A DNA stretch of 64,000 nucleotides, taken from assembly GCA_031835245.2 (NCBI GenBank), contig JAVKOQ020000017.1:124001-188000 (forward strand). Direction: 5' to 3'. Position 1 is the first letter of the stretch; each line of letters starts with the position of its first letter. The position numbers were made by a program, and so were the translations under genes. The DNA comes from Balamuthia mandrillaris. Taxonomy: Eukaryota. Below are positions 1 through 64,000 of this stretch, piece by piece. Below the pieces are notes generated by a model, which searched no databases, was not told where the DNA came from, and saw nothing but the letters and a program-made list of their open reading frames with translations.

Positions 1-1386
1 GCGGATTTTGCAGCTGAAGACTGGCAATCTTTTTTGGGTTATGCGTCAATGTCGCAGAAAACAACAGCTTATGCAAATGTTGTTGCTGTTGTTGCTGTAG
101 TGATGTATCTACTTTCTTCCTTTCGTTTCCTGTTGTTGTTTGTCCAGGCTGTGCTGCTAACAAAACTTTAGGCAGCCAGTTCTGAAAGGATTGCATGAGC
201 AAACGATCTGCCTCGTCGATGACGAGAAAGCGCAAGTGGCTCAATGTGAAGCCTTCTGTTTGTGCCAACAAGTCTATCAATCTTCCGGGAGTGCATACCA
301 GAATGTCCACTAATCCTTCCCATTGTTGCTCACTTGGTTCTCTTGGTTGACAGTCTTTTTCGTTTGGTGATTGTTGTTGATTTGGCCAATCGTATTGATA
401 GAGGGTTAGAGGAGCGCCTTTGGAGGATGTGGAGGAAGGCGGCCACCGACGAACGAGTTTGGCTTGGTCTTGTTTAAAGGGGCTTTGGCCAACAACAACT
501 TCAACCTGTTTTAGATAGTTCGTGAGCAAAACAAACCACAAAAAAAGAAAAACGAAAGCAACTATCCAAGATAAAGAGAAGTGAAGGAGGACCTTTAGTG
601 AAGTGTTGGTGCAAAGCAAGTCAAAGACGGACTTCACTTGAAGGGCCAAGTCTCGGTTGGGCACTATCACCAACGCTCGAAGCAACCGGATCACTCTGTT
701 CAACAATGCCTATTGTTTGTTTGTTAAGTTATCTTAGAGAAGCCATGAAGGCTGAAGAAACATACGTTAACGATCGGAACAGCGTAGGCTAAGGTCTTTC
801 CACTGCCAGTAGGAGCACAAACACAAATGTCACCCGCAACCACTCCTTTCCTTCTCTCCTTCTCCTTTCGCTTCTCTTCATTCTCGTCTTCTTCTTTCGT
901 TTTCTTTTTCGTGTTCTTCACTTTCTTCTTTCTTGTCTCTTTCTTCTTTTCTTTTGTTGCTTCTTCCTCCTCTTCGATGAGGGCAAACTCGCCGCTGCCC
1001 CCGCAAGCGACGCTTCTCATGACGGCCGGGATGACCTCCGACTGGACCGGGAAGAAGCGCTCAATGCCAAAGCGGTGGGCAAGGTTCTGGGCCAGAACGG
1101 GGGATAACCCCGGCATGGCGCCCACTGGAGTGCGTTTGTTGTTGTCGATGATCCGTTCGCTACGTTTTTTGCGGAGCAGTGAGGTCGGAGTGGTGGCTGC
1201 GGACGCGGCTTTGATTTTTTTACGGGTCTGATGAACACTGAGGTTCTTGACATCTTCCTCGTTGCTGGTGGTGGTAGTTGTTGTTATGGCCTCGGACGTG
1301 TTGGCTGAAGAAGAAGAAGAGGAGGAGGAGGAAGGTTCTTTGGCCGGCAAAGGGCCTTCCTCTCCAGCCCGTAGCTTGCGCTTCAT
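1..1386 (-). CDS. DDX51: DEAD-box RNA helicase, DDX51/Dbp6 family (5' part; continues beyond window start; multi-exon)
   Basis: Q motif FFPVQ, Walker A APTGSGKTLAY; downstream minus-strand exons give LRFLVIDEADRLL (DEAD) and KLLFSATLTHNPKKI (SAT). Confidence 0.85.
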
Positions 1387-2008
1387 CTGCTACCCTTTTT
1401 TTTCCTCCTTGAGTACACAAGCTAATAGCCCTAATATGTTTTCCTCAATTATCTGTCGACAATTTATTCCACGAAAAAATTGGAAAATCTCCCAACCGAA
1501 ATCAACGACTCCTCAAACATAATAGGTGTTATCCTGTTTTTGGTGATTTTGTTTTCCAGTAAACTTCCTTGTTTGGTTTTGGCGGTAAAAACGGACGGAG
1601 AATTGTTTGCGAAAAAAAAAAAGCAAACAACAGAAAAAAAAACGTAGTAGCAAGGAAGAGAGAAAGAGAGAGTCGGGTGAAAAGGGACAACACCACACAA
1701 TAGCCAGGAGCTGTTGTTGCGGTTGTTTAGTATTTATTTATTTTTTTTTTGGGGGGGTCGTTCAATCTCTCCCCCTCCCGTCTATCTCTGATTTTTATTT
1801 ATTTATTTATTTATTTATTTTTATTTGACGACTTTCCAAAGAAACATCTTTTTTCCACGAATATTCCGAACGGTTGGTCGCTACACAGCGCAAGGCTTCA
1901 CATTACGCTCTTTGATTTTCCTCATCTGAATCTTCATCTACATCGCACTTCCTCTTCTGTTTATTTTCACTTTTTGATTTATCATTTTGGCCTCGACGAA
2001 TTGTGATC

Positions 2009-5000
2009 ATGTTGGAGGTTTTGCTGTTCGGGGTCCTGCTGGTTGTAGGCGGCCTGTTGGTTGCCCGACTAACTGGCATCCTGCCCTCCTCTCAGCCTTC
2101 CAAAGTGTACGGACTCTGCTCTTCTTTTTTCTCACATTCTCTTGTCTCTCTCTCTCTCTTCTCTCCCTTTAAATTTAGTGAGAAGTAGACTAACTGTTCT
2201 CAAAACTGTAGGAAGGGAATGGCCGTCCGTCGCAAGAACGGAGTTTTGGAGAAAGCACATTTGCCGTCTTCCGCAGGCCGCCAGCTACGGCGTAGAGGCG
2301 GAGCTCCCACAGCCACCTCTCAACTCTATGAGCTGTCAGCCGCTCCACAACAACAATACCACCAGCAATACGACCAAAGAGGCCCTTCTTCGGTCACGAA
2401 ACCAGCTGCTGGCGCAGCTTCTCCCTATTATGCTTCACTCTCTTCTTCTGTTCCGGCAATGAAGTCCTTCCCTAGCGAACCTCCTTCCCCCTCTGTCTTG
2501 TCGCCGTACTTTTCTTCTTCGTGGGAGAAAGTGGGCTCTGTGGGTTCTTCTGGTGGGGCTGCCCCGTTCTCTTCGCCCCTCTATCATCCCATCAAGAAGA
2601 AGAAGGATGAGCTAGAGAAACTTACATCTCCCATTTTTCATCAACACGACGAACCTTATCGGCCTGAACGTTATGAACCTCTTGCTTTCTCTCAACGCAG
2701 CGCCGAGTTTTATTACGATGAGGACGAAGCGGAAGAAGACGAAAATGAAGAAAGAGAGACAACGGATGTCATCAATAACAAAAACACGCCTCGCAAATCG
2801 CTCATCGAAACATTGATGGAAGATGAATCGGCCAACAACAGAGAGGATTACTTCAAGTCTTCTCGATCAAACTCGCCAAAGCCAACGATCACAATAAAAG
2901 ACGCAGAAAACAACCTCCCAGCAAAGTCAAGAATGGATTCCAACCGCAAACGTCGTATCATCGAGGAGAACGGCTTGCCTCTGGAGTCAAAAAAAAAGGC
3001 TCGTGGCACTCCATTCCAACAGCAACCAAGAGGACAAGGCGCCAAACGAAGAATATCTAGCAGCAAATCGGGCTCTCCTACCAGCGAGAGCTCCACCAAA
3101 CGAACTAAACCTCTGACCGTTGGCGAAGCAGGTGAACCAGAAACAGAAAGAGATAGAGAGGAGGAAGAAGAGCTGCAACACCGAACACCAGGAGTAAAAA
3201 GAAAGGCTGTAGCCGCTAGTCTGGGTTCTCCGCAACGGCCGACACCCGCTACTACTCCCAGATCGCTTCCCAGTGATATAGCCACCACTACAAAGAGAAG
3301 AAGAGAAAGGGGATATGAAGAACGGGACCGAGAACGAGAACAAGAACGTGAAAAACGACCTTCCAAATACCTTCGTGATGCAGATGATGATGTTCAAAGA
3401 GACCCTGAAGTGGCCGCCACCGTCACCAAACGTAATCGCATGAATGTTTTGAAGCAAGTGCTGCTCAAGTCCTCTCAACAAAGAAGCATGTTCGACGCTG
3501 CTTCTGGTCCTTCTACTCCTATTGCCACTTTGAAATCTTCATCATCCTCGTCGTCAGCAGAAAGCGCCACATCTACCCCAACCACCTCCACAGCAACCAC
3601 AGTCACAGCACCCCAGCAAGTTAAAGAGGAACAACGAACTCCCGCCACTCCAGAAGAGCATGAGCAAAGTAAAGAGGATTATAAGCCGTCATCGAGCGAG
3701 ACACCTGTTGCCCTCTCCCAAAGAGATTCTTTTGCATCTTCTCCAGCCATCACCGGAACACCCAAAAACAGACTTAGATTTTCCTCTAAAAGGCCAACAG
3801 CTACCACACCGTCATCACTATCGCAAGGCACTCCCGCCAGCTCGACTAGCACGAGCGACAACCCTGCAACGAAACAGAAGCAGACGAAGCCCGAGAAAGA
3901 AAGTCCTGCGACCAAGGAAGAAGACGAAGAAGCAGAAGACAAAAGAGTTTTGTCACTCCTGCAATCCGCCTCTGATCTTGCCAAGAAAAAGGAACAACAA
4001 GCCAAGGAAGAGGAACAGGCCAAACAACGAGAGACGCCCAAGCCTTTGATCACATTGAAGAAGAAAGAAGAGCCTCCTTCCGCCGAGCAGCAACCTCCTG
4101 TTATTGCAACGATGCCTATCCCTGCTGGGGCTGCCATTTCTACCTCCTCTCAACAACAACCACAACCACTTGCTGTTGCTGCTCCCGCAGCTCCTGCTAC
4201 CAGCGGATTCGTCTTTCCCGGTCCAACGACATCTGCTCCACAACCTCAACAACAGCAGCAGCAAGCCGCTGTCCCGACCGCCTCTTCATTTACCTTTGGA
4301 GGAGCTCCAACCCCTTCTTCTTCATCCGCTCTCTCCCGCTCTACGCCTGCTACCTCTGCTGGAGCAACTGCCGGATTCGCTTTGCCATCATCGTCAACCG
4401 GGTCCCTGTCGGCGTCGACCCCTTCTCTGTCCACCACTCCCTCTTCCTCGACTGTTTTCGCTCCGTCTTCCTTTACCACTACTGCCAACAAACCGGCTTC
4501 TTCTACCCCATTCTTTGGTGCATCCTCCACACCTGCTTTCGGCGCGCCTTCCTCCTCGTCCGCCTTTGGGGCATCTTCCACACCTGCTACCTCCTCCACG
4601 CCAGCCTTTGGCGCCTCCTCTACACCTGCATTTGGCGCTTCCTCCTCCTCCACACCATCTTCCACTCCTACCTTTGGTACACCATCATCGAGTTCTGCTT
4701 CAGCGTTTGGAGCATCCTCCACACCAGCCTTCGGTGCCTCTACACAAGCCTTTGGTGCCCCTACACCAGCCTTTGGTGCCTCCTCTGCTCCTTCCTTCGG
4801 AGCTCCTTCCTCCACTCCAGCCTTCGGTGCCTCTTCCTCAACACCAGCTTTCGGCACCCCCTCTACGCCAGCCTTTGGTTCTACCTCTTCCTCAACACCA
4901 GCGTTTGGTGCTTCCTCTACGCCAGCTTTCGGCGCATCCTCCACACCTGCTTTTGGTGCTCCGTCTTCCACCAAACCAGCTTTCGGCGCATCCTCAACAC

Positions 5001-5539
5001 CAGCCTTTGGTGCTTCCTCTACATCTGCCTTTGGCACATCCTCTACACCTGCTTTCGGCGCATCCTCTACACCTGCCTTTGGTGCTTCCTCTACACCTGC
5101 CTTTGGCGCATCTTCTACACCAGCGTTTGGTGCTTCCTCTATTCCTGCTTTCGGCAGCTCCGCTACCCCTGCTTTCGGTGCTTCCTCTTCCTCTACCCCT
5201 GCTTTCGGCGCATCCTCCACACCAGCCTTTGGTGCCTCCTCTGCTCCTTCCTTTGGAGCTCCTTCCTCAACACCAGCCTTTGGTTCTTCTGCATCCTTTG
5301 GAGCTCCTTCCTCAACGTCGGCCTTTGGTGGCTCTTCCTTTGGCGCTCCCTCCTCCGCCGCTCCCGCTTTCGGTGCTCCTCCGTCCTCAAAACCCACCTC
5401 CTCAGGTTCATCGGTGGCAGCTGCATTGGCTGAATCCACTGGTGGCGGGGCTGGCTTTTCCGCCGGATCGAGCGGCGGTAGCAGTGGTGGCAGCCGTGGT
5501 CGAAGAGGAGGTGCTCGGGGCCGAAGAGGAAGAAGATAA
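2009..5539 (+). CDS. FG-repeat nucleoporin with N-terminal transmembrane segment (POM121/Nup153-like architecture); exons 2009-2106 and 2212-5539
   Basis: Exon 1 encodes [25 protein letters not shown]. Intron 2107-2211 (GTACGG...GACTAAC...TGTAG) joins it in frame to the 1106-aa ORF, which has basic NLS-like clusters, roughly 30 xAFG/xSFG repeats (4510-5380) and a C-terminal Arg/Gly-rich tail. Confidence 0.8.
4510..5380 (+). repeat. Coding tandem repeat (ASSTPAFG)n
   Basis: Degenerate ~24-nt units encoding PAFG repeats. Confidence 0.9.
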
Positions 5540-5955
5540 GATGGCAACGAAGCAAGCAAACATTCAACAGTGGCCGCTTTTCCCCTTCAAACGGAAACGT
5601 CATGAGAGACGAAAGGAACGACAGGAACCGCACTTGCTTGGGAAAGAAAAGAAAAAAAAAACAATGGGTATCGTCGCCATCAGCATCGTCATCGGCTTTG
5701 TTTTTTTGAGCTTTATTGGGAACGCTCTCGCTGCTGTATCATTTTTTTCTTTTTTGTTTCTTTTTGTTTTTTCACTCCGCATCAGAAAAAGACAAAGGGT
5801 CTCTTTTCTGTTTTACTTTTTTTTTATTAAAAGAAATTATTTCGTATTAAAATACAACAAAAAAAACTTTTAACCAAAAAAAAAAAAAACATTTGTGTAG
5901 TTTTTTTGCTTTGCTTGGGCATCTTTCTTGCTGTGCTCTTATCTCGCTTTTTTTA

Positions 5956-8010
5956 TTATTTGTCTTGTATCTTCTCTTTATATCGTTCTTTTTTCCGTTG
6001 TTGCTGTTCTGCGGGTGCTCGTTGGTCGTCATCTCGAGCAGAAGAGGGGGGAGAAGCGGGGGGAGGTGGCTGGGACGTTGTCCTGGCGTTCTCTGCTCTG
6101 GCTTTGCGTCTGCCTCGCCGCCTTCTTTGTGGGGGTTCGCCAGGAATCCTCTTCCTCTTGGGTGCCTTTTGGAAGTGAAGCCCAACCCCCAAGGAGGGCA
6201 GCGATGGCGTGGAGGAGGTTGTGGAGGAGGAGGAGGATGACAGAGTTGATGGTGGTGTTAGCGAGGAGGACGAAGAAGAAGGAAGAGAAGAGGTGGGAGG
6301 CAGAGAAGTGAGGAAAGAGAAAGATGCTTGTTGGAGACTTTCAACCGCCTGACGGGGAGGGGGAAGGGTACCCGCCAGCTGACGAACGTAACTACCAAAC
6401 GCTCCTCCTTTATGTGTTGTAGCAGCGGCATGTCGAGCACTACTAACAAACATTGTTGTGGTTGTTGTGGTCGTACTTTGAGGTATTTGCTTTGCAGGAA
6501 GAGAAGAAGATGGAGGTGGAGGTGAAGGTGAAGGGGAGGAAAACGGTAAAGAGGAATAGGAGGAAGAAACGGAATAAGAAGAATGAGGAGGTGGGTGATG
6601 GTGGTGATGGTGATAAGTTGGAGGAAGTGATAATTCGGGGGGAGAAACGACTGTTGGTGGATGTTCGACAAGGCTGGCAGCAAGCTGTGGAGAAGAGGAA
6701 GAGGAACGGGAGAAGGAAGCAGAAGAAGCGAGATCTATGGCGTCGGAAGAGGAAGCGGGCGCAGAAGAAGAGGAAGACGTGACAGTGGTTGAAGGAGTTA
6801 TTGTTGTTGGAATGGGAGGCCGTTCTTCTCTTACAGGATAGGAGGCGGGCGAGGAGCAGGCCGACGGTGGTGAGGGCAGAGAAGGTAGCATGGAGGTAGC
6901 GATGGACATATTCTCGAGGAAGTTGAGATTCTCCAACGCTGCAGAAGACAAGGTAGGAGAGAAGGAGAACGAAGAGGACGACAGGGAAGTCATGGCCACT
7001 GTGGAGCTTGGGGGAACAAGGGAGGGTATGATAAACGGAGTTGCCGTAGGGGAGGAAGGAGGAGAAGCAGTGGCCCTCATCCTCAGGAACCTGGCGCCAG
7101 AAGCTGCTGCGGCCAAGGCCACTTCCATGGGCAGGTCCGGGTGCTCCCCCAACAAAGATGACAACGAGGCGGTGGAGTGCGGATCAACCACGACGCTGGG
7201 CAGGGCGTTCAAAGAGGAGCTAACCGTCGCGGACAACGTGCCACTGCCAAGCTCCGAGGAAGAGGCGGAGGCGTTGATGGACAACGCCAGAGCCGTGGCC
7301 TCCAGCGTGGCCATGAGCTCCACTGCCGTTTGTTGTTCCGTGCCGGTGATCACCGCTGCTGCCGTCGTGGAAGATGACGGGGCCATCAAGGTTGTCGCAC
7401 TCACCGGAGGGGGATGAGGAGGGCTGACCCTCATCCCCAGTCCCAAACCAGCCTCACCCGTCGTGGAGGTGAGGGTGGGGAAAGCAGAAGGGGAGGCAAA
7501 GTCGAGAGGAGGAGGGGGAGCAAAGTGCCGGAGAGAAGCGGAGGAGGAAGCAGGATGGGGTGAGAGATCATCGTCACCCCCCAAGACATTGACGCCACCG
7601 ACGGTTGTCGTTGCTGTGGAGGAGCCAAGAACGAGAAGGGAGGGTCCAAACGGCGACAAGGTGTAGGCGGTGGCAGCGGAAGGGGAGCTCTTGTCATGCT
7701 TGTCTGTCGTCATCTGGGAGGCTTGCTCGGATAGCCTGGTTTCAGGGGCTGGGAAGATAGGCTCGCTGGCAAAGGCAGGAGGCGAGAGCTGATATTGCAG
7801 GTGAAGCGGAAGAGGGGTGAAAGCGGTGGTCGTGGGTGCGGAGGAGGAGGAGGTGGTGATGATGGTGGGGGTGGATAGGTGGATGCCAGGGTAGTTTATG
7901 GCTCTGGTGGAGTGGAGGAGGGAAGAGGAGATGTGATAAGGGGAGGTTGTTTGGGAGCCATAGGACAGATCTTGTGGTGCAGGCACTGTCCTTCTTTCCT
8001 CCGGATCCAT
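5956..8010 (-). CDS. Hypothetical Ser/Pro/Thr-rich disordered protein with a C-terminal basic NLS-like cluster
   Basis: Long uninterrupted ORF starting MDPEERR at 8010; KRKRIPGEPPQRRRRGRRK near the end; no recognisable domain. Confidence 0.55.
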   Translation of the reverse strand: MDPEERRTVPAPQDLSYGSQTTSPYHISSSLLHSTRAINYPGIHLSTPTIITTSSSSAPTTTAFTPLPLHLQYQLSPPAFASEPIFPAPETRLSEQASQMTTDKHDKSSPSAATAYTLSPFGPSLLVLGSSTATTTVGGVNVLGGDDDLSPHPASSSASLRHFAPPPPLDFASPSAFPTLTSTTGEAGLGLGMRVSPPHPPPVSATTLMAPSSSTTAAAVITGTEQQTAVELMATLEATALALSINASASSSELGSGTLSATVSSSLNALPSVVVDPHSTASLSSLLGEHPDLPMEVALAAAASGARFLRMRATASPPSSPTATPFIIPSLVPPSSTVAMTSLSSSSFSFSPTLSSAALENLNFLENMSIATSMLPSLPSPPSACSSPASYPVREERPPIPTTITPSTTVTSSSSSAPASSSDAIDLASSASFSRSSSSSPQLAASLVEHPPTVVSPPELSLPPTYHHHHHHPPPHSSYSVSSSYSSLPFSSPSPSPPPPSSSLPAKQIPQSTTTTTTTMFVSSARHAAATTHKGGAFGSYVRQLAGTLPPPRQAVESLQQASFSFLTSLPPTSSLPSSSSSSLTPPSTLSSSSSSTTSSTPSLPSLGVGLHFQKAPKRKRIPGEPPQRRRRGRRKARAENARTTSQPPPPASPPSSARDDDQRAPAEQQQRKKERYKEKIQDK

Positions 8011-8822
8011 CCAACACACACAATAAGATAGATAAGAAAATTAAATACCAATCCAACTTCTTTTTTTTTGTGTGTGTGTTCCTTAATGAACCAGAAAGAA
8101 GTGGGAAGGAGGAAAAAAAAAAGAAGGACAAGAGAGAAGAAAGAAAAAAAAGAAGAGAGACGGAGAGAAAAAAAAAAGGAGAGGCAATCCTCTTTTCTCT
8201 TCCTTCTCGTCTTATTCTTTTTTTTCCCTCTTGCTTCTTCTCACCCCCCGGAAGTTCAGCACAGCCCACACAGGGACAACTCGAATGATTTGTTTTTCTC
8301 TCTCTGTTGGGGTGTCATTCGGGGGTTCCCTTGGAAATAAATGAGTTCCGGTGATCTGTTGCGTGTTCAAAACGTTACCAGCAAATTCTTAAGAAAAGCG
8401 GAAATAAGAATAAGAACATGCCAGCATAAGGTAATCCCCGAGAACCCTGCCCTTATTTGCGATAGCGCCATTGGGCAGATTGCCCCCAAAAAGCGAGGCC
8501 ATCTGTGGTCCCCCCTTCTGCCAAGTGGAAAACTCGCTTCCGTTCCAGGCTCACCCCCCCACAAGTCAGTTCTCCTGCCAGGACGTTATTTCCTTTTTGT
8601 TTTCCCACCAAGGTCTAAGGTCTGGGAGGGGGGAGGGACAGGCCCGGTTCGTGGGCTCTTTGCTTGCAAGGGGTGAAATTAGCGGGGAATCCAGCCCTCA
8701 ACGTGCCTGAAATTCGGAGAGCAACAGGAAGAAAAGAGCCTCCTCTCCTCTTCTCCTCCTTTGGAGGCTGAGCTGAAGCGAGCGCTTAGTCTTTTGCAGT
8801 GGTTGAAAGACAAACCAACAGA

Positions 8823-9654
8823 ATGAATTACATGGTTGCGCTGGACGGCTCGCGCCACTCGGAGGCGGCTTTGGAGACGGCGCTGGAGATGGTGGACCCC
8901 GCCAAGGACCGGCTGCACCTGGTGGCGGTGGTGGAGGAGCGCAGCGCCTTCAGCCTCCTCCCCTTTCTTGGTGGCGGCAGCAGCGAGGAGGAGAGCCCTG
9001 AAGAGCAGGACAGGCGCGCTCGTCGGTTGCTGGTGCGCTCGGCCAAACGCTGCGAGAGGAAACACGCGGGGTCGCATGCTTTGTCTGTCAAGGAGGAAGG
9101 GACAGGGGCTCGCTTTCGCAGAGGCCAAAACCTTCATTTGTTGTTGACCAGAGGGCAACACGTGGGGTGGTCTTTGTGTCGTGTGGTGGAGAAGAAAGGG
9201 ATCGACTGCCTTATCATCGGAAGAAGAGGTCTCACTGGGTTTCAGGTATCGTGTTTTTGTTTGCTGTGGAAAGGAATACTAACCACAAGACAACGTAAAG
9301 CGAGCAATGGCCGGTTCGACTTCGCGTTATTGCATGGAGAATGCTGAGTGCAACGTGTACGTGGTGAAAGGGGAGTACCTGCCCGAAAAGCATGACTCGC
9401 TGGCAGAGGTCGTGGACGCGGAGGAGAAGGAGCGGAGGAGAAGAATGAGCGGCGCAGAGGCGGAAGCAGAACAGGAGCCGGGTGATGAGGAGAGAGACAA
9501 ACACAGGCAGGAGACGCTGGCGCGACTGAACGCCCAGGTGAGGGAGGTCGGCGGACAATACGAAGAGAGAGAAATAGAAGACGTGTCCATACACTCGGAT
9601 GACGAAGAAGAGGAAGGAGGAGAAGAAGCCGGCACCGAAGAGGCCACAAAGTAA
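8823..9654 (+). CDS. Universal stress protein (UspA domain) with acidic C-terminal tail; intron 9246-9300
   Basis: MNYMVALDGSRHSEAAL...DCLIIGRRGLTGFQ|RAMAGSTSRYCMENAECNVYVVK fits the USP G-x2-G-x9-GS pattern; the GT..AG intron keeps frame. Confidence 0.85.
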
Positions 9655-9789
9655 CTTTTTGGTTCACAAGTCGTGCAGTTTTTGACCTAAAAATCAGCCC
9701 AATCATACCTTCAGTGCACAGAAACTGCAATTTTAGTGCAGAGTTTGAGCAGTAAAAAGTGTAGCAGCGAAGAAAGTTAACTCGTTTTG

Positions 9790-12089
<2,300 letters not shown>

Positions 12090-12207
12090 ACAAGGCCTGG
12101 CCTCGTGTCCAGAGACTCGGTGTTTACGCGTTACCCGTGGACAAACTTTGGCTTTGCTTCAAGGTGCATCATTTTTGTAGACAAAGAAAAAGAAAGAAAA
12201 AGAAAGA

Positions 12208-12917
12208 ATGGGAAGGCGCATCGTGTGCCTTGCTCCTTCCGTTGCTGGAGGACTAATGGGTTGGTTTTGTTCGTTGTTCTTCCAAGACCCTCTAAAAGTA
12301 AGCTGACAAAAAATGTTCATCACTCAGTGGGAGGTCTCACCATTGCTGCTCTGATTCGGAGCAGGGACCTCCGTTCCATCTCCTGCGAGAGCCTCTATCA
12401 CACCTGGACCTTCGTGCTGGTCTCCTTGTTCGTGGTAGCCGTGGCGGGCACCCTGGCCACCATGGCTGTCGTCTCCTTCCTCATCGGTTGGAAGGTGGAG
12501 CAGCGGCGACGCTTCCGCCTGCTGCCCTTTCTCCTCAGCGCTCGCCTCTACTCGGCCCGTGAAAGACGCGGCCACGCGCTACGCTTCCTGCTGCCCCTGT
12601 GCTTCCTCTTCTTTGTGATGCCCGGGGTCAGCGCTTGGGGAATGTACATCTTGACGAGCGTGGGGCAGGACTCGGTCTGCGAGGAGGCTCTCACCGGGGA
12701 TAGGCTCTGCCAGCAGCGCGCCCTCATTTGTGAGCTCACCACCCTGCACGGCCTCACGCTGATCTACACCATGTTGGGGCTGGTCCCTTTGGGGGCCATC
12801 CTGTTCTTTGTGGCGTTTGCGGGGTTGTTGATGCCGTGTGTGATGTTGGAGGTGTGGTGGAAGGAGAAGACAGAGGCTAGGCTGGAGGAGGAGAACTTTA
12901 CGTTACTTTCCTCGTGA
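12208..12917 (+). CDS. Hypothetical multi-pass membrane protein; exons 12208-12259 and 12328-12917
   Basis: MGRRIVCLAPSVAGGLM spliced in frame (GTTGGT...CTCAG) to VGGLTIAAL...; about 4 hydrophobic segments with Cys-containing loops. Confidence 0.6.
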
Positions 12918-13410
12918 GACGCTCTCCTCCTGTTTTGTGTTGTTAAGAGTGGTGGTGGGTTTCGATGAAACTTTTTTTTTCCTCCCTTCTTTTTTTTTCT
13001 TATTTAAAATAACTTTTTGTTTCGGTGTTGTAAAAAGCTTTTATTGAAACATGATAGCCTTTCGGCTCTCTCCCTCTCACCCAGAGCTCTTCTCTCCACC
13101 TCTCTCTGCCACACCCCCCCCAATCCGGTGTCCGTGTCCTCCCGCGCAGGCAGGTTACTCCCTTTCTTGCTTTCTTTCTTTCCTGTCATTCTTCTCTCTC
13201 TTTGGCCCAAAGCCCAAAAACCGATAATTCTAATATTTTCTACGAAATATTGATAATAAAAAGACAGCAAATCGGCATGGATTAGCCGGAAATGTTGAAA
13301 AGTTGGAAAAGTGGGCCTAAAAAAAGGCAAAGCAGGAAAAAAATAACAAATATTTTTTTTGTTTCCCCCTTGTGGCCACTTTTGAGGTTTAAAAAAAAAA
13401 CTAAGTAGCG

Positions 13411-13451
<41 letters not shown>

Positions 13452-13474
13452 AAGAAAAGGAGAGGCACGATACG

Positions 13475-15344
13475 ATGATGGACGCGGTACGTTTGCTTGA
13501 TGTTTTTTTATTCTTTGTTTCTCTCTTTGTTTTTTTTTCTCTCTCTTCATGTCCAAATTTTTTGGAGGTGTTTTGGATGGGGATCAGATAGATGAACGTT
13601 AATCTTTCCTTTTTTTAAAAAAAAAAAATAAATCATTTGCAGCAACAGACATCGACTACATCGCAAAAGGCAGTCTTGGTGCAAAATATTTCCCCCAACG
13701 CCACGGAAAAGACTGTGACCGACTTTTTCTCCTTCTGTGGCAAAATTACCTCCCTTAAACTCACTGTGTTGGTTTTCCCTCTTTTCTCTACTTTTCCTTT
13801 TTGTCGTTGCGCGCGCTCTCTCCCTCTCTCTCTTTCTCTCTCTTTTTTTCTCTCTCTTTTTTTCTCTCTCTCTTTTTCTTTACATTCTTTTGCTTCCTTT
13901 TCTGTTTGGCTTTGTTTTATTCTCTTCTTTTTTATTTGCCCTTGTTCGTATCTATTGTCTCTTTTTCTTTCACCTCTCCTCTTTTCTCCCCCTCGCTCTC
14001 TCCCTCCCTCTCCCTCTCCCTCTCCTCTCTCTCTCTCTCTCTCTTCTCTTTGTAACTTCCTCTCTTTGCGTGTTCTCTGCAAACAGTGACGAGGAAGGAA
14101 CAAAGCATGCTTTGGTGGTGTTCGAGTCAGAAGCCGCAGCTAAGACTGCCCTCCTTCTCTCCAACGCTCTCATCGTGGACAGGCCCATTACCGTAGTGCC
14201 TGCTGGAGCTGAGAGCGGTGCTGAACTGCCAGAGGGCACCTCTACTACCACTTTGCACGGCAGCCAAATTGAGAACAAGCCTCATCAGCTTCCGCCCGAG
14301 CAAAGGGTTATTCCTTTCTTTTCTCTGTTCCTTTTCTCTTTCTTTTTCTCTCTTTTTCTCTCTATCCGTTTTTCTCCCCTTCTCATTTGCATTTATTATG
14401 GACTTAAACTGTGTTTATCTAATGATAGACGCACACTTCGGTGATAGCCAGCATGATTGCCGCAGGATATATGGTTGGCGCCGAGGCCATCCAAAAAGCC
14501 AGAGAATACGATGGTTTCCTATCTCTCCTCCTTCCTTTCTCCTCCCTTCCCCACAAAACACCCCAACTTGGCAAAGACGATGACTCTTGTCCTTTTCTTT
14601 TCTCTCTTCCTCTTTGTTGTTGTCATTGTTGTTTTCTTTTCTTTTCTTTCGGTGGTTGTTTCTTTCGAAAACAAAAACAACAAACACAGAAGCACACTCA
14701 ATTTCTGTTCAATTAAAAGTGGGAGCGCAGGCCATCAAGGCCAAAGCCTCCGAGATCGACCAGCAGTACAAGATCAGTGAGACAGCCTCCTCCTGGGCTT
14801 CCTATTTGGCCAGCGCTGCCAGCGCCACCACTGCCGCCGCGTCTGCCAAGTGGCAGGAGCTCGACCAGGCCGTTGGCATCAGCGACACCGCCTCCTCCAT
14901 TCGACAGACCAGCGGGCAGTTACTTCAACAGGTATTTGTTTCTCTCTGACTTTTTTTCTGACAATTCTGATGAAACGATTACAACAGGTAATGGAAAGTG
15001 AACCAGTGGTAAGCACCAAGGAAGGCTTCAAGACAGCTGGCAGGGAGCTCTCTCAAGTGGCCCAACAGGCCAAGAGCGAGACCATGCGGCTCTTCCAGGA
15101 AGAGGGCGTTTTGAAGACAGCCTCCGAAAAGGTCAAAGAAGGCAACGCCATGGTCAGCGGCGCTGTCAAGAACATCAGCGAGGACACCGCCAGGCTCATT
15201 CACGAGAAGAAGGTGGCCAAGGGCATGGCCGTTAGCGATGAGGAAGGAGAGGAGAGAGAAGAGAGCGAGCTGAGGCAACAAGAGCAACAGGCGGGAGAAG
15301 AACAAAAGGAGGAGAAGGAAGGCGAGGAGAAGGAGCAACAGTAA
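13475..15344 (+). CDS. RRM-domain protein, Vip1/BPA1-like (multi-exon)
   Basis: AVLVQNISPNATEKTVTDFFSFCGKITSLKL and HALVVFESEAAAKTALLLSNALIVDRPITV, followed by IASMIAAGYMVGAEAIQKAREYD typical of this family. Confidence 0.75.
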
Positions 15345-15471
15345 TTGTTGTTTGCCGATGTTTAGAGATTATTAGGAGTGGTTACCTACTCCACCTGAAC
15401 TCTTGTTTTTTTTTCCCCTTCGTTTTTAAATGTGAATAGTTGATATCACCATCACCACGGACTTCCTCGCG

Positions 15472-15515
<44 letters not shown>

Positions 15516-15807
15516 TTCTCCTTTCTTTTCTTTCTCGCTCCCTTTTTTCCGCTTCTCTCTTTTTCGTCGACAATTGCGAGGAGTCAAATCCATCTTTTTT
15601 AAGGACTTGGAACGAGGGGCCGTTTGTCGACAATTAATTCGGATTTATTTGGTGTTTTTGGTTTTACTTTCTTTTTCTTTCTTTTCCCCGTTTCTCTCTC
15701 AGCTCGCTAGTTGCCCTGCCCCCCTTTTGTCCCCCCTCCTTTTTTTTTTTAAAGCGTGCCCTCCGCGCTCCGCCCTCAATCTTTCTCACACACACACACA
15801 CGCAAAA

Positions 15808-16764
15808 ATGTCCGCTGCTTCTGCCCCTGCTCCTCGTCCTTTCGGTCTTCGTGACCCCAGCTTCTACGGCAAGTGCATGTTGGGAGGTGTGCTGGCCTGC
15901 GGTTTGACCCACGCCTCCGTGGTGTCCCTGGACGTGGCCAAGTGCCGAGCTCAGGCCCACGCCAAGTCTGGCCGCTGGCCCGGTGCCTTGACCGCCGGCC
16001 TGCGCAAGATTGCCGCCGAGGAAGGAGCTGCCGGCCTTCGTGTTGGATGGGTGCCCACCTTGTTCGGCTACGGAGCTCAGGGTCTCTTCAAATTCGGCCT
16101 TAACGAGCTGTTCATCGATCTCTACAAGAACGCCATCGGCGGAGCGGACAAGTTGGACACTCAGTGGAAGAAGATGGCTCTCTGGGCTGCCGCCTCTGGC
16201 TCTGCCGAGATCTTTGCCGACATTGCTCTCTGCCCCTTTGAGATGACCAAGGTCAAGATGCAGGTCACCCTCCCCGGAGACGCCGGCGCTGTTGGCACCA
16301 GGATGCTGCCTGCCATGGGACAGATGTACGCTAACCGCGCTGACACCAAGTTCCCCTTTGGCTCCTTGACTCCCTTGTGGGGACGTCAGGTCCCTTACAC
16401 CATGATCAAGTTCGTGGGCTTCTACATGACCGCTGAGTGGATCTACGAGCAAATCCATAAGCACACCGGCAAGGCCAAGAACGATCTCTCCAAGGCTGCT
16501 CAGCTGTCCATCACCTTCGCCTCTGGCTACTGGGCCGGCATCTTCTGCGCCATCGCCACTCAGCCCATGGACAACCTTGTCTCCATGAAGGGCAACCCCA
16601 TCAACAGGGACAAGGGATGGGGAGAGATGGCCAGGGAGATGGGTGTTAAGAACCTTTTCACCAAGGGTCTCGGCACTCGTGTCATCATGATTGGTACCCT
16701 CACCGGCCTCCAATGGTGGATCTACGGCACCTTCAAGAGCATCATGGGCTTTGGCACTCAGTAA
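15808..16764 (+). CDS. SLC25A3: Mitochondrial phosphate carrier (SLC25A3/Mir1 family), intronless
   Basis: GGVLACGLTH, GWVPTLFGYGAQGLFKFG, AEIFADIALCPFE, LWGRQVPYTMIKF, IMIGTLTGLQWWIY; strong C/T-ending codon bias. Confidence 0.92.
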   Translation: MSAASAPAPRPFGLRDPSFYGKCMLGGVLACGLTHASVVSLDVAKCRAQAHAKSGRWPGALTAGLRKIAAEEGAAGLRVGWVPTLFGYGAQGLFKFGLNELFIDLYKNAIGGADKLDTQWKKMALWAAASGSAEIFADIALCPFEMTKVKMQVTLPGDAGAVGTRMLPAMGQMYANRADTKFPFGSLTPLWGRQVPYTMIKFVGFYMTAEWIYEQIHKHTGKAKNDLSKAAQLSITFASGYWAGIFCAIATQPMDNLVSMKGNPINRDKGWGEMAREMGVKNLFTKGLGTRVIMIGTLTGLQWWIYGTFKSIMGFGTQ

Positions 16765-16868
16765 ACTCTGATAACACTATTAAAAAACCCTTTCACTCTT
16801 TTTGTTTTACCCCGACAATCATTTATTTCGTCTCAACTTTCTTTCTTTCTCTTCACCACCATTAAACG

Positions 16869-19800
16869 TTAAAAGTAATCATCATCGACGAAGATGGTGA
16901 TCCCTGTTTCTTTCACCCGTTCTGCTTTCCCGCCTTTGCCTCCTTTTCTGTGGGCACCATCCAGGCGGTGTACTTTTGTCAAAGGGGGCAGTGATTGGGT
17001 GAAGTAACGCTGGTCGGCAAGTCCAGGATCTTCGCTGACGTCGCTCACGATGACAATGTCTCCGTTTCGCAGCTTCAACGCTCCGCCTTTCTTGTTGTTT
17101 GTTGCTGCCTTTTTCCTCTTCCTCCGTTGTTGTTGCTGCAGGGGCTGTTTTGTCTCTTCTTCCTTTGCCTCGCTTTCTTCCTGGGTTGGAGGCACGGACA
17201 AAGGAGTAGCCAAGAAGGCCCATGTACGTTTGAACGGGAAGTACTTGATTACGGTAAGATACTCTCGTGGAATGTTGTAACGTTGAGACATGGATTCAGC
17301 CAGCACTTCAGCGGCACTAACTCCTTCTCCATCGTTGGCGTTAAACCAGAACTCATCCGCCGGCAAAACGAAGCGCTGTTGCTTCGAATCTCTGCGATAA
17401 ACGTACAACAAAGTTGGCGGTTGTGATTGTTTGTTGCTGTCGGTAGTTGAAGAAGGGTCAGGATTGGTGAGGACTTGAACAGTTACTGTAGAGTCGTCGG
17501 AGAGATGAAGCCGTTTCAAGGGCTTGTTATCATCCTGCAGTAACGTTCCTCCATGCCATAACCGCAAATGCTCTGGTGATTGCTTTATAAAGTTTTTTTT
17601 TCTACACGGTCAGAAAGGGAGGAGATGAAAGAAGCGAAGTAAAAAGAAGAGAAAGGAAAGAAAGAAGAGAAAGGCGTACCACATGATTGAGAGCAGCTTG
17701 TCCCAACAAAATAGTTTTAAGGTCGACAAGAGTGGCCGTGTTTACCGTCTCAATGTCGCAGAGAGGGGTTGCAAAGAAAGGGCAGTTGTCCTCAAGCTGT
17801 CCACCTGTCGTAAAGTAGGAAGAAAGATGAAAAGCTGGAGAGCCCAATTGTTTGACTTGTTCTTCGATGGGAAGAATTTCGCTGCTTTGCTCGCCAGGCA
17901 ATGCGGTGCTTTCCTTTGATGAAGCTCCTTCTTCAACTTTTTGTTGTTGGTTTGAGGGATCTTCAGGCAAGAGAGAATCTGTCACATAAAGTTGACAGCG
18001 AAGAGAGATTTGGCCTTTTACCGGAGGCTAAACGGAACCATGAGAATTCTGTTAAAAAATTGTTTTTAAAATAAAAACAAGTAACGTAAACGTACTTTGC
18101 CTTCCTCCAACCAAAGCGTGTCTCCGTCGAGAACGTTTTCATGCGCCAGAGTTGCTTCTTCATCGTAAAAGAGAGCGGCTGGATTGGACCAGATATCCGT
18201 TCTACGCAGCCTGTAGCGCTCTGGGTTGAGCTCGAACACACTCGCCATTTCCTTTTTACTTTTTGTTGTTTGTTAGTATTTTAATAGAACAGTAGAGTAA
18301 AGGGACGGAGAGGAGAGAGGAGAGAGGAGAGAGGAGAGAGGAGAGAGGAGAGAGGAGAGAGGAGGAGAGGAGAGAGGAGAGAGGAGAGAGAGAGAGGAGA
18401 GAGGAGAGAGGAGAGAGGAGAGAGGAGAGAGGAGAGAGAGGAGGAGAGGAGAGAGGAGAGAGGGAAAGAGAGGAGAGAGAGGAGAGAGGAGAGAGGAGGA
18501 TACCATTTGGCGATTGTTGCGTTCTTGGGCACAGTAATTGTAACAGGATGGTCCTTGCTAGCAAAAGCACCAGCAAACCTAATGCTGAGTAGCGGTATGC
18601 CATCCTCATTCACTGCTTCTTCCATCATCATTCCGTCCTCCCCTGCATCGGCAGCAACTGCGTTCCGCTCTACGATGACACGATCACCAGTACCAATACC
18701 GGCTGCGTTCAAGCGCAATGACTCATCTCTAAACAGCGAACCAGGGCTTCCTCCTGGCAACGTTCTTCTCAACCGACATGCATCGTAGTTGTTGCTCAAC
18801 TTAAAGATTTCCACAGTTCTTCTTTCTGCTTCATCCTTCCTCTTTTTGTCATCCTCCTCATTTTCTTGTGCTTCTTGATCCCCCGCAGAAGAAGAGGTCA
18901 GAGAAGCAATCAAATGAGGTATAATAGCAGCTTTGAGTTGAGCAACGGTGGCATCTTTCGGTACCTCCACGAAGAAGAACGAAGAGGAATTTCGTACTCC
19001 AGATTCAGGAAGCCCCGTGTAGGCATCTGTCACAAAGACCTGCACAGCAGATGCACGGGCTTCATAGACAGCCCACGCGCACGATGCTCTCAAGCATGCC
19101 GCCACGTCTTCGTCTGGAGTAACTTGGCTCAACATTGTCGGCGACAATGATGACGATAAAAGTGGCCATTCTTCCAAAGAAAGAAGAGACGGAAGAACGG
19201 AAGAGGGAGAGTCTTTGTCATCGTCGTCAAAGATGATGCCAAGTTCTTTTAGAGAGAGCTCATCGCGAAGAAGTGGAACAGGGGGCTGGCCGGGTGTCCC
19301 TTCTCTGCACAAAAACAAACGATTCGCTTGAGAAGAAGAAGGGATTCCCGAAAGCTTGGCCAGTTCTTGCTTCAATGATGCCAACGTTGATGATGCGCTC
19401 GTCTGCACTTCGTAAGTTGCTCGCGTCCATACTCCGCTGTGAAGAAGAAAGAGGGGAGTGATGGCGTCCTTCTCGTGTTCGTTCTCGACATCTTTATCTT
19501 TCGTTTGTTCTTCTCTGACATAATGAGTAACGTGTAAAGTGTAATTTGCCTTGTTTACGTTGTTGTTTGTCGTTGAATCTTTGTCTTTTGTTGGAGGATT
19601 CCAAACATTTCGAGCGGCTCCCACATGTACACCATCCCATACCAACACGCTTATAGGCTCTGTGATGGACAACTCCTCCAAAGATTTGTTTGAAAGTTCG
19701 TCATCGTCATCATTGCTGATGGAGAGAATTGTTCGTTCGAACAAGACTTTTCCTCCTCCGTCTTTAGTTTTGATTTCGTCCAATCGCAGTTTCAGCTCCC

Positions 19801-21294
19801 CATCAGCTTTTCCTTTTTCTTCTTCTTGCAAATGAAGATTGTTCCACACTTCCAAAATACGTTCTTTGAAGGCCTTTACTGAAGTCGTCTTTGGGAGAAC
19901 GATCACTCGCTCCTTTTGTCTCTTGCCTTCATCTTTAGTCTTAACGTATCGCTTGTAGAGCGCTCCGTCGCTGCCAATAGTCAGATCCTCCGAAGTGAGA
20001 ATCAAGACATCCACCTGTTGCAGCAGTTCAAGGTACTCTGCTCGTTCTTTGTCCAACTCCTGGTTTGTTTTCTCTATTTCGGCGAGTAAATGCGGAGGAA
20101 CTTCTACTGCTGTTTTAGGAGATGAAGAAGAGGCCCTTTTTTCTTTGGTTGAAGTCAAAGCTTGTTCTGGTTGACATCTCCGATATATCAACATATCTTT
20201 TGTTTAACAGAAACGAGTTAGTTGAAAGAATAGAGAGAATGGCGTAAAGAAAGTGCGATAAGAACATACATGCACATTCAGACTTGCCAGCGTACTGAGT
20301 GGCCAATCGCTCCACAGGAATCGGTGTCACTTTGCCATCGTCAAAATCGAACCATCCATTCGCCAGCTGTTTCTTTCTTTCTTCTTCGCTGGGTGGTGTT
20401 GATGTGACATCTCTAATGTAGGCGTGGTAATGACCGAAACCAGCGTTACTTCCTCGGTGAATGACCACGCAAAAGAGTTCATAAAGGTGAGGCGAGGCGG
20501 GATCGTAAGCTCCCCATTCTAACTCGTATGACTCTTTTTCTTTATCATCGTCCTCTTCTCCGTTTTCTGCTTGCCGCCGTTTTTTGTTTCTTCTTTTTTT
20601 ATTCTGATTATTGTTGCTCTTGTTGTTGCTACTTTGAGTTGCAACAGTTTCGTCTGTTTGTTGGATAGTAACAGATTCGGCGTCGTTTTTCTTTTCTTTC
20701 TCTGTTTCTTTAGGTTGTGGGTTTGCCTCTTTTTGCTGTTGTTCTTGTTTTAAAGTGCTATCGGCTGGGGCACGGGCCATTGCACCACCTTCCTCATACT
20801 TGCTCATGTCTAACAATAGAGGAAACGAGAATTTTTCGGTATTCTTTATGCGACAATCCTTTTTAAAAACAAGGTGAGAAAGAGATAAGAAATGAAGAGA
20901 AGAAATACGGATGCATACCCTCTCCCAGTCATACATAAACCGAGACAACGAGAGAATGAGGATTGAAGGTAACGAACGGAATGTCGCTCCTTTCAAAGCG
21001 TCCACTTTACATTGACATTGCTCACAGTAATATCTTGTTTGTATAACAAAGTTAAAAGCAAAAACAAACGAGATGAAGAAGGGAAGGAAAAAGTACTGGT
21101 TATCTCCACAGAGTCGTTCGTAATCAGTGGCAGCATAGAGACTGGCCTCAACTGAGGGAAAGCCAGCCACCGTTAGCGTTACATCTTGAAAAGGTTCTTC
21201 CCTTTCGCTTACTCCTGTTAAATTTTTAAAATTTCGTAAGTTAATAAGCCGATTAAAAAAAGGAATAAAGAGAGCATAGAACTGTAGGACAATC

Positions 21295-21352
<58 letters not shown>

Positions 21353-22779
21353 GAACGGTTGCATTGAGTGCAAATGATCTTATTAACTGTTACTCCTCTG
21401 TACAAGTCGTTGATGAGGTTCTGCATCGGAGTGTTTCGCAGCGAACGTTCGATCGCTTCAAATAAAACTCTTCATTGTTGTTGTCACAAAAAAGATAAGC
21501 GTTTTTAAAATGAGCCAATAACGTTAAAAGACAACAAAAACAAACCAACCTGTTTAATTCATGAACGTCGTGTTGCTGAAACATCTGACTGCCTCTCCAG
21601 CCAAAGCTCTTGGTTAAATCCTCTGTTGAGGCAGCCTCCAAATTCGCCAGTTGCAGCTTTGCAAACAATCTTTGCAACTGCATCGGTATCTTCCTCTTCT
21701 TTGTTGTCTTTTGCTTTTTCGGTTTTTTCTTAGTTTCCTTCTCTTCACCATCTTCCTTCTTTGTCTCTTTGCTATCGACATTGGTTGCGTCGTCATTCTT
21801 TTCTTCTTTTTCTTTGTCTTTGTGTTGTTCTTGATCCTCTTCTTCAAAGAATGCACCCCCAATACTAAAAGCATCTTGAAGCAAGTCTTCATCCTCCTCC
21901 GTCAAAGCAAGCAAATCCGGCATCATGTTTTCTTCATTAAAATGCGACACACCTTTGGTCTCCACCAATCCTTCCTCTCCGTCTTCATATTCTCTTTCCT
22001 CACGCTTGTTCTTATCTTCATCGTTTGCTGTGAGAGCTTCTGGAGAGAATAGCCACTCCACAGCCTGTGCTCTTTGCTCAACGGATGGAAAGCGTTTGGC
22101 TGCTCGTCTCGCTTGTTCTCTGTCGAATCCCATTTCAACTAGAAACTGGATAGTTTCTTCCCTTTCCTCTTCCTCTTCTTTCGTTTTCCTCTCCTCCTCT
22201 CCTTTTCTTTTTTCTTCTTCTCTTTGCTTCTCTTCTCTCTGCTTCCTATCCTTCTCGTCCTCCTCCTCCTTTTCTGCAGTTGCTTCTTCTTTGTGTCCTG
22301 TCTCCTCCTCTTTGTTCTCCCCAGAGGTTGTGTCCGGTTCACTTTTTGGAGGGATGGTGACCTGAAGGTCTTCCGGGGAGAGTGAATAAAGGCCCGCACG
22401 AAGCTCGGGCGTCATGTAAAGTGCTTGTATTAAGCTGTTGAGGTAACACGTCGCTCCCCTGCAAATCGAAAAAAAGATGAGCAGAACAGAACTACACAAA
22501 GAGAAGAAGGAGAAGAAATGAAAGAAGCAAAGAGCGACAAGAAAAAGAGAAAGAAGAGAGGAGCGAAAGCGAAGAAGCGAAGAGGAGCACTACGAACTGG
22601 TTCAACAAGCCAACAAAGCCGCTTTCAGGTCGCTGCTCAAAGCAAAGAGGTTTGTAGGCATAGCGACGTTGCAGCGGCTCGCCGGTCGGGAACGAGGAGC
22701 GCGACGTAACCGAAGAAGAAGACGAGCTTCCCACCACGTCAACCTCTTCATCCTCGCCCTCGAATAAACTGCCCAGCAT
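16869..22779 (-). CDS. USP40: Ubiquitin C-terminal hydrolase, USP40-like (multi-exon), with UBA insert and C-terminal ubiquitin-like domains
   Basis: N-terminal MLGSLFE, Cys box GFVGLLNQ|GATCYLNS, QQHDVHELNRL, His box YELFCVVIHRGSNAGFGHYHAYIRD, WFDFDD. Confidence 0.8.
18309..18498 (+). repeat. Intronic (GAGAG)n pentanucleotide repeat
   Basis: Seen directly; lies in a USP40 intron. Confidence 0.9.
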
Positions 22780-23122
22780 ATTTAGTGGTAGTAGTCGTCG
22801 TAGCCGTCAGTAGGGTGTTATTGTTAACTGTTGTGTATGTGTAAAAAAAAAAAGAGGAAAGAGAAGCAAAGCAAAGAGAAGCTTTTGGCTTCTCTCTCTG
22901 CTGCTACTTCTTTTTTCTCTGAACTTTTTCTTTCTTTTTTTCTTTTTTTTTTGCTTGAGGAGTTTAAGGCGTGGCTGTAATGAAGAAGAAGAAAGAAGAA
23001 AGAAGAAAGAGCCCGCAGATGGTGCGCTTCATCCCTTCCCTCTCGCTGCACCCGGAGAGAGAACCCACCGTTCACTTATTCTTGTTGTTTCCTCCCCCTC
23101 TCACCAAACATAAACAAAGAGC

Positions 23123-24652
23123 ATGCCAGCAGCGCAACCAACAACGGTGGAGTGCCTACCGGCGGAACTGCTCCAGCACATCTTGGGCATGCTTCCCAGG
23201 GGCATGTTGGCTGTGGCGGCAAGGACCTGTCGTGGCTGGTTTGCCTGTTGCCCTCCCCACTTGCGACGCAGGTTGTCCATCCGCACTGTCTGTGGCAGGG
23301 TGGAGCTCCTGCAATGGGCCTGCCAAAGTGGCTACTGCTTGAATGCAACCACATGCAACGAAGCAGCTTTGCAGGGCAAGGTGGATGTGTTGCAGTGGGC
23401 TCGCGCCCAAGGCTGCCCTTGGAACAAGCTTGTGTACGGCTTTGCTGCTGCTGGTGGAAACGTGGAGGAGCTGGAGTATGTGTGGAAGGAGCAGGGGGAG
23501 TGTTGGGATGAGAAAATGCCCACCAGGGCCATCAAACATGGGCGTGTGGCAGCTCTGGAATGGCTGCAGGACAAGTCGCTGCACCAAAGCGCCACCAATG
23601 CATGTGCTGAGGGCCAAGCCAGTGGAGCCCATCTCCTTTTTCACAAGTTTAAGACGGCTTTTGGTCCCCCGTGGTACATGACGATTTGCTACATGGCCGC
23701 TGGAGCAGGTCAACTGGAAGTGCTGAAGTGGGCAAGGGAGCAGGGCTGCACTTGGGACGCATTCACCTGCAGTGAAGCTGCAAGAGGAGGACATTTTGAA
23801 GTGTTGAAGTGGGCAAGGAAGCAGGGCTGCCCTTGGGATGCCAGAACCTGCGCCAACGCCATCCGTGGCGGACATATGCACATCTTTCACTGGGCTCAAG
23901 AGAACGGGTGCCCTTGGGATGAAGACACATGTTGTGAGCTGGCACGAAAGGGTGACCTGGCCACGCTCAAGTGGGCAACAGCTCAAGGGTGCCCGCTCAG
24001 CGACACCACTTACAACGATGCGGTTATTGGCGGAAATGTGGAAGTGCTCCGGTGGCTCTCCGAACAGGGTAAAGATTGCCACCTCTCCACGCACGCATTC
24101 GAGTGGGCAGCCTCAGCTGGGAAGTTGAACGTGCTGGAGTGGCTGTATGAACGGGGTTGCCCTTGGGACGAGCGCACATACCAAATGGCGATCAAGGAAG
24201 ACCACCTGGATGTGGTAAAGTGGCTAAGGGGGCATGGCTGTCCTTGGAATGCTTCCACCTTCGCCACAGCTGTGGCCTGGGACAAGACGGACATCGTGCA
24301 CTGGTTGTGGGAGAATGGCTGCCCTCGGGATGCTAAGGCTTGCGCTGATGCAGCTGCGCGTGGGGACATGGAAATGCTGAAATGGCTGCGACAGCACGGT
24401 TGCCCTTGGGACGCCAAGACGTGCAGAACCGCCATCAAGAACAACCAGCCGACCGTTTTCCTGTGGGCACATCGCAATGGATGCCCTTGCGATAGTAGTA
24501 CTGGCTATCGTGCGCTTTTCAGGTGGGAGCCAGAAAAGAGAGAGGAGCTGCAGGAAGGCTTGGCTGCGGGGTGCCCTTTCTTGCGCTCGTTACACGTTGC
24601 AAAAAACAATACCAAACGTATGCAAGAAGCAGGGTCTCGTTTAAATTTGTGA
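23123..24652 (+). CDS. F-box plus degenerate ankyrin-repeat protein (GCPWD-type), intronless
   Basis: N-terminal LPAELLQHIL...VAARTCRGW F-box-like motif; repeated A-x2-G-x-L-x-VLKW-x4-GCPWD units. Confidence 0.85.
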   Translation: MPAAQPTTVECLPAELLQHILGMLPRGMLAVAARTCRGWFACCPPHLRRRLSIRTVCGRVELLQWACQSGYCLNATTCNEAALQGKVDVLQWARAQGCPWNKLVYGFAAAGGNVEELEYVWKEQGECWDEKMPTRAIKHGRVAALEWLQDKSLHQSATNACAEGQASGAHLLFHKFKTAFGPPWYMTICYMAAGAGQLEVLKWAREQGCTWDAFTCSEAARGGHFEVLKWARKQGCPWDARTCANAIRGGHMHIFHWAQENGCPWDEDTCCELARKGDLATLKWATAQGCPLSDTTYNDAVIGGNVEVLRWLSEQGKDCHLSTHAFEWAASAGKLNVLEWLYERGCPWDERTYQMAIKEDHLDVVKWLRGHGCPWNASTFATAVAWDKTDIVHWLWENGCPRDAKACADAAARGDMEMLKWLRQHGCPWDAKTCRTAIKNNQPTVFLWAHRNGCPCDSSTGYRALFRWEPEKREELQEGLAAGCPFLRSLHVAKNNTKRMQEAGSRLNL

Positions 24653-24685
24653 CAGAATAAAGAGAAGATGAACTACAATAAAATG

Positions 24686-26446
24686 TTATGCCTTGTTGAG
24701 AAGGCCAAAAGACCAACGAAGGCTGTAGGCACTTAAGAATATGAACATCATGCCTGTCACCAAAGAGTATATGGCTTGCTGTTGTGGATAAGGACATTGT
24801 GATACATGAGAAAAAAAAAAAGAGAAAGCCCAAATATAGAGGAGAAAGGAAGAAGAAAAAGAAGATGAAGAAGATGAAGAGAAAAGGTTTACCTCTGGTT
24901 GAATATATTTGAGCGTAGTTGGTATAAGCTCCCGGAAGGACATCAACACCATCACTCCAGCCACTGTCATCATTGTTCGTCAAAGTTAAAAGGTGCAAGA
25001 GAAACAAAGAAAAGAGAGAATTTACCAGCAGCCAAACAAGAGTTAATAAATACAGGAGTTAGCCACGATGTGAAGAGCATTCCAAAGATGACAGCTCCCA
25101 AAGGCTCACATGCCCCAGACAGAAATGCCCATTTTATCGCTTGCCATTTGCTTAATGGAAGAGAAATAAGAAGTAAAGCAGCAATGAAAGGAGATAAACA
25201 ACAAACCTGCCAGTAGAATGATAGATAGGTGCAGCGACGGCCATGCCCTCGGGAATGTTGTGAGCAGCGATGGCAACGGTCAATGGCAGGCCAGCCTTTG
25301 CTCCTTTCATACACGCCAGATAGACACCCACTCCCTCCGGTAGGTTGTGGATACTAATGCCCACTGCCGCTATCACTCCTACCATCAACAAATGAGCGTG
25401 TTTCTTTTTTGACTTTGTGAGTAATGAAGAAAGAAGATAACGTAAAAGCAAAAGATATGTACAGCAGACGCTTTAGAGGAGGTATCGTCGTCATCCTTCT
25501 TGTGTAATGCGGAGACATCAGGCTCTGGAACCAACCAGATAATCACTGTAAAGACCGCCATCCCCACAAAAAACTTGGTTATTGGTGAACAAAAAAAAAA
25601 CCGAGTTTAGTAATAGAAGATCAGAAAAAAGAGGAAAGACAAGCGAAGAAGAATGCAAAGAAGCAGACGAAGAACGAAGAACGAAGAACGAAGAACGAAG
25701 AAGAACGAAGAACGAAGAACGAAGAACGAAGAACGAAGAACGAAGAACGAAGAACAAGAAGAAGAAGAAGAACAAGAAGAAGAGGAACAAGAACAAGAAC
25801 AAGAAGAACAAGAACAAGAACGAAGAAGAACAAGAACAAGAAGAAGAACAAGAAGAACAAGACAAGAAGGTGAAAGCGAGTGAGTGAGTGAGAGAAAGAG
25901 CGACAAAGGAGAGTGAGAGAGAGAGAACAGCAGTGAGAAAGAAGAGAAAGCAAAACCCAAAAGTTTGCAGCAAAGAAGCCTATCTCCTCCACCGCTTCCG
26001 GCAACAAGTCCATAAATGATATGTACACCATCACCTGTTTTATTTTTTTTTTCAAATCCAATCCAATCAAAGTTAGTCGCTTTTGAAGAAAAAAAACCAG
26101 GTAGTGAGCATTGGATGAGATGATTTGTTTAGTTACGTACTCCAGCAGAGAAACTGAGCATGTGCCCCAGCTTCCAAAAGTCAGGGTTGCCAAACATGAG
26201 GACCGCAAAGCCACCAAAGCCGGTGGAGAGGCCGCTCACCGTCGTCAAGAAGAGGGAGGCCCACATGTCGTTGGCTTTGAACTCGAAGAGGTAGAACAGG
26301 TGGCAGGCGAGTGTGAAACAAGCGTTTGTGCGGGAGAGGAGGTCGTCGTTGTCGTCGTCGTCCACCAGAGGGGTGTGGGTCGCGTCGGTGTCAGCAAACA
26401 GTCGTGGTGGCAGCAGCGGTGGGTCAAAAATGTCCTCCTCGTTCAT
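24686..26446 (-). CDS. ZIP-family zinc/divalent metal transporter (ZupT/ZIP11-like), multi-exon
   Basis: SGLSTGFGG, LSFSAGVMVYISFMDLLPEA, GISIHNLPEG, AIAAHNIPEGMAVAAP, SGACEPLGA. The true start may be the downstream Met of MWASLFL. Confidence 0.9.
25660..25870 (+). repeat. Intronic (GAAGAAC)n/(GAACAA)n compound repeat
   Basis: Seen directly in a ZIP intron. Confidence 0.85.
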
Positions 26447-26575
26447 GAAAGTCTTTTCTTTTTTTTAATCGTTTCCCCCCACTCACATGCTTCCCCCGAA
26501 CAACCTCTTCTTTTTCTTCTCTCTCTCTCTCTCTTTCTCTCTCTCTCCTCTCTCTCTCCTCTCTCTCTCTCTCTC

Positions 26576-26607
<32 letters not shown>

Positions 26608-26756
26608 GCACGCGTTATCTTTCTGAAGAAGAAGAAGAAGAGTTCAAAAACAAAAAATAATAAATAGAATAATAAATAAAATAAAATAAAAATAGAACTC
26701 AGTTATCGTTGTTATAAGATAGAGAGGGGGAAAAAAAATAACAACAACAAAAAGGA

Positions 26757-29700
26757 TCAAGCGCTGTTCTTGCTATTTTTCTGTTGCTGTTGGTTCTTAT
26801 TATTCTTGTTCTGCTTCTTTGGCTTTGGGTTTTGGTTCTGTTTCTTGTTTGGCTGGTGTTGCGGTGGATTCTCTTTCCTTGGCTTCTTCCTGTTTCGTTC
26901 TTGGTTGGCGGCTGTTTGTTGCTGTTGTTTCTGTTGCTGGGCAGCCTTCTTTCCTTGCGGTTTGTCCTTCTTCTCCTTTTGCTCTTTCTTTGGTTCTCCT
27001 TCTTTCGCTTCTTCCTTCTCTCCTCCACGCTTTCTCTTTCGCGTTTGTGAGGATGGAGAGGAAGCAGAAGACGAAGCAACGACCATCATCGAAGAAGTAG
27101 CTGAGGAAGATGTTGTCAATAGGGGAAGTTCCAGAGCTTCAAAGATACGAAGACAATGGTTGCGAACAGCCTGTGAGCTGACGTTAGCTCGCACAATCGT
27201 TTCCAACGCTTCCTTAAAGTCTCCTTCTTTCACTGGCTCTCTGCTCTTAACAACTTGCTGTTTGTTTCCTCCTTTTTGGTTCTTCTTGTTCTTCTTTTCA
27301 TCGTCTTTCTCTTCTCCCTTCTCCTTCTGCTTCTTGTCTTCTTTCATCTCTTCTTCTTGTTTTTGTTCTTCGTGATACTTGAGGAACAGTTCTCTGACTT
27401 GCATAACTGGCAATCCGGAATGTTGCTTCAACGTTAACGCCAATTGCTTCACGCTTTGCAACACAGAAACAACTCGCCTCATCGTCTGTTTCTTCTTTTG
27501 CGTCTTATTGTTACTGTTTCCCTTCTTCTGCTTCTTATCATCATCGCCGTCAGCGTTCGTGTTCTCTTCTCCTTGTTGTTGCCTCAAAGCAGCAGCACCT
27601 TCCTTCAAAGCGACAATGCAAGCAAGAAGAACGGTCGGCAACACTTCCATCAAGTTACTCGCCCCTTCTCCCAAATGTTGTTGTTGCCGCAGCAGCGAAG
27701 ACAAGAACTGAAACGCGTGCGCCTTGGTAAACTCATTCTTGGCTATCGGTTTCGCAGTTACAACAGAGGCGTCAGTCCAACGAGGCGGCGCGTAAGTGTA
27801 GGATAATATTTTGGGCAGCAGCGTCCAGCTCAAAAGAGGGAACCGTTTGATCAGCTCCTCGAAGAAAGAGGGAGAGAGGCGGCTGTTCTTCCTCGTCATA
27901 AAGTCGTGTATCATCGGCGTCATTATAGTCACCACTCGCTCCGTTATTTGTTGTTGCTGTTCATTCGAAGACGACGATGCCAACAACACTTTCAGGATGT
28001 AAAAGATGGTTGAAGTCAACGGGGGCAGAGGAACAGAAGGAGCACGAATGGCAGCATCGACATAAACGCGAAGAGCGCTTTGCAATCGTTTCAATGGAAG
28101 GTCTTTGCCTTTGGGATAGTCTTTGCTGCGAGCGAGCTTGTTACCAACGAGGCTGCAGAGCTTGTCATGCAACGCCTTCATCTCACGAAGGCCAGAGGTG
28201 TCCTTGATGGCTGTCGCCAGAGGAGTAAGCAGGCGCAGCACGAGAGGATTGGCTCCTTCTTTGCGCACGTAGATATCCAGAAGGTCCACTACTCGACACC
28301 TAAAGTGAAGAATGTCTTGTGCCATTCCTTTTACAAGAGAACGAGGAAATTTAGTTAGGATAAAGAACAATGAGAAGAGACCAGAAGAAAAGAGGAGAGA
28401 ATCGGGCTGTTTGTGAGGTCAGGCAAACTGTGAAATTAAAAGATTGCTATCATCTCAGTGATCCACAATTAATGTTTGTCATCCTTTCGAGTTGCCCAAA
28501 GAAGAGGAGGGAGAGAGCGAGAGAAGCCGAAGTGGTAGGTACCTTTCTCAGCTGATTTTTGTTCTTTCATGTGTTTGAAAATCTCGGCCAACTTCTCATC
28601 CATCTTAAACATTTCGTCATCACCCATCAACTCTTCTTCCTCTTCTTCTTGTTCATCATCCAAATCACTTCCCACAACCTCTTCGACCTCGTCTTCATCC
28701 TCTTCATCTATCACATGACGTCCTAATGCCTCCTTGATTTGCTTCATTTTCTCTTTCGAGGGAGCTTGAGATTCATCATCGCCTCCTTCCTCAAATAGAG
28801 CATCCTCTTTCTTGGCAACTATGACATCCACCAGAACCTTCAATGCACGAGCGTTAAGCTGACTGCAAAATGCACGAAAGACTGTTCCTACGATATCGCG
28901 CAAAAGGCTGGAAGGCTTCGCTAAGAGAGATACCAAAATGTCCACCAGTACCAAAATGGACTCCGGCTCTTCCTCTTCCTCGTCATCTTCATCTTCACTG
29001 TCTTCTTCGCCATCTTCCTCTTCTTCCATTTTATCATCGTTTGCTTTTTTCGATTTTTTGTCTTGAGATTTGTTTTTTGTAGTCGATGAGGACGTCACTG
29101 TATTGACACGTTCCCAACATTCGATCAGTTCGTCCAAGACTTCCACACCTTCCTCCCCATCCACATAAAGTTGAAGTCCCACGTGAAGAAACAATAGCTC
29201 GAAAGCTCGCCATTGTCCTTTTAAAGCGCCACTTGTTCCTCTTTTTCCACTCTTCTTGTTCTTCAGGCGTTCGGCGTGAATGTGCTTCACGATGCGCAAC
29301 ATTTTAGCTCGGCTCTCCTTGGCCGCTTCAGAGAGCAACGGAACAGCACCTTCTTCTTCGCCTTCATCGCTGCGCAAAGAACGAGGAAGCAAAGAAATAA
29401 CGGAGGAAGAAGAAGCCATGCTCTCCATTTCATTTTGCACGTTGGTGACGCGCCAGATCCACAACTCGCCATTGTTCATAGCACCTTCAGCAGTTGATGG
29501 CGTTCTCTTCTTTGTTGTTTCTGATCGTTGGTTGCTGGTATCGTCGCCATTAGAACTGGAACTGGAGCCGAGATGTCGGAGGAGAGAATAGAAAGCTTTG
29601 GAACATGCGTGACGCACACGGGGCGATAATTCTGGTTCAGGTCTTGTACCAACCTTTCGTGACGAAGTACACATTAAAACTTGTTGAAGAGAGAGAGAGA

Positions 29701-31919
29701 GAGAGAGAGAGAGAAGTACGTACTCCCCAGTCTTCGAGCCTCTTCAAATCTTCCTCTACAGAAGATGAGGCATTGCCTTTCTTTGCTTTTGTTTTCTTTT
29801 TCTTCTTTGCTTGTTGATTGGAAGCGTTGCTCTCACCACTCAGCTTCCGGAAGAAGAACGCATGGAACATGAGGAACCGCAACATGCGCAGCAGCCATTC
29901 CTCGTCTCTATTGTAGAGGATGCTGCTGTTACGCAACAGATTTCCCATTTGATCCAACGCCCACAACCGAATGCCGTCAATTTTCTTTTCTGTGTCTTCT
30001 TGTTGCTTCTCTTCTTCCTCTTCCTCTTCCTCTATTTCCATGGTCTTTGTTCCTCCGGCAGTCAAAAAGATATCTTGCAAATGAGCAGTAAACTGTTGAA
30101 CTCCCTCCGAGTTCAATCCGTTGAGCAGTTGACGAACAGTGTGCGTTTTTGTGATGGTATCAAACTGTTTGTTTCCGTTCGCTCCCTTTTTTTAAAAGCA
30201 GTGTCAGTGAAATTAAGAGCTGAGGAGACGAGAGCAGAGGAAGTACCGTAAGCTGCAACACAATTGCTAATCGTACTTGCATATCTTTTTCCGCTGCGGT
30301 GGTCATAATTGGAAGCTGTGAAAAATAAACATTGTATAAGTTTTTATGAATAAAGGAATTGCAAAGAAGAAATAACATAAGAAGAAGACCAATAAGAAGA
30401 ACGTACGACGTTCTTTGCCGCATCGTGCAAAAAGTTTTCAGCAGATGACAGATTATTGATGAGACAACGTAAGAATCCCTTTGTGAAAAGACTGGGCACA
30501 TGTTCAGCTGGTAAATGGGGAATTATCCTCTTGAACAACTCAAATCCTAAATACTTGGCTGGATACGATCCGGTAAAGAAATGACCTACAAAACGAACAG
30601 AACATTAAACGTAAGTTGGTGGTAGTTCGACCACATAAGAATGGAAACAACAAAAAAATCAAAAGATAAACAAAAAAAAGATGGTTTACGTTCAGCAATC
30701 GCAGCCCACAGCTTCACCAAAAAGTCATAGTTGGGAGAGCGTTTTTGGTGATCGGCTGCTTGGGGCAAAGCAGCAGCAAGGATGGCATCCCACAGGGAAT
30801 GCACTTTGGGGTGAACGTAAAGCGACTCCTTGCAGGCATGAGTCATTGGGGAGAGGTTAGAGGGTTGAAGGATGTCGCCAGTGGCCCATGGAGCACCACA
30901 ACTCTTTCGCATGTCGAACTACATGAATTGTTAAAAAAAATGGGAAACAAAACAACGCAAATGGGAAATACATATGTTCATACGTACAGTGAAACGTTGT
31001 TGGAAAGCGATAGCAAGGGCGAGGCTCTCCGGAGAGAGCTCGCTGGGTTTCTTGCCCTCAGGGAGGACGTGCTGAAGGAACAACGGAAGGACGTGCGTCT
31101 CAAAGCATCGCTGTGTTAACTGCTCGAGAAAGCCGCTGATGGCGCAGTGGCAGACTTCCGCCAGGAAAGACTTTTTGGAGGAGAGCTCAAACAGTCTTCG
31201 CACGACTTCTTCCGCCAACTTTTCTTTCTCGTCAGCTGCTTCTCCTCCGGTTGTTTCCTCTTTCTCCTCTCCTTTCTTTTGCTTTTTTTGCTTTTTTGGT
31301 TTTTCGGAGTGACCATTTTGCTGGTGAGCAGATGGGGTCGTTTGGATGAGGTTTAGGCGTTGTGAACGTATGATGGAGAGGAGGCCAAAGAGGTTGCCAA
31401 AGTGGGCATCTTTCTCTTCCTGTGGAAACGGTTTTAAAGAGAGAAAGATGAGTGTTAAGGATAAAGAGAGAAATAGCAAAAAAAAAAAAGAACGGACCTG
31501 GCCTTTGGCATTGTTGCTGGGGATCAGATTCTCATCGATGAGCTTGAAAACGGAGTCGATGGTAACTATCGGAAAAGTGTGTAGTAACTTTTTTGTTTGG
31601 TTTGATGGTCAGCAAAGGAAAAAAAATCAGTTTCTCAGCTTTTTTTCAAACACAAAGCGAAAAAAAAAAATACCTCAGTGAGTGCTAAAGCATAGCCTTG
31701 ACGAGCTCCTTCGCGAGAAGATGCCAATCCTCTCACCAAACGCTTCACCGAGTACGTCAGCTCCTGGCAGCACTCCGTCCCTGCGGCAGCGGTCTTTTCG
31801 CTCCGCTGCTGCAGCTCGACCAGCGAGCCGATCAACTCCTTCGCTCCGCTGTGTCGCTTGGCGGGGTCCAAATTGGCGAGCTCCCAAAAGCGTTCCAAGA
31901 TCCCTCCCTGTAGAGCCAT
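26757..31919 (-). CDS. MYBBP1A: Myb-binding protein 1A / Pol5 (DNA polymerase phi) family nucleolar protein, multi-exon
   Basis: ILERFWELA, YSVKRLVRGLASSREGARQGYALALTE, HPKVHSLWD, LVDILVSLLAKPSSLLR, DDEMFKMDEKLAEIF, HFRCRVVDLLDIY; Lys-rich tail. Confidence 0.88.
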
Positions 31920-32155
31920 TTGAAACCAAACAAAGAAGAAGAGAAGAACGGCAGCTGGTTGCTCTCCTTCCTTCCCTTTCTTTTTATTTTCCTTTAGTCG
32001 ACAATAAAAGACGAAACGGAATTTTTTTGGAAGGAATGTTTGGAATGTGGTCCCATAATATTTCGTAACATTTATTGTAGACAGATCAATGATCAATCAG
32101 TCGATTTTTTGATTTTTCGTTGGTTGGATAGTCGACAAAAATGTTTGCTGCTGAT

Positions 32156-33111
32156 CTATTTTCTCTCCCTAAAGTTGGCGATGAGCATGCCATCCACAGG
32201 GAGGGTGGGCATCTCGTCGTTGTAGATGGTGAACCTCTGCGTCGGCCAGTCCCACTCAAAGTCACGAATGAGGCGTGCCGCGGTGGCTTTCATCATCAAC
32301 GTGGCGAGATGCTCGCCTGCACATCTGTGAGTCTGTTTTACGTCCCCTCCTCCTTTTTTGTTGTTTTGATTTGTGTTAGAGAAACATGGGCAAGACAAAG
32401 GAAAGGAAAGATAAGAAAAGCATAAAAAGAAAAAGGAGAAAACACGAATGTCACACTACCATGTTGCACGAGGGTGAACAACGGGTCCTCCCTTTCATTC
32501 TCCTTTCTCTCCCAGCGAAGCGGATCAAAGCGATCAGGCTCGTCCCACACACGTGGGTCTCGATGGATAGCGTGAATAGCGAGCACCATCAAATAGTCCT
32601 TGGGGAAATAGTAGCCGTCGTTCTCAAAGGATTTCTTCACACGGGCGGACAAGAGAGGGATGCAAGGATAGAAGCGCTTGACCTCCCTGATAAAGCATTC
32701 GCAGTAATTCATTCCCTCAAGAAAGTCAGAGTCCTTGTAGAATGAATGCCCTGTCTCGTCATTCCGGTTTCTCTGAGAGTAGTCAGAGAGGAGATTGTTC
32801 AGCTCTTGACTAACTGATTCCACCACCTGCGGATACTCGTGCAAAGCATGAAGCATAAACGTTTGAAGATAGCCTAATGTTCAATTTTGTTATCAGTAAC
32901 ACAGAAAGAATTTCTTTTCATAAAAAGAAACAACATGATTGTGAAAACAAATAACATACCCACAAGCATTGTAGGTCTAAGGGCGTTGATGAGTTCTTCC
33001 ACCTGTACTTCTTCTGGGAAGTGTTTGCCTTCGATATCCGTTCCCGTGACTATCGATTTCAAGAAGCAATCCTCTGTCAACACAGACCTATAAATTAGGA
33101 CTGTTTCGCTA

Positions 33112-33147
<36 letters not shown>

Positions 33148-34032
33148 TTGGCGTTACGTACCCACTTCTTGGCCCTCATCCAGTCTTCTCTTAGTCTCCT
33201 TCACCAATCCCATGAGCCATTTGCTGAGCTTCCTCCTGGCCTTGCCCGCTTTGGACTGACGAAAACCGGGAACCTCTACGGGGAAGATAGCGGCGCCAAT
33301 AATCTCCATGATGTGCACCAGCTGCGTGGCTCTCTTTTCCACCTCGGTCAGCGGTGGGTCGTGGATGCCCAGGACGTAAGCCATGGCCAGTTCCGTGTCC
33401 ATCTGGATGAACTGCTCACTGCACTTGATGGTGCCCCCTTGGGAGCTCCTCTCCTTCCATCGCTGCAGGTACTTGTCCAGGATGGAGCCGTAGAGCACGA
33501 GGTACCTGCGCAGGTGAGCAACATCAAACGAGGCGAGGACCTGGGCCTTCCTGCACCGGTGGTCCTCCCCATCCATGGTGACCATGGTGTTTGCCCCAAA
33601 GAAGTACTTGGTCAGCTGCTTGGCATAGCCGCCGGCCCGAGTGACAAGGTTCTCGTCGTAGAAGAGCTTGGCCTCCTTGGCGCCGGCGATGACGATGGCC
33701 CTCTCCCCCATGAGGTGCGCTCTAAAGAGCGGGGTGTAGCGGCCGCTCTCGGGGGCATGGCTTTTGCGAAGGAAAAAATCGTAGCCGTCGCGGATGAGGG
33801 ACAGGTTTTGACCCACCAGGGGCTTACCAAAGGAGCCCGGCGGGAGCTTAGCGTGGTGGAAGCCTTCGCGCTCGGCCTGCCGCTCCTCCTGCGTGGTGTC
33901 CTCGCTGTGGAGGAGGTGGGAGGGATCCAGACCCACCTTAAACAGCGGTTTGTCATGCCGGTGCTTCAGCTCGCTCTCCAAACGTTTCTCCTGCGCCTCT
34001 TCCTCCGGGAGATGATGAGGTTTGTAGTCCAT
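32156..34032 (-). CDS. Cytochrome P450, CYP152-like fatty-acid peroxygenase (4 exons)
   Basis: I-helix ELINALRPTMLVGYLQTFMLHALHEYP (Arg-Pro pair of CYP152), EVKRFYP (ExxR), FDPLRW, heme loop QHGGGDVKQTHRCAGE. Confidence 0.88.
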
Positions 34033-34829
34033 TCTTTATTTTTCTACTTCTTTTTTTTCAAAGCTGGTCGCTGCAAGCAGAAAACAACAAAACGGTCTCA
34101 GCTGTAACAACCATCACACCATCACTGTAAAGCAGACGGTCCGTCTTGGCGCTACATTATTTCTACCATTTTGCGTCTTGCTACTGGCTTTCTTTCCTCC
34201 TCTTCGCCTTCTACTTTCTTGTGGTTTGAAACTCTGATCTGATCTTACATAGCGAAATTTTTTGAATTTTGATTGGACTCTATCTGTCCCTTATCTGCCG
34301 AAAATTTGATAACCGCATCGTCTGTCCCACAGACAGGAACCGTCCAGGGGCCTTCACACAAACCCACCAAATAAAAAGCCGGACGTGTTTTTCCCACCAT
34401 CCTAGTCCTGCGTTTCTCTATTCCCCCGCGTGAAAACCCAAATAAAGGCCTGTTGTGCATCCCTACATTTGGACAAAGTTACAAATTTCCACACCACCAA
34501 ACAACAACAGGCAACAAATGAGGGGGAAACCTCAAGACATGTCTGACAGTCCGGGGTTCGTTTCGTTCGTTTTTTGTTATTGTGTTCTGCTTCCCTCCGT
34601 TTTTTTTGTTTGGTTACGCACACACACACACTCCGACAAAGATAATAGTACTCACGCCCACCAGCACAAACTCAGGGAGGATAGGGGAGGGGAGAGAGCT
34701 CGCTTGTGTTCTTTTCTTTTTTTTTTGTTCAACTGCGGAAACACATCTTCTCCGGATCAGAACTTTTTTTTTCGCCTGCCGTAGAACCTTGTTGTGCCTG
34801 CGCGACGAAACGACGAACGGCGAAGAAAA

Positions 34830-36707
34830 ATGTCTTCCACCTCTACCCCACCTTTGCTCTTGCACACCGACTCTGCCGAAAGAAGGCAAGAAGACCAACT
34901 ACCGTTGGTAAACCGAAAGAGGAAAGAAGCCTCTTCGACCGAGTTCAGCGGCGCAGAAGAGCTCGAAGAAGAGGAAGAGGATCTGCTATCCGACTGCGAC
35001 TCCATGGCCCTGTCCTTGCTCTCTTCGTCTGCCGATGGCTCACCACAACTCACCCCTTCGGCAGCCATCCCAATGAGGGTGTGCATGGACATGGATCTCG
35101 GAGAGGAAAGCTCCTTTGAGGAGGAGAAAGGGTTGTTGTTGTCCACCAACAAGACGTTTCCCCTTCTGCGGTTGGGACGACATGGGATTCGCTGCGGCTC
35201 CGCTCTCCTCAAAGGGCTCGCTACAGCAATAGAGCCAGAAGAGCGGCATGAGGCAGAATGCAACGAGTCGGATGACTATGAGGACGAAGAGGACTCGGCA
35301 CCTGTCTCCATCAACGAGGTGTTTCCTGACGAGATCTTATTTATGGTGCTCTATTGGCTGAATGGAAAGGACGTGGGCCTCTCTGCTGCTCCTGTTTGCA
35401 AGCGCTGGTACTATCTCACCACAGAAGACTACTTTTGGAAGGCGCTCGTATATCGGGGTATTTATGCCTCTCCGTTCTTTCTCTTCTTTTTTGTTGGTTT
35501 TTTTTTTCTGTCGTTCGTTTGTGATTTTTTGCTCATCGAAGTTGAATATAAACGCACATAGACCACGGAGCTGAAGTGCAAAAGCCTCCTGAAAAGTCGT
35601 GGTTATGGTTCTATAGAAGCAAAACTGTAAGAGTGCTTCTTGCTCTTTCCTGCTAAACAAACGTTGAAAACAAACTCTCCCTTCTCTTCTTTTCGTTTCT
35701 CTTTTTGAAAAAAGGTGCTATATAAAGAACCAGAAGTAACCAACGCAACGGGAGTGGGCACCAACGGCACAAACTATGAGGGAGAATGGAAGGATGGCAA
35801 GTTCCACGGCTTTGGCACGCAAACGTGGAAGGAAGCAGTCTACGTAGGGGAATTCGTTAACGGAAAGAGAGAAGGACAAGGCAAGCAGACATGGGACAAA
35901 GGCGACGTCTACGAGGGTCAATGGAAAGATGGTACATTTCTTTCGAAATATGCTGAGAGAAAGAGAAAGAGAAAGAGAAAGAGAAAGAGAAAGAGAAAGA
36001 GAAAGAGAAAGAGAAAGAGAAAGAGAAAGAGAAAGAGAAAGAGAAAGAGAAAGAGAAAGAGAAAGAGAAAGAGAAAGTGACAGAGAGAGCGACAGAGAGA
36101 CAAAGAGACAGAGAGACAGAGAGAGGGAGCGAGTAAGTAGGAAGACATAGCAAGAGAGAACAGAGTGTAAATAAGAGTTTAGTTCAATGGACTCATCAAT
36201 GTTCTTATATCTATAGGAAATCCACATGGGTTTGGGTACAAGACTTGGCCATGCGGAGACACATACGTGGGGGACTGGGAGGAGGGCCACCGCATGGGCT
36301 TTGGGGAGTACACCTGGCCCTCGGGCCACCGCTACAAGGGGGAGTGGCGGAACAAGCTCCAAAGCGGGCGTGGTGTCTACACCTGGTCCGATGGGCGGTG
36401 CTACGACGGCGAGTGGACCGAGGGGGAGAAGCACGGCATGGGCAAGTACTCCTGGCCCAACGGCTGCTGCTATGAGGGTCCCTGGAACGAGGGCAAGCGG
36501 CATGGCCCCCAAGGCAAGATGACTTGGCCGGACGGCACCTACTTTGTGGGCCGGTGGGAGTTTGATGTGAGGCGGGAGGGCACCTCCTACGAGAAGGATG
36601 GCACCCCAGCTTTTTTCAACTTCCCGTTGGGCAGCAAGCCTTTGGACGATTACTTTTCGATTCCAGATGACCTTTGGGATCGTAAGTATGGACCCAGCTC
36701 GCATTGA
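34830..36707 (+). CDS. F-box plus MORN-repeat protein, multi-exon
   Basis: FPDEILFMVLYWL...VCKRWY F-box; multiple YxGEWxxGxxHGxGxYTW MORN repeats. Confidence 0.85.
35955..36076 (+). repeat. Intronic (GAGAAA)n hexanucleotide repeat
   Basis: Seen directly. Confidence 0.92.
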
Positions 36708-36957
36708 TGGTGTGGTGGTTCGAATTTTTCTTTTTGGGTTGGATGAAGAGGGGAGGAAACCGTTTTCTTTTTTTTTTTTCTTGTTCTCCTTCTTCTCTCC
36801 TCTTTACTTTGGACCCGAGTGGATGGGTGGGATGGTGGGCAGCCGAACCATCCTCACCAGCAGGATAGTTTTGTTGCTTTTCTCTTCAGAAAAAAAGTGT
36901 AACAGTAAAACAAAATTGCGGATTGTCCACCCTCGGGACGACACAAGAAATTGCATT

Positions 36958-37110
36958 GGAAACTTCGTAAAATGAATTTCGTCTAAATTTCCGTACAGCA
37001 GAATGGAGAAAGAAGATTGAAGGAAGACCGGACGAAAATCCACGCCACAATCAGAACGTGAGGAAGGAGCGAAGCGGGGCCTTCACCTACAACCAATATG
37101 AAACTATAAA
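36958..37110 (+). promoter_or_regulatory. Candidate HSP20 promoter: nGAAnnTTCn heat-shock-element unit and TATA box
   Basis: gGAAacTTCg at 36958-36967 and CTATAAAA at ~37103-37110 upstream of the HSP20 ATG. Confidence 0.4.
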
Positions 37111-37192
37111 AGCGGGCATCTCGGTTCGTTCGGTCTTAAAATCGCTAATCACGCACAAAACGAACACACAACACATAAAACACAGCACATCA

Positions 37193-38050
37193 ATGAACCC
37201 AATGAAGCGTAACTTCACGACGCTGAGCAGACCATCAGCCTCACTGCTTCGACTACGTCCAGACACTCTGGCCCTTCGTCACCAACAGGGCATCCTCGCT
37301 CCAGTGACCTCCTGCTCCGCGCTTCGCTCCGCCACTTCTCCCCTCTTCAACGAGGAGCGTGTGCAAAAGAGGTTCTACGCTGCAGAGACTCCACAAGAAA
37401 ACGAAAAAAAGCAACCAGAGAACGAGAAAAAGGACACCTCCGTGGAAGTATCTGGCGGTGAGAGCGAAGGCGGGGAAGGTAGAAGAAGAAGAAGCCGAAG
37501 AAGAGACCTAGCTCGAATGAGAGACCAGGACGAGGACGAGGATGAGTTCTTTGCCGACCCCTTCAGCTCTGCGTTGAGCCCATGGAGCCGACTCTCCGCC
37601 TCTCCGTTCACCATGATGGACCGCATGCTCAGGGACCCGTTCGCAGGCTTCTTCGACCGGGACGTCTTCGACCCGATGGCGGAGCTGGGCAGGACCACGC
37701 ATTGGACCCCTCGCGTGGATGTCAGCGAGAGCGACAACGAGCTGACCGTGCACGCCGAGTTACCCGGAGTGAAAAAGGACGACATCAAGGTGGAGCTAAA
37801 GAACGACTTCCTCACGATCACAGGGGAGAAGAGGTTCAGCCAGAAGAAGGAGGAAGGGGACGAGAAGAAAGGGCAGCAGTACCGCAGGATCGAGCAGAGC
37901 TACGGGTACTTCTCGAGGAGGTTCGCCCTGCCAGAGGGGTGCGACCCCTCCCAGGTGAAGGCCAAGTTCGAGAACGGGGTGTTGGAGGTGAGCATCCCCA
38001 AGCCCAAGGAGGAGGAGGTGGCCAAGAGGCATACCATCGAGATTCAATAA
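37193..38050 (+). CDS. Small heat-shock protein (HSP20/alpha-crystallin), likely mitochondrial, intronless
   Basis: WTPRVDVSE, AELPGVKKDDIKVEL, YGYFSRRFALP, AKFENGVLEVSIPK, C-terminal IEI motif; Arg/Ser-rich presequence. Confidence 0.92.
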   Translation: MNPMKRNFTTLSRPSASLLRLRPDTLALRHQQGILAPVTSCSALRSATSPLFNEERVQKRFYAAETPQENEKKQPENEKKDTSVEVSGGESEGGEGRRRRSRRRDLARMRDQDEDEDEFFADPFSSALSPWSRLSASPFTMMDRMLRDPFAGFFDRDVFDPMAELGRTTHWTPRVDVSESDNELTVHAELPGVKKDDIKVELKNDFLTITGEKRFSQKKEEGDEKKGQQYRRIEQSYGYFSRRFALPEGCDPSQVKAKFENGVLEVSIPKPKEEEVAKRHTIEIQ

Positions 38051-38525
38051 GCCGCAGGAAGAAGGGAAGGCGGGTGTGAACGGGCAGGCTGCACGGGAAC
38101 AAGCCGAATCACCGGGACGAAGCAAGACCCTCGATGGGCGCTCCCAACGAACCATAAAAAAACAAAAGAACAACATCATGTGAATAGTTGTGAATAAAAG
38201 AAAGAAAAATAACAGCTAAGCAACATAATTCATTTATTTATTCAAATGGTCCCAAATTTGGGTAACTTTTCGCTTTTTGGTATCGTGGCAATATTTGGAA
38301 TTTTCATTATAGTGCTGCGGATTGCGTTCGTGGAATACCAAACAAATAAAGTGAACGCAAACGATACTCCCGCAAACTAGTTTTGTTCTCTGCAGGCAGC
38401 ACCCTCCCCTGCTGGCCAACTTCGGCTTTTCTTGCCGGCTGCCGTACTGCCCAAACAAAACAACAACAAAAAAAAAGCAGCATTACACACCAACAGTTTT
38501 TTTTTGTTAAAAAAAACCAATTAGA

Positions 38526-39974
38526 ATGCGGTCAGCGCAAGAACTCGCTTTCAAGCCTTTCGCCTCTCTGCCTCTCCTCCTCTTCCTTCTACTTGGCTTG
38601 GACTTTTATAATGGCGCCTTTACAGCAGCCGCCGTAACGCAGATAGACGGCGAGGCGTATCTCGCCGAATGGCTCGAGCACGGCCCTTCGCTTCGGCTCT
38701 GCCCCAAGACTAAAAACGGGACGGTCCTTCGCGAAGATTATTTCGTGTGGGACATTCTTCACTTTCAAGAGAAGGTGAACTGTTACTGCTGCAAGACCTC
38801 CACGTTGGGCTATAAGATGGTGAACTGCAACGATGAGGAAGGACTGGGCCCGCTTGTGGACCTGAAGAGGAACGTAACTTGGCAGTTGGAGGAGGTGGAG
38901 CCGGGGAGGAGGATCACTTGGACCACGAATGACTTTGCGGGAGAGGCCGTGATTCGGTTTACGTTTGAGGACTTGTTTGAAGATCGTACAGTTTCTATGA
39001 CGTATGCCTTCCCTTTTACTCCCTGCTTCCCACGTCTCACCCTCCTCACTCGTTCTATCTTCGCACGTCCTCTCTTGTGCTCTCGCTCCTTTCTTCCTTT
39101 CCCTTTGTTCTTCATTTTTCCTCATATCCCTTCGTTTGGTGTTGTCACACCGTACGGTCCACACCAACAGTAACGGCATTGAGACGCGAGTGATCCAGTT
39201 CAGCAAAGGAGGCTTGAAGTTCTCCGTCAATATCACCAATTACTCTCCTTTCATGTTTAACATAACGGAGGAGCCCGATCGATACTTTGGTATGACCACG
39301 ATGAACCGTTTTTACTTGAGCCGTCCTGCACACAACACGACAGAACTGGGCATTTTCAACCTTGGCCCTGCTTCAAAATTTAGCCAGTATCAAATCCCTC
39401 TGGTCATACGGACCAAGGAAGAACCTTTCATGAGCGTCACGTTCATTCAGGTTTGTGCCTTCTTCTCCTTCTCCTTCTCCTTCTCCTTTTCCTGCTCACG
39501 TGTATCCTACTCCATTCTTGTCGCCTGTAGACCATGTTTTCGGTGCAAGATCCTCCAAGCAGCTCCAGAGAGCTTTTACCTGAATCCGAATGGGGCTTCG
39601 AGGTGCCGGATGCCGTTCAAAGGGATTTATATGTCGTTGATGGAGAGATCATGGGTCAGGACATAGAGTTTATCTTTGGAGGAGCTCGGTCAGTCTACTA
39701 CGATCCTGACCTGAGCATTCTTTTCGGGGAGGAGGCAGGTGTGGATGATGGAGAAGATGGAGCGGAGGATGGGGTGGTGGACGAAACATCTTCGCAAGGG
39801 CACAAGGAAGGAGATGGAGCGGACGACGTGGCATTACCGGTGGCCCTAAGTCTTTCGGTGGGCGGGTTGTTGGTGGTGGTGGTTGTAGTGATTGGCTTCT
39901 TTGCGGTCAAGCACTACAGGGCGAAGAAAGCGAACAAGGAAGACTTGGATCATGAAGAAACTGTAAACTTTTGA
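38526..39974 (+). CDS. Hypothetical type I membrane/surface protein (3 exons)
   Basis: N-terminal signal-like LPLLLFLLLG, Cys-containing ectodomain, VYYDPDLSILF, TM VALSLSVGGLLVVVVVVIGFFAV followed by basic KHYRAKK. Confidence 0.7.
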
Positions 39975-40068
39975 AGCAACACAACGCACAGACCTCATTA
40001 ATTTATCAGATCAAATTTGACGTCATTATGATTCGTGTCGTCGTGAAAAATTTTGTCTCTCCTGTTAA

Positions 40069-40239
40069 GGCGGCGCCAAGATCAAGCCGATCAATGGGAC
40101 AACGAAGATAAAGCAAAATTAGTGAAAGGAAAACAAAAAACAGAGAAACAAAAAATAACCCACCTCCGGCGTGCCTAATCACGGCTTGTCTTACGACTCG
40201 CTATAAGCAACGGTGCCGGCACCAAAGCAACCTTACCGC
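40069..40239 (-). ncRNA. Putative omegaRNA scaffold of the Fanzor/TnpB element
   Basis: Lies between the nuclease-fragment stop codon and the element end; minus-strand hairpins GGUG-CCGG-CACC, GUC-GUAA-GAC (GNRA loop) and CGUG-AUUAGG-CACG. Positional inference only. Confidence 0.4.
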
Positions 40240-40380
40240 CTACCGCCCCCTCACAGAGGAGGAGGAGGAGGTGGTAAGTGCTTGTAAAGTGAAAAAGCGG
40301 ATCAAGATGTTTCGGGCGGCGTTGGCATCTCGATCGGCCTGGTAGCCACACTCGGGTTGGGGGCACCGAAAGGTCTTGTT
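40240..40380 (-). pseudogene. C-terminal fragment of TnpB/Fanzor nuclease (half Zn finger plus RuvC-III)
   Basis: NKTFRCPQPECGYQADRDANAARNILIRFF matches the F-x-C-x(2-4)-CG-x3-DRD-x-NAARNI signature; RuvC-I/II are absent. Confidence 0.8.
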
Positions 40381-40645
40381 TATTGGCGGCAGCAGCAGCA
40401 TGAGCATCCATTCCGTACACCCCCCACCCCACACCCCAACCCACCACTTTGCCTTCAAAGACGTGGGAGAAGGAAGGGTTGTTTTGGCGGGAAACATGCT
40501 CATTGGCCCAAAAGACTAATGTCGTGATTTCTTTTTTCCTTGTCCTTAGATCTTATGATCTTTGCGCCGCCTTAATTTACAGCTGCATTAGTATTTTTTT
40601 TTTGGGTTTGTTGTTTCGGTTGAGTTGCTCTTCTTGTTTCTTATC

Positions 40646-41107
40646 TTATTCGGAGTGGGCCAGCGACCGGCTCGTTTTCTTCTTCTGCGTTTTGCTCTTT
40701 TCCTCTTGCTCTTCCATTTCTTCGGACTCGTCCTCCTCATCGCCGTCGGCCGAGTGAGGCGAAGCCGTGGAGAGCTGAGGAGCGGAGAAAGAAAGGCCAA
40801 GGATGGCGTGAGCCTGTGTCACTCCCTCCCACACCTCCTGTGCTTGTTGGGCGTGTTGCTGTTCTCTTGAAGGACCCACCTCCATGTACCAACAGTACCT
40901 TTCCTCTTCTTCCACTTCCTCGTCATCGTCATATTCTTTGCCTTTTCCTTGCTGTCCGCTTCCTGTTCTTCCTCTTCTTTGCCTCCTTGTTACGTTGATG
41001 GCAATTACTCGGTCAGAGGAGTTGTCAGTTGTGACCATAAAGAGATCTTGTTCGACGACAAAGACAAATGGTCTGTCTTGCTTCGTCTCTCCTGTGCTGG
41101 CTCCCAT
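40646..41107 (-). CDS. Hypothetical protein (~153 aa)
   Basis: Open ORF with protein-like composition and acidic/basic tracts; no recognised domain; start lies within a tandem repeat. Confidence 0.35.
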   Translation of the reverse strand: MGASTGETKQDRPFVFVVEQDLFMVTTDNSSDRVIAINVTRRQRRGRTGSGQQGKGKEYDDDEEVEEEERYCWYMEVGPSREQQHAQQAQEVWEGVTQAHAILGLSFSAPQLSTASPHSADGDEEDESEEMEEQEEKSKTQKKKTSRSLAHSE

Positions 41108-41208
41108 CCATGCTCATGTCCACTATCCTCTCTCCTGTCCTGGCTCCCATCCATGCTCATGTCCACTATCCTCTCTCTTGTCTTGTTTCCCATCCATGCT
41201 CATGTCCA
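41087..41208. repeat. 43-bp tandem repeat, about 3 copies
   Basis: CCCATCCATGCTCATGTCCA recurs at 41103, 41146 and 41189 with similar intervening sequence. Confidence 0.85.
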
Positions 41209-41275
41209 GGCTCGTATCTAGGATCATGTCCTATCTCAAGTCCGTATAACAGTGAAAAATATATAGTGAGAAGAG

Positions 41276-42592
41276 ATGAAGGCCTCTCCTCCTTTGCTTC
41301 GTTCCGCAAGGGGAGCGAACGCGTTGCTCTGGGGCAAGAGGGTTGTCCGCCACAACAACAGCAGCAGAGCAAGTACCACCTGTGCCTTCTCTCGCGCTCA
41401 GGCCCGGCGCTTTTCTTCCAATCGAACCACAGCCAACCTTGTGGGTGGTTCCCTCAACAGCGACAATGAGCACAGACGAGCAACACAAAAGCTGTGCTAC
41501 TCTTCCTCTTCTTCGTCTTCCTCTCCTTCCCAACTGCAGAGCTCGCCTGCCGTCCTTCTCCACAAAGACGTTACCAAAGGCGTTGCCACCGTCACTCTCA
41601 ACAAGTGCGCATCGTTTTTTTTTTTTTGCTTTTCTCTTTTGGCTCAGGAGACCCCTCTCATCCCTTCTCTTCTCATCGATTTAAAACAAACAAAAAAGCC
41701 CAAAGACAAGAAACGCGTTGTCCATCTCCACGTTGCAACAGCTGCAGGAGATACTGAACGACCTGCGGCAGGACTCCAGCATGAGGGCCGTTCTCCTCCG
41801 AGCGCTCCCATCGGGCGGGGGCTCCGTCTTCAGCTCTGGCCACAACCTCAAGGAGCTGCACGGCCAAACGCAGGAATACTATCAGCAGTTGTTCAGGCTT
41901 TGCTCCGAGGTCATGCAGTCCATTCGTGCTTTGCCTCTGCCTGTCATCGCACAAGGTTTCCTTCTCCTTATGTCTCTTTCCTCCCTTCTGCTTCCTTCTT
42001 ATGTCTCACGTTCCTCCTTCTCTTCCTCCTCCTCCATAAAGTGGATGGCCTGGCCACAGCAGCAGGAGCACAGCTGGTGGCGAGCTGCGACATCGTCATC
42101 GCCACGGAGCGCTCGGCCTTCGCCACGCCCGGCGTGAAGATCGGTCTGTTCTGCACGACGCCCGGCGTGGCCATCGCTCGTTCGCTCTCCTCCTCCAAGA
42201 AAGCCATGGAGATGCTCCTCACTGGCGAGCCCATCTCCGCCAACGAGGCCTATCTCTTTGGCCTCGTCAACCGTGTCGTTCCTTCTCCCTCATCATCTGG
42301 CAAAGAAGCGAAAGAAAGAGAGGAAGAAGAAGAGAGAGTGAAGGAAGAGTTGGAGAAGGAGACGTGGAAGGTGTTGGAGAAGATCACAAAGTCGAGCGCG
42401 GCGGTGAACGCGTTGGGCAAGAGAGCGTTCTATCGGCAGATGAAGGAAGGGTGGGATGCTGGCAGGGCTTATGAGAACGTGGCGGAGCCGGTCATGGTCC
42501 AGAATGCATTGCTGCCTGATGCGCAGGAGGGTATTGCTGCGTTTCTTCAGAAGCGTCCTCCTTCTTGGCCTTCGACTGCTAAACCAGAGTGA
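41276..42592 (+). CDS. ECHDC3: Enoyl-CoA hydratase domain-containing protein 3, mitochondrial (3 exons)
   Basis: VFSSGHNLKEL, LPLPVIAQ|VDGLATAAGAQLVASCD, FATPGVKIGLFCTTPGVAIAR, AMEMLLTGEPISA, DAQEGIAAFLQKRPPSW. Confidence 0.9.
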   Translation: MKASPPLLRSARGANALLWGKRVVRHNNSSRASTTCAFSRAQARRFSSNRTTANLVGGSLNSDNEHRRATQKLCYSSSSSSSSPSQLQSSPAVLLHKDVTKGVATVTLNKCASFFFFCFSLLAQETPLIPSLLIDLKQTKKPKDKKRVVHLHVATAAGDTERPAAGLQHEGRSPPSAPIGRGLRLQLWPQPQGAARPNAGILSAVVQALLRGHAVHSCFASACHRTRFPSPYVSFLPSASFLCLTFLLLFLLLHKVDGLATAAGAQLVASCDIVIATERSAFATPGVKIGLFCTTPGVAIARSLSSSKKAMEMLLTGEPISANEAYLFGLVNRVVPSPSSSGKEAKEREEEEERVKEELEKETWKVLEKITKSSAAVNALGKRAFYRQMKEGWDAGRAYENVAEPVMVQNALLPDAQEGIAAFLQKRPPSWPSTAKPE

Positions 42593-42678
42593 AGAGCAGA
42601 ACAGCATAAGGAGAAGGAGGAAGAGAGCAAAGAAACAAGAAGAAGGAGAGAGGAGACGTTATAATGGAAAGATTGTTG

Positions 42679-44493
42679 TTAGTTATTTGGCAGGTGAGAT
42701 TTACATTCATTGATGAGAGCTTGTAATCCTGCTCGTTGTTGTTCCTCTTCTTTATCTTCTCTCACCTTTTTCCTGTTTTTTGTATTCATGGTCAGGAAAA
42801 AAAAGAGAACCAAAACAATAAATGAAAAAACTAACCGAGAAGACAGAAACCGCTGAAAGGCTTCTAGGGAGTGCAAAGCCTCTCGCCACTTCTCTTGAAA
42901 CATGTAGGCCTGACCTTGCGTGAGATGCACGCTGTGCAGTTGCTCGTTCATGGCGAGCGCTAGCCTACAATCCCTCAAACTCTCCTCCACTCGTCCCAAC
43001 ATCAACAAGCAATGCGCTCGTTTGGAGTGAAGATCAGCGATGGCAATATCGACGCCAATTGCTTGGTATAGAGTTATTCTTCTTTGAGAGTCGTTTTGGT
43101 GTTGTTCAGAGGAAAAGAGAGAGGTGGTTGCGGTTTCGATGAAGTGAAGAGAGTCGTCTATGATGGAAATGGCGTCGCTGTAGATGAGCAAATATAGAAG
43201 ATGAGCGAATAGAGAAAGAAGAACGAAAGAAAGTGGAAGCACGAAGATGCAACAAGTGCAAAGAGAAAAATCAACATACTCCAATTCTTGTGCCAACATT
43301 CGTACGGAGGAGGCTGCAGCTGCCACATCCGCAAACTCAAGAAGCTTCACAATGAGGTCCGTTACCCACTCTCTATCCTGACGCACCTTCGCCGACTTGC
43401 AAATGTCAAGCAACGTCTTCTTCGAGTGATTAAAGGCTAAAGAAAAGCATTGCTTGGCAAAAGCAAAGTTGTGGCGCAGCATCTCCACCCTGCCCAGGCC
43501 TAAAAGGCCTCGAACAGAGTGCCGGTTCAACTGCAGCACTTTTTTGTATTCTTCTGTGGCTTTGTCCAGATTTCCCATGTACTGGTAGACGTCTCCTCGT
43601 AGCCCGTGTGCATCCCCATACTGGCATTACCATCAATGAGCGAAAGGTGAGAAAAAGAGAGAGCAAACACAAGAGGCCCAAAGATACGAAGGACAGTGCA
43701 GAAGAGGGAGTAAGAAGACCAAACCGCGGGATTTGCAAAGAGAATGTGCTCAGTGATCCGTAGACTCTCCTGAAAATTGCCAAGCGCTGCCTCGCACCTG
43801 GCCAGCGAAGCAAAGCTTGGAAGGTTCTCCGGCACCATTTCTGTGGCCTAGATAGTGATGGAACATTGAGGCTTAGAAGAGAAGCAGAGAAGCAGAGAGA
43901 GAGAGAGAGAGAGAGAGGAAGAGAAGGAGCAAGGACTGAAGAACAGAGAAAGACGGTTCACGAAGTACTTTTTGAAAGTCGCGTTTGGCGGCAGCGTAGT
44001 CCTTTCGACGAAGGAGCAGATCCGCACGGGCGAGGTACGCCCTGGGGTCGGAGGGCACCAGGTCCACGGCCTCCGTGTAGGCTTTGAGGGCCTGCTTCCA
44101 GTCCGTGCGTTCCTCCCACTCTTTGCCTTTCTGCAAGAGCTCCACAATGACTTGGTTGGCTGGACCGCCGTCATCCTCACTCCCTTCTTTCGCCGCGTCC
44201 GCCGCAACAGCAAAAGAAGACGAAAAGTTTCTCTGCGGAGCGCCAAAAGCGGCGGCGGCATAAGAGCAGCGAGGAGGAGCAGCCGCGGAGATGAGCGCGT
44301 TGTGGCGGCCGCAGCGCGGTGGTGCTGTTCCAAACCGCTGCTGAGCTCGCGGAGCGAGCAGCACGAAAGAGCTTCGAGTGCGTGCACGTGAGAGAGAGGC
44401 ACAAGAGGAAGCGGGGAAGTGGTAGGAGGAGGAGGAGGGGGAGGGGGAGAGCCAGCCAAACAAACTTCTTCCCAAGTTCTTGCCGCTACTCAT
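42679..44493 (-). CDS. TPR-repeat protein with mitochondrial-type presequence, multi-exon
   Basis: ALKAYTEAVDLVPSDPRAYLARA, GNLDKATEEYKKVLQLN, RAHCLLMLGRVEESLRDC TPR motifs. Confidence 0.75.
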
Positions 44494-44810
44494 TTCCCCT
44501 TTTGTTTTTTCTTCTTGGAAGAAGGTATTTCTGTCGACTTTAAGTAATGACGACACGACCAAGACCAACCAGGGCAGAGGAGAGGTCAACCGAGGAGGCG
44601 GGGTGAGGGGGCGCCATGTATTGCCCACACGTCCCAAAGGTTGACCTCTCAGTCGGTTCCTCCTGATCATAGCCGACGTTGATGCTCCTCGCAATACGTT
44701 CTTTGTACCACTTAATTCAAAGAGAAGAGAGGAGGAGAGATGGATAAGTATGAGAGAATGGATGCAGCGCATTGTTTAAAAGCAAGCCTAGGCATTCCGT
44801 CGTCAGTCAC

Positions 44811-45857
44811 TTATTGTTGCTGAGGTTGAGGAGCGTCTTTGGAATAGGTGAACAAAGCGGTAGCGGCGGAGGAGGCCTGTTGCAGGGAGGCTATAAGCTT
44901 GTCCAGGTCCTCTCGCGACAGCTCCAACAGGACCTCTTCATCGTCCGTTCCGCTGGCGCCTTTGAGGGAGAGGCTTAACCGAAGAATAGACTCTCTTGAT
45001 ACAGATATTTTATCACTGGAGAGCGCCAACTTTTAGTGTTATTGAAATAGGAGAACCAAAGTTAGAAATGAAGTAAGAGGAAGGTCTCTCTTCTCTCTTA
45101 TCCTCTCTCCTCTCTCTCTCTTTTCTCTCCTCTCTCTCTCTCTCTTGCTTTCTCGCTCGGTCGTACTAAAACATACTTGAAGCTTCCAGTCAAAGTCTTT
45201 GAGATATTTTTTGGATATCTTGGTTATGTCTCTACCAAGGGCTTCTCGTATTTGGTGTGTACGAAGGAGAATGCAGTCGGCAATGACGTCCATGTGTTCC
45301 TCTGGTACTTCATTCTCTTCCAACTCTGCCAAAATCTTCGAGAATGGAACAAAAACAAGAAAGAATAACCATGGATGGAAGGAGGTAAGTACGAAAAGAA
45401 CGAATGGAAGCAAAGAAGCGGCATGTCCCAACAGATGAACAAGAAAAATGAGAGAACTAGAGACTGAGGGACAAACAAGAATAAAGCAGAAGAGAGATGA
45501 ACAAAGAGAGAAGCAGGGGACGAGAGAACATTACCGTGTCTCGGTCGAGTTCAGCACCAACGGCTCTTCTACAAAAGGCTAAACAGCTTTTCACGATCAG
45601 TTTATACTGTTCGGTCTTTTCTTGAAAGTGTTGTTGCCAGTCGCACGGTCTTCCACACAGCTCATCGATCACCAAGTGAAGAAACTGTTTGTCCAGTGAG
45701 AGACCATGATTGAGTCAGTCATCAGATTTTTTTTTTGGCAAGTGTGAGTGTCAACAAATACCTCTTCAATGTCCATAACTTCATCCACAAAGCCCACATG
45801 CCTCAAATGCTTCAGCTTATCCGCCGCAAACACCAACCTGGCCGTTTCTTCCGTCAT
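44811..45857 (-). CDS. COMMD8: COMM domain-containing protein 8 (4 exons)
   Basis: LHLVIDELCGR, LKDFDWKLQ|LALSSDKIS, VLLELSREDLDKLIASL. Confidence 0.8.
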
Positions 45858-46032
45858 TTGTTTTTTCTTCTTCGTTTCTTCTTCGTTCCCTTTTTCTTTC
45901 TTCTGTCGCACGTCTCAGTTCGACTCTCACCCCAAACAAATTGGTTTTTGAATGGTTGTCGACAAAAACTACACTTTATGTGTTCAACATGACGACATGA
46001 AATCTTCCAGACCGCCAACAAAACAAGGAGAA

Positions 46033-46248
46033 ATGGAAGGTTACGCAAGGCTGGAGGAGCTGGACATGGCCACCCTCTCCATCCATGGGGACCACGGCTT
46101 GGAGCATACGCCAGACGTTGCCCCGCCTCTTCACCTCACCACCACCTTTTTCACTGGCAACTCGGATGGCCTCGTTTACTCTCGTGCCCGTACGCACTCT
46201 TCTACTCTTTTTGCGTCTCTTCTTCAAGTCTATTCACTCTTCTCTCTT

Positions 46249-46287
<39 letters not shown>

Positions 46288-46876
46288 CTCTCTCTCTCTC
46301 TCTCCATCTTAAAAAGATACAATGACCAGAACAAGGTTGGAGAAGGTGTTGGGAGAGTTGGATGGGGGTCATGCTGTGACCTATCCCACAGGCATGTCCA
46401 CCGTGACAGCGCTACTATTTTTGCTCAAGCCGCAGGTGGTCTACATTGCTGAGGGTGGCTACTTTGGGGTGCACGATGCCCTGCAGCACTGGAAGCAATT
46501 GATTGAGGCCTATGCTGGCGAAGGAGCGTTCAAGGTGGTAGACCTCAATGGAGGACAGCTGGAAGCTCTGGCAGCCAAGGAAAAAGAAGAGAGTGGAAAG
46601 GAGCAACGTGTCTTGATATGGTTCTTTGTCGTCAATCCTTCTTTCTTTCTTGTCGTTTCTTTCTTTCTTTTTTTTCTTTTCTTTCTGTCTTTCTTTTATG
46701 TCTGTCTGTCTGTCTTTCTTTTCTTTCTTTTCTTTCTTTCTTGTCGTTTCTTTCTTTCTTGTCGTTTCTTTCTTTCTTGTCGTTTCTTTCTTTCTTGTCG
46801 TTTCTTTCTTTCTTTCTTGTCGTTTCTTTCTTTCTTTCTTTCTATCCTTCTCTCTTTCTTTCTTTCTTTCTATCCT

Positions 46877-46909
<33 letters not shown>

Positions 46910-47755
46910 ACGCTTCTTTCTGTTCCTCTCTAAATTACGTTGAGTTGTGTTCTTACGTTTCCATTGTATCGTGTGTTTGCTGTTCTTTCTCTTGGTTATG
47001 AACGACTAACATAAAGCTATTTGCAATGAAGGCTTGAAACACCCAAAAATCCAACTTGCACCCTGCAAGACGTACCCTATTACAGGTCTCTCTGTCTCTT
47101 CCTCCTCTATTCTGAGCTTTCTTAATATTCTGACTGTGCTTTAGCAAGTTGGCCAAAGCTATTGGAGCAAAGGTGGCGGTGGACAGCACATTCGCCACAC
47201 CCATATTGCAAAAACCACTGTCACAAGGTGCTGACTATACCGTTCACAGCTGCTCCAAGTTTCTCTCTGGTCACAGCGATCTCACTGGTATACGGCTGGT
47301 CTTTTGTTTAATCCTGCCTTCATTTTACTGACAAACCTACCAACACAGCGGGAGCCATCATAACGAAGACTGAGGAAGAGGCCAAAGTTCTTCGCCAAGA
47401 ACGTAATTACAGAGGCAATGCTTTGGGCAATATGGAGACCTGGTTGTTGCTTCGCTCCCTCCGTTCTCTTTCTGTTCGTGTTGTGCAACAATCCCAATCT
47501 GCTGCTGAACTTGGTTTGTTTATTCTATTTTTTTTTTGGTCATTTACGGCTATTTATTTCGTATGTTTCTCTACAGCTAAATGGTTGGACAGCAAAGTTG
47601 GTGAGGAAGGATCTCACGTGAAGAAAGTTTGGCATCCAACATTAAAGTCCAATGGTGACAACTACGAACTTTGCCAAAGGCTAATGAACGGCATGTTACC
47701 CTTCTCTCTCTTTCTCTCTCTCTCATCTCTCTTCTATCTCTTTCGCTGCTTTTCT

Positions 47756-47802
<47 letters not shown>

Positions 47803-48150
47803 CTCCTTCTGTTGTCTTTCTTTCTTTTTTTGTGTGTCTAAATTTGAGAGAAGGGAAGGGACCAGGAATACTTAGCGTAGAGCTTGACACCGTTGAAAAC
47901 ACCTTCAAGTTCCAAAAGTCATTGAAGCTGTTCACCGATGCTACATCTCTTGGCGGCTACGAAAGTCTTATTGACTATCGCTACAGGTTCGGTTTATTAT
48001 CTTTTCTTGGGGTTGTGGTTTGCTTATTTTGCTGTTTTAATTTGAAGATGGGATAAAACGTGTTCGCCTACTTTGCTGCGAGTGAGTATTGGATTGGAAG
48101 CCACGCAAGATCTTATTAATGATATGGACGCTGCTTTGAAGAGCTTGTAA
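46033..48150 (+). CDS. Cys/Met metabolism PLP-dependent enzyme (cystathionine gamma-lyase/synthase family), multi-exon
   Basis: TLSIHGD, DVAPPLHLTTTF, LETPKNPT, VAVDSTFATP, HSCSKFLSGHSD (PLP Lys), ATSLGGYESLI, LLRVSIGLE. Confidence 0.9.
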
Positions 48151-48162
48151 AAACACAGAAGG

Positions 48163-49086
48163 TCATCGACGACGCCGACTATCGTCATTTCTTCTCTCAT
48201 TGCTGGGACTTCGACTGTATCTGCCTCTGTCCCTGTCCCTGTCGATGTCTCTATCTCTTGCTCTATAACTTTCTCTATGTCTATATCTGTCTCTATCTTT
48301 ATCTCTTTCCCTATCCCTATCCCTATATTCTCTATCTCTATCTCCGTCTCTGTTCCTGCCTTCTCGATCTCTATCTCTGTTTCTATTTCTGTCTCGGTCT
48401 CGTTCCCTGTCTCTGCGTTGATGCCTGTCCTTATCTTCTTGATCTTCCTCCTTCACTCGGCCCATCCTTCTGTTCTCTTCTCCACGTTCATCCTCGAGAA
48501 TCCGTTGTCTTTTCGGCTCCGCTTCTTCTCTTCTCGCCGCGGCTCTCTTTCTCTTATCGTCTTCTTGCTCCTCTTCCTCTTCCTCCTCCTTTTCTTCTCC
48601 CTCCTCGCCTTCTTCGTCCTCCTTTTTCTTTTCTTTCTTTGGGGGTTTGTACTCTTTGACGTGGTCCACCCGCAGAGTTCTTCCCGAGACCATGGCGCCG
48701 TTCAAATTATCGACAGCGAGGATGGTGCTGCGCTGATCCTCGTAGGCCATAAAGGCAAAGCCTTTGGGGTTGCCCGTTTTCTTGTCGCGCACACGGTTCA
48801 AGTCCACTATTTTGCCATACCTGAGTTTGCAATGTGCGGGAAAAAAGAAGCGAGAGTTGTTAGAGGATAAGAGACATCAGCAATCAAAAATCAAGAGAAC
48901 AAAGGAAAAAAAAAAGCCGTACTGTTCAAAGATGGAGATGATATCTGCTTCAGAGAGCTCGTGGTCCAAACCGCTTGCAAATATGTATGCAGAGTGTGCG
49001 TATTCGTCGTGCCATGAAGCTCCAGCACCGACCCCAAGCGCGGCTTCGCGCTGGTTGATCCTCTCTATCTCTTTCACCACGTTCAT
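48163..49086 (-). CDS. RBMX2: RES-complex RRM protein RBMX2/Ist3/Snu17 with RD-rich tail (2 exons)
   Basis: [11 protein letters not shown]...[52 protein letters not shown]. Confidence 0.92.
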
Positions 49087-50095
49087 TCCGTGTTGTTGTT
49101 GCTTCTCGTGCTGTTCTGCTACTTTTTCTTGGGCTGCTCCGCCTGTGCTCCGCCCCTGCACGCTGGGACTTCTTGTCGACAATAGTCAATGTCGACACGA
49201 GTAGCGCCAAACCAGGGATTAGAAGACCTTTTGAGCTGGTGGTGGACATTGCAGGGCTGCAATGTAGACAACGTAGTTCTCTTGAGTTTGATCGCCTCCG
49301 AAAGAGGAAAGGTTTCATTTCTTCAGCCATTTCTTTTACGATTATTTTTGTTTACGTGTTCTTTTGTTCTTTTTCTTCTTGTTATTGTTCTTCTCCTCCT
49401 CCCCCATGATGGAGGAGGAAGAAGACTACTCTGAGAACGAAACCAGAAAACGGAAAAGAAAACAAAATATTCCATTCTCTCTCAAACTCTTTCTTCTTGT
49501 GCTTACCATATGTTCGTTCTTCTCTTTGTTGGTTTTCTCATAGTCTCGCTCTCTGGTTTTCTCTCTTCTGCTATTTTCTCTGCGGACCCCTTCGTTGGCC
49601 AGTCGTCTCTCATCCCCAACAACAGACTTAAAAAAAAAAAGGAAAAGCAAGAAGCACCTCAGCAGAACGTGCTACGCTTCACGGCATTGCCATCACTCAT
49701 TTAGGTCCATAATGGTATACAGACAGGTAAATCTTTGCTATCGATTTTCACTCAAGCCCACCCAAGCATGCACATGCTTGTGCAGCGTCGTTCTTCTATT
49801 TTCGTTGTCAACTTTCGTTTGACTTGCAGCCCCCACCGATGGCAGGTTTGCAGTTGACTTTGCCACCCTTTCGGTGGATTGTCTCTCTGTTTTCGGTGCC
49901 CCCTCTGTTTGGCGAGAGGAGAGCGACCAACCTTTATGGAAGTGCCCTCTCTCTTTGAATGAGCCACTCGTGTTCATTCTCATTCTCATTCTCTTCACAC
50001 CAGAGCAGACATAAATTAAACTTCACCGCCAGGCAGCTGCTTCGAAACACAACTGCACAAACAACACAAACAAAAAACCAACAGGAGAAGGAATA

Positions 50096-51430
50096 ATGAA
50101 AGGCTCATCCTTTCTTCACGCTCTTTTGGGGGCGTTGCTCTTGACCCTCACTCTCACTCATGCTCAACCGGCAGCGGAAACGACGCAAGGGGAATGCGCG
50201 GTCATCGTGGTGAACGCTCTTGCGGTGGAGGTCTCGGTCGGGTTTGATGTCGGTCCAAACGAGCTTGAGTCCTTGCCGCCGGGAGGTTGCCAGCTGACCT
50301 ACATCCCCTGCCAGCCCGACACCTTCCCCTTCGAAGTGGAAGTCTACATTTTCATTGAACAGAATTTGTTTCCTGTCATCGTTCCGTTCGACACTTCGAC
50401 AACCAGCCAACAAGAAGACCTCACAACAACCACGGAAGGCGGAGGAGGAGGGGGAGGAGGAACCTCTCGCTTCGTGCACTACCTCGTCCTCTCTCATCGC
50501 ATCCGATTGCCTCTGGAGGAGGAACGTCCGGAGGAACTCGTCGCTGCCTTTCCTTTCGACTACCAAGGGCAGACTCTACCGATTGCGCTGTTGTACGAAA
50601 AGGCGGAACTTCCCTCGGAGCCATTGGGAGAGGACGAGGTGGGCCTGGCTTTCTGGCATGTGGCCGCTGGCGCTCCTTTCGCATTGAGAGTGAGGCTGAC
50701 GGGGCCTGCTCTGGCTGCCTTGTTGGGAGAAGCGGGGATCGATGTGACGTTGGATCCCTACCAGCGAGTGGATTGGAGGATCATCCAACTCCCTCCACAA
50801 ACAGGCCAAGCCCCTGGTGGAATGGAACCACCCCCGACCGGAGGAGCTGGAGGAGGAGAAGAACAACCGCCACCGACGGGAGGAACCGGAGGAGGCGAAC
50901 AACCACCCTCCACAGGAGGCACCACAGGAGGCACCACGGGAGGAGGAGGAGGAGGAGGAGGAGGAGGAGAACCACAAAGACGACAAGAAGAGGGCATCGA
51001 ATTGACCATCGAGCCAGCAGTCCCACAGCAAGAGGTGCAGACAGCATTGGCAGGATTTGCAAGCTTCGCAGCGGCTGTGGCCGGTGGTGGTTCTCTGTTT
51101 GAAGAGAGCATTGAGGCGGCATTGCGGGAGAACGCAGGGGAGCTGCTGACGGTCTTCATCATCACGGACCCACCGGAGTTGCAACAGACAGCCACGGGTG
51201 GAGGAGGAGGGGTTGCAGCCCGGGTCTTCTTCACCAACTGCGCCACGGACGCCCTGGCTGGTCCTGGCGCAAGTCCTGGTGCTGGCACTGGCGCAGGGGC
51301 AGGCGGAGGGGCAGGCTTCTTGCCGACCATCGCAGCAGGAGGGACAGCAGGTTTCGTGCCGAGCGTTGCTGGCACAGGTGCAGGTGCAGGTGGAGGCTTG
51401 GTGGCGACTATCACCGAAGCTGAGAACTAA
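50096..51430 (+). CDS. Hypothetical secreted protein with Gly/Thr/Pro-rich linkers, intronless
   Basis: Signal peptide MKGSSFLHALLGALLLTLTLTHA; acidic beta-rich segments; PPPTGG repeats. Confidence 0.7.
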   Translation: MKGSSFLHALLGALLLTLTLTHAQPAAETTQGECAVIVVNALAVEVSVGFDVGPNELESLPPGGCQLTYIPCQPDTFPFEVEVYIFIEQNLFPVIVPFDTSTTSQQEDLTTTTEGGGGGGGGTSRFVHYLVLSHRIRLPLEEERPEELVAAFPFDYQGQTLPIALLYEKAELPSEPLGEDEVGLAFWHVAAGAPFALRVRLTGPALAALLGEAGIDVTLDPYQRVDWRIIQLPPQTGQAPGGMEPPPTGGAGGGEEQPPPTGGTGGGEQPPSTGGTTGGTTGGGGGGGGGGEPQRRQEEGIELTIEPAVPQQEVQTALAGFASFAAAVAGGGSLFEESIEAALRENAGELLTVFIITDPPELQQTATGGGGGVAARVFFTNCATDALAGPGASPGAGTGAGAGGGAGFLPTIAAGGTAGFVPSVAGTGAGAGGGLVATITEAEN

Positions 51431-51849
51431 GGCCCGCAACCTAAATTTATGATTTGTTACTACAAAAGGTGGTTTCGATTGATATTCGATTGGTGGCCTC
51501 AATTTTAAATTTTTGATTGGTGCTTTGAAATTGATCTGTGATTATCACGCGAGCGGAGCCATGAGTGGCTGGTCGATCACTCGATCGAGTGGGTTTCCTA
51601 GAAACACCGCGGAAAAAAATTAATTCATTTCCATTAATGGTAATCTAATTCCATGGAATAAACCATAAATGGTAATCATTCACGCATCACGTGACAGCGG
51701 AATTACTGTGATCGAATGCTGTCGCAGCAGGTTGTCGAACTACGGGTTGACTGGAAGAGAACTGCAACCCCTAGAGTTTTTCCGTTTGAGAGAAAATTGA
51801 AACAAACAACACGGCGCAGGTCTCTGAAGCAAAGAGTTGGTAGAAAAAT

Positions 51850-52257
51850 ATGGCTGAAGGAGGAGCGGCGCTCACGATAGACAAGAAACAGGCCTTTGAG
51901 AGCTTGGCCAAAAATATGGTCTTCACAAAGGCCGATGGTATGGCAAAAAAAAAAACTTCTGCTCCCTGTTTCCCCTTTCTGCTATGTGTTGGGGTTAATG
52001 TTTTTTGTTTGAGCGCAGACAACATGAAAGCGTTCTTGTTTTCATACCACCAGTTCCTGCCGGAAGACGCGGACCTGTTTCGCATTTGGGTTGCTCAATA
52101 TCCTTTTTCTTTTTTTTTGTTTTCTTTTTGGTCTTTTGTCCCGTTTGGCGTGTCCTCCTTCCTTCACTCGAACCGATACGTTTGAGATGGCCTGCAACAA
52201 TGAACAACAAGGAAACAGAAAGTACAACGTCGAAAGGTATTTATTCTATTTGCTTTC

Positions 52258-52293
<36 letters not shown>

Positions 52294-55200
52294 CTCTTCC
52301 GTGTTTCTTCTATAACTTGCTTGGGTTTCTCCTTTCCGTTCCGTTCTTTCATTTTTGTCTTTCCTTCAACTGGAGTTGTTCTGACTTCACAAAAAAACGA
52401 AATAGGATGTTTGAGTTCTTGAAGTTTTGGTGGGAAATGCACCCGGAAGACTTCAACAAAGCCAACATCAACCTTTTGCTTCACGCCATGAAGGACCGTC
52501 GCCCCGATGCTCTCAACCACTTCAAACTCTTGTTCCTCAAAGCCCCGTCTCCTTCCTCGGCTCCTTCCTCTTCTGGTGAACCTAACAGCACAAGCAAAAC
52601 CGAACCGCAAGAAGAGATTGAAGACAAGACGGAAACCTGCAAAGCACGTTTGAAGAAATGTACATTTCGGGAACAGTTGGGTGCTGCTACAAACACAATA
52701 ACTGCAAAAGACTTTTTAGATGTGGCTACGGGACAGTTGGCAAAAGAGATGACCATGTTGGACTTTGAGCTGTTCAGCCGGGTCAAGTGTGGAGAGTTCT
52801 TGCACCATGTGTGGCATGCTTCGCAGCGTCAGACCTTGGCTCCCAACATCACCGCTTACATCGCACGTTTCAACGAGGTTTGCCCACTACTCTCTTGCTT
52901 TGTCAACTTGTTCTTCTGCTTCTTATTCAACTTCTTCCTCTTCCTTTTCGTCTTGTTCTCTTCCTCTTCCTCTCGATTTTTCGCTGTTTGACAAACACAA
53001 CCAGGTGAGTTATTGGGTTGTGACAGAGATCCTTATGACACGAAGGAAAGAGCAGATGATCGTATTGAGAAAGTTCATCCGACTTGCCAATAGCTTTTTG
53101 CAACTGAACAACTTCAACTCATTGATCACTATCATGTCAGCCCTCAACAACAGCACCATTACTCGATTGAAAGATGCTTGGGCGGTTCGTTCTTTCTTTC
53201 TTCTATGCTCCTCTCTCCTCTCTCTCGCTTGAGCTCTTATACTCAATTTTATGTTTAAGGCGTTACCTGAAAAAGACGTGGCAACATTTAGAAGCATGGA
53301 AGAGCTGTTGTCCAACCAACAGAACTTCAGCAATTATTTCCAAGAGTTCAAGAAGCGCCCTTTCCCTAAACTTCCTTACTTTGGTTCGTTTCTATGCTCT
53401 CTTTGGCCCGCTCTCTCTATTCTTAACTCAGCTCAACAGCGCTATTTCTGAGGGATTGTACATTCATCCACGATGGCAACAAACCGTACAACCGCCATGG
53501 CATGATCAACTTTGAATACATGACCATGCTCTACCAGTGCTTGCAAGCCGTGAGGGAATGCCAGAGCCATCCTTACGACTTGCCTCACCACAAAGACACC
53601 CAGGCCTTTCTTTGGAACTTAAATTACATTGATGACGAGGCATGTGAATCACTCTCTTTCTTTGTTCTCTCCGCAACAATAACAAATGGTGAAACAGGAC
53701 GCACTGTATATGCTCTCGTTGAAAGCCCAACCCAGCCTTTGGACTAATGAGGCTGTTGAGTAACTATATTCTCTAATGCTCGTACTTTCTACATAATCTA
53801 ATTTCAATGTTTCGTTGTTTATACAGAGAGGTGGTCAAAGAAGACGAGGATTCGAGCGATTCCTACTCTTGGAGCGACAGTCCATCGGCCACCTCCACTC
53901 CATTGGACAATTCCACGATAGAAGCTGAGGAAGGTACTCAAGATGACTTGACCTCCTTCGATGGTTACTCCGAAGACGAAGGTTTCTCCCTAGAGAAAAC
54001 AAGAAAACCTCGTCAACAAAAACAGCAGCCATCGGATAGTAAGCGTGTATCAACTTCCACGAAAAGGAGCTCCAAGCACAAGAAAGGAAAGAGGCACAGA
54101 AAGAAACTAGCATTGGATGGGGAGGCGCTAGATAAGGAAAAGATGGTGATTCGTAGTTTGAAGGGCGTTCCTCCGAGGCTGGTACCGTTCTTCTTCCATG
54201 CGGAACAAGTGGTGGACCAGTATTTTAGTAATTGCATCCATTCCGTTACAACAGGTATTCTATTCTCTATTTGCACTAGAGCTGGTTTCAAATCCTAACA
54301 TTGTTTTTTGAAAGGCACAATCTCCATTGACTTGAAGAATTGGAAACACAAAAACCTTTCCGAAAGCGGATATGGTGAAGAAGAAAGACTCATTCTTGTT
54401 CGAGCTACCGCCATGTCGGTGGACTTCTTCACAAGCCTGCGAGACAACTTTGGCTTCTTTGGTGTTCCAAAGAAGTCTCTTCAAACAGCTGCACAACGTC
54501 AACATACTCAAGCCATGCTAACAGGATTTGGTTTTACGCCGGTTTCAGCTGAATCTACTGGAACAGGAGAAAGTGTTATAGCGGAGAAGAAGGAAGAGAG
54601 CCTATTTGAGGACTATACGGAAGAAGTGACGGCCAAGTTGTTGTATGACTTTGGATACGTGAGCGGAATGGGCGATTGTCAAGCTTTTTCTAAATTCACT
54701 GGAGCCACGGGTCCTGATGTTTGGGCCATGGGACCTATTTGCTTTGTGTTAGTACTCCTGTTCTTGTTCTCCATCTTTTCTCATCTTATAGCGCCAACCT
54801 GTTCATTGATCTTGGCTTTTAGTTACTCGGGACGATGCAACAAGGAAATAGTTGACAATGACCGCGAGCTCGACCCCGATGACTTTTACTCCGAAGGAAT
54901 CATGCAGTTTAGCTTCGAAGCCGACTCTTGGGTGAAAAGCGGCAAGTTTCCTCCCAAACTGAATCCCATTTTCCTTCCCAAGAGAGAAACACCATCCACT
55001 ATGGACCCCAAAAACTGTACTTCCGTGTGTCATTACTGGTGTGGCTTTGCCGCAGGATGGACTTCAGCAGCGTTGGGGAAACAGTTCGTCTGCTGCGAAG
55101 CCCGATGCATGGGAAGAGGAGACCCGGTTTGCGTTGGCATATTGACATATCCTCATAAGCTGAACAAACACATCAAAGAGTACTACAAACGACATCACCT

Positions 55201-56669
55201 ACCAGATAAGAGCGCTCAAGTTCTTCAGTATAACTTTATGGATACTAAGGATGCTTTTGCTTCTTCCACCAAAGCCATTCTTTCAGCTGATCAACATGCT
55301 TCTTCGTCCTCATCTTCCGTAAACTCTTCTCTTGCCAACGAAAAGAAAAAGAACAAAGATTCTTCTTCACATCCACAAGGGAGCATCAAGTTTCCGGTGG
55401 TGGGAAGGAAGAAGCTTCCAGGACAGCTGGAATCCAGGTTGGACAATGCAGAACTCATCTCCACCACCACCAAAGAGGACCTGGCTCATCAGGAACAGAT
55501 CAAAGCCAAGCAGACAGCCATCTTCTCTCAACTGTTCAGCCAGCTGGTGTGCAATCCCAGCAAAGGGAAAGTGGCCTTGGAAACGAGTGGGGCAAGAGGG
55601 GAGAAAGCGGAGGAGAGGTATGTGTTCTTGAGGGCGGAGACCTTGTCCACCATGTTTTATGAGGTGGTCTCTTCTTTGATGGCCCAACGTGAAGAATCTG
55701 AAAAGAGCGATGATCAACCGAGAGGAGAGGGAGGAACTGGAAGAAAGGGAGGCCACTACCAGCAAGACAAAGAAGTGATTGCCCGCTCGTTTGCCACGAA
55801 CTTTTTGTACGACTTTGGAAGATGCTTTGCCAAGAGTGACTTCACATTCTTCACTCGCACTGCTGCTAACGCCGTTCCTGCTGCTTTGAAGTACGTTGCC
55901 TGTTGTGCATTCTCAATCTCTCTTCTGACGCATGAACACAACCTGCCTTACAGGTCAAAAGAAGAGCAATTCCTGCAAAGAATGTTCAGTCTGCCAGAGA
56001 TCCTTCGTCATGTGGGATGGGGCAAGCTCAGCATCCTTTCTTCCTTGTCTTTGTTGAACTATGATCCCAAGAACCGCTTCAAGCACTTTTTCCTTCGGTA
56101 TGCATTGTTTCCCTATCTTATCTTTACATTTTCAGATGTTGGCTGAAGCGTTTATTTGTACACACAGATACACGGTTAAAAACAGCTTTGAAGCATCTGT
56201 TTATGTTAAAGACCAATGGACCAAAGCGAAACAACAATTGAGCCAACAATCGGAAAAAAACAAAAGCAGTAAGACCCTGAAACAACTGCGGCAGCAATAC
56301 GTGCAACCCTCTCCTGTGTGTATCCTCAATTGCGGTTACGTCAACAGCTTCCTGGAGGAATGCATTCACTCTTGTGCTTCTCCCGTCGCTGCTTCTTCGG
56401 CTTCTTCTGTATCAGCGGCCACATCCGAACATCATCCCCACGACGAACGCGAAGTGCAACTGGGAACAGTGGAGGTGAGCTGCGTGGCATGCGGACACGA
56501 GACATGCGAGTTCCTGGTGGCCCCGGCCGAGCTGATGTTCGCTCACGTGATGAGGTACTTGAAGGAGAAAGGGAGAGAGGAGGAGGTGGGCAGGTTGCGG
56601 GGCTTGGAAATCGTGATGAGGAGGTTCAAGCATGGCAGAGGCTACTTCTCCCGTCTCTTCCGCAAGTAA
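51850..56669 (+). CDS. RasGEF (REM + CDC25) fused to tandem XylR_N/V4R domains, paralogue 1; multi-exon including U12 intron 52098-52179
   Basis: FLKFWWEMHPEDF, LAKEMTMLDFELF, FNEVSYWVVTEIL, LNNFNSLITIMSALN, PYFALFLRD; V4R motifs VCHYWCGFAAGW...EARCMGRGDPVC and PVCILNCGY...EVSCVACGHETCEF. Confidence 0.85.
52098..52179 (+). other. U12-type AT-AC intron (RasGEF-V4R paralogue 1)
   Basis: 5' ATATCCTTT, branch-like TCCTTCAC, 3' AC; removal gives in-frame WVAQ-FEMACNNEQQ. Confidence 0.85.
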
Positions 56670-56899
56670 CCTGCGATATACAAAATGTTTAACTTTTGTT
56701 TGTAATTTTTGTATGCATGAATTTTACAACAATAAAGAACGTCAACAACAATAGCAATATTTGGTCGCTGCATTGGCAATCGTACTAAAATGGTTATAAT
56801 AAATTAATGACATGTAATTTTGTAACACTTAATTTGGTTTCCACTTCCATAATTGATGGAGAAAACTAAACACCAGAAAAAATAAGCCGGCAACATAAG

Positions 56900-57534
56900 A
56901 TGGCAGAGGGAGAGGTGACCATCAGCAAACAACAGGCCTTTGAAAGCTTGGCCAAGAACATTGTATTTACGAAAGATGATGGTAGCGTTTTGTAATCATC
57001 CTCCCATCTCTCTCTCTCTCTCTCTCTCTCTCCAGCTGCATGAGCGATGTTTACTCTAAGAGATCTTTTGTTTTGCTGGCAACAGATAACATGAAAGCAT
57101 TTCTGTTTTCGTACCACCATTTTCTTCCGGATGGTGGCGACCTGTTCCAAGTGTGGCTCAATCAATATCCTTTTTTTCCCACAGGGCATCTCACTTCTCT
57201 TCTCCTCTCTTCTCTTCTGTGCAGTATGTTTCTCTACTTGCTTCATGTTTGCCTGTCACTCTCACTCATTCTCTCTCCCCACTCTCTTGTTCTCTCTCTC
57301 TCTCTCTCTCTCTCTCGCGCTACTCTTCTTCTCTCCTTTTGTTTGTTTTGTTTTCGTCGTTTTGTTAAGTACTTAACTTTCAGTGCTGTGAACATTTGAA
57401 ATGGCCTGCAACAACGAGCAACAAGGGAACAGAAAGTACAATGTCGAAAGGTATTTTCATCACTTCTTCGTTAGCTTATCTCTCCTTGCTTCATTACTAT
57501 CTTCATTAGCTTTTCTCTCCTTGCTTCGTTACTT

Positions 57535-57578
<44 letters not shown>

Positions 57579-60500
57579 CTCGCTCTCGTTCTAGCGTTCT
57601 CTCCTCCTCACTCTCACTCTCTCGCTCTCACAAACTAGGATGTTTGAGTTCCTGAAGTTTTGGTGGGAAATGCACCCGGAAGACTTCAACAAAGCCAACA
57701 TCAACCTTTTGCTTCACTCCATGAAGGACCGTCGCCCCAATGCTCTCAACCACTTCAAGCTTTTGTTCCTCAAGACCCCTCCTTCTTCATCAGAATCACT
57801 TTCTTCATCCTCCTCCTCATCTGAACGAGAAGAGAAAGCAAAAGAAGATTATGACGAAGGAGAGTCATCTTCTGCCGGTAAAGCACGTTTGAAGAGATGT
57901 TCCTTTGCGGCACAGTTGCTAGGCAGAGCAACAACAGCGACAACTGGAACAGACTTCTTGGAGGTGAGCAGCCACCTGCTGGCCAGAGAGATAACCATGT
58001 TGGACTTTGAGCTGTTCAGCAAGATCAAGTGCGGGGAGTTCTTGCACCACGTGTGGCATGCTTCGCAACGTCAGACCTTGGCTCCCAACATCACCGCTTA
58101 TATCGCACGTTTTAACGAGGTTTGCTGCTTTGACTTCTCTTCACCTTGTTGATGCCCTGCTAACTTCAATAGGTGAGCTATTGGGTGGTGACGGAGATTC
58201 TGATGACCAGGAGAAAGGAGCAGTCGATAGTGCTGAAGAAGTTCATTCGCCTGGCGTATTGCTTTTTGCAACTGAACAACTTCAACTCATTGATCACTAT
58301 CATGTCAGCCCTCAACAACAGCACCATTCGCCGCCTAAAAGAGGCTTGGGCGGTTCGTTCTCTTCTCTCTTGCTAGCTCTCCTTTGCAATGCGACTGATG
58401 AGGATAGTTGTTTAGGGTGTGTCAGAAAAAGAAATGACTAACTTCAGAAGCATGGAAGAGCTGTTGTCCAACCAACAGAACTTCAGCCATTACTTCCATG
58501 AGTTCAAGAGACGTCATTTTCCTAAACTCCCTTACTTTGGTGTGTTATTTTCTTTCTTCCTGGGCTTAACGCACACACTGACATGAGCTATGGCTTCTAT
58601 TAGCGCTGTTTCTGAGGGATTGTACATTCATCCACGATGGCAACAAACCGTACAACCGCCATGGCATGATCAACTTTGAATACATGACCATGCTCTACCA
58701 GTGCTTGCAAGCCGTGAGGGAATGCCAGAGCCATCCTTACGACTTGCCTCACCACAAAGACACCCAGGCCTTTCTTTGCAATCTGCATTACATTGATGAC
58801 GAGGTATGAGGACACTAAAGCCCCTCTTTCTCTCTCTATAATGACCGCTTATCTAACTTGTTTAAAAGGATGCTTTGTATATGCTCTCGTTGAAAGCCCA
58901 ACCCAGCCTTTGGGCAAACGATGCTGTTGGGTAAGCTTCTCTCTTCCATTTTGCTTCCATTTTTACTTCTTCTAAACCTTGTGCTTTTGCAACAGGGACG
59001 TAGTCAAAGAAGATGAAGATTCGAGCGATTCCTTCTCATGGAGCGACAGTCCTGCCGGCACTTCTTCCAACAATATGTCTCTCGCAGAAGCCCAGCAAGA
59101 GGTTACACATGAAGAAGATGTCTCGGCTTTCGATGGTGATTCTGACCACGAGGACGAAGCTGCGTCTCATAAACTTGCAAAACAACAACTGCAACAAGAA
59201 CTAACAAACAAGTTAAGTGGAGACAAGAATCGACCAGCAACAAAGAAGAAAAGTGGACCAAATAAACAAAGAAAGAAGCTAGTATTGGACGAAGCAGCGC
59301 TGCAAAAGGAGAAGATGGTAGTACGTAGCTTGCAAGGAGTACCTCCCAATCTGATCCCGTTCATGTACAAGGCGGAGCAAGTTGTGGATAAGTACTTTGG
59401 AGGTTGCGTCCATTCTGTAACAAATGGTTCGTGCTTCCTTCACGCCCGCTGTTTTGCGGTTTCTTCAAACACTCACAACACATTCGCAACATATAACATG
59501 AAACAGGAACCATTTCTATCGACTTAAGAGATTGGAACTCCTTCGGCGACGCTCGGATTGCCGAAGAAGCCAACAAAGAACGGATGATATTGGTTCGAGC
59601 AACGGCTCTCTCCGTGGACTTCTTCACCAGCCTTCGTGACAACTTTGGCTTCTTTGGTATTCCAAAGAAACAGCTGCAAACCGCCACGCAACGTCAACAA
59701 AAGAATCAAGCCATGCTCACTGGATTTGGTTTCACGCCGGTTGACGGAAGCGGTATAGCAGTAACAACCGTGGAGAAGAAGGAAGAGGATAATGTATTTG
59801 AGGACTATACGGAAGAAGTGACGGCCAAGTTGTTGTATGACTTTGGATACGTGAGCGGAATGGGCGATTGTCAAGCTGTATCGAAGATCACCGGAGCCAC
59901 GGGCATGGATGTTTGGGCCATGGGACCTGTTGTTTTTGTGTATGTTGACTTTTGAAATCCCGGTTTGTTCTTTTCTGCTCTTCTTTCTGTAACGCTCATA
60001 GAAATATACAGCTATTCAGGCCGATCCAACTCCAAATTCTCAGGCAAAGACGAAGAAGACAGCGCCCCTCCCAACCCTGAAGACATCTACTCGGAAGCGC
60101 ACCTCACCTTCTGCTTTGAGTCCGATTCCTGGCTCAAGAGTCATTGCCCTCTTCCCAAAATGAATTCCTCCATCCTTCTTCAAAGCAACAAGAAAGACAA
60201 AGCCGCTGCTGCTTCTTCTTCGAATGGCACTTCAGTTTGTCATTACGTCTGCGGATTCTCTGCAGGATGGACCTCAGCTGCTTTTGGAGTGGAATACAGC
60301 TGCGTGGAGTTGAACTGCATGGCCAAAGGAGACTCTCATTGCGTCTTCTTGCTGTGCCGCCCTCAACGCTTGCGACGCGCCATTCGAGAGTACTATAAAA
60401 AGCAAAACGTGCCAGACCGAAGCGAACAGATCGTGAAATACAAGTTTATGGACACCACGGAAGCTTTCGCTTCCTCCACCAAAGCCATTCTCTCTTCTGA

Positions 60501-61125
60501 TCTTTCCTCTTCTTCGACTGTTGATACAAAGGCTTCCACCAAAAAAGAGGAGAAAGACAAGAAGAAGAAGACGCAGGGGAGCATCAAGTTCCCGGTGGTG
60601 GGAAGGAAGAAGCTTCCAGGACAGCTGGAATCCAGGTTGGACAATGCAGAACTCATCTCCACCACCACCAAAGAGGATCTGGCTCATCAGGAACAGATCA
60701 AAGCCAAGCAGACGGCCATCTTCTCTCAACTGTTCAGCCAGCTGGTGTGCAATCCCAGCAAAGGGAAAGTGGCCTTGGAAACGAGTGGAGCAAGAGGGGA
60801 GAAAGCGGAGGAGAGGTATGTGTTCTTGAGGGCGGAGACCTTGTCCACCATGTTTTATGAGGTGGTCTCTTCTTTGATGGCCCAACGCCAAGAATCTGAA
60901 GAAGCAGAGCAGGAGCGGCACAAGACGGAAGGAGAAAAGAAGGAAGAGCAAGAGATGTTGGCTCGTTCGTTTGCCACGAACTTTTTGTACGACTTTGGAA
61001 GATGCTTTGCTCGAAGCGACTTTGCGTTTTTCACTCGGGTGACGGCGTCAATGGGAAGAAACACCCCAGCTTCCATGCCCATGTACGTTATTACTTTCTT
61101 GTTCTTCTCTTTATTACCTGTTGTT

Positions 61126-61157
<32 letters not shown>

Positions 61158-61946
61158 TTCTAGCACAGAAGACTGGACTTATCATTGTTATTATGGTTGA
61201 TATAGGTCGAAAGAAGAGCAATTCCTTCAAAGAGTGTTCAACCTGCCAGAGATCCTTCGACATGTGGGATGGGGCAAGCTCAGCATCCTTTCTTCTTTGT
61301 CTTTGTTGAACTATGATCCCAAGAACCGCTTCAAGCACTTTTTCCTTCGGTATGCATTGTTTCCCTATCTTCTCTTTACATTTGATAACTAAAGTCATTC
61401 ATTAACTCTTCTCTTTTTTGCATCTTTGTGTTGCTGAAACGAAATGAATCAAACAGATACACCGTCAAGGAGAGCTTCGAGGCAGCCGTTCATCTCAAGG
61501 ACCAATGGACCAAAGCTTTTCAACAATTCAATGAACAACGCTCCTCATCTCAACACGACAAGCACAACAACATCAGAACTCTGAAACAACTGCGGCAACA
61601 ACACGTACAATCTTCTCCGGTATGCATCCTCAACTGCGGCTACGTCAACAGCTTCCTGGAGGAATGCATCTCTGCTTCCTCCTCCTTTGAATCCAACAAA
61701 GACCAGAGCGAAGAGGCAACACCAGCGGCAGTGCAACTGGGAACAGTGGAGGTGAGCTGCGTGGCATGCGGACACGAGACATGCGAGTTCCTGGTGGCCC
61801 CGGCCGAGCTGATGTTTGCTCACGTGATGAGGTACTTGAAGGAGAAAGGGAGAGAGGAGGAGGTGGGCAGGTTGCGGGGCTTGGAAATCGTGATGAGGAG
61901 GTTCAAGCATGGCAGAGGCTACTTCTCCCGTCTCTTCCGCAAGTAA
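56900..61946 (+). CDS. RasGEF fused to tandem XylR_N/V4R domains, paralogue 2; multi-exon including U12 intron 57165-57393
   Basis: Same exon series and motifs as paralogue 1; VCHYVCGFSAGW...ELNCMAKGDSHC; identical C-terminus ...GYFSRLFRK. Confidence 0.85.
57165..57393 (+). other. U12-type AT-AC intron (RasGEF-V4R paralogue 2)
   Basis: 5' ATATCCTTT, branch-like TACTTAAC, 3' AC; removal gives in-frame WLNQ-FEMACNNEQQ. Confidence 0.85.
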
Positions 61947-62015
61947 CGAGTAATAGAAAATGTTTGTGCGTAGAGAAAAAGTTATAAACATCAAGTTGCA
62001 TTTTGCTTCTTCGTT

Positions 62016-64000
62016 TTACTTTGTTGAGGATGATGACCTCTTCAACCCGCGTCGCCATAACCGAACAAGAGCTGTCCATATGATGGGCAACGCGCAGCGT
62101 GGATAGAAGAACCAAACCTTGCTGCGACCGCCCATCATAGCGGTTGCCCATGCCCCAACGAAGCTGTCTCCTTGCCATTTGATGACTTCGGCACCTGCAT
62201 CCAACAGAACTGGAAACCGCCGCAACAGGGCTAATATTATGTATGCTCTTTTGTCCGATGCAAAGAAAAAGAAAGATGAGTTGTTTGTTCAAACAAAAAG
62301 AGGGGAGAAAGAGAGAGGGAAGCACAAAGGAAAAGTACAATGTAAACTCCCATCCAAACTCACGAGTCCAACGAGTGTGATACATTTTCATCCTACGTTC
62401 GCTGGTGTTATTCTCGTTCAATGCTAATACCAAAGTCTCTGCAGCAATCTTAGCTGCTCTCATGCCAAAATGAACACCACCTACATAAATAATAATTAGT
62501 ATTTTAAGCCTTGTTGTACTGTTGTGCTTTGTTTTACACGTTACCTCCAGTGAGCGGATCCACTTGACCAGCAGCATCTCCAATCACCAAAAAAGCTTCG
62601 TCATAACTCTTCGGTATGCCACCAACTCGCATGGATGCAAACTGCAGATAACAAATTCCGCCAATAAAACTTAGCCAACTCAAGAAAGCCAATGGAGAAA
62701 GACAAAGAGAGAAAGAGCGCTGATGCTTACTTTGCAGGGAGTGATGACCACGTTAGGACCAAGAGCTTTTGCGATGTGAGGATCGCTCTCCAGGAAACGT
62801 TGATAGATGGCCTGTAACTTGGATGGTTTTGGATTCTGCCATGCTCCATCACAAGGAATAAAATAACAGCACAAGTTCAAAAAGTCTTCTAGTTCATGAA
62901 AAACTGTTGCAAAAGGTATAGCAAGAAAAGGGGTAAGTTTGTGAGAAGTAAATCTGGAACAGCAGACAAGATGTGAATAAGCATATCATAAATATTACCA
63001 ACAAAGAAACCAGGAAGAAGACTTCGATTGTAGAATACCACATGATCAGCATCAGCTGGAAAAGAGTGTGTTCCAGCCTAAAGGCAAATAAGTGTAAGAG
63101 CTCTGCAACGGATAGAAAGATAGAAACTAAGAAACCTTAGCAAACGAACGACAACAGTAAGTATCGGGTGGGCTGGTAACAACGCCTAAACTGCGAGCGA
63201 TCAGTGAGTCAGCTCCATCCGCTGCTACCAGCGTTCGAGCATGAAAATGATCTGAATTCCAAAAGTATAAGAACTGAGGATAGAAAAAGCGAAAAGGAGA
63301 AAGAAGACAAACGATATTGGTCGTCTTGTTCTTGGTTGGCAACATTAATTCGCCACCGTTTATGCTTTGTGTCATACGCCACGCCCTATTTTAAACGTTT
63401 GCAGGTTAATGAGTAAATGCCCAAGAAGACAGAAAATAGCAATGGAAAAGCAAAAGCAGAACAAGAAACGACAAGACAGCAAGAAAGAAAGAGAAAGAAA
63501 GAACAAAAACAAGAAAGAGAAGATAAGCGTTACCGAGACTTCAACGCCATCCAACAAAGTGGCACCAGCACCTTCCGCAGCGAACGCTAGTCTCTCATCT
63601 AGAATGATCCGTTGCACCGACAACAGCCGCTCTCCTGTTGTTAGCTTTCCGATGAAGCTTTTGCCGCCTGGACTTACGAAACCTCCTGAACTTCCCTTTA
63701 TATATTGTAAGAAGAACAGTAAAAAGACTGAAAAATGAAGAAAAGAAGAAGAAGAAAAGGAAGGAGAAGAAGAAGAAGACGAAGACGAAGGAGAAGAAGA
63801 AGCACGCATAAGACTAAAAGAAGAAGAACAGGAACAAGAACAAGAAGAAAAATGAGAAGAGGAAGAACTAACCCATCTGCACTCCTTCTCAGCAATGAGC
63901 AAAGGCAAGACGGCCATATCCTCCAGGATGGCCTGGGCCATGGGCGTGATGACATCGCCGCAGACCTTGTCGTGTGGGTACCTCTTCCTCTCCAGCAGCA
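62016..64000 (-). CDS. Geranylgeranyl-reductase-family FAD-dependent oxidoreductase (5' end beyond window; multi-exon)
   Basis: LLERKRYPHDKVCGD, RIILDERLAFAAEGAGA, LVAADGADS, LVIGDAAGQVDPLTGGG. Confidence 0.85.

Follow-up and report, generated by a model that had tools for sequence, protein, structure and literature searches.

Two adjacent genes on the + strand of the 64,000-nucleotide stretch of Balamuthia mandrillaris DNA analysed here (the window) encode proteins in which a REM-CDC25 RasGEF is joined to two V4R modules related to those of bacterial sensors. A sequence-only reading had proposed both paralogues, and they were recovered as open frames of 1278 and 1277 aa in which all of the sequence motifs that it listed are present. 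We regard it as an even call that, in each of these proteins, the two V4R modules pack as a zinc-braced pseudo-dimer, which would bind a small apolar molecule, probably not a phenol, and tune exchange on a Ras- or Rap-type GTPase.

Gene A (51850..56669, + strand) has 13 exons (51850-51937, 52019-52097, 52180-52236, 52406-52877, 53005-53184, 53260-53383, 53440-53639, 53698-53759, 53827-54254, 54315-54747, 54823-55890, 55954-56097 and 56168-56669), whose open spliced frame of 1278 aa holds the REM-CDC25 RasGEF, an acidic/basic linker and the two V4R modules. Gene B (56900..61946, + strand), with the same layout, also has 13 exons (56900-56981, 57086-57164, 57394-57450, 57639-58119, 58173-58352, 58416-58539, 58604-58803, 58869-58930, 58996-59426, 59507-59939, 60012-61082, 61206-61349 and 61457-61946) and an open spliced frame, of 1277 aa. 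The two are intact tandem paralogues with proteins 70% identical, and their 12 introns match in position and phase. Intron borders are GT-AG, except for one GC-AG intron in gene A and one AT-AC (U12-type) intron in each gene. The latter, intron 2 (+ strand; 52098..52179 in gene A and 57165-57393 in gene B), begins with ATATCCTTT and ends in AC in both genes, and its excision restores the same frame in both; no RNA joint for it is among those listed, and repeats nearby cut the reads. Gene A is the B. mandrillaris NCBI protein QOT17_003230 (P0002), identical in every exon, the NCBI model starting at Met59 of ours and retaining intron 10. Counted from protein records, Balamuthia has at least eight genes of the RasGEF plus tandem V4R family, and a basic and aromatic C-terminal tail is common to its paralogues. 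A search for transmembrane segments in the two proteins gave none (best 19-residue hydropathy, 1.03 and 1.14).

RNA runs were chosen by species label. The joints listed cover introns 1, 5, 11 and 12 of gene A and introns 3, 4, 7, 8, 9, 10, 11 and 12 of gene B, so that spliceosomal introns inside the V4R exons are seen spliced. Removal of gene B intron 8 (58931..58995, + strand) links the final CDC25 exon to the one containing the start of module 1; it is skipped by three reads with two distinct starts (run X5) and left unspliced in contigs of runs X2 and X3. For its gene A counterpart (53760-53826, + strand) no RNA joint is listed; unspliced, gene A meets a stop after exon 8. RNA depth is low, and the span between CDC25 and the V4R core is not covered by any single read or contig. 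Within the reach of short reads, among them the three across gene B intron 8, RasGEF and V4R parts belong to a single transcript, as the earlier reading had assumed.

The exchange-factor part (REM + CDC25) extends over 51877..53733 in gene A (about aa 10-412) and 56921..58904 in gene B (about aa 8-413), both on the + strand and with estimated limits. Pfam RasGEF matched P0002 with an E-value of 2e-53 (181 bits; cut-off 23) and the gene B exon frames with 1.4e-17 and 1.5e-10, and 208 of 238 CDC25 residues are identical between genes A and B. The best PDB match of CDC25 is Epac2 (phmmer, 1.9e-33), with 250 residues aligned and only short gaps; the scores of Epac2 (Rap; 118.6 bits), RalGPS1 (116.8) and RasGRF1 (103.9) are too close for the GTPase substrate to be assigned. 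The REM part falls below the Pfam RasGEF_N cut-off (17 bits against 28, on P0001) and is supported by the structural model of paralogue P0004, in which aa 26-119 form a helical domain predicted with confidence and which aligns over about 450 columns with REM-CDC25 structures (e.g. 7nzz, E 1.4e-11).

The V4R modules lie on the + strand at 54167..55198 (gene A module 1, aa 535-833; zinc-site residues C777, E800, C803 and C811), 55496..56576 (gene A module 2, aa 933-1248; C1163, E1214, C1217 and C1225), 59336..60408 (gene B module 1, aa 536-842; C786, E809, C812 and C820) and 60694..61853 (gene B module 2, aa 938-1247; C1171, E1213, C1216 and C1224). Pfam V4R was above cut-off on the exon-11 frame of gene B (1.5e-8) and gave two weak stretches on the matching NCBI proteins, where XylR_N stayed below cut-off; a search of NCBIfam returned nothing above cut-off. 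Of the domains predicted earlier, RasGEF and, if weakly, V4R twice were found by domain search, with RasGEF_N staying below cut-off. A profile derived from 119 V4R sequences of prokaryote type with one module each, from which eukaryote-type proteins had been taken out, spans both modules end to end (159 bits for gene A, 153 bits for gene B), against a best score of 9.5 bits among 400 shuffled sequences (193/400 reported). Module 2 covers profile positions 13-222 of 225, with 64 and 53 bits, and modules 1 and 2 share 19% identity. The only Pfam families near or above cut-off are RasGEF and V4R families, and no AAA+ or DNA-binding output domain was found.

The predicted fold agrees with this assignment. 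In Foldseek searches with a full-length model the best 50 rows were all RasGEF; the V4R region was then folded separately, and its top rows were PoxR, MopR and DmpR. The module 1 model, from paralogue P0001 (71% identical), superimposes on PoxR with a Z-score of 17.9 (196 of 200 residues, rmsd 3.0), on MopR with 16.9 and on DmpR with 16.3; TRAPP subunits reach at most 10.9, Thor-TRAPPC3 9.1 and H-NOX 5.5. The secondary structure predicted for module 2 repeats that of module 1, the structural matches covering mainly module 1. The proposed REM-CDC25 plus two V4R modules per protein is therefore borne out by the end-to-end profile match and, for module 1, by a fold at Z 16-18. A Bet3/TRAPPC3-like identity was considered and rejected, given Z-scores of at most 10.9 against 17.9 for PoxR and the presence of the zinc-site residues. 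The two-module model has a pTM of 0.85 despite a low-confidence inter-module linker, which suggests a fixed arrangement, packed as one unit. Between CDC25 and module 1 lie about 120 low-confidence residues, and the full-length model (pTM 0.56) has no apparent fixed arrangement; a complex prediction of CDC25 with the two-module region (P0004) scored 0.00 with the alignment unused, and is evidence neither way.

The C/E/C/C zinc-site set, recognised at the outset as a V4R-type Cys/Glu metal site, is complete in both modules of genes A and B. Among 48 amoebozoan-type modules, 46 (23/24 first and 23/24 second) retain the full set of ligands, at a mean identity among modules of about 28%, and the SFE motif adjoining the pocket has its Glu in 47 of 48. 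The suggestion of aromatic sensing found no support. In DmpR, His100 and Trp128 position the phenol hydroxyl, according to the part of the source available (PMC7264223); at these columns, placed by alignment via an XylR-type row and the MopR alignment, His is found in 0/48 and Trp in 0/48 modules, the residues being F/M (gene A) and F/L (gene B) in module 1 and L/V in module 2. Since the pair is missing from all 48 modules, and the MopR zinc is described, in the text available, as structural and not the sensing site (PMC9556785), an aromatic or phenol ligand is unsupported. Membership of the phenol-responsive MopR/DmpR/PoxR subfamily was likewise rejected, for want of the His/Trp pair and of AAA+ and DNA-binding domains. 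A Phe/His pair present in 42/42 bacterial kinase-type modules is kept in 1/24 amoebozoan first modules, and this loss may reflect a decayed pocket. The literature searched, some of it available in part, yielded no characterised ligand of any bacterial kinase-type module.

The kinship to bacterial sensors claimed earlier stands, on a different branch: the modules are most closely related to V4R domains found in histidine kinases and EAL proteins of bacteria, and less closely to XylR/DmpR. Module 1 of Luapelamoeba shows up to 50% identity to prokaryotic signalling proteins; all 101 of its non-self matches carry kinase, PAS, GAF, EAL/GGDEF or HD-type domains, and the organism-named matches (11/11) are bacterial. 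In two trees, a branch with support of 100 splits amoebozoan and histidine-kinase-type modules from the XylR type; in one further tree, two of eight plasmid rows also fall on the histidine-kinase-type side. The second modules (24/24) form one clade (SH-aLRT 100; 100/99 on eight of them). Nesting of the amoebozoan modules in the bacterial histidine-kinase-type family was obtained (SH-aLRT 85-91) in a mixture-model tree, a quick version with 94 rows from which L082, L088, Planoprotostelium module 1 and P0139 module 1 had been dropped, and is absent from the careful tree of 40 of the 98 rows under a simpler model; AU tests at this latter setting are compatible with bacterial monophyly (p 0.51) as well as with eukaryotic monophyly (p 0.43). 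The trees hold no named Asgard sequence, and atlas search scores of 0.85-0.87 are leads only. Most likely, the cassette came from a bacterial histidine-kinase-type sensor and was duplicated once before the Discosea/Evosea/Tubulinea split; the trees fix neither donor nor direction.

The fusion of RasGEF to two V4R modules is present in both Discosea and Evosea; RasGAPs and, in Tubulinea, kinases bear this tandem cassette too. Among 150 listed representatives its partners are RasGEF (12), kinases (3) and RasGAP (2), a distribution typical of a portable input module. The fusion also appears in assembled transcripts of Luapelamoeba (with a complete ORF type), Cavostelium and Protostelium, and in one intronless frame of a giant-virus contig, the sole contig from the viral scans. 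The named eukaryotes found were amoebozoans in every case; Acanthamoeba and Dictyostelium are absent from the named matches, among 30 proteins looked up by name. As the cassette is common to three amoebozoan phyla, any transfer would be ancient. The architecture, which the sequence-only reading did not know from model eukaryotes, is old and widespread in amoebae, and we found no paper describing it in the literature searched.

In the mechanism that we propose, the two modules would form, within one chain, a dimer like the interlocked homodimers of bacterial V4R domains, as the DmpR sensory domains are described in the available part of the source (PMC7264223); a single-chain pseudo-dimer would allow a monomeric enzyme to carry a dimeric sensor. 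Module 1, with variable pocket residues and closest to the bacterial sensors, would be the likelier ligand site, and module 2, uniformly aliphatic at both pocket positions, could be a structural partner or accept a lipid-like ligand. Ligand occupancy might then shift the cassette against CDC25, or alter membrane access via the basic C-terminal tail. We hold more tentatively that this is an Amoebozoa-wide family of intracellular one-component receptors, in which a bacterial sensor captured once was duplicated into a pseudo-dimer and put on RasGEFs, RasGAPs and kinases, apolar metabolites (those of prey bacteria, say) thereby turning Ras signalling on and off directly, and of which a giant virus captured one member.

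Alternatively, the tandem V4R could be an exapted scaffold that lost specific sensing, as TRAPP Bet3 did, and became a stable, zinc-braced unit for docking or membrane targeting that places the GEF, GAP or kinase. This would suit the likely descent of Bet3 from V4R given in the available text of PMC2253512, the variation of module 1 pocket residues beside a constant zinc site, the long, low-confidence linker to CDC25 and the shared basic, aromatic tail; we nevertheless think it unlikely, because the fold is far nearer to ligand-binding PoxR and MopR (Z 17-18) than to Bet3 (at most 11), the SFE Glu is so highly conserved (47/48), and Luapelamoeba module 1 retains 46% identity to a bacterial sensor. 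That the cassette is instead a thiol, redox or zinc switch, in which oxidation or zinc loss and no organic ligand regulates the GEF, appears improbable. The cysteines are the best-conserved feature and the methanogen MsvR, by the part available of PMC3729527, is a redox-sensitive V4R protein, its V4R cysteines reportedly forming such a switch, but the same C/E/C/C set in MopR, PoxR and DmpR holds a zinc described as structural in the portions available, and its conservation therefore needs no sensing role.

A further alternative bears on origin only: vertical inheritance from an archaeal (Asgard) V4R protein kept in Amoebozoa. V4R/TRAPPC3 proteins occur in Asgard archaea, and one of them is predicted to resemble PoxR, as far as the available text of PMC10933270 goes; a Thorarchaeota cluster ranked 10th in the atlas search with module 2, where its score of 0.85 counts as a lead and no more, and the AU tests reject neither monophyly. 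We give this a low probability, since the organism-named matches of the least diverged module are all bacterial, Thor-TRAPPC3 has four cysteines (PMC10933270, same portion) and a Z-score of 9.1 against 17.9, and the named eukaryotes found are all amoebozoan. Finally, the stop past exon 8 in unspliced gene A, the low RNA depth and the gap between CDC25 and the V4R core in reads and contigs might point to an annotation artefact, with RasGEF and V4R as separate genes or the V4R parts as bacterial contamination. We give this almost no credence: gene B intron 8 is spliced in RNA, as are spliceosomal introns within the V4R exons, and the same fusion recurs in three other amoebal transcript assemblies and in the intronless viral frame.

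Chemical sensing upstream of Ras in amoebae has mostly been mapped in Dictyostelium, via surface receptors. A bacterial-type ligand pocket built into Ras regulators would, if real, provide a direct, receptor-free input, and would create a class of ligand-gated RasGEFs based on a fold distinct from cNMP, C1 and EF-hand. The cassette also occurs in culturable free-living relatives of Balamuthia. A pocket, if confirmed, could serve as a site specific to amoebae in a pathogen for which drug targets are few; if there is no ligand, the cassette is still an unreported, amoeba-wide signalling domain.

Among known systems, the XylR/DmpR/MopR/PoxR domains (PF06505 + PF02830; PDB 5FRU-5FRZ, 5KBE and 6IY8) resemble the amoebal modules in whole-domain fold (Z 16-18) and in the Cys/Glu/Cys/Cys pattern, and the N-terminal arm also aligns. 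Unlike them, the amoebal modules lack the His/Trp phenol pair, share 20-22% identity with them and stand apart on a 100/100 branch; the amoebal proteins have two V4R copies per chain, long inserts and a RasGEF output, whereas the XylR group are AAA+ transcription activators. Closest in sequence are the V4R input domains that hybrid histidine kinases and GGDEF/EAL proteins (e.g. P0005-P0010) carry in bacteria (Bacteroidota, Planctomycetota, Elusimicrobiota and Acidobacteriota). They are 30-34% identical with genes A and B and 46% with Luapelamoeba module 1, and their motifs follow the same order along all 225 positions. These, of which we found no characterised member, have a single N-terminal module, two-component or c-di-GMP output and an invariant Phe/His pair mostly lost in amoebae.

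Epac (RapGEF3/4) and Dictyostelium GbpC/GbpD likewise combine a small-molecule-binding domain with REM-CDC25 in one chain, ligand binding being a prediction for the amoebal proteins; in GbpD (RasGEFU) the ligand domains are also C-terminal to the catalytic domains, and the paper that describes it, which surveys 25 Dictyostelium RasGEFs, does not use the word V4R in the main text available (PMC1273635). Unlike Epac and the Gbp proteins, genes A and B have as their sensor V4R and not cNMP, the folds being unrelated, and no DEP, RA or cNMP domain. TRAPP Bet3/Trs31/Trs33 and Asgard TRAPPC3 belong to the same fold superfamily (Z 9-11) and are also linked to small-GTPase exchange, but TRAPP proteins share 11-15% identity with the amoebal modules and belong, as separate subunits, to a Rab GEF complex; in mouse TRAPPC3 the zinc site is missing, by the available part of PMC10933270. 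The amoebozoan modules are a second, independent use of the V4R/TRAPP fold, the second in eukaryotes besides TRAPP and again near small-GTPase control.

The window is eukaryotic and rich in introns, and exon models built from splice signals gave two head-to-tail open frames on the forward strand, gene A (51850-56669; 1278 aa) and gene B (56900-61946; 1277 aa), which encode proteins 70% identical and have 12 introns each, matching in position and phase. Intron 2, in the REM-coding region, is of the AT-AC, minor-spliceosome type in both genes (52098-52179 and 57165-57393). Exon-by-exon comparison showed identity of gene A with Balamuthia mandrillaris QOT17_003230 (P0002), the public model of which starts late and retains intron 10; the NCBI model begins just past the AT-AC intron, and those of two paralogues (P0003 and P0004) lack part of that region. 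Pfam detected RasGEF strongly and V4R weakly, twice, with XylR_N and RasGEF_N under the cut-off; the weak Pfam scores are due to long low-complexity inserts. A profile built from 119 single-module prokaryote-type V4R domains spanned both modules of either gene from end to end (159 bits for gene A and 153 for gene B; best shuffle, 9.5), in agreement with the sequence-only reading of a RasGEF joined to two V4R modules.

Synonymous codon differences between the genes mostly run at 19-47% but fall to 6% at aa 893-1000 and 1% at aa 1206-1278; the near-identity patches (55394-55689 and 60592-60887; 56453-56669 and 61730-61946) reflect either recent gene conversion or paralogues mixed in the assembly. 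The window also holds an intronless frame of ~440 aa (50099-51430, forward strand), which begins much like a signal peptide, has stretches rich in Gly, Pro and Thr, and matched no Pfam family at E ≤1.

That the RasGEF and V4R parts share one transcript was borne out at their junction in gene B, but not over the full length. RNA joints, in reads and contigs, cover four of the 12 introns of gene A (1, 5, 11 and 12) and eight of the 12 of gene B (3, 4 and 7-12), at low depth and with reads at 90% likeness that may come from other paralogues. Intron 8 of gene B, between the last CDC25 exon and the exon starting module 1, is spliced in three reads (two starts) and left unspliced in contigs of two other RNA runs; at this depth, no read of either gene covered the fusion from end to end. 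Transcript assemblies from other species and an intronless viral copy back the fusion independently, and the architecture is real and expressed. The viral copy, a 1094-aa frame with RasGEF and two V4R modules (L001:1920-5204), lies on a 19,194-base contig of an IMG/VR giant-virus MAG, among short, tightly packed ORFs that include ankyrin repeats. Near-identical proteins occur on two further contigs, one of 72 kb. It was the sole viral match in two scans, and was likely captured from an amoebozoan host.

The two-module region was searched against 1.84 billion representatives, giving 408 matches at E ≤0.001. Among the 46 of the best 150 that were scanned with Pfam, plus P0002, V4R is partnered with RasGEF in at least 12, with a protein kinase in at least three and with RasGAP in at least two. 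Thirty proteins, looked up by name, placed the RasGEF fusion in Dracoamoeba (Discosea), Cavostelium and Planoprotostelium (Evosea), and also in Luapelamoeba and Protostelium nocturnum, which we take to be discosean and evosean, respectively. Balamuthia has seven such NCBI genes (P0001-P0004, P0159, P0013 and P0021) plus gene B. P0001 (QOT17_003235) is five locus numbers from the gene A record, on a contig equal in length to that of gene A, and absent from the window; the cluster may thus comprise at least three copies. Other outputs (RasGAP, protein kinase or an NCBI-named PPM phosphatase) are found in P0019, P0033, P0028 and P0015 of Balamuthia, which has two RasGAP-domain proteins and one such phosphatase, in a kinase of Rhizamoeba (Tubulinea; P0043), and in P0020 and P0029. 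With these partners, the cassette may act on proteins that turn Ras signalling on as well as on those that turn it off, and the RasGEF-V4R architecture marks an amoeba-wide signalling cassette. It is apparently undescribed, in line with its having been unfamiliar from model eukaryotes at first reading: full-text searches found no paper on V4R with RasGEF (subscription articles, other supplementary files and the architecture pages of InterPro may mention it), nothing relevant on V4R with Acanthamoeba, and, among the papers listed, no match for V4R, 4VR or XylR_N with amoebae or for 'vinyl reductase'. The supplement of one Balamuthia annotation paper likewise gave no match; the architecture is discernible in automatic annotations.

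The modules had been taken for V4R domains as in prokaryotic XylR/DmpR regulators and sensor kinases; the predicted fold of module 1 is closest to the DmpR group, and the nearest sequences are not of the XylR/DmpR type. For P0001 (71% identical to gene B), the two modules were modelled together from a 32-row alignment, with a mean pLDDT of 80.5 and a pTM of 0.85. The best structural match of this model was PoxR (Z 17.9, rmsd 3.0, 196/200 residues), followed by MopR (Z 16.9) and DmpR (Z 16.3), with weaker matches to TRAPP subunits (Z ≤10.9), MJ1460 (10.4), Thor-TRAPPC3 (9.1) and H-NOX (5.5); these comparisons bear mostly on module 1, and for module 2 the assignment relies on its fit to the profile, its motifs and a secondary structure that echoes module 1. 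The sensory domains of DmpR form an interlocked homodimer, with zinc bound by Cys151, Glu172, Cys177 and Cys185 and the phenol hydroxyl placed between His100 and Trp128 (excerpt of PMC7264223). The high pTM, despite a low-confidence linker between the modules, suggests that they form a similar dimer within a single chain. A full-length model of P0004 confirmed REM-CDC25, with ~100 low-confidence residues ahead of module 1 (pTM 0.56).

Among prokaryotes, the closest sequences are V4R domains that occur singly in histidine kinases and EAL proteins. They belong to a large bacterial family that forms the input part of histidine kinases and of GGDEF/EAL proteins (loci L002-L080; proteins P0005-P0010), and of which we found no characterised member. 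A GTDB scan confirmed 570 places, the best 79 being bacterial, mostly Bacteroidota and Planctomycetota. In trees that included no named Asgard sequence, XylR-type rows were set apart with full support. All second modules formed one clade; the tandem thus probably has a single origin, earlier than the split of the three amoebozoan phyla and than its joining to different outputs. Nesting within bacteria appeared in one tree, weakly supported, but not in another, and AU tests rejected neither bacterial nor eukaryotic monophyly. Sequence similarity and the patchy eukaryotic range make an ancient gain from bacteria the likeliest origin.

All four zinc-site residues (Cys/Glu/Cys/Cys) are present in both modules of both genes, in 46 of the 48 modules of 24 amoebozoan-type proteins, and in the viral copy; the zinc of MopR is described as structural (excerpt of PMC9556785), and a redox or zinc switch seems improbable to us. 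The DmpR His100/Trp128 pair is absent from all 48 modules, its positions being variable in module 1 and both apolar in module 2 of all 24 proteins. The pocket may possibly have decayed, and a tandem serving as a ligand-free scaffold is likelier than that switch, though less favoured than ligand regulation. To a ligand-regulated exchange factor we give an even chance: an apolar small molecule would be taken up by the single-chain pseudo-dimer, and its binding would alter exchange on Ras or Rap, via contact or via localisation. A basic, aromatic C-terminal tail (56620-56669 in gene A, 61897-61946 in gene B), common to six close Balamuthia paralogues and missing in other species, is a possible membrane anchor.

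Judged from the two pocket positions, an aromatic-alcohol ligand is unsupported for the amoebozoan modules, because the phenol pair is absent and the corresponding bacterial pair mostly lost: the bacterial kinase-type V4R family carries Phe and His (42/42 modules sampled, vs 1/24 amoebozoan first modules) where the phenol sensors have His and Trp.
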